Shown here piece by piece: positions 1-33,769 of a DNA stretch of 33,769 nt. Numbering within the stretch: position 1 is the first letter of the stretch; each line of letters begins with the position of its first letter. The stretch is from the NCBI GenBank assembly GCA_003697105.1, contig RFFQ01000193.1:1-33769 (forward strand). The letters are read 5' to 3'. The position numbers and the translations under genes were made by a program. The DNA is from Gemmatimonadota bacterium (GTDB lineage Bacteria > 4572-55 > J002). The notes under the pieces were generated by a model that saw only the letters and a program-made list of their open reading frames with translations, had not been told where the DNA came from and did not search any database.

Positions 1-87
1 CCCCAACTCCCGAACTTGTCAAACTCCCCAACTCCCGAACTCGTCAAACTCCCCAACTCGTAAAACTCCCGAACTCCCCAACTCAAC
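1..87. repeat. Degenerate 8-9 bp tandem repeat (units ending in AACT) with a 25-bp higher-order duplication; may be truncated by the window edge
   Basis: Units read CCCCAACT CCCGAACT TGTCAAACT CCCCAACT CCCGAACT CGTCAAACT CCCCAACT CGTAAAACT CCCGAACT CCCCAACT; 1-25 and 26-50 differ at one base. Confidence 0.85.
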
Positions 88-88
88 A

Positions 89-1009
89 TCATTTTTTCGG
101 TTTAACCAAATTTTTTAACACATGTCCTGCTAGTGCTGGATTTTCCTTGAGGCGACGGGTACAGTAACCGTACCAATCTTTACCAAACGGCACATAGACT
201 CGTACTCGATGCCCGTTTGCCTGAATTTTACGCCGTAAATCTGGTAGAACACCGAGGAGCATCTGGTATTCATATTGGTCAGGTTGTGCATTGTATTTTT
301 TGATGATTTTTTCCGTTTCAGTCACTACCCATTCATCATGGGTAGCAATGCCGACGTAACGTCCATTTTTGATCATCATTTCTACTAAATCCACAAAACT
401 TTGGCGGATTTCTTGCCGGTCTTTGAAGGCAATTTCTTCTGGTTCGATGTAAATCCCCTTACAAATGCGTAAATTGGGGTCTGGTTTAGCGGGCGCTTCC
501 TGAATTAATCGTTGAACATCCGCCATGCTACGTCGCAGATATGCCTGAATCACTAAGCCGGTTTTAGGGAACTGTTTACGGGCACGCTCGTAAATCTCGA
601 TGGTGTCATCTGTACATGCCGAATCTTCCATATCGATCCGGACAAAGTTATTGTATTTAGAATTGGCGTAGCCGATCAAATTCATCACGCTATCCGCACA
701 AAATTCTTTATCCAGAAGTAACCCAAACGCTGTCAGTTTAATAGAGATATTGGCCTCCAGTTGCTCCTTATCAATGACATCCAAGACCTTTTTATAGGTT
801 TCGACGGTGGGTGCAACTTGGTCGGTACTGTGGATAAATTCGCCCAGTACATCAATGGTTGCCATGACCTTTTCTGCGTTGAGTTCTTTAACCACCCGTA
901 CGGCATCATCGATTGTATTGCCCGCCACATAGGGCTTTGAAAATTGCCAAACCAGTGGTTTGGGGACATACGGTAATGTCCGTGCGATTAATTTATCAAA
1001 TACCGTCAT
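89..1009 (-). CDS. Monofunctional proline dehydrogenase (PRODH)
   Basis: 306 aa with PRODH motifs DVLGE, SIKLT, RIDMED, VIQAYLRR, RICKGIY, IATHD, YQMLLG, VYVPFG, RRLKENP. Confidence 0.93.
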   Translation of the reverse strand: MTVFDKLIARTLPYVPKPLVWQFSKPYVAGNTIDDAVRVVKELNAEKVMATIDVLGEFIHSTDQVAPTVETYKKVLDVIDKEQLEANISIKLTAFGLLLDKEFCADSVMNLIGYANSKYNNFVRIDMEDSACTDDTIEIYERARKQFPKTGLVIQAYLRRSMADVQRLIQEAPAKPDPNLRICKGIYIEPEEIAFKDRQEIRQSFVDLVEMMIKNGRYVGIATHDEWVVTETEKIIKKYNAQPDQYEYQMLLGVLPDLRRKIQANGHRVRVYVPFGKDWYGYCTRRLKENPALAGHVLKNLVKPKK

Positions 1010-1192
1010 CGGCTTGTTCCTTCCAGATTTAGTTAAAAGGGCTATATCTAAAAGACTATTAAAATCAATAGGTTATTACGTTATAATTTCAATAAAATAG
1101 GTTTGCACTCACGGTTCGTCAATGGTTTTCTTGGGGTGTTGCGGTGACGCTATGCAAGTTTGCTAGTACTAGATATATAGTTCTTTTTCAGA

Positions 1193-1221
1193 TTGACAAT
1201 CGCATGATTTCATGTTATAAA
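1193..1221 (+). promoter_or_regulatory. Putative sigma70 promoter of sdhCAB
   Basis: TTGACA (1193-1198), 17-nt spacer, TATAAA (1216-1221) preceded by TG; CATGA-N2-TCATG palindrome in the spacer. Confidence 0.6.
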
Positions 1222-1280
1222 TATCGTCCTGTATCCGTTTTATCCTATTTTCTGATTGTTCCCAAGGAGGTTTAAGGCGT

Positions 1281-1934
1281 ATGACGCTCGTTAAACAGAT
1301 TTTTGGCACCTCTGTCGGCAGGAAACAGGTAGTTGGGTTGACCAGTTTGGTTCTCTGTCTGTTTATCGTCGGGCATCTGATTGGAAATTACTATCTGTTG
1401 TTCGGCGAAGCTGCTTTTGACGGCTATGCTCAAAAATTATATCATCTTGGTTATCTGCTTTACATGATTGAAATTGGGCTTGTAACCGCATTTGTTCTTC
1501 ATTTTACTTTAGCGATGAGTCTTGCCCTAAAAAACATGAGTGCGCGTCAAAGTCGCTATGCGGTCGCCGGTTCTAAGGGGGGTGCTACGTGGTTTTCCCG
1601 AACCATGGCTATCACTGGCACCTGGATTTTAATCTTTTTGATTCTTCACCTGATTCATTTCAAGTTTGCACCTCGTGATCATCATTATGAATTGTATCAT
1701 ATCGTGGATCAATTTTTCGCGAGTAAAGCCTACGTGGTGTACTACGTCATCTCGGTGTGTTGTGTGGGATTTCATGTGATGCACGGTTTCCAAAGTGCAT
1801 TTCAGACCCTTGGCATTTATCGGGATGATATTAAGCCCGGTTTAGAAAAACTAAGTGTGGCGTTCGGCGTTATCGTTGCCGTGGGCTACAGCGTACTCCC
1901 GATTTTTATGACCCTAACCGAAGCGAAACCTTAA
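1281..1934 (+). CDS. sdhC: Succinate dehydrogenase/fumarate reductase cytochrome b subunit (b558 type)
   Basis: Five hydrophobic segments with His ligands ([33 protein letters not shown]); SD AAGGAGG; first gene of the sdh operon. Confidence 0.92.
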
Positions 1935-1947
1935 GGAGGTGCAACCG

Positions 1948-3870
1948 ATGCTAGATTCTAAGATTCCGGCAGGACCCTTGACCGAAAAATGGGACAAGCA
2001 CCGCATGAACATCAAATTGGTGAATCCTGCCAATAAGCGGAAATTTACGATTTTAGTCGTGGGTACCGGCCTCGCCGGGGCATCTGCTTCTGCCTCGCTG
2101 GCGGAGTTGGGGTACAACGTGATCACGCTAACCTACCATGATACCCCGCGCCGGGCGCATAGTATTGCTGCTCAGGGGGGCATCAACGCGGCAAAAAATT
2201 ATCCCAATGATGGAGATACTATTTGGCGATTATTTTATGATACCATCAAAGGGGGTGACTTCCGGGCACGGGAAGCGAATGTCTATCGACTTGCGCAAGT
2301 CAGCAATAATATTATCGACCAATGTGTGGCACAAGGGGTGCCGTTTGCGCGGGATTACGGAGGGTTGCTGGCGAACCGCTCCTTTGGTGGGGCGTTGGTT
2401 TCACGCACCTTTTACGCTCGCGGACAGACCGGACAGCAGTTGTTGCTGGGAGCGTACAGTGCGATGATGCGCCAAGTCGCCTTAGGCAAAGTGAAACTTA
2501 TGACACGCCGGGAGATGCTGGATGTCGTCATCCACAACGGACGGGCTCGGGGTGTGATCGCTCGAAACATGCTCAACGGGCAGATTGAACCCTACACGGC
2601 GGATGCGGTTGTCTTAGCCACCGGCGGCTACGGCAATGTCTATTTCCTTTCGACAAATGCGAAAGCCTGTAATGTGTCGGCGGCGTATCGTGCTCATAAA
2701 AAGGGTGCGTTCTTCGCAAATCCGTGTTATGTGCAAATTCACCCGACTTGTTTACCCGTTCACGGTGATATTCAATCTAAACTGACCTTGATGAGCGAAA
2801 GCTTACGGAATGATGGCCGGGTGTGGGTTCCCAAGAATAAAGGCGACAAGCGTCCTCCTGCAGAAATCCCGGAAGCGGATCGGGATTATTATTTGGAACG
2901 CAAATATCCAAGTTTTGGGAATCTGGTCCCGCGGGATGTGGCATCCCGGAATGCCAAGTATGTTTGTGATGAAGGGCGCGGTGTGGGTGAAACCGGACTC
3001 GCCGTCTATCTGGATTTTGCCGATGCCATCCAGCGTGATGGGGAAGAGACCATCCGGGCGAAGTACGGCAATCTGTTCCACATGTACGAAAAAATTACCG
3101 GGGAAAATCCCTATCGTGTTCCCATGAAAATCTTCCCAGCGGTACACTACACAATGGGCGGCTTGTGGGTTGATTATAACCTGATGACAACGGTCCCGGG
3201 TCTGTATGCCTTAGGGGAGTGCAACTTCTCCGATCATGGTGCGAACCGGCTGGGAGCAAGCGCCTTAATGCAGGGTCTTGCGGATGGTTATTTCGTGATT
3301 CCCTATACCATCGGGGATTATCTGGCAACTGCTTGGGGCGACCTGCGAAAACATGATGTCACCCCAGAAACCGCGGAATTCAAGGACGCGGTAAAAGATG
3401 CAACCGATAAAACCGAAAAATTACTGGCACTGAACGGCGAACGCACGGTCGATTCCATCCACCGCGAATTGGGTATGCTGATGTGGGATAAATGCGGTAT
3501 GTCCCGCACCAAGGAAGGGTTAGAAGAGGCGGCGGCGAAAATACCGCAAATCCGCGAAGAATTCTGGAGAAATGCGAAAGTGCCGGGTCGCGGTGCTGAA
3601 CTAAATCAAGAGTTGGAAAAAGCCGGTCGTGTTGCCGACTTCCTTGAATTTGCCGAATTGATTGTCCAAGATGCCTTACACCGGGAAGAATCCTGTGGCG
3701 GACACTTCCGCGAAGAATATCAGACACCCGAAGGCGAAGCTTTGCGAAATGACGAGGAATTTGCCTACGTCGCGGCATGGGAATATAACGGCGTGGGAGA
3801 AGCCGCGACCTTGCATAAAGAAGAACTAAAATTTGAAAATGTCGAACTGACGCAGCGCAGCTATAAATAG
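1948..3870 (+). CDS. sdhA: Succinate dehydrogenase/fumarate reductase flavoprotein subunit
   Basis: GTGLAG FAD motif, [37 protein letters not shown]; start set at ATG 1948, 8 nt after AGGAGG. Confidence 0.96.
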
Positions 3871-3879
3871 GAGGGAAAT

Positions 3880-4644
3880 ATGAGTAGCAATGGAAACCTG
3901 TTACAGCTAAAACTTAGGGTGTGGCGTCAGAAAGGTCCGGATGATGCCGGCAAATTGGTGGAATACCAACTGGATGATGTCTCGCCGGATATGTCCTTTT
4001 TGGAAATGCTGGATCATCTCAATGCGAAACTGATTCTGGAAGGTCAAGAACCCATCGCATTTGAACACGACTGCCGCGAAGGTATCTGTGGCGCCTGTGG
4101 CGCCGTCGTTAATGGGATGTCACACGGACAGGAAAAAGGTACGACGCTGTGTCAGTTGCACATGCGCAAGTTCCGAAATGGTGAAACTATCACTATCGAA
4201 CCTTTTCGGGCAAGTGCCTTTCCAATTATCAAAGATTTAGTCGTGGATCGATCGGCGTTTGACCAGATCATTCGAGCCGGTGGCTATATTTCGGTAAATA
4301 CCGGTAATGCGCCAGATGCCAATGCGATCCCGATTGGTAAGGATAAAGCCGATCTCGCCTTTGATGCCGCGACCTGCATTGGTTGTGGTGCATGTGTTGC
4401 CGCGTGTCCCAATGCTTCGGCGATGCTCTTTCTCTCGGCGAAAGTGTCGCAGTTTGCTTTACTGCCGCAAGGTCGCCCGGAAGCTGCCAGACGGGTCAAA
4501 AGTATGGTGGCGATGCATGATGAATTGGGTTTTGGATCGTGTACGAATCATGGCGAATGTTCTACGGCGTGCCCTAAAGAAATCTCATTGGCGAATATTG
4601 CGCGCCTGAATCGGGAGTTTGCAAAATCGTTGATTTCGGTATAA
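3880..4644 (+). CDS. sdhB: Succinate dehydrogenase/fumarate reductase iron-sulfur subunit
   Basis: CREGICGAC...C (2Fe-2S), [12 protein letters not shown] and [12 protein letters not shown] cluster motifs. Confidence 0.96.
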
Positions 4645-4697
4645 ATGCCAGCCTGTCCTTTGAGGATTGGCAGTTCTTCGCCATACCAAATTCCGGC

Positions 4698-4730
4698 AAA
4701 CCCGATCTTGTTACAGAGATCGGGTTTTTT
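4698..4730 (+). terminator. Rho-independent terminator of sdhCAB
   Basis: AAACCCGATCT / AGATCGGGTTT inverted repeat running into a T tract. Confidence 0.8.
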
Positions 4731-4764
4731 GTTGGCGATCATTTTAAACCGGGGAGGATTTATC

Positions 4765-5165
4765 GTGCCGCGTCACCGGTTGTTATACGGTCTATTGTTG
4801 TTGCTCGTTATGGGGTTGGGGTTATCATCCCGGCAACCCTTTATGCCCCAGCTAGTGCGGCTTTACGCAGGTGATACACTTTGGTCGCTGATGGTTTTTC
4901 TGCTGGTCGGGCTTTTTTTCCAAAGCTTCCCACCCGGTTGGTTGCACTATACGCCGGTATGTTCTCTTTGTTGATCGAATTAAGCCAGTTTTATCATGCC
5001 CCGTGGATTGATGCGATTCGTGCCACCCGAATCGGCGGCTTAGTTCTGGGTTTCGGTTTTTTGTGGCGCGACCTCGTGTGTTACGCGCTTGGTATTATGG
5101 GGGGTGTTGTTATCGATGTGGCACTTCGGTCTGTCCACCAGCCTCATGAGAATCAGGACGGGTGA
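4765..5165 (+). pseudogene. DUF2809 (YjgA-like) membrane protein split by a frameshift at T7 (4913-4919)
   Basis: GTG 4765 after GGAGG; first frame gives ...YAGDTLWSLMVFLLVGLFF and the -1 frame continues FPKLPT...IELSQFYHAPWIDAIRATRIGGLVLGFGFLWRDLVCYALG; both halves look like DUF2809. Confidence 0.75.
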
Positions 5166-5323
5166 CACCTCTCCGGTTCGATGCCGCCGCAGACCGCCAA
5201 CTCATCACTTCTTCACAAATTTCGGGTTCAGGTGTTGTCGTACTTTCAAAGTGCGTCGTACCTGAAAAAGGAAGGCACAAAAAAAAGATCCATTGGGGGG
5301 CATTCCCAAATGGCTCTCTTTTC

Positions 5324-5372
5324 AAAATAAAAATAACCGTAAGCTTATGATAAACTTACGGTTATTTATTTT
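5324..5372. terminator. Probable bidirectional terminator downstream of tRNA-Leu
   Basis: AAATAACCGTAAG (5331-5343) / CTTACGGTTATTT (5355-5367) perfect inverted repeat flanked by A/T tracts, between convergent genes. Confidence 0.7.
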
Positions 5373-5373
5373 A

Positions 5374-5459
5374 TGGTGCCCCTGAGAGGACTCGAACCTC
5401 CACGCCCTTTCGGGCACAGATCCTTAGTCTGCCGTGTATACCAATTCCACCACAGGGGC
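5374..5459 (-). tRNA. tRNA-Leu, anticodon AAG, CCA encoded
   Basis: Minus strand GCCCCTG...CAGGGGC-A-CCA acceptor; D loop GGAATTGGTATAC; anticodon arm GCAGA-CTAAGGA-TCTGT; long variable arm GCCC-GAAA-GGGC; T loop GGTTCGAGTCC. Confidence 0.95.
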
Positions 5460-5475
5460 ATCTTTAGCGGCGGTA

Positions 5476-5504
5476 TAATTAGCGGATAATCGCCCAAAAG
5501 TCAA
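5476..5504 (-). promoter_or_regulatory. Possible sigma70 promoter of tRNA-Leu
   Basis: Minus strand TTGACT-N17-TAATTA followed by a GC-rich discriminator-like CCGCCGC; the -10 match is weak. Confidence 0.35.
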
Positions 5505-5989
5505 GATTTTTTTTCGGCAAATTTCGTTTGTAATTGAGCCAGCACATACGAGGGTACCAGTGTGGAAATATCGCCTCCCAGACTGGAGACTTCTCGAACC
5601 ATGCTGGAACTTAAATAGGTATATTCTTGAGAAGGCATCATAAACACGGTTTCCAGATTCGGTGCTAAGTTGCGGTTCATCAGTGCCATCTGAAACTCAA
5701 ATTCATAATCTGATACGGCTCGAATGCCCCGAATAACCGCATCGACGCCTTGTTTTTTGGCAAAATCGACCAATAAGCCTTCAAAATGATCTAGCCTCAC
5801 GTTGGGTAAGGGGGGTAAAACCACTTCCAACATGGCTAATCGCTCTTCCACGGTGAAAAGGGGTTGTTTCCGCCGGTTGATCGCAACGGCTACAATCAGT
5901 TGATCAAATAATTTGGCACTTCGCTGAATTAGGTCAATATGTCCATTGGTAACCGGATCAAATGTTCCGGGATAGAGTGCGGTGCGCAT
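5501..5989 (-). CDS. coaD: Phosphopantetheine adenylyltransferase
   Basis: MRTALYPGTFDPVTNGH, IRGIRAVSDYEFE, SSSMVRE; start reassigned to ATG 5989 to avoid overlap with the upstream gene. Confidence 0.96.
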   Translation of the reverse strand: MRTALYPGTFDPVTNGHIDLIQRSAKLFDQLIVAVAINRRKQPLFTVEERLAMLEVVLPPLPNVRLDHFEGLLVDFAKKQGVDAVIRGIRAVSDYEFEFQMALMNRNLAPNLETVFMMPSQEYTYLSSSMVREVSSLGGDISTLVPSYVLAQLQTKFAEKKS

Positions 5990-5999
5990 CGTGTGTTCC

Positions 6000-7373
6000 T
6001 TACTGGGCGAGTTCATCAAGTAAAATAGCCGATGTTCGGATACCTCGGTAAAAATCACGGATGGAGAATTTTTCATTGGGCGAGTGGACGTTATCATCCG
6101 GTAAACCCCAGCCTAATAACAGGCTGTCACAGCCTAAAATCTTTTTGAATGTGGACACAATTGGGATAGACCCCCCTTCCCGGATCAGCACCGGCTCAAT
6201 ACCAAACCCTTTTTTGATCGCCCGGCGAGCCGCCTTCATGCCGTCACTGGAGCTATCCACCAGAACAGCTTCGGCGGAATGACCCCCCACTTCAAACTCC
6301 AAATAGACCGTATCCGGGCAATTCTCGCGGACGAATGTTTCGATCAGGTGCTCTATTCGGTGCGGGTCTTGGTTTGGGACGAGGCGCATTGTAATTTTGG
6401 CGAATGCTGTCGAGGGGACTATCGTTTTACCCCCTTCACCTTGATAGCCGCCGCCAATACCGTTTACTTCCAGCGTGGGACGAGCCGTTTTCCGTTCCCA
6501 CGTGGTATAGCCGGCTTCCCCATATACTTTCTTGACCCCAGTGTACCGGATAAACTCTTGCTCATCAAAGGGAAGATTGGCGAACATTTCTCGTTCCCAT
6601 GCTTCGAGGTCAAGTACGTTATCGTAAAATCCCGGAATCGCCACCCGACCTTTTTCATCATGCATTTTTGCGATGAGGGCACACAATTCATGCACCGGAT
6701 TGGGCACGGCTCCCCCAAAACTACCGGAGTGTAAATCCCGTTTTGGACCGGTCAGGCGGATTTCACACCCGACAATCCCTTTCAAACCATAGGTGATTGC
6801 CGGTACATTCTCTGCCAGTTGAGCCGTATCCGAAATAATGACATAATCTGCCGCCAGTTCATCTTTATGAGCTTCGATGAAGGGGATCAGATTCGGGCTC
6901 CCAATTTCCTCTTCGCCTTCTAAAATGACTTTGACATTGATGGGGAATTCACCGGCTGTTTTCAGATAGGCTTCTAGCGCCAAGATGTGAGTCAACATTT
7001 GCCCTTTATCATCTGTTGCTCCGCGAGCGTACAGATTTCCGTCGCGTTCGGTCGGTTCAAAGGGTGGTGTTTCCCACAACTCAAACGGCTCTGGTGGCTG
7101 AACGTCGTAGTGCCCATAAATCAGCACGGTTGGTTGTCCCGGTTTCTCGCATTTTTGCCCCATGACTATTGGATGCTTGGCGGTGTCATATAAGGTGGCT
7201 TCAAAGCCAGCATTCGTCAAACGATTTTTGACCCACTCGCCCGCCGCCCGTACATCTGGAGCATGTTCTGATTTCGTGCTGACACTCGGAATTCGCAACA
7301 GTTCTTTCAGAGCTTCCAGATAGTCGGTCTGGTGTTGATCAATATACTCTAAGACGTTGTTAATATTTGACAT
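6000..7373 (-). CDS. M20 family dipeptidase/metallopeptidase
   Basis: YGHYDVQP, ARGATDDKGQ, EGEEEIGS, DLHSG, GGSIP, HSPNE. Confidence 0.93.
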   Translation of the reverse strand: MSNINNVLEYIDQHQTDYLEALKELLRIPSVSTKSEHAPDVRAAGEWVKNRLTNAGFEATLYDTAKHPIVMGQKCEKPGQPTVLIYGHYDVQPPEPFELWETPPFEPTERDGNLYARGATDDKGQMLTHILALEAYLKTAGEFPINVKVILEGEEEIGSPNLIPFIEAHKDELAADYVIISDTAQLAENVPAITYGLKGIVGCEIRLTGPKRDLHSGSFGGAVPNPVHELCALIAKMHDEKGRVAIPGFYDNVLDLEAWEREMFANLPFDEQEFIRYTGVKKVYGEAGYTTWERKTARPTLEVNGIGGGYQGEGGKTIVPSTAFAKITMRLVPNQDPHRIEHLIETFVRENCPDTVYLEFEVGGHSAEAVLVDSSSDGMKAARRAIKKGFGIEPVLIREGGSIPIVSTFKKILGCDSLLLGWGLPDDNVHSPNEKFSIRDFYRGIRTSAILLDELAQ

Positions 7374-7437
7374 AAGTCCTCCTAAATCTTGTGTTGAAAA
7401 ATGCTTTGGGGGAACATCATCGTCCTATAATGTATGG

Positions 7438-8736
7438 TTATTCAATGCCAACCCGCTTAAAAATCGTATCCACATGGCGGAAATGCCGGTGAATATCAAA
7501 TGCCGTTTCAAGGGCTTCTGCATCCAAAACAGCTCTAACGTCATCATCTGCTAAAAGTAATTCTTTCAGGGAGTTGCTTTCTTTATTCCAGACTTTCATG
7601 GCGTTTCGTTGCACCCAACGGTACGCCTTCTCGCGAGAGACGCCGGCTTTTGCTAGTTCTAACAGCACCACCTGCGAGAAAAAGAGATCATTATATTTGT
7701 ACATATTTTCTTGCATGTGTTCGGGATAGACGATCAGATGTTCCATCAAATTGATAAATTTGTGGAGCATGTAATGCAGCGTGATGGTGCTATCCGGTAA
7801 GATAACTCGCTCTACGCTGGAATGGCTGATATCGCGTTCATGCCACAGCGGTACATTTTCCATCGCGGCAAGGGCATTGCCCCGCAGGAGCCGCGCCATC
7901 CCGGAAAGACGTTCACAGATGATTGGGTTACGCTTGTGGGGCATTGCTGAAGAGCCTTTTTGCCCTTGGGAGAAAAACTCCTCTGTTTCCAGCACTTCCG
8001 TGCGCTGTAAATGGCGGATTTCGGTGGCGAATTTATCCAGTGAATTACCGATCAATGCCAGTGTACTCATAAACTCTGCATGGCGGTCTCGCTGGATGAT
8101 CTGGGTCGAGATCGGTGCGGGTTTCAAGCCTAATTTTTGGCAAACATAGGCTTCTACCTGCGGGTCTAAGTGGGCGAATGTGCCTACTGCACCCGAAATT
8201 TGACCCACCGAAATGGTCTCAATCGCCTGCTCCATCCGGCGGATATTACGCTGATTTTCGGCAACCCAGACCGCCAATTTCAGCCCAAACGTGATGGGTT
8301 CCGCGTGGATGCCATGCGACCGCCCGATCATCGGCGTGAATTTGTGCTCTAGGGCACGTTTTTTCAGCACACCGTCCAGTGTTTTCAGTTGGTCGAGGAT
8401 CAGGTTGCCGGCATCACGCAGTTGCAAGGCGAGTCCGGTATCCAGAATATCGGAAGAAGTCATGCCGAGGTGGATATAGCGTGCGGGTTCCCCGACATAC
8501 TCTGCCACGTTGGTCAAAAACGCGATCACATCATGCTTAACTTCTTTTTCGATCTCCAAACAGCGCTCAATGTTAAAATCGGCTTTTTCCCGGATGGTCT
8601 GTGCCGCTTCCTTCGGGATATTGCCCAGTTCTGCCTGTGCTTCACAAGCTAAAATTTCAATCTCCAGCCAATTTTTCAGTTTTTGTTCGTCAGTCCAAAT
8701 GGCGCCCATTTCGGGCAGAGTATAACGAGGGATCAT
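7438..8736 (-). CDS. purB: Adenylosuccinate lyase
   Basis: MIPRY start (AGGAG 6 nt upstream), [46 protein letters not shown]. Confidence 0.97.
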
Positions 8737-8805
8737 AGTCATCTCCTGTGTAGGTCGTCGATTGGGTGAACAATGCTCTCAACTTAGATCAAAACCATGA
8801 GCGGG

Positions 8806-9825
8806 TCAAGCTGAAAATGAGTGTCCCTGCATCCGTTCTAAAATGAGATATGCCATTTTGAGCGCCCGCAACCCATCCTCGCCTGAAACCACGGGGGTTC
8901 TGCCTGCCTGAATGCAATCCACGAAGGACTGCAATTCTAATTTGAGCGGTTCGGTCTCTTTCACCGGTAAGTGTTTCCGCTCGATGAGCATATCAAAGTT
9001 GATATTCATTCCACCGGAAATCGCTTTTTGCGCTAACTCCGTGTAACCTTGCTTAGACTTGCCGATTAGCTGTTTGACCATTGGACTGAGCTTGATGACC
9101 TCCACAGACTTTTTGTGATAATCGAGTGAAATGTAAGCATCCCGTTGGAAAAAACGAATTTTGCGCACCGTTTCACGGGAGACCCGACTGGTGGTGACAT
9201 TGGCAATGCAACCGTTTTCAAATTCAATGCGGGCGTTGGCAATATCTTCGCTGTCTGAAAGGATCGAGGCACCGGCGGCATGGACGGCTTTCGGCTCACT
9301 TTTGACAAAGCTCAAAATGATGTCCAGATCGTGGATCATCAAATCTAGCACGACCGCCACATCCGTACCGCGGGCGACAAAGGGCGCTAACCGGTGGGAT
9401 TCGATAAATAGTGGTGTACCGATGACCCCTTCCATCGCGATCACGGCGGCATTAAAGCGCTCAATGTGCCCGACTTGGATCAACACGCCCTGCTGGTGTG
9501 CCAGATGGAGCAGTTCCTCGGCTTGTTCAATCGTGCTGGTGATGGGTTTTTCGATCAACACGTGTTTGCCGGCTTCTAGTGCGGCTTTTGCCACTTCAAA
9601 ATGCAGTTGGGTTGGCACCGCAATATTAACAGCGTCGCAGTGGGGGATGAGTTCGCGGTAATCCGTATATCCCGGGACATTGTGCCGCCCGGCAATTTCG
9701 GCGGCTCGCTCCGGACTGGCATCTGCAATACCTATCAGTTCCGCATTTTTCAGTTCCGTGTACACCCGCGCGTGGTGCTGCCCCAAATGCCCGGTGCCGA
9801 TAACACCCATTTTTAGTTTTGGCAT
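8806..9825 (-). CDS. Gfo/Idh/MocA NAD-dependent oxidoreductase (GnnA-like sugar-nucleotide dehydrogenase)
   Basis: GVIGTGHLG, EKPI, VGHIERFN, DVAVVLDLMIHDLD; start at ATG 9825 with GAGGA SD. Confidence 0.85.
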   Translation of the reverse strand: MPKLKMGVIGTGHLGQHHARVYTELKNAELIGIADASPERAAEIAGRHNVPGYTDYRELIPHCDAVNIAVPTQLHFEVAKAALEAGKHVLIEKPITSTIEQAEELLHLAHQQGVLIQVGHIERFNAAVIAMEGVIGTPLFIESHRLAPFVARGTDVAVVLDLMIHDLDIILSFVKSEPKAVHAAGASILSDSEDIANARIEFENGCIANVTTSRVSRETVRKIRFFQRDAYISLDYHKKSVEVIKLSPMVKQLIGKSKQGYTELAQKAISGGMNINFDMLIERKHLPVKETEPLKLELQSFVDCIQAGRTPVVSGEDGLRALKMAYLILERMQGHSFSA

Positions 9826-9895
9826 GGTGATAATCCTCTTTGTTGGGTCAAAAAACAATGATTAGGTGAAGACAGGTGGTGATCCGTTTCAAGGC

Positions 9896-10753
9896 TTAAC
9901 GTCTGGGGGGTTGATTGAGTGGTTTGAGGGTTAAAAACACTTCGGTTAGACGAACAAATTCGGTTAATGAAAGCGATTCTGCCCGGCGTGACCCCTCAAT
10001 ATTGGCTTCTTGAAAAAGCATTGCTAGCTGATTTACGGTTAGCGGTAGCTTTTTCAGGTTGTTACGCAACATTTTCCGGCGTGGATTGAACGCCATTTTA
10101 ACCAGCATTGTAAATGCGTTTTTATCTGGGATAGTCACCGGCGGATGGCGAAAATCCAGCGAGATGACGGTCGATTCCACTTGCGGGACGGGGTAAAACG
10201 CCCCCGGATTAAGCCGCATCTTTAATGTGATATGGGCGTACGCCTGCACTAACACCGAGAGAATGCCATAGTTGGCGGTGCCCGGGGCGGCAAGCAGGCG
10301 CTCTCCAACTTCCCGTTGTACCAGCACCAGCGCTTGCTGAACCGGTACGGGAGAGTCGATCAGTTGGGCTAAAATGGGTGAGGTGATATAATAGGGCAAA
10401 TTCCCAACGACTACCAGTGGCAGATCGACCTCGTGCACCAGAGCGGTAAAATCACACTGCAATATATCCGCCTGAACCAGCCGGAAATCGGATTGACCGG
10501 CAAATTGTTCTTGCAGAACCCCCACCAATAGGGGGTCAATTTCCACTGCCGTCACCGGATAGCCCCGTGCCAGTAAAATCTGGGTGAGTGCGCCGACACC
10601 GGGTCCGATTTCAATGATTTGCACCTTGGGGGGTACCGCGTCGATGATCTTCTCATTCAATAGCGGCTGGCACAAAAAATTTTGCCCCCATCGCTTGCGG
10701 GGGCGAATATTCGCACGTTCTAAAATCGTTTTCGGGTGAACAAAATGAGTCAT
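9896..10753 (-). CDS. rsmA: 16S rRNA m6(2)A dimethyltransferase KsgA/RsmA
   Basis: KRWGQNFL, EIGPGVGALT, VEID, GNLPYYITSP, FYPVPQVES, RRKMLRN. Confidence 0.95.
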   Translation of the reverse strand: MTHFVHPKTILERANIRPRKRWGQNFLCQPLLNEKIIDAVPPKVQIIEIGPGVGALTQILLARGYPVTAVEIDPLLVGVLQEQFAGQSDFRLVQADILQCDFTALVHEVDLPLVVVGNLPYYITSPILAQLIDSPVPVQQALVLVQREVGERLLAAPGTANYGILSVLVQAYAHITLKMRLNPGAFYPVPQVESTVISLDFRHPPVTIPDKNAFTMLVKMAFNPRRKMLRNNLKKLPLTVNQLAMLFQEANIEGSRRAESLSLTEFVRLTEVFLTLKPLNQPPRR

Positions 10754-10897
10754 ATTGGGATCATTTAAGGAACGTCAGTGACCGGATTTGAACAAAAGCA
10801 CCGTCACTTGAGCCGGAATATTATGTTACAATTGCGGTAAAGGGTTGGAGAATACACCACCTCCGGTAAGATCAGAATGGCGTACCTCTACGCCTTC

Positions 10898-11749
10898 CTA
10901 TCTATATAATTTCGCGGCTTGGACGGTGTTATACATCAGCATCGCGATGGTCATCGGTCCCACCCCACCGGGTACAGGTGTGATGGCGTAAGCTTTTTCT
11001 GCCACACCTTTAAAATCAATGTCACCACAAAGTGTGCCATCTTCCCACCGGTTGACGCCCACATCAATGGCAATAACCCCCTCCTTGACCATATCCGCCG
11101 TGATAAAATTTGCCTGTCCGATGGCGGCAACCAAAATATCCGCCTGCCGGGTAATCTCGGCGATGTTTTGGGTGCGAGAGTGGCAGATCGTCACCGTGGC
11201 GTTTGCCCATGCCGCTTTTTGGACGAAGATCAGTGCCTGCGGTTTGCCCACAATGTTGCTCCGCCCGACAATCACCACATGCTTGCCGAACGGGTCAAGG
11301 TTGTAGGCTTCCAGCAGTTTTTGCACACCCAACGGGGTGCAGGGGATAAACGTGGGCACTCCGATAGAAAGCCGCCCGACGTTGTAAGGGTGAAAGCCGT
11401 CCACATCTTTTTGGGGATCGATGGTTTCAATGATCACCTGTTCATCAATATGGGCCGGTAGGGGCAGTTGCACTAAAATTCCATGGACGGTTTTATCCGC
11501 ATTTAACCGCTGAATGTACTCCACCAATTCCGGTTGGGATGTCTTCGCTGGTAACCGAATGGATTCCGACTTGAATCCCAACCGTTTGGCGATTTTACCT
11601 TTGCTACGCACGTACACTTCGGAGGCGGGGTCGTCTCCCACCAGTACGGTTGTTAAGCCGGGGGTCAGCCCCAGTTCTGCGATTTCCGCTTTTAACGCGT
11701 GACGGATGGCTTTGGCTGTGGCTTTACCGTCGATGATGATTGCTGACAT
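10898..11749 (-). CDS. folD: Methylenetetrahydrofolate dehydrogenase/cyclohydrolase
   Basis: HGILVQLPLP, KDVDGFHP, PCTPLG, GRSNIVGKP, TPVPGGVGPMT. Confidence 0.97.
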   Translation of the reverse strand: MSAIIIDGKATAKAIRHALKAEIAELGLTPGLTTVLVGDDPASEVYVRSKGKIAKRLGFKSESIRLPAKTSQPELVEYIQRLNADKTVHGILVQLPLPAHIDEQVIIETIDPQKDVDGFHPYNVGRLSIGVPTFIPCTPLGVQKLLEAYNLDPFGKHVVIVGRSNIVGKPQALIFVQKAAWANATVTICHSRTQNIAEITRQADILVAAIGQANFITADMVKEGVIAIDVGVNRWEDGTLCGDIDFKGVAEKAYAITPVPGGVGPMTIAMLMYNTVQAAKLYR

Positions 11750-11785
11750 TGTATAAATCCTTATAAGATGTTGGTAAATTGAATG

Positions 11786-13003
11786 TTATCGGATTAACAG
11801 AATCGGTTGAATTACCGGTTGGTGTGATGTGGTTAATCGAACAAAATAATGTCCACTTGACGCGGCTCGGCGCGTCTTCGTTGTTCCATCCCACAGGACG
11901 CGATGATCTCCGGCATTGAACCACCCTTCTTGCAAGCACCGCACCAGCCGCCCCTGACTATCGTAAATTGCCAACTGAATATTATCTGCCTGCGGTAAAG
12001 TAAAGCGGATGGTTGTATTCGGGTTAAATGGATTCGGGTAATTTTGTAATTGATAAAGGTCTGGCATATCAATGGATTTTGGAGAGCCAACACGGGTCAA
12101 GCCGCAGGGGATTGTGTCCGTGATGGTGGAATCCGACACAAACGCTTGCCATTGTCTGGCAACACGGCGGGTGATGAGCCACGAGGCTTGCCCGGGGTCC
12201 TCATTGTAACACTCATATTCACCGATACTGTACCGGTCTCGATTACCTAACCACGCCGTTTCTTCTTCGATGGGGCGCAATTCGACCGGTTCATCCAGCG
12301 GTATTTCGTCTGGCAGACGGCGATCAATCACCGCTTGAAAAAACGTATTGAGCAGTTCCTGATCGCGGATCATGCCATGCCCAGCACGCGGTTCCATTGC
12401 CAAGCACCAGCGTGCGCCTAGGGGGCGGTGCCGCTCAAAAATACCGGTTAAGTTTTCGATGCGATAATCCAGATCGAGTTCGCCAGTAAAGAGGTAGCCC
12501 GGTACGTGGATCGCCTCACCGGCCGCGGTGGTATCATGCAGACCCCCTTTTTGGGTGATAAAGCCAATTGCGCGGCTTGGATTCCACAGGGTGAAGTGGT
12601 AGGAGAATTGCCCTCCCCACGAGTACCCATTGAAAAAAATTGTACTGAATGCCACTTCAGAGTGGCCGCTCAAGATGGCAAATTGCGCCAGTGCTTCCAA
12701 CACCGCATCACCAATGCCGGAGTCCATGTGCATGTTATCCAGACGAGCGCCCATCAGGGCGAAATCATGGTCTTCGCAAAGTTGGCGATAGCCGCTGTTA
12801 TGGACAATGGTGCGAGAGTCCACATATTGCGGCATTACGTAAAAGTAGATGCCCCGCACCACATCCAGATTGTCGGGGAGATACAGCCGAAAATCTGCCC
12901 GATCATAGGTGTCTCCCGGTTCCGGTTCAATAGAGACATCATAAATGGCGGCGGAAAGTACCGCGGGTATTATCAAAATGAAGAGCAGAAACCGGTGCGT
13001 CAT
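11786..13003 (-). CDS. Secreted alpha/beta-hydrolase-like protein with C-terminal FlgD-Ig/T9SS-type domain
   Basis: Signal peptide; GYSWGG (GxSxG) nucleophile elbow; candidate catalytic D (GELD) and H (AGHG); C-terminal LQNYPNPFNP...IYD..GRLV...WDG. Confidence 0.7.
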   Translation of the reverse strand: MTHRFLLFILIIPAVLSAAIYDVSIEPEPGDTYDRADFRLYLPDNLDVVRGIYFYVMPQYVDSRTIVHNSGYRQLCEDHDFALMGARLDNMHMDSGIGDAVLEALAQFAILSGHSEVAFSTIFFNGYSWGGQFSYHFTLWNPSRAIGFITQKGGLHDTTAAGEAIHVPGYLFTGELDLDYRIENLTGIFERHRPLGARWCLAMEPRAGHGMIRDQELLNTFFQAVIDRRLPDEIPLDEPVELRPIEEETAWLGNRDRYSIGEYECYNEDPGQASWLITRRVARQWQAFVSDSTITDTIPCGLTRVGSPKSIDMPDLYQLQNYPNPFNPNTTIRFTLPQADNIQLAIYDSQGRLVRCLQEGWFNAGDHRVLWDGTTKTRRAASSGHYFVRLTTSHQPVIQPILLIR

Positions 13004-13860
13004 TGGATTTCTCCATCCGGGTTATAATTTAATATCAGTACTTCCTTTACACGCCCCCGGCGCTTTGCATTGGAGTTAATTGCTCGGGTTGCTTGTACAA
13101 TTTCAATGCGGTAAGGGGCGTATAGGTCTAAAATAAAAGGTGTGTAGGCATTACTGAGCATACATTTGCACCCTTTTGCGGTCAGTTGGGCGAACACCTT
13201 TGCCAATTCATGCTGATCGGTCTCCCGAAAATCTTCTGCGGTATAACCGGTAAAATTTGCTGTTTTGCTGAGCGGGTCATAAGGGGGGTCGAAATAGACA
13301 AAATCACCGGCTTGTGCCTTACCGGCAACCGCCCGAAAATTGAGGGTGTAAAGGGTCGCGTTTTGCAATGCTTTGCTGGCGGCTCTCAATGCTTCGGGGT
13401 CGTAAATTTTCGGATTTTGATACCGTCCGATAGGCACATTGAACTGCCCTTTGCGGTTGACCCGGTATAAGCCGTTATAACAGGTTTTGTTCAGGTAGAT
13501 CAGCCGTGCCGCCCGTTCTAGATCGCTCAGCACCTTTTTTTGCCGGTCGAGGTTGCGAACCTCATAATAATAGGTGTTACTATGTTTTTTTTTATGACGG
13601 GCAAGATAGGCGATTAATTGCTCCGGTTGGTCCCGCAAGACCCGATAGGTATTGATTAAGTCGTGATTCGTATCCGACAAAAAAATATCACCGGTTAATT
13701 TTCCATCGGAAAATAAATGGAAAAAGACGGCACCACTCCCCACAAACGGTTCAAAATAACGGGGAATCTCTGCCGGAAAGAAAGGGTCATACTGCGCCAG
13801 CAACTGTTGTTTTCCACCTGCCCATTTTAAAAAGGGTTTGACTCGAAATGATGTTTTCAT
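13000..13860 (-). CDS. dam: Dam-family DNA adenine methyltransferase (orphan)
   Basis: LKWAGGK, EPFVGSG, LNKTCYNGLYRVN, FNVP, FDPPY. Confidence 0.92.
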   Translation of the reverse strand: MKTSFRVKPFLKWAGGKQQLLAQYDPFFPAEIPRYFEPFVGSGAVFFHLFSDGKLTGDIFLSDTNHDLINTYRVLRDQPEQLIAYLARHKKKHSNTYYYEVRNLDRQKKVLSDLERAARLIYLNKTCYNGLYRVNRKGQFNVPIGRYQNPKIYDPEALRAASKALQNATLYTLNFRAVAGKAQAGDFVYFDPPYDPLSKTANFTGYTAEDFRETDQHELAKVFAQLTAKGCKCMLSNAYTPFILDLYAPYRIEIVQATRAINSNAKRRGRVKEVLILNYNPDGEIQ

Positions 13861-13897
13861 GAATATATTATCAACGCTCGTGGTATCACCTCAACAT

Positions 13898-13938
13898 AAA
13901 AAAACAGACTCTTTTAAGCAAGTCAAGAGTCTGTTTTT
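13898..13938 (-). terminator. Rho-independent terminator after the TPR gene
   Basis: AAAAACAGACTCTT / AAGAGTCTGTTTTT inverted repeat; T7 tract on the minus strand. Confidence 0.75.
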
Positions 13939-13962
13939 ATAAGGCTTCTATGACCACCGGGG

Positions 13963-14928
13963 TTAGTGATATTGTTGGGATTCGATCTCTTGTGCCCGGC
14001 GGAACTCGGCGGCGGCGGCATCTCGGGCGCCCATCCGCAGATAAATCGCGCCTAGATTGGCATGAGCCGGTGCAAAATTATCATTAAAGTAGATTGCTTT
14101 TTTGTAATGAAACATGGCGGCATCATAATCCCCTTTTTTGTGGTAATCTACGCCAAAGTCGTAGTGCAATTTTGCTTTTTGATCCGGTGTGATGAAGGTC
14201 GAATCCACTGCCATCGCGGCATTATATTCTTCCACCGCCTGATCTAAGTTCCCCGCGTGATAAAATTCCATAGCGAGCTCATAATGCAAGTTGGCTATCC
14301 GGTTGGTAGAGTGGGGGGTATCTTCTGGTGTTTCGGATTGTTCCGGGGCGGGTGTTGCAGGTGGTTCTTCTTCTGGGCGGGATTCCACAGTTTCCGTTGC
14401 GGGTCCCGGGAGGGGGGTGAATTCCGGCACGCTGGGTTCAGGTAATTCTTCGGGGACGGGGATTAACCGTTCGGTGGTAGGGGGTGTTTCTGCCAGATCG
14501 GGTGCTTTTTTGGTTTTTCCATTTTCTTCCGGCGTGATTTCCGCAAACACCGGTTCTCCCGGTAGGGGTGGGAGTGTTTCGATCTCATGTTCTACCGGTG
14601 GCTCTGGCATCACCTCCGGTTCCACGGCTGGGGTTGGCGGTGGTGTACTGGATTCCGGTTGAACCGGCTTTTCACCGAATTTGGGTTGCTCCGTTTGGGC
14701 GCGGAGTTCCGCTTGGAGGACGGGTATTAAGTCTTCCGCGCGGATATGCATCCGTCCGGGGCGTGCCGGGGGTTTCCGGTGGGTGATTTCCAGTACGGGA
14801 ACTTCACTTTCCGGGCTTAATATATCGTCTGCGGGGGGTGTTGCTCCCGAGGATTGTGCCCCACCGGTATCTATCACCACCAATAGGGCGATTACAACCG
14901 CGATAAGACTACACGTTAAAGGTCGCAT
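13963..14928 (-). CDS. Exported protein with long Pro/Glu-rich linker and C-terminal TPRs
   Basis: N-terminal hydrophobic signal, roughly 150 aa P/E/T-rich segment, then TPR-like units (HYELAMEF, HYDFGVDY, AHANLGAIY); ATG 14928 with AGGAG SD. Confidence 0.8.
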   Translation of the reverse strand: MRPLTCSLIAVVIALLVVIDTGGAQSSGATPPADDILSPESEVPVLEITHRKPPARPGRMHIRAEDLIPVLQAELRAQTEQPKFGEKPVQPESSTPPPTPAVEPEVMPEPPVEHEIETLPPLPGEPVFAEITPEENGKTKKAPDLAETPPTTERLIPVPEELPEPSVPEFTPLPGPATETVESRPEEEPPATPAPEQSETPEDTPHSTNRIANLHYELAMEFYHAGNLDQAVEEYNAAMAVDSTFITPDQKAKLHYDFGVDYHKKGDYDAAMFHYKKAIYFNDNFAPAHANLGAIYLRMGARDAAAAEFRRAQEIESQQYH

Positions 14929-15011
14929 GGAAATTCTCCTTTTTAGGGCGTGTTTCATTTGGATTCTCCGGTACTCATTTTAGCATAAAACAGGGCGCAG
15001 GGTCAATCTTT

Positions 15012-15713
15012 TTATTCGGTGTCGGATTTGCCCTCTTCCAACAGCCCCATAGACTTTTTCAATTCCAGCAGGTCGCTTTCCACCGCCCCGGTGCCGGTTG
15101 TCAGTTCCGCAAATTGGTCTTCTAGGTTACTACCGGCTTCTAATGCGGCCATATCGGCACTGGCATCGGCTTCGGCTTCCAATTGATCGACTTTTTCTGC
15201 CATGCGGTCAAAGGTATCAAAGGCGCTGGTATCGCTTAGACCGGAGATCGTTTGGTGGATTGATTTCTGGGCTTCTGCGCGTTTTTTGCGGGCGATCAGC
15301 AGATTTTTCTTCCGGTCGGCTTCGTCAATTTTACGATTCAGCGTTTGCAGCTGGTTTTTCAAGCCATCTGTGGCTTGTTTTTGTTTATCCCACTGGAGTT
15401 TGTACTCATTGGCCAACTGTTGATGTTCATTCCGGCGGGCGACAGCCTCTCGTGCTAAATCTTCCCGACCCCGTTGAAGTGCCAATTTTGCCTTTTCTTC
15501 CCATTCTTTGCTGAGTTCCATCTCTTTTTCATAACGCTGTTTTAACCGTTTTTCATCCGCCACGGCTTGCGTCACTTGGCTTTTTGCCTTGGCGTATTGC
15601 TCTTTCATCTCAATGATCGTCTGATTCAGCATTTTTTCTGGATCTTCAGCCTTGCTGATCAAGTGATTAATGTTTGACTTGATCATCGTGGAAAGTCGAC
15701 TAAAAAGTCCCAT
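15012..15713 (-). CDS. pspA: PspA/IM30 family protein
   Basis: MGLFSRL...AEDPEKML, EDLAREA, FDRMAEKV, long coiled coil. Confidence 0.93.
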   Translation of the reverse strand: MGLFSRLSTMIKSNINHLISKAEDPEKMLNQTIIEMKEQYAKAKSQVTQAVADEKRLKQRYEKEMELSKEWEEKAKLALQRGREDLAREAVARRNEHQQLANEYKLQWDKQKQATDGLKNQLQTLNRKIDEADRKKNLLIARKKRAEAQKSIHQTISGLSDTSAFDTFDRMAEKVDQLEAEADASADMAALEAGSNLEDQFAELTTGTGAVESDLLELKKSMGLLEEGKSDTE

Positions 15714-15765
15714 GGGTTTGTACCTCCAAACATGTGAGTGAATTGATGATGGCGTTTTGATGACG

Positions 15766-18084
15766 TTATTTGATTAACATTGCCGTTTGGGTGAATTGTG
15801 TCGTAGGGGTTTTCAATTGGTAGAGATAGAGACCACTTTCAACCGGTTGGTGTTGATTATCCGTTCCGTCCCATTCTAGTTGGTACTGTCCGGGGAGGGG
15901 GTGGTCTCGGTTCCATTGCCGGACGATTTTACCGGCGACATCGTAAATGGTCAGTTGAATAGGCTCGTTTTGCGCAATTTCGTACCGGATCGTTGTCCGG
16001 GGATTGAATGGGTTGGGATAATTTTGAAACAACCGGGTCGCTGTGGGGACATCGGTAACAGGCTCGGATCCACCGGTGGTGGCGGCATATTCCACATGCA
16101 CTGCCTCGAACCGGCTCCATTCACTCCACTGATCGTCGTCATCGAGTGCCCGCACGGTGTACACATAAAGCCCTTCCGGTTGATCGACAATCTCAAACAC
16201 CGGTTCAAGAATTGCTTCATCTAAGATGATTTCGCTCCCAAACTGGGTCGTCGGATAAATATCATCGATATAAAATCCTTCGCCCAACACGCCGCCGTCG
16301 GTCACATAATGAAAACGAATCAGAATTAATTGCCCCTGATATGCACTTAGATCAAATTCAGCTAAGACCCAACTATTATTGGAACTTCCGGTGATTCCGT
16401 GCCCGCGATTTTGCCCGTAGGGATTACTTTCGGTAGTGATGTTTCCGGGAATGGGTTCCCACGTCTCCCCGCCATCGGTAGAAAGCTCGACATAAGCATA
16501 ATCCCAATTCATTTCAATGTCATACCACGTATAAAATTGGAATACGCTATTTTGTTCGGTCACAACCACGGGGTTTAATGCCGTGCAGGTGCTACTCATG
16601 TTGTGGTTGTGTCCTCCAAAATAAGCACGTTCCCCGCTGTAATGCCGGTTAGTACGCATCGTAAATCCATTTGCTACGGTGTAATAATCGTTGGTTTCAC
16701 ATTCATCCGTAAATTGATTATAATCGGATTGTTCTTTCAGCGCATACTGGACAATCGGGTTATGTTCATCGATTTCAGGTGTCCAACTGACTTGATAAGT
16801 GCCGTCATTATCATAACTGAGAGGGTTAATTGTGGGGGCGTAAGGGGGCGCCAGATGGTAGGGCATATTACCGGCAATTTGGGCATAGTACAAATTGGGT
16901 TCTAGGTTTTCCTCAACAAGGGATGGAATCCGGCTTTCCGGGGGCCAAAACCCATCGGAAAAGGTCCCAACTTCCGGGGTGAGACTAAAATAGCGATATG
17001 TTTCGGTGGTTTCGCCGTATGCCCAATCATCGGTGTCACCATTAGTGACGTAAATAACACCATCCGCGACATTACCGGGGGTGTAGCCATTGAAGGCAGT
17101 GGCGGTTTGTGCCAGTTCCATAAATACAGCATCATGGTGTGTGTCGCGGGCTTCGTAACCCCACGGGAACAACCACAGATTGCCATAACTGTGGTACGAA
17201 AGTCCAACCACAAAATGGTGTGCGGCAACAAAATCCCGAATTGCTTGAGATTCCGGTTCGGAAAAAGCATGTGTGCCACGATAGGTCTCACTACTGCTGT
17301 TGGGACTGGAGCCGATGTTGTCATAGCCCCACATATAACCAAAATTACGGTTTAAGTCCACCCCGAATGTCCCATCCCCGTTATCACGACGGTTTTTGCG
17401 CCACCAAGCGTTCTCATTTTCCACGTGAATGTGTCCGTCTGGATTGTAGGTGGGGATAATCCAGAGTTGCCGGTTATCAATGATTTCGGTGACGGCATCA
17501 TCCACACCGTAATTATCGACCAAATAGTTGAGAAAATAGAGCAACACTTCTGGCGTGATGACCTCGCGGGAGTGCATGTTGGCGGTATAGAGTACTTCCG
17601 GCTCATCTGGTTCGTTTGTTTCCACATTATCGGAGACTTTTATTGCCCAAATGTCGCGCCCTTCATAGCTTTGTCCGATAGATTCAAGATGGGTAATTTC
17701 CGGGTATGTCTCGTGAATCTGGTTCAATTCATCGATCATTTCCTGCACGGTGTGGTAAGCCCCCATATCTCGCAAATGCCCAACTCGCTGATCGTATTCA
17801 GCTTGTAAATCTGCAGAGATTACCACCGGTTGATAGCCCATCTCCGCCAACTGATTGGCATCTGCCCGGCGCGCGACAATGTCAATAAACCGGTTTCCGT
17901 TTTCATCTTGCAATACCGGATACCGGCAGGATGCAAAATCAAAGGGATAACTTAAAATATCACGAATTTGACTTTCTGTTTCCACCGGAACTCGTAACAA
18001 TTGGTGTACCTCACGGGCAAACGTGGTGAACACCATCAACAGCACTATCAAACTGGTGAAAATAAAGCGGCATAAACCGTTCAT
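15766..18084 (-). CDS. Secreted M14 zinc carboxypeptidase (CPT-like) with beta-sandwich domain and FlgD/T9SS-type C-terminal domain
   Basis: HSRE, NPDG, WRKNR, GVDLNRNF, SYHSYG, TPEVG; immune-inhibitor-A-like WYDIE..WDYAYVE.S.DGG..W...GFYIDD; C-terminal NYPNPFNP. Confidence 0.9.
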   Translation of the reverse strand: MNGLCRFIFTSLIVLLMVFTTFAREVHQLLRVPVETESQIRDILSYPFDFASCRYPVLQDENGNRFIDIVARRADANQLAEMGYQPVVISADLQAEYDQRVGHLRDMGAYHTVQEMIDELNQIHETYPEITHLESIGQSYEGRDIWAIKVSDNVETNEPDEPEVLYTANMHSREVITPEVLLYFLNYLVDNYGVDDAVTEIIDNRQLWIIPTYNPDGHIHVENENAWWRKNRRDNGDGTFGVDLNRNFGYMWGYDNIGSSPNSSSETYRGTHAFSEPESQAIRDFVAAHHFVVGLSYHSYGNLWLFPWGYEARDTHHDAVFMELAQTATAFNGYTPGNVADGVIYVTNGDTDDWAYGETTETYRYFSLTPEVGTFSDGFWPPESRIPSLVEENLEPNLYYAQIAGNMPYHLAPPYAPTINPLSYDNDGTYQVSWTPEIDEHNPIVQYALKEQSDYNQFTDECETNDYYTVANGFTMRTNRHYSGERAYFGGHNHNMSSTCTALNPVVVTEQNSVFQFYTWYDIEMNWDYAYVELSTDGGETWEPIPGNITTESNPYGQNRGHGITGSSNNSWVLAEFDLSAYQGQLILIRFHYVTDGGVLGEGFYIDDIYPTTQFGSEIILDEAILEPVFEIVDQPEGLYVYTVRALDDDDQWSEWSRFEAVHVEYAATTGGSEPVTDVPTATRLFQNYPNPFNPRTTIRYEIAQNEPIQLTIYDVAGKIVRQWNRDHPLPGQYQLEWDGTDNQHQPVESGLYLYQLKTPTTQFTQTAMLIK

Positions 18085-18094
18085 GGCGGAGTCC

Positions 18095-18481
18095 TTATTT
18101 TTTGCGGTAATCCGCTAATAGATTATAACTGAGGGATGCGGCTAGATTCAACGAATCAATTGACGCTTTGAGTTCATTCACGTCCAAATTTTCCAGTTGC
18201 AAGGTATCCACCACGATAATGGCATCTTCATCAATTGCGAACGCGCCGTGATCCATTTCTGTGGCGTTGGCAATGAGTAATTTTTTATACAACTCTTCGG
18301 ACGGATTCAATTTGGAAAGGGGTACCAAGCTGATCTGCAAGATCAACAGGGGTGGGGCATAGGCGACCACCATCGGGGGATCGTTTTCATCCAGACGACC
18401 GACCCAAACATCGTCACCACGCTTCTCAAACTCGAAACCGATTTCGGTAAAGTATGCGGTAATATCGGTATGTGTTTTCAT
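18095..18481 (-). CDS. CesT/YbjN-like (T3SS-chaperone fold) protein
   Basis: 128 aa acidic protein with LYKKLLIAN..MDHGAFAID...DTLQLENLD.NEL; AAGGAGG SD. Confidence 0.7.
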   Translation of the reverse strand: MKTHTDITAYFTEIGFEFEKRGDDVWVGRLDENDPPMVVAYAPPLLILQISLVPLSKLNPSEELYKKLLIANATEMDHGAFAIDEDAIIVVDTLQLENLDVNELKASIDSLNLAASLSYNLLADYRKK

Positions 18482-18556
18482 CCCAAGATAACCTCCTTGA
18501 AGTGATCGGGGAAAAAGGGGGGGGTTACGTGTAACAATTTGAATTTACGACATATA

Positions 18557-18585
18557 AATTTAGGGTACGCATCTAGTGTGCGCAA
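18557..18585 (-). promoter_or_regulatory. Possible sigma70 promoter for the CesT-like/peptidase/pspA cluster
   Basis: Minus strand TTGCGC-N17-TAAATT. Confidence 0.35.
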
Positions 18586-18594
18586 GGATTAAAG

Positions 18595-19866
18595 TTACCC
18601 GACCGGTTTGGCGGGGAGTAACTGACCCCTACATTCACCAAATCCAACCCGAAATCCATCTCCTTGGCACCAGCCGGTCATGATCACGGTGTCACCATCT
18701 TGTAAAAATTTGCGGTGTTTGCCGTTGGGCAATTCGACCGGCTCCGTACCACGCCACGTATATTCTAATAAACAACCGCGTGATTCTTTTTCCGGACCAC
18801 TGATAGTCCCGGAAGCCAACAAATCGCCGGGGCGCATATTACAACCCGTGATGGTATGGTGAGCCAACTGTTGGCAGATGTTCCAATAGAGATACTTGAA
18901 ATTGGAGGTTGTGATCGTGAACGATTCTGCCATATTTTCCACCTGAAGACTGACTTCCAACCGAATATCATACGACCAATTACGGGCGAGTTGAAGATAA
19001 GGTAAGGGTTGTGGGTTCTGTTCTTGTGTTGGGCAACGAAACGGTTCCAATGCCTCCAAGGTGACGACCCAAGGTGAAATGGTGGTTGCAAAATTTTTTG
19101 CTAAAAAGGGACCTAACGGTTGGTATTCCCATTTTTGGATGTCCCGGGCACTCCAATCGTTTACCAAAACCATCCCAAAGATATGATCGAGTGCCTGATC
19201 CACTGGAATCGGGTCACCCAAAGCATTACCGGGTCCGGTAAAAAATCCCATCTCTAATTCATAATCCATCAGGCGGGAGGGGTTAAACACCGGTGTATTG
19301 CTATCTGCCGGGAGTACCTGCCCCTGCGGGCGGTGTACCGGTGTGCCGCTGATAATCACCGAGCTTGCCCGCCCATGATATGCCACCGGCAAATGGAGCC
19401 AGTTGGGCATCAGGGCATTTTCTTTGCCCCGAAACATGGTACCCACGTTCTCCGCATGATATTTGGAAGAGTAAAAATCGGTGTAATCCCCAATATGGAC
19501 TGGCACATGCATTTGTGCCTCACTCATCGGGATGAGGACTTGATCCCGCAGCCAGATATCATCCCGCAAGGTGGGGTTATCGGCACTCAGGAGTTCCTGT
19601 AGCTGTTGGCGGGCTTCCGACCATGCCGCCTTGCCCAATCCCATAAACGCATTGAGGGTGGGTTCTAAAAAAACCTGTTTACCCCTCAAATGGGTGCCAT
19701 TGAAGACCTGTTTTTTGTCCAATTGATACAGGTCTAGGATAAATTCACCAATGGCAACCCCGATGTGAGGCTCCGGGTTGCGCGGTGACGTGAATACACC
19801 GTAAGGCAAATTTTGGATCGGAAAATGGGAGTCTTCCGGGACATCAATGAATGATTTCAATCGCAT
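18595..19866 (-). CDS. fahA: Fumarylacetoacetase
   Basis: [59 protein letters not shown]. Confidence 0.96.
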
Positions 19867-19898
19867 TAAACCTCCTTCATATCTGGGTAATGTTCGGG

Positions 19899-20894
19899 TT
19901 ACATCATACCTAAATTCCGCAAATCCTCGCGGGGTTCATCAAAACTGCAACTCCCGTAGGAAATAAAATTTTCCCGCCGGAGTTGGATAATATCATCGAG
20001 TTCAATTAGCAGGTCATTCCACTCAAACACGGCGTTTGTAAACGTGAAATGTTCGGGGTGTTCATCCCGAAGGATGTCCATGATCTTTGTTTGGCTCAAG
20101 TTATGGACTGCCCCCAACAGGCCGGCACCAAACACATTCAAAAAGCCGTGCATCATGGTTTGCACTCCCGGGTTGAAGTGGCGTACCGGATGGTGCAATC
20201 CGGCGGTGAATTTCATGGGGATATTATGTTGCAAGCAAGCATAAATGGCATGAGCTACCCACTCCACCGGGGGAAACATGGCGGCATTTACCCCACCGCA
20301 CCGCAGTTTGAATCCGGCGCGATAGACCTCTAAGTGCTTGCCGGGTTTGACCACCCGGGTGTGCTGGGTGGCTAATCCGCTGACGGTCGCCTCAATAACG
20401 GCTTGCCAATCCTCCCCTAAAATTGGCTCGTAGAAGGGTGTCATCGGATGTTCCTCTTCCAATTTATCGGCGACGTGTGTCAACATATCGTGAAGGGCGG
20501 CGGCGTTATGGGCGGCGGTCAGTTGTTGGGGTAACTTCACTTCCAGTACATCGGCAACGACATGTGGCTGGTGACGGTCTTCAAACTCTTGGATGGCTTG
20601 TAGATCGGCATCCAGACCGTCCATAAATTGCTCGGCGGTTTCCCCGCCCTGTCCTAAAATGGAAAAATGAAGTGTTTTTGGTGCGTTGCTCAGTTGGTCT
20701 CCGGCGACTTCGCTCAGTTCGACCAAACGGGTTGCCGGGCAGATAAAGCGAGAGATCATCCACTGATCTGCCCCCTGAATGTAGCGCAAATAGTTGCGGA
20801 TTGCTGGTTCCATATCCAGCTTTGCCGGCGGGAACAGCCCCGCATAGTCAATCAGCTTATGCATAAAAGCGGTAAAACTTTTGGTATGGGTCAT
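19899..20894 (-). CDS. Conserved hypothetical protein adjacent to fahA
   Basis: Motif blocks [45 protein letters not shown] 20894 with GAGGAG SD. Confidence 0.8.
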
Positions 20895-20930
20895 AGTTGG
20901 CTCCTCACTCATTCCGAAAATTTTAGAAGG

Positions 20931-21950
20931 TTATCCCAATCCTTTGCGCAATTTTTCACGTTCGTCAGGGGTGGTCATAAAAATTAGGGTTGTATCCGGT
21001 GCTAAGATTTGATCCCGGCGGGGATTGTGTACCCAGCCCGCCCCGGTTTTGAGGGCGATCAACAGAGAACTAGGGTAGTTTTGCAACTGTAAATGGCAAA
21101 TGGGTTGACCCACTGCTCCCGGCGGTACGGCAATCTCCTCCACCCGTAGATTTTTATTTTTATCGCGGAGCATGGTATCCAAAAAAGAGACGACCGTTGG
21201 GCGAAGCATCTCCGACGCCATTCGCAGACCGCCGATAAATGCGGTTGAAATCACAGAATCGGCGCCGGCTTTCCGCATTTTTTCCACATTTCGCGGCTCT
21301 TGGCAACGGGCAACCACCCGAATACGGGGGTTCAGGTGCTTGGCGGTTAGGCTGATTACCAAATTCCGGCTGTCATCATCCGTTGCCGCGAACACACCCC
21401 GTGCCCGCTTGACCCCAGCATGAAGCAATACCTCATCATCGGTGGCATCACCACGCAGATAGATTTCCTCTGGAAATAGGATTAAAATCTGCTTGATAGC
21501 ATTTTCATCGGTATCGACAATTAACGTGGAATGGTGAGTGGATTCTAATTCATTCAAAATATGCAGACCCACCCGCCCAATACCGCAAATAATGTAGTGA
21601 TCTTTCAATGTCTTAATGCGTTGTTCCATCTTTTTTTGTTTGAATGTCTCTTGAAGGTCACCTTCGACAATTAGTGCGGTAAAATTTGAGAGGATATACG
21701 TGACAGTGCCAATCCCCATAAAGGCAATGACGATAGTAAAAACCCGACCATTGGGATGCAGATCGAGATTGATGGTTTCACCGTACCCGATGGTCAAAAT
21801 GGTAATGGCCGTCATGTAAAAACAGTCAAAAAGGGAATAATCACCTTCACCAATATACCAGTAGCCGAATGTGCCCAACAGCAATACATTGATCAATACC
21901 ACACCTGCCAGAATGAACCGGCGGTAAATCGGGGGGGTTATGTCGTGCAT
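20931..21950 (-). CDS. Two-TM potassium channel with RCK (TrkA-N/TrkA-C) domains
   Basis: Filter TILTIGYGE between two TM helices; HYIICGIGRVG Rossmann motif; GDAT. Confidence 0.92.
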   Translation of the reverse strand: MHDITPPIYRRFILAGVVLINVLLLGTFGYWYIGEGDYSLFDCFYMTAITILTIGYGETINLDLHPNGRVFTIVIAFMGIGTVTYILSNFTALIVEGDLQETFKQKKMEQRIKTLKDHYIICGIGRVGLHILNELESTHHSTLIVDTDENAIKQILILFPEEIYLRGDATDDEVLLHAGVKRARGVFAATDDDSRNLVISLTAKHLNPRIRVVARCQEPRNVEKMRKAGADSVISTAFIGGLRMASEMLRPTVVSFLDTMLRDKNKNLRVEEIAVPPGAVGQPICHLQLQNYPSSLLIALKTGAGWVHNPRRDQILAPDTTLIFMTTPDEREKLRKGLG

Positions 21951-22031
21951 TCAATATCCTTTTTGCTGAATTCCACACGAGATCAATAAATAGCACAGAC
22001 GAAGACGAATTTCAAGCCTATTTTACAGCTA

Positions 22032-22061
22032 TTGACTTTTCACTGGGTTTTTCCCTATACT
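22032..22061 (+). promoter_or_regulatory. Putative sigma70 promoter of the GTPase operon
   Basis: TTGACT (22032-22037), 18-nt spacer, TATACT (22056-22061), about 50 nt before ATG 22110. Confidence 0.6.
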
Positions 22062-22109
22062 CTAATCATCTGGCCTCTCGCCCAACCTATACGAATTGAT
22101 AATTTGGTT

Positions 22110-23096
22110 ATGATTTGCCCATTTTGTCTTGATGCTGTTACATTTGCTCGTGATAAATCCCGACGAGGGTACGCAATGGCATATCGTTGCCCCAGTTGTG
22201 GGGAGCGGGCGCCGGCGCTTTATGTGCGGGAATACAAAGCGTTTCCGCCGGTAGTACTCAACGCCGTCGGTTTCCGGCAGCATGGCAAAACGGTCTATTT
22301 TGCGGCACTTTTCTACGCCTTGAAAAAACTCCGTCTGGCGAGTCATTGGGACGATTTTTTCACGATGAGCCTGGATGAGGACAGTCTCAACACCGTTTAT
22401 GAAAATATGCGGTTGCTCGAAGCGGGTCGCTTGCCGAATGCGACCCCGCGCAATTTCCCGCGACCCACGATGTTACGGGTGTATGGTGTACCCTTTCAAC
22501 CGAGTTATACCTTGCTTTGCTATGATACCGGTGGCGAATGCTTTGAAAAACCGAACCAATTGGTACAATTTGCTGGCTTTGTCCGGCGGGCAAAAGCGGT
22601 ACTCTTTTTGATGAGTTTAGGGGATATGAAGGATGCCAATGCCGAAGCATATCGCTTGCTCAACACCTACCTCATCGGAATGGGTGAACTGGGTGGTAAT
22701 ACCCACAACCAACATCTGATCGTGGTCTGCACGAAAGCAGATCAGCTTGTGGATAAATTACCGGAGGACGTCGTTGATTATCTGATTCATGGGACGGTAA
22801 AAGGATTGATCCAGCATGATAATTACATGACGACCCTGTACCAGATGTCAACGAGATTGCGCACGTATATCCAAAATACGGTGGGAGCGTATGAATTTTT
22901 GAATGCCGCTGATGCACATTTTAAATCTGTCAATTTCTCCGTGATTTCTGCTTTGGGTGCCGCCCCAGAAGGTTCGCGGCTACCCGTCGAGATCGTCCCG
23001 CGTCGGGTTTTTGACCCCCTTTTTTGGGCGATGGAAAAATCACGGATGACATGGAAAGACCGTCTTTACGGTCTGTTTCGAGGAAGGAAAACGTGA
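22110..23096 (+). CDS. Zn-ribbon-fused TRAFAC-class P-loop GTPase (DO-GTPase2-like)
   Basis: N-terminal CPFC...CPSC; G1 GFRQHGKT, G2 Thr in NATP, G3 DTGGE, G4 TKAD, G5 SALG. Confidence 0.85.
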   Translation: MICPFCLDAVTFARDKSRRGYAMAYRCPSCGERAPALYVREYKAFPPVVLNAVGFRQHGKTVYFAALFYALKKLRLASHWDDFFTMSLDEDSLNTVYENMRLLEAGRLPNATPRNFPRPTMLRVYGVPFQPSYTLLCYDTGGECFEKPNQLVQFAGFVRRAKAVLFLMSLGDMKDANAEAYRLLNTYLIGMGELGGNTHNQHLIVVCTKADQLVDKLPEDVVDYLIHGTVKGLIQHDNYMTTLYQMSTRLRTYIQNTVGAYEFLNAADAHFKSVNFSVISALGAAPEGSRLPVEIVPRRVFDPLFWAMEKSRMTWKDRLYGLFRGRKT

Positions 23097-23719
23097 TGAT
23101 CCTCCGTTGTGATAAAACTGGTTTTCCACTCGTCTCGTTGCGGAGCGGAATTGATATGCAACTGTTACCGGTGACGAAAGCTCAGTTTGACGCCTTTTTA
23201 GTAGAATCGCCTGATTTCCCACCCGAAGCCTATGCACAAATGATGGCGCTCAATCCTCCTCTCGAACTAGGTCAGCTTACCGCTGAAAATCGGGAACAGA
23301 TATTTTTAACCGGAATTCTGCCAGAAGAGGCGCTCCAATTTGCCCAATGGCTCGGTGAGGGTTACGATTTTCCTACTGTCGAAGAATGGCGGGGAATGTA
23401 CGATGACCTGTTGCTAGAGGTGGGATCATTCGATTACCTTCAACAGTTACCCGAACAGTGTGAATCGGCAATGGCACGAGACATTCTTCGGCGGCTAATC
23501 AATCAGATTCAACCCTATTCGCTAATGGACATCTCGTTGTTGAGACAAGGTGTGGTAGAATGGGTGCACACTTCGAAGCATCCGGGCGATTTTGCCGGAT
23601 TGGGTACACCGCGCCCTCAATTCCAACCCAATTTATACGATCCCCTTAATGATGTCGTACGCCCGCTTTCGCGCGAAAATCGCATTAAATATTTTGGTTT
23701 TCGTCTTATCCACCGTTGA
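23096..23719 (+). CDS. Divergent FGE/SUMF1 (FGE-sulfatase)-fold protein
   Basis: PVTKAQFDAF, EEALQFAQWL..YDFPTVEEW, GVVEWV and terminal GFRL mirror the FGE-sulfatase blocks; TGATG overlap with the GTPase stop. Confidence 0.7.
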   Translation: MILRCDKTGFPLVSLRSGIDMQLLPVTKAQFDAFLVESPDFPPEAYAQMMALNPPLELGQLTAENREQIFLTGILPEEALQFAQWLGEGYDFPTVEEWRGMYDDLLLEVGSFDYLQQLPEQCESAMARDILRRLINQIQPYSLMDISLLRQGVVEWVHTSKHPGDFAGLGTPRPQFQPNLYDPLNDVVRPLSRENRIKYFGFRLIHR

Positions 23720-23737
23720 TTATCTGAGGAGACCGGC

Positions 23738-25072
23738 ATGGCTCTGGAAGGCATCCTCGCCCAATTGCAACACCCGGCTTGGCATATTCGCCAGCAAGCA
23801 TTGCAAACGGTTTGCGGGGACCCCCAACCAGACTGGATTCCCCGCCTCCTGCCGCATCTCAACCACCCAGACTGGAAAATCCGCGATTGTTTGCATACCG
23901 CTTTGACCCAGCTGTGCCGCCAGCTTGAGCCGCCGGATCACGCGGTGATTGTCGGGCAGTTATTGCCCTATTTGAGTGACCCACATCTGACCGTCCAACG
24001 GGCGGTCTGTGAAGCCCTTGCTTATCTGCCTGACCCCCGTACCATTGCCCCCATCCGCCGCTACCTGACCCATCCCGACCCGTATCTGCGGCGAACCGCT
24101 TGTGACGTTCTCGGCCAGTGGGGTGACCCCCTATTCATTCCAGATTTTGCCGCTTGCCTATCTGATGAAGACGAAGCGGTACGCTATTTGGCAGTGCTTC
24201 AATTGGTACAATTTGACCTGCCGGATGCCTTACAGGCGCTTCTTCGCGCTGTGGATGACCCTTTCCCGCGTACGCGAGAGATGGTTGCCGCATATCTAGG
24301 CAACGTGGGCGGCGATGCTGCCATACACGCGTTGATCCACATGGTAGAAGATATAGACCGGCTCGTGCGCCGTCAGGCTGTGGCGGCACTCGGTCAGGTG
24401 GCTGATTTGCGGGCAACAAACCCGCTTTTAGAACGATTGAATGATAATGATCTCGCCGTCCAGCGCGCCGCCGCCGAAGCTTTGATCCAACTGGGGAGTG
24501 TATCTGTACTGGAACAGATGCTACGGCGCTATCATTATGATGAGATCGAACGGGTGATTCAAGGTCTCCGGCACATGAGCAACCGCCTGAAGCCGCATTA
24601 TCCGAATTTAATTTGCCTTGATTGTCTGACTCGCTTCCGCTGGCGGGGACTCTACAGTGGATTCCATTATTACGGGCGTTTTTTGTGTTGCCGTACGTGT
24701 GGGCGATTGAATACGGCGCGCACTCAAATAACGGAAGTCGTCGCCGTGTTTGACCTTTCTCGCTCAGACCCACGCTGGCAGGATGACGATCGGTTGTACA
24801 TCAATGTCCAGATCGATCCCCAGTTGTACGATTTTGATCGCGTCGAGATTCTCAACACCACCGACGAGGCCGTTGAGGCATTTTGTATCCGGGTAAAGAA
24901 TGACGAGGACGAATTTAGACGACCTAACTATCGCAAAATTCCGGTTTTCGTGCATTGCCCCTTAACCGAAAATACAATGATATGCCGCTTACAATCTTCC
25001 GCTGGTATAACCGGCGATACGATTCGCATCCTGAAACATACCTTCGGTACCGTGGAAGTGATCGAACCATGA
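23738..25072 (+). CDS. HEAT-repeat protein with C-terminal Zn-ribbon domain (paralog 1)
   Basis: About 8 PBS-lyase-type HEAT repeats (L.D.D..VR..A..AL), then CLDC...CRTC and a conserved tail; GAGGAG SD. Confidence 0.85.
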   Translation: MALEGILAQLQHPAWHIRQQALQTVCGDPQPDWIPRLLPHLNHPDWKIRDCLHTALTQLCRQLEPPDHAVIVGQLLPYLSDPHLTVQRAVCEALAYLPDPRTIAPIRRYLTHPDPYLRRTACDVLGQWGDPLFIPDFAACLSDEDEAVRYLAVLQLVQFDLPDALQALLRAVDDPFPRTREMVAAYLGNVGGDAAIHALIHMVEDIDRLVRRQAVAALGQVADLRATNPLLERLNDNDLAVQRAAAEALIQLGSVSVLEQMLRRYHYDEIERVIQGLRHMSNRLKPHYPNLICLDCLTRFRWRGLYSGFHYYGRFLCCRTCGRLNTARTQITEVVAVFDLSRSDPRWQDDDRLYINVQIDPQLYDFDRVEILNTTDEAVEAFCIRVKNDEDEFRRPNYRKIPVFVHCPLTENTMICRLQSSAGITGDTIRILKHTFGTVEVIEP

Positions 25073-26295
25073 GCTTGTTTTGGACCTTGTTACGCCTCAA
25101 GAGTCTCTTCCAGCGAACCCGGGCAAAGGCGTGCCGCCAACTAGCACAATTAAAGATTTCACCGGAAAAAATCCGCAAAAAGGTTATCCCCAAACTGGCG
25201 GATATTCTGGTTTATGAGGGTCGAAACGAGGTCATACGTGCCGCAGAGGATACCTTGAAACATTTTAAACAGGCAGGCTATGAACAAGAGGTTTTGGAAG
25301 AACTCCTGAACAACCTCAATCCATATTCCCCAGCACTCAATGAAGAACGGTTGGAACGGATTGAACACGTCGCGGAAACCCCAATCCAAGACTTGCTGGT
25401 ACGCTTTGTGGAACATGGTTCTTCCCCGAAATTACGCAGTAAAGTTGGATTGGTGGCGGCATGGCGCTCACAAAACTTTGCGATCCTCAAACCCATTTTG
25501 ACTGAATTGGCGGATTGGAACCCCTATTGGGATGCGTTCCAGCACTTGCTATGGAATGCCCTAAACGACGACGATACCCGGGAACCGGTGATTGACTTCT
25601 TGATCGAGGTCGTACAAAAAGAATCCTCTTACCGGTTGCGCTCTTTGGGGTACTATCTGTTGGGTCAATCCAGAGCTCGCCGGGTGATCCCCGTCCTGCT
25701 AGACCGCTTGAAAACAGAGCGCGATGACGCCACCATGTATGCGCTGGTCAAGGCATTTGAGGCGTTAGGAGACCCGCGGGTTATTCGCCCGCTCATCGAT
25801 TTTGGAAAGCGTGAGTATCTGATGGTGAGCCATGTCAATAAAGTGGCTCATAATCTGAGCCGGAAAATCCATCCGCACCGCAAAACGTTGCTTTGCCGGA
25901 ACTGTCTCACCCGCTACACGGAAGATTTTTCTGCCCTTGGTGGTTTACCGGTATTGCTTTGCCGGAATTGTGGGGATTCGATGGCGTTGCTCATCGGGGT
26001 GGAAACGGTTGTCGCGGTGTTGGATGTGGATGCTACGCTGGAAATCCCCCCGGACGACGTGCCGGCGGTATTACGTATCAATTATGTGAAGGAAGACCGG
26101 CTATTTGACTTTGATTGCATCCAAATTATCAACGCACCCGATATGGTGGTAGAGCGATTTTGCATCCGAGCCGGTAATGATGAGGATCGCTTCCGGCGCA
26201 AACGCTACAAAAAAATTCCATGTGAGGTGCGATGTCACCTCCTGCCGGGCACCATCAACATGCTAGAACGTATGTTTGGAGAGGTAACAACATGA
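25069..26295 (+). CDS. HEAT-repeat protein with C-terminal Zn-ribbon domain (paralog 2)
   Basis: Degenerate helical/HEAT repeats (ALGDPRVIRPLI), then CRNC...CRNC and the same tail as paralog 1; ATGA overlap at 25069-25072. Confidence 0.82.
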   Translation: MSLFWTLLRLKSLFQRTRAKACRQLAQLKISPEKIRKKVIPKLADILVYEGRNEVIRAAEDTLKHFKQAGYEQEVLEELLNNLNPYSPALNEERLERIEHVAETPIQDLLVRFVEHGSSPKLRSKVGLVAAWRSQNFAILKPILTELADWNPYWDAFQHLLWNALNDDDTREPVIDFLIEVVQKESSYRLRSLGYYLLGQSRARRVIPVLLDRLKTERDDATMYALVKAFEALGDPRVIRPLIDFGKREYLMVSHVNKVAHNLSRKIHPHRKTLLCRNCLTRYTEDFSALGGLPVLLCRNCGDSMALLIGVETVVAVLDVDATLEIPPDDVPAVLRINYVKEDRLFDFDCIQIINAPDMVVERFCIRAGNDEDRFRRKRYKKIPCEVRCHLLPGTINMLERMFGEVTT

Positions 26296-27923
26296 TCCTA
26301 AATGCCGCTCAATTGATTTATGCCAACGTCGAAGCGGAACAATCGCCGCAAAAACAAGGGGGATTTCAGACCCTATTTTATACCCACAGCCAGATCGACC
26401 CCGCCGAACGGGAAGAGATTGAGACGCGAATGCTTTACGTTCCATCGGAGGTGGAACCGGTGAAGTCCATCTTTTTCTGTACGGCGAGTGGAAAGGTGGT
26501 GATCGCCCGGATCGTCTCCCTGCCCGATCCCGATAGTGCCGGACGAAGTGGACGGTATTTAGGGCATTGTCTGGTTCTCCGGGCGGAGGATGCCACCCAA
26601 ATTGGGATAAATCCGTTTGATCTCTTCCGGTCTGCCCGGTTCTTCCACACTGTTGAAGCGGCATTGAACGCTGGCAATTTTGAAACCGGTAACATCCCGC
26701 CGCTTCCCCTGACGGTCAATCTAACAGAAAGTGACTTCACTCTGGCAAAACAGTGGTCACCGGCGGAACTCAAACGGCTCGTGTTGCTCTTTACCAGTGT
26801 GGAGCGGCAACTCGCCGACCGGCGCACCGTTGCCTTTATTGGAGACCCCGAAGCCGTTCTGCAAACGATTGAAGCCGGTTGGTTTGTCCTACCGGCGCAA
26901 TTACGCCGAAAATGCACGTTTGATACGTATTTTTACCGCTGTAATATTGTGGCAACGCCTTATTGGGGGATTGGGCTGTTGCACGCCACCGATAACCCGC
27001 GTTACAGCCTAGTGGATGTGGCGGCAAAGCAAGTGCGCCATTCTGTCATAGACCTGCCCCAAACTGCCTACGAATGTTGGGTGCTGTCATTGCTAGATCA
27101 ACAGCGGTGGTCTCGCATCGACCGGCACAAAGAGCAGGCATTTCGCCTCGGCAATTTCATCGATCAAGAGGAAGTCGCGCCGGAAATGTTAGACCACCTC
27201 CCAGATGAAATCATCCATGAAGTATTTCAGTTTAATGCGGATCGGGTGCGGCAGCGATTGTTGGCAAAAATACAGGAGAACTTTCCGGCGGAATTGGCTG
27301 GGCGGGTTGTCGAACCGATCCATCAGCAAAAGGATGCGACGCAATTATTGCACTTTTTGCGCAAGGGATTTGAGATTTCCTTTTTACTCGATATGCTGGA
27401 CCGGGTCTATTATGCCCAAAAGGACTCAGCGCCGGAAAAAGCGGAGAAAAACGCCCTAGCACGCCTCTTAAAAACGGAATCGCATGTTCGGTTGAATGCG
27501 CTTTTATTCGCTTGGAATGGCAAGGCGAATGCGTTGGCGAAGGTGCTCAGTGAGATGCCCACCAAGACCTATCAAGCTGTTGTTACTCGGGCAGTCGCCC
27601 ATCAGTGGGTTGAACGGGCGTCGCTGTTGTACGTGCGCGGGCGAGGTGAATATTTGTTACGAGCCTATCTGGCAGTCCTACCGGCAGAATACCCGGATGT
27701 CGTTGATGTCGTCAAAACATTGGTTCGGGCGAAGGACACCGCGTGCTTGACTCTATTGATCCCGCATCTGGAGCAGTTCGACCGCAAGACACAGGAAACG
27801 CTCACCAAATGGGAAGATGACCTCCCGCCGGATGTGCGGCAAGCACTGGCGGCAATCCTGCCCCCGAAAAAAACGGGTGTGTTGGCGAAGCTCCGCAACA
27901 TCCTCTCTGGATACCGCCCCTAA
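26292..27923 (+). CDS. GAP1-N2-like (GTPase-associated protein 1) domain protein with helical C-terminal region
   Basis: N-terminal QLIYAN...GGFQT and DSAGRSGRYLGHCL resemble the GAP1-N2 pattern; middle WFVLPAQLR..CTFDTY; ATGA overlap at 26292-26295. Confidence 0.72.
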   Translation: MILNAAQLIYANVEAEQSPQKQGGFQTLFYTHSQIDPAEREEIETRMLYVPSEVEPVKSIFFCTASGKVVIARIVSLPDPDSAGRSGRYLGHCLVLRAEDATQIGINPFDLFRSARFFHTVEAALNAGNFETGNIPPLPLTVNLTESDFTLAKQWSPAELKRLVLLFTSVERQLADRRTVAFIGDPEAVLQTIEAGWFVLPAQLRRKCTFDTYFYRCNIVATPYWGIGLLHATDNPRYSLVDVAAKQVRHSVIDLPQTAYECWVLSLLDQQRWSRIDRHKEQAFRLGNFIDQEEVAPEMLDHLPDEIIHEVFQFNADRVRQRLLAKIQENFPAELAGRVVEPIHQQKDATQLLHFLRKGFEISFLLDMLDRVYYAQKDSAPEKAEKNALARLLKTESHVRLNALLFAWNGKANALAKVLSEMPTKTYQAVVTRAVAHQWVERASLLYVRGRGEYLLRAYLAVLPAEYPDVVDVVKTLVRAKDTACLTLLIPHLEQFDRKTQETLTKWEDDLPPDVRQALAAILPPKKTGVLAKLRNILSGYRP

Positions 27924-28004
27924 AACCCACGTGACACCAACCAAAAAACGAGGACATTGCTTATTCCTCTAGCTTCGTACCGTATGATTCGCATCTTGTG
28001 GAAT

Positions 28005-28035
28005 AAAAAAGCCCCGCTCCGTTGGGGCGAGGCTT
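28005..28035 (-). terminator. Rho-independent terminator of the hsp20 cluster
   Basis: Minus strand AAGCCTCGCCCC-AAC-GGAGCGGGGC followed by T6. Confidence 0.75.
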
Positions 28036-28067
28036 CTGTTGGAGGTCATCGCAACGCGATGAGAGGG

Positions 28068-28571
28068 TTATTTGGAATTGATTTTAATTTTGTGGACGTT
28101 TTTCTTGGCTTCCGGGGTTTTGGGCAATTTGACTGTTAAGACCCCGTTTTTGAATTTCGCGTCCGCTTTATTCACGTCAATCTTGGTTGGTAGCGGAATA
28201 TCGCGCCGGAACGAGCCGTAGGAGCGTTCCATGCGGAAGTAGTTGTCACCTTTGTCTTCAAACTCCTGCTTTTTCTCGCCTTTAATGGTCAGGGTATCGT
28301 CGGAAAGTGACAGATCAATGTTGCTTTCATCCATGCCCGGCAATTCTGCCGATACGACGTATTCATTGTCATTTTCCGTAATGTCCACCGATGGGCTGAA
28401 ACCGCTCCAACCGCCTAAACGGCTTTCGTAAGGGGTAAGCCCGAACTCGTTAAACATCTCATCAAACATGCGATTCATTTCCCGCTGGAGCCGGAAAAAC
28501 GGACTTTCATCTTCCCAACGCGCGGGAGTTCGCTTCTGACCAAAGGTTGGAATTAAATCTCGAATAGCCAT
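28068..28571 (-). CDS. Small heat shock protein (Hsp20/alpha-crystallin)
   Basis: PSVDITE, AELPGM, ERSYGSFRR, AKFKNGVLTV.LPK. Confidence 0.95.
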   Translation of the reverse strand: MAIRDLIPTFGQKRTPARWEDESPFFRLQREMNRMFDEMFNEFGLTPYESRLGGWSGFSPSVDITENDNEYVVSAELPGMDESNIDLSLSDDTLTIKGEKKQEFEDKGDNYFRMERSYGSFRRDIPLPTKIDVNKADAKFKNGVLTVKLPKTPEAKKNVHKIKINSK

Positions 28572-28721
28572 GAATCATCCCTCCTTTACGATGGATTGTG
28601 ATGAATGGTTCACCGAATCACAGATGATACTACGGATACACTAGAACACTATGGTCATTTCCGGTAAGACCCTTCGGATGTGGCTTAGTACCCATCTGAA
28701 GGGTCTGAAATTTCAGGGGTG

Positions 28722-29120
28722 TTATGCCACTTTCACACTAATCTTCTTCGCGATTGCCGGAGCCGCTTTCGGCATGGTTAAATGTAGCACCCCGTTTTTC
28801 AGCGTCGCTTCAATCTTTTCGCGATCCACGTCATCGGTCAAGGTGAAAGAGCGTTCATAATCACCGATTTCATATTCAGCGTATGCCAGCTCGTATCCTT
28901 CATGGGCGACCGGTTTAACCGTGCCATGAATCGTCAAGACATTTTTCTCCAAGGTAATGTCAATCGCGTCTTCGCTGACTCCCGGCATATCCGCCATCAC
29001 CACGTAGGTGTCATTTTTTTCTAGGATGTCAACAGCCGGAATAAATACTTTGCGCTGCATTTCATGGTTGCGTTCCATTTCGGGAGTTGCTTGATCGGTG
29101 GTTTTGACTTCCGTTGTCAT
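28722..29120 (-). CDS. Small heat shock protein (Hsp20)
   Basis: PAVDILE, ADMPGV, YERSFTL, LKNGVLHL; start at ATG 29120 after AAAGGAGG. Confidence 0.94.
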   Translation of the reverse strand: MTTEVKTTDQATPEMERNHEMQRKVFIPAVDILEKNDTYVVMADMPGVSEDAIDITLEKNVLTIHGTVKPVAHEGYELAYAEYEIGDYERSFTLTDDVDREKIEATLKNGVLHLTMPKAAPAIAKKISVKVA

Positions 29121-29160
29121 GGGTATCACCCTCCTTTATGCGGTTTTCGGTTTCAGGGAA

Positions 29161-29598
29161 TTAGGCAGATTTAATTTCGATTTTACGCGGTTTGTCGGCT
29201 TCCGCTCGGGGTAATGTGATGGTCAATACCCCATTTTTGAAGTGGGCTTCGACACCGTCAGAATCGATTTGATACGGCATCCGAACCAAACGGCTGAATT
29301 TACCGGTTTCGCGCTCACGACGATGGTATCGTTCATTTTCGTTTAGTTCAACCGGTTTGCGTTCCCCGGAGATTTTCAAAACGCCATCTTCCACGCTGAT
29401 GTCAATATCTGCCGGCTCAAAACCGGGTAGTTCACAAGTGACAATGACACTGTTTTCGTTGCTCCACACATTCACTGCCGGATAGCGATACCGCCGGTGA
29501 GAGACACTTCCCTCTCCAAAAATGCGGTTGAGATCACGTTGCAACCGGGAAACTTCCCGTAAGGTTTGCTGCAAGGGATTCAATTCATGAAGTAACAT
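29161..29598 (-). CDS. Small heat shock protein (Hsp20)
   Basis: YPAVNV, ELPG, HRRERETGKFSR, FKNGVLTITLPR. Confidence 0.95.
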   Translation of the reverse strand: MLLHELNPLQQTLREVSRLQRDLNRIFGEGSVSHRRYRYPAVNVWSNENSVIVTCELPGFEPADIDISVEDGVLKISGERKPVELNENERYHRRERETGKFSRLVRMPYQIDSDGVEAHFKNGVLTITLPRAEADKPRKIEIKSA

Positions 29599-29714
29599 GG
29601 GTCATTCCTCCTTTACAATTAGGGTTACACATGATTAAGGTTGATTTAAGGCGAATTTCATATTCCCTGATAAGGGCTACTTCCAATCACTCATCTGTTT
29701 GGTTTCCGTCTAAT

Positions 29715-29730
29715 CGCAATGCCAGTGCCA
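29715..29730 (-). promoter_or_regulatory. Sigma54 (-24/-12) promoter upstream of the hsp20 cluster
   Basis: Minus strand TGGCAC-TGGCA-TTGCG matches TGGCAC-N5-TTGC with exact spacing. Confidence 0.75.
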
Positions 29731-29748
29731 AAAATTTAACTTATTAAA

Positions 29749-29761
29749 TATCAGTAACTTA
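29749..29761 (+). promoter_or_regulatory. IHF-like binding site
   Basis: TATCAGTAACTTA fits WATCARNNNNTTR, in AT-rich DNA just upstream of the sigma54 site. Confidence 0.5.
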
Positions 29762-29910
29762 AGTGTTTTTTGTGCGGGGTTAGCTCTTGCCGAAATTTGT
29801 GTAAGACAACCTGACAACTTGATCTGTCAAGATGAAAGCGGCGTTTGCCAGATGATCAGGGGAGATGACCATCTGGCAGGATGGAAGGAATGATAGGCAA
29901 CCGGGGTAAA

Positions 29911-30651
29911 TTAAACGTTGATCTTTTTGAGGATAAATTCTGGGGTATGGCGAACGACAAGGAGAATCCACCACCAAAACCACGGGGTGTAGAGGGTGCC
30001 TTTTTTGGTACGGATGGCGCGGTCAATGTCCTTAGCGACCGTTTCGGGAGCGGCAAAAAGGAATCCTTTGGGCTTTCTGTGAGCGGTCATCGCGGTATCG
30101 ACAAAACCGGGTTTGATGGTCAACACCGTCACGCCGGCAGGTGCTAATCGGTAGCGTAGCCCTTCTAAGTACGTATTCAATCCGCCTTTGGAAGCACCGT
30201 AGATGTAGTTGACCCGCCGTCCCCGGTCACCTGCCACTGAGGAAATCACGGCGATAACACCTTGCCGTTTGGCTTCAAAATAATTGGCAAGCGGAGTCAA
30301 GAGTGAGACCACACTTAAAAAATTGGTGCGGAACACGGCTTCACACGCCGAATAGTCGTTTTCACACTGTTTTTGGTCGGGTAAAATACCGTGTGCGACC
30401 AGCACCCCATCTAACTCTCCTAATTTTGTGATGGCAGTCTGGATGATCGCCTCGTGCCGGTCAAAATCGTTCAAATCTGCCGTGATGGTCTCTACCACCG
30501 GAGCCCCCCGTGCCTTGAGGTCTGCTTGTAAGATATTCAGTTTTTCCGGGTTGCGGGCAACCAACACGAGCGAATCCCCAGCTTTTGCCCACAATCGGAC
30601 AGTGGCTTGGGCAATGTCTGAAGTTGCACCGATAATTAACATTTTTCGCAT
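29911..30651 (-). CDS. DprE2-like short-chain dehydrogenase
   Basis: GATSDIA, SSVAGDRGR, YGASK, KPGFVDT; directly downstream of the DprE1-like gene. Confidence 0.88.
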   Translation of the reverse strand: MRKMLIIGATSDIAQATVRLWAKAGDSLVLVARNPEKLNILQADLKARGAPVVETITADLNDFDRHEAIIQTAITKLGELDGVLVAHGILPDQKQCENDYSACEAVFRTNFLSVVSLLTPLANYFEAKRQGVIAVISSVAGDRGRRVNYIYGASKGGLNTYLEGLRYRLAPAGVTVLTIKPGFVDTAMTAHRKPKGFLFAAPETVAKDIDRAIRTKKGTLYTPWFWWWILLVVRHTPEFILKKINV

Positions 30652-30797
30652 AATTCATCCTAAAATATTCAGCAAATAAGTGAAGAAATGAGGGTTTTGC
30701 GAGGCGGTGCCCCAACGCCACCCTGTGGAACCCGGTAGTGTCTGCGGCGGATTTATCCGGTGTTTTTACACCTGTGCGGTAGCTTGCGGCGAATCCA

Positions 30798-32096
30798 TCA
30801 TTTGGTGACGCGCCGCCAAAAACTAGATGAGAATTTGGGGTCTATATGGGTTGCGAAATCTTCCCATTGGGGATAAAATGCCTGAAAATTCGTGGCAGAC
30901 ATCCGGGCATCTTTCGCCGGATAGACCGCGCCGTGATGGGCGCGGATAATATCATCAATCTGATCCAGTAAGTCAAATAGATTTCGCCGGATCGGGAAGT
31001 CCAGTGCTAAGGTGATTCCCTGTTGGGGAAAAGACATCATGCCCGCTGGCGGCACATCTCCAAACGTTTTAAGCACCGCCAAAAATGATCCCTGACCAGA
31101 TGCCGCAACCCGTTTGAAAATACCGGTGATAACTTGCGGGTCATCATCCGGCACCACAAATTGATATTGCAAAAAGCCGCGCTTGCCGTAAATCCGGTTC
31201 CACTGATTCACCGCATCCAGCGGAAAAAAAAACGGCTCGTAGTGGGTTGTTTTGGGTTTGACCCGTTGGCGTTGTTTGTGATAATACACGAAATTGAATG
31301 CTTTGATCGTTATGGGATTGAGTAACATATTCGGGGCATTTCCGGGCATACGTAATTTTGGTTTCTGGCGGGTGATGAGCGGCGCCGGCTCGTGTGAATG
31401 ATTCCCCCGCATAAAAATCCCGCGTCCCAGAGAGTTCCCGCTGGAAAGACAGTCAACCCATGCAACGGTGTACTCAAAATCGCGATCTGATTCGGCAGAA
31501 AGATCAAAAAATTCATCTAAATGGCGAAATTTGATCGATTCCATTTCGATCTGGGGGCTATAGATCGGTTTCAGTGTGATTTCCGCCCACAGGATGAGAC
31601 CGGTCAATCCTAAGCCGCCAATGGTTGCCCGGAAAAGCGCCGGATGGTGCTCCGGCGAGCAGACCCACCGCGAACCATCGGATCGCAAAAGCTCCAATTG
31701 GCGGACATAGCGCCCAAATGTGCCCGCACGGTGATGATTTTTGCCGTGCACATCGTTGGCAATTGCACCGCCAAGCGTAACAAATTTTGTTCCCGGTGTC
31801 ACGGGTAAAAACCAGCCGTGGGGGACAATTTGTTCCAGAATTTCCGCCAGTGAAACACCGGCTTCACAGCGCAAAATGCCCTGTTCCGCATCGAATAGCA
31901 AATAATGATCGAGGGGGGTTGTGAGGAGTAGTGTACCGCCTTCATTCAAGCAACTGTCCCCGTAACTTCGCCCCAAGCCATAAGGTAGTACCGTGCCAGC
32001 AATGGACTCCCAATCCACGGGATCGACTTGTGAGCGCACGGGATAGTATCGTTGCTGGGTTACCGGTGGGAAGCGTCCCCATGAATGATACGTCAT
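30798..32096 (-). CDS. DprE1-like FAD-linked oxidoreductase
   Basis: GLGRSYGD, PVTPGT..VTLGGAIANDVHGKNHH, GGLGLTG, FLQYQ, SFLAVLK, TLALDF, YPAKD. Confidence 0.9.
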   Translation of the reverse strand: MTYHSWGRFPPVTQQRYYPVRSQVDPVDWESIAGTVLPYGLGRSYGDSCLNEGGTLLLTTPLDHYLLFDAEQGILRCEAGVSLAEILEQIVPHGWFLPVTPGTKFVTLGGAIANDVHGKNHHRAGTFGRYVRQLELLRSDGSRWVCSPEHHPALFRATIGGLGLTGLILWAEITLKPIYSPQIEMESIKFRHLDEFFDLSAESDRDFEYTVAWVDCLSSGNSLGRGIFMRGNHSHEPAPLITRQKPKLRMPGNAPNMLLNPITIKAFNFVYYHKQRQRVKPKTTHYEPFFFPLDAVNQWNRIYGKRGFLQYQFVVPDDDPQVITGIFKRVAASGQGSFLAVLKTFGDVPPAGMMSFPQQGITLALDFPIRRNLFDLLDQIDDIIRAHHGAVYPAKDARMSATNFQAFYPQWEDFATHIDPKFSSSFWRRVTK

Positions 32097-33016
32097 AACG
32101 CGATGCGTACAATAAGGGTTTGGTTGTGGTGTTTTTGCAGGTCGATCACGCCGCCCAGCGGTAAGATGACATTATCGTGCGCATGACCAAACGGCAGAAA
32201 TCCGGCGACAGGGAGCCGGAATCGATCCGCTATCATGCGCAAAAAAGCGTGATCTGTAGGAGCTAGGGGGGTTTGTCCCCAAATTATGCCGTGCAAATGG
32301 TTTAATTGATTCGCTAATCGCAAGTGATGGAGCATCCGATCCAGTTTGTAGATGTGCTCATTCACATCTTCCAAAAAGAGGATTTTACCCCGTACATCGG
32401 GGAAAAACGGTGTGCCTAAAAGTGAGGTGAGCATCGCCAGATTTCCGCCGATTAACTGCCCGGAAATCCGGTCTGCCCGAAACAAATGCCCTGAGATTTC
32501 CATGTGGTAGGCGGTGCCCTCCACCAGCAATTTTTGGAAGGATTCGCGGGTGATTGTCGATACCTCAGACGTGGCGCGACCCCAATCGTGTTGAATCATG
32601 GGTCCATGGAACGTGGTAAAATCACATTGCTGATGAATTGCCAATAGCAGGGCGGTAATATCGCTGAAGCCCATCAGAATTTTGGGATGAGACCGAATCA
32701 GGTCATAATCAAGCTGGTCTAAAATCCGCAAGACGCCATGCCCGCCGCGCACACAAAAGATTGCTTCAATTTCCTCGTCTGCAAACATGGTGTGGAGGCT
32801 ATCGATCCGATCCGGGTCTGAGCCTGAAAATTCATAATTTTGGGAGAGGTTGCCCGGGATCAGCGGTGTTCGTTCTCCTAAATTTTTTGCAAAGCGGAAG
32901 GTAAAGTCACCCACTTGTCGCAGGCGGTCTAAGCCGTGTTGCAAGCGTTGGGGGTTGAACACCCCGGAGGGGGCAATCACACCGATGGTTGAGCCGGGTT
33001 GGAGCCGTGGTACCAT
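32093..33016 (-). CDS. S66 family LD-carboxypeptidase
   Basis: IAPSG, RGGHG, GFSDIT (Ser), HGPM, GGNL, LEDVNE (Glu), FGH (His). Confidence 0.9.
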   Translation of the reverse strand: MVPRLQPGSTIGVIAPSGVFNPQRLQHGLDRLRQVGDFTFRFAKNLGERTPLIPGNLSQNYEFSGSDPDRIDSLHTMFADEEIEAIFCVRGGHGVLRILDQLDYDLIRSHPKILMGFSDITALLLAIHQQCDFTTFHGPMIQHDWGRATSEVSTITRESFQKLLVEGTAYHMEISGHLFRADRISGQLIGGNLAMLTSLLGTPFFPDVRGKILFLEDVNEHIYKLDRMLHHLRLANQLNHLHGIIWGQTPLAPTDHAFLRMIADRFRLPVAGFLPFGHAHDNVILPLGGVIDLQKHHNQTLIVRIAL

Positions 33017-33021
33017 AGGTC

Positions 33022-33063
33022 AAAAAGGAAAGTGCTCAGGCGTTATGTCGCATGAGCACTTCC
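33022..33063 (-). terminator. Rho-independent terminator after glnS
   Basis: Minus strand GGAAGTGCTCA...TGAGCACTTTCC followed by TTTTT. Confidence 0.7.
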
Positions 33064-33085
33064 GGTTAAAGTTGTTTCAGCAAAA

Positions 33086-33769
33086 TTAGCCCTTATTTTT
33101 CATTTTCGCCCAGCTATCCTTGAGAGAGACCGTGCGGTTGAAGACCAACCGTTCTGGGGTGGAATCTTTGCTATCCAGACAAAAATAACCTTGTCGCAAA
33201 AATTGGTAAGGTGTTCCAGCGGTTGCTTCTGCTAAGCTCGGTTCCACCTTACAATTTTTGAGAACAACCAATGAGTTGGGGTTCAGGTTTTCTTTATAAT
33301 CGTGACCTTCGGGTACGTCCTCAGGGTTTTCGACCGCAAACAGATGATCATACAACCGGACTTCGGCATCCAGTGCGTGAGCGGCGGAGACCCAATGCAA
33401 TGTGCCTTTCACTTTTCGCCCGGCGATCCAGCCCCCGCGGGTTTCTGGGTCATAGGTGCAATGAATTTCCACAATTTTACCGGTCTCATCCTTGATCACA
33501 TCCGTGCAGGTCACATAATAAGCGTGTTTTAATCGTACTTCTTTACCCGGGGAGAGCCGGAAGTACTTTTTGGGGGGCGTTTCCATAAAGTCATCTTGTT
33601 CAATGTACAGCTCGCGGGAGAAGGGGATTTTTCGGCTGCCGGCGTTCTCATCTTCCGGGTTATTGATGGCGTCCATCTCTTCCACGCGGTCTTCCGGGTA
33701 ATTGGTGATGACCATTTTCAGCGGATTGAGTACCGCCATGACCCGGGTTGCCCGGGCATTCAAATCTTC
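33086..33769 (-). CDS. glnS: Glutamine-tRNA ligase, C-terminal anticodon-binding part (5' end outside window)
   Basis: [60 protein letters not shown]. Confidence 0.95.

Follow-up and report, generated by a model that had tools for sequence, protein, structure and literature searches.

The C-terminal tails of two adjacent HEAT-repeat proteins in the window (the whole 33,769-nucleotide stretch of Gemmatimonadota DNA analyzed here) represent an autonomous two-part module, consisting of a C4 zinc ribbon and an α/β domain of ~100 residues, and belong to a large unnamed family. The genes lie in an operon with translationally coupled junctions, in the order ZnR-DO-GTPase2, FGE-like protein, two tail proteins and GAP1-N2. 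We suggest, at a probability of roughly 45%, that the tail has no catalytic function and serves as a coupling handle through which variable proteins plug into this predicted GTPase switch.

The two tail proteins are 33% identical over 260 residues when compared at full length (BLASTP E-value of 2e-25), and the similarity resides in the tails. The tails alone share 42% identity and a Smith-Waterman score of 222, against 29.5 ± 4.7 (maximum 51) in 500 shuffles. For the N-terminal parts the score is 44, with shuffled sequences at 33 ± 5, which is not significant, and the Pfam HEAT_2 model (cut-off 27.7) matches tail protein 1 at 147.3 bits and tail protein 2 at 38.1 bits. The first-pass annotation of this DNA had proposed a common C-terminal domain on differing N-terminal parts; both proposals hold, and all the sequence blocks it quoted are found in the tails. 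It had also proposed an old duplication maintained under selection. Among 142 aligned tail codons, the residue is identical at 59, and at just 26 of those 59 is the codon itself shared; nucleotide identity across the tails is 50.7%, falling to 39.4% at third positions. Low codon and third-position identity despite the protein identity indicates that the tail copies are old and have been kept at the protein level, as proposed.

Each tail opens with a linker helix and zinc ribbon, located at 24584..24721 (+) in tail 1 (cysteine codons at 24614, 24623, 24689 and 24698) and at 25852..25992 (+) in tail 2 (cysteine codons at 25894, 25903, 25960 and 25969). The α/β domain follows at 24722..25069 (+) in tail 1, where it carries the motifs VVAVFD, YIN, YDFDRVEI, VEAF and NDEDEFRR along with a 13-15-residue insertion near its end, and at 25993..26292 (+) in tail 2, where the motifs read VVAVLD, RIN, FDFDCIQI, VERF and NDEDRFRR. 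AlphaFold2 models tail 1 with a pLDDT of 89.7 and a pTM of 0.83, with alternating strands and helices across residues 54-163, and tail 2 with a pLDDT of 93.1 and a pTM of 0.86, with the ribbon hairpin at residues 21-37. Both models place a β-hairpin between two CxxC knuckles, and the four ribbon cysteines are invariant in an alignment of four tails and 90-97% conserved across 235 domains. By these features the segment is a C4 zinc ribbon, with zinc binding predicted. The α/β domain is predicted to fold as a three-layer α/β sandwich. The tail had been described earlier as a Zn-ribbon domain of ~140 residues. The CxxC...CxxC ribbon itself stands, but it accounts for only ~30 residues, and the remainder is a separate α/β domain of ~100 residues that also occurs without the ribbon.

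The tail had further been called unrecognised, and a search for a well-characterised family supports that description: Pfam returns nothing on either window tail, and no family covering the tail is found in Pfam, NCBIfam, PADLOC or the PDB. In a sequence search of solved structures, the HEAT part is the only region that matches; with the tails alone as the query, the only matches are three generic zinc-finger entries at E-values of 0.37-2.5. The ESM Atlas yields no usable feature match (structure matches at TM ≤ 0.39), and a word-indexed homologue search of the tail region returns only the query itself. Two candidate families were rejected. Pfam DUF7836 (PF25206) weakly matches 5 of 76 tails (best E-value of 6.7e-4), with no match above the cut-off in four genomes, and reflects generic ribbon similarity, since 12 of 14 control genomes also yield matches to this model at E ≤ 1. 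The PADLOC family HEAT_CxxC_PD-DEXK (PDLC01150) resembles tail protein 1 in that a CxxC element comes after the HEAT repeats, and matches it weakly (E-value of 2.9e-4); the match covers profile positions 12-86, corresponding to the HEAT part only, and this family is absent from the five families matched by any of the 76 isolated tails at E ≤ 0.01.

A profile built from four tails retrieves 909 cluster representatives at E ≤ 1e-10, a number that rises to 1,088 when the threshold is relaxed to E ≤ 1e-3. The α/β domains of tails 1 and 2 give profile matches at E-values of 4.5e-47 and 7.6e-47, respectively. The tail ends within 25 residues of the C-terminus in 140 of the 150 best representatives, and a crude hydropathy test finds a transmembrane-like segment N-terminal of the tail in 82 of the 150. 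HEAT-type repeats are the only Pfam domains beside the tail, found in 26 of 78 representatives at E ≤ 1e-3 and in 9 of 70 at E ≤ 1e-8; none of these 148 carries a fused enzyme domain. Across the family, the N-terminal modules include HEAT repeats, unrecognised helical regions, and single-pass and polytopic membrane domains. The earlier picture of a constant domain on variable scaffolds thus extends to the family as a whole.

In the window, the operon is encoded on the forward strand and begins with the ZnR-DO-GTPase2 (22110..23096, +), 328 residues long with its ATG at 22110 as the start; the listed reading frame begins at a TTG at 22032. Homologues of the GTPase begin with MLCPFCL, and a promoter-like site lies at 22032-22061. 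The protein matches Pfam DO-GTPase2 (PF19993) at 33.3 bits (cut-off 27), and an alignment with 20 homologues reveals CPFC...CPxC (CPSC in the window copy), GFRQHGKT, DTGGE and TKAD motifs. It is a TRAFAC GTPase of the DO-GTPase family, bearing a zinc ribbon at its N-terminus and a glutamate in Walker B. The FGE/FGS-like protein (23096..23719, +; 207 aa), which at its start shares 1 nt with the GTPase stop (TGATG), is weakly similar to Pfam FGE-sulfatase PF03781 (E-value of 0.012; 15.7 bits, below the 23.3 cut-off). It has homologues at 37-50% identity in 17 related loci and is fused to GAP1 in locus L079.

Tail protein 1 (23738-25072; 444 aa) has a GAGGAG 6 nt 5' of its ATG and comprises an N-terminal HEAT solenoid (23738..24583, +; residues 1-282), which also matches Pfam HEAT at 96 bits, ahead of the tail. 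The tail protein 2 reading frame (24955/25069-26295) likely starts at the ATG at 25069, which overlaps the TGA of tail protein 1 as ATGA and gives 408 residues; its N-terminal part is helical or degenerate HEAT (25069..25851, +). Neither N-terminal part contains a transmembrane-like segment. GAP1 (26292..27923, +; 543 aa), with GAP1-N2 and GAP1-M domains, overlaps the tail protein 2 stop (ATGA) and closes the coupled operon downstream of the GTPase. It matches PF20013 at 43.3 bits (cut-off 24) and PF20014 at 23.8 bits, marginally below the cut-off of 24, and its homologues in related loci are 29-41% identical. The operon was also found in two DNA sequencing runs from one study, with 5 single-letter differences in 5.8 kb; this gives no sign of hypervariability, contigs being blind to rare variants. 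No RNA sequencing run is listed as containing the operon.

A link between tail homologs and GTPase/GAP1 loci, as the first-pass annotation had anticipated, is found, but it is not exclusive. The four-tail profile finds no locus in genome contigs, and an alignment of 41 rows finds 65 tail loci. In 20 of these 65 related loci, from Chloroflexota, Armatimonadota, Thermodesulfobacteriota, Verrucomicrobiota and Planctomycetota, core genes (GTPase, FGE-like or GAP1) lie beside one to three tail genes. A tail gene is immediately downstream of the GTPase gene in 15 of 18 GTPase-bearing loci (window included). A close GAP1 homologue is present in 24 of 29 tail-bearing genomes, 19 with the core in the tail loci and 5 with GAP1 elsewhere; in a background of 200 further genomes from the class around G071, such a homologue is present in two and the tail in none. 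No core gene is nearby in the other 45 loci, at least 10 of which have at least 5 kb of flank on both sides. Some orphan tail genes adjoin conflict-type genes (EAD7, Trypco1 plus trypsin, TIR-TPR, caspase and HEPN/MNT). Five domain-bearing genomes lack a detectable GTPase/GAP1 of this kind; three (G061, G062 and G066) encode ZnR-tail proteins and two (G276 and G277) only a fusion of the α/β domain to the respiratory subunit NuoJ. In a sixth, the 1.7-Mb assembly G070, the match is only partial. The tail is found in none of 60 relatives of the window's genome, which is phylogenetically isolated, and these relatives are therefore uninformative on context.

In the favored reading, the constant C-terminal tail would join HEAT, helical or membrane modules to the ZnR-DO-GTPase2/FGE-like/GAP1-N2 switch, and the tail proteins would act as sensors for, or effectors of, the GTPase. 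The tail would bind a core component, and the favored candidate, chosen solely on gene order, is the GTPase encoded just upstream. A homotypic link between tail and core is excluded, as the core proteins themselves lack the tail domain. Cores without tail genes, as in loci L079 and L080, are expected if tail proteins are accessory plug-ins. The tail copy number of two large genomes, given below, also favors this reading. A predicted complex of GTPase residues 27-354, GAP1 residues 1-515 and tail 2 (the tail as partner) scores 0.74-0.75; the score is 0.00 and 0.00 with the partner replaced and 0.73 with GAP1 replaced, a pattern that under the criteria of the method counts neither for nor against binding. 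Under this reading, the conserved acidic residues of the α/β domain would have a structural or metal/ligand-binding role, not a catalytic one.

These same residues form the basis of a possible, if doubtful, alternative, in which the α/β domain is a self-standing metal- or small-ligand-binding domain or an enzyme, with the acidic cluster (VLD, FDFD, A-x-D, VERF, NDxD and an arginine) as its site. Targeting or regulating the domain would then be the only role of the N-terminal modules and the GTPase system, or the domain would regulate them, NuoJ included. Over 235 domains, the polar residues are 80-97% conserved, in order D 93%, N 95%, D 97% and D 83% (the two aspartates of DFD, flanking a phenylalanine at 94%), E 80%, D 93%, E 88%, N 91%, D 97% and D 94% (the NDxD motif), and R 94%. 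From conservation, five acidic residues together with an asparagine and the arginine (83-97%) bear a closer resemblance to a metal, ligand or catalytic site than to a simple docking surface. Many nucleotide- and cofactor-binding proteins belong to the same fold class as the predicted three-layer sandwich, which also favors this alternative. Further evidence comes from the α/β half that is fused, without the ribbon, to the complex-I subunit NuoJ within the nuo operon, an unexpected tie between this domain and the respiratory chain. NuoJ-fused copies retain VVAVLD, RVNWL and LFDFDxVEI, even in genomes where no core was found, along with the DxD of NDxD, the preceding residue being variable. The first-pass annotation had suggested that DFD, the glutamate and NDED could be catalytic or form a GTPase-docking surface; their retention in NuoJ fusions from genomes without a detected GTPase or GAP1 argues against docking as their sole role.

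A second alternative is homotypic assembly, in which tails bind tails, including operon partners, dispersed paralogues and the NuoJ fusion, and the GTPase system acts indirectly. This would account for the presence of at least two tandem tail genes in 12 of the 20 core loci, for chains with two full tails (3 of 150 representatives and the 529-residue second protein of the window's genome, L005), and for the occurrence of the domain where no core is detected. It is also consistent with up to 12 matches per genome, a figure reached in two large genomes in which several matches are partial pieces of a single gene. However, the remaining 8 core loci have a single tail gene, and G276 and G277 carry the NuoJ copy alone, with no second tail protein. 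We consider homotypic assembly improbable. It is similarly unlikely that the α/β domain is a general plug wiring membrane and scaffold proteins, even complex I via NuoJ, to a Ras-like GTPase/GAP1 switch. It is very unlikely that the tail represents a decayed second copy of the G domain, in which case a pseudo-GTPase of ZnR-DO-GTPase origin would pair with the single active GTPase as the other half of a 'double GTPase'. The tail does not show the set of features expected of a small GTPase (P-loop GxxxxGK[ST], helix α-1 after strand 1, G-domain fold), and hhalign aligns it with the GTPase only in the ribbon.

The existence of DO-GTPase/GAP1 systems was put forward as a prediction from comparative genomics (Kaur, Burroughs, Iyer & Aravind 2020, eLife, PMC7159879), and the comparisons drawn here refer to the portion of that article available to us; literature searches found no further paper naming these systems. 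The window operon resembles the FGS-containing GAP1-N2-type system described there in its ZnR-DO-GTPase followed by GAP1 (N2 and M), its candidate FGE/FGS-fold protein and its variable accessory genes, and shares with GAP1-N2 systems a patchy distribution that includes chloroflexi, planctomycetes and verrucomicrobia. An FNIII component typifies GAP1-N2 systems according to the same text, and planctomycete forms have FGS instead; in the window, none of the five operon proteins matches FNIII in Pfam at E ≤ 0.1. The themes in the available main text are FNIII, tubulin, HSP70 and kinase, with FGS or GYF effectors in planctomycetes; a HEAT or transmembrane protein with a ZnR plus α/β tail is not named in that portion, and the supplementary CSV has no HEAT, GAP1-N2, FGS or ZnR entry.

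As a model of how the tail would operate, the nearest parallel is GAAD (GTPase-associated adaptor domain) of the GAP1-N1 systems, likewise a small constant domain on variable modules in DO-GTPase/GAP1 operons with a predicted coupling to the core (PMC7159879, in part); the resemblance would be functional only. GAAD, as presented there, is α-helical, is found only with GAP1-N1 and sits on enzymatic effectors, whereas the tail is a ZnR plus α/β module that occurs with GAP1-N2, on non-enzymatic HEAT or membrane modules, and also outside GTPase systems. Effector-associated domains (EADs), in the same portion of the article, resemble the tail in having many dispersed copies per genome beyond the core operon; they sit on both core and effector proteins, while no core protein here bears the tail. 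An all-α adaptor of the GAAD or EAD kind is therefore rejected, given the ZnR plus α/β structure, the absence of any EAD or GAAD Pfam match on the 76 tails, and a core without the tail.

The tail family has no Pfam model and merits one. Were the α/β domain a general plug, it would play in prokaryotes the part that GTPase-binding domains play in the effectors of eukaryotic small GTPases, and the NuoJ fusions would imply that the switch controls respiration or anchors on complex I. The tail lends itself to binding and structural study, being a small soluble piece whose conserved residues make a compact set for mutagenesis. If the tail is a coupling handle, then ~145 residues shared by more than 1,000 otherwise unrelated partners would provide an entry point to these systems, indicating which proteins belong to the predicted switch.

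The operon in the window is a GAP1-N2 'GTPase-centric' system, apparently in the FGS-fold-protein form described in the main text of Kaur et al. 2020 (PMC7159879). It is a single coupled unit on the plus strand, encoding a ZnR-DO-GTPase2 (22110-23096; scoring over the PF19993 cut-off), an FGE/FGS-like protein (23096-23719; no more than a weak Pfam match), two HEAT proteins (23738-25072 and 25069-26295, the second ORF opening at 24955 or 25069) and a GAP1 with N2 and M domains (26292-27923). Gene junctions are TGATG, ATGA and ATGA; the first HEAT gene, starting at 23738, has a Shine-Dalgarno-like GAGGAG ahead of its start codon, and 22032-22061 resembles a promoter. We refer to the GTPase, FGE-like protein and GAP1 as the core, and to the C-terminal module shared by the two HEAT proteins as the tail. 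The operon is flanked on the opposite strand by a TrkA-type channel gene upstream and three Hsp20 genes just downstream. The Hsp20/alpha-crystallin genes stand in tandem (28071-29598, minus strand; 167, 135 and 145 aa), and a 337-aa ORF with no Pfam match at E ≤ 1e-5 (19902-20912, minus strand) adjoins the channel gene. Sequencing runs containing the operon are all labeled hot springs metagenome. The genome is phylogenetically isolated: of the 60 nearest genomes compared, only two belong to the same class, the rest sharing no rank below domain.

A first-pass annotation had proposed that the two proteins carry a common, unrecognized tail derived from an old duplication kept under selection, and each part of that proposal holds. 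Pfam recognizes HEAT repeats in both N-terminal parts, yet neither Pfam, NCBIfam nor PADLOC matches either tail. The tails align block by block, with every block quoted earlier recovered. Identity is 33% between the whole proteins (260 aa aligned, E 2e-25) and 42% between the tails alone, whose local score of 222 lies far above chance (29.5 ± 4.7 in 500 shuffles); the N-terminal parts score 44 vs 33 ± 5 in shuffles, which is not significant. Of the 59 residues identical between the tails, only 26 are encoded by an identical codon, and identity at third positions is 39%, so the duplication is old and its products have been conserved as proteins. Both tails give confident AlphaFold2 models (pLDDT 89.7, pTM 0.83 for the first; pLDDT 93.1, pTM 0.86 for the second) that agree in layout: a helix is followed by a beta-hairpin, set between two CxxC knuckles to form a zinc ribbon, and then by an alpha/beta domain of ~100 aa. 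Neither model has a known structural relative.

The tail also occurs elsewhere in the same genome. Another contig, C185, encodes a 529-aa protein (L005:8807-10396, minus strand) with HEAT-like helices between its two full tails; its gene has an rlmN-like gene on one side and an rsmB-like gene on the other, far from the GTPase operon and without any GTPase in the vicinity. A profile of these four tails, searched against 1.84 billion representatives, retrieves 1,088 proteins at E ≤ 1e-3, of which 909 reach E ≤ 1e-10 and 182 reach E ≤ 1e-30. In 140 of the 150 best representatives, no more than 25 aa separate the end of the domain from the C-terminus; three of the 150 have two full copies, and a crude hydropathy rule places a TM-like segment N-terminal to the tail in 82; the window's own two proteins lack one. 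HEAT-type repeats are the only Pfam domains found beside the tail (26/78 at E ≤ 1e-3, 9/70 at E ≤ 1e-8), and no enzyme, GTPase or GAP1 domain was found there in either set. The earlier description of a constant domain on variable scaffolds is thus borne out, the tail being C-terminal on HEAT or TM-bearing N-termini. No Pfam model covers it. DUF7836 was rejected: of 76 tails taken in isolation, just 5 match it, weakly and around the ribbon, and the model never reaches its cut-off while responding in 12 of 14 control genomes as well.

Pattern scanning across genomes, one for each species, yielded 65 loci in 31 assemblies. Most belong to Chloroflexota (Anaerolineae, Caldilineaceae) and Armatimonadota; Thermodesulfobacteriota, Planctomycetota and Verrucomicrobiota contribute a few. 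In twenty loci, homologs of one or more of the window's core proteins are encoded (40-61% identity for the GTPase), supporting the proposed link to GTPase/GAP1 loci. The usual order is GTPase, one to three tail genes, FGE-like protein and GAP1, and a tail gene directly follows the GTPase in 15 of 18 GTPase-bearing loci, the window included. Most N-termini of core-linked tail proteins escape Pfam recognition, and Chloroflexota typically pair a soluble protein of ~300 aa with a polytopic tail protein of ~570 aa. In a quick tree, the window tails join HEAT-bearing Armatimonadota tails and some tails lacking a nearby core in an 11-row group (SH-aLRT 98) with unresolved internal branching.

Other genes accompany some of these operons. 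Core operons outside Chloroflexota also contain a ClpB-like AAA+ protein (AAA_2 + ClpB_D2-small, ~617 aa) and, on its flanks, one or two proteins (~320 and ~370 aa) without Pfam match (L024:2052-5028, L025:2287-6261, L026:11176-14279, L029:10453-13421, L033:15534-18503, L045:5783-8390). A small radical-SAM protein (Fer4_12 + Radical_SAM, ~203 aa) is encoded directly upstream of the GTPase at L024:7347-7952 and L033:7485-8096, and one Caldilineaceae core operon has a 468-aa pentapeptide-repeat protein between its tail and FGE-like genes (L034:10447-11850).

No core gene lies near the tail in the remaining 45 loci, at least 10 of which have at least 5 kb of flank on both sides. Their neighbors mix housekeeping and conflict-type genes, the latter including AAA_21 + DUF4276, HepT/MNT, HEPN/MNT, TIR-TPR, caspase, EAD7 and Trypco1 + trypsin. 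At the genome level, 29 assemblies have proteins with both ribbon and alpha/beta half. The core lies within the fetched loci in 19, five more have a GAP1 homolog elsewhere (32-42% identity), and one has a different GAP1-N2. Neither GAP1 nor GTPase was found in the other four (G061, G062, G066 and the 1.7-Mb G070), a GTPase profile search of the first three being likewise negative; as all genomes compared are metagenome-assembled, a missing gene is weak evidence. Two large genomes give 12 tail matches each, several being partial pieces of one gene. In a background set of 200 further genomes, sampled evenly across the class around assembly G071, such a GAP1 occurs in two and the tail in none (at most 19 candidates scored per genome). 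Neither background core includes a tail gene. One contains two GTPases; in the other, from an Anaerolineae-class genome, the FGE-like protein and GAP1 form a single 745-aa protein (L079:9630-11864), a fusion which suggests that the two interact.

We favor, at roughly 45%, a reading in which the tail would be a constant handle carried by variable partners of the GTPase switch. It draws on the tail being C-terminal, better conserved than the part attached to it and tandemly repeated next to the GTPase gene, and on its extra copies being dispersed through genomes of which nearly all have the core, whereas cores can lack the tail.

A metal- or ligand-binding or catalytic domain is a less probable alternative. 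Over 235 distinct domain sequences, the four cysteines are 90-97% conserved, F-D-F-D 95/97/94/83%, N-D-x-D 91/97/94%, A-x-D 93% each, the D of VLD 93%, the N of RVN 95%, E and I of VEI 80% and 95%, E and F of VERF 88% and 94%, an Arg and a Tyr 94% each, and a fifth Cys 91%. The acidic set is unusually well conserved, which counts against a pure docking role, as does its persistence in genomes without a detectable core and in NuoJ fusions. In seven of the 45 core-less loci, all from Chloroflexota assemblies, a fusion protein joins NuoJ to a C-terminal alpha/beta half that lacks the ribbon (PF00499 for NuoJ; L043:7645-8472, L056:9500-10324, L062:9473-10312, L063:9494-10318, L064:9734-10261, L070:9458-10297, L073:9488-10330). 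Flanking nuo genes (NuoI, NuoK, and NuoH or NuoL) are confirmed in all except L073. These fusions form one clade in the quick tree and retain VVAVLD, RVNWL, LFDFDxVEI and the DxD of NDxD. The GTPase/GAP1 core was undetected in three of the seven genomes; G276 and G277, with the NuoJ fusion only, lack GAP1, GTPase and ribbon-bearing tail proteins. A homotypic assembly domain appears improbable, and pseudo-GTPase origin is a weak lead that we consider very unlikely.

As a constant handle on variable partners, the tail would resemble the GAAD adaptor of GAP1-N1 systems and the EADs, described likewise in the main text of Kaur et al. 2020 (PMC7159879), although it belongs to neither family. That main text does not mention the tail domain, and a literature search on DO-GTPase/GAP1-N2 systems returned no other relevant study, only an unrelated methods paper. 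What the present analysis adds is the two-part anatomy of the tail and the size of its family, confident models without a known structural relative, dispersed copies away from the core, a genome-level association set against a background rate, and the fusion to NuoJ.
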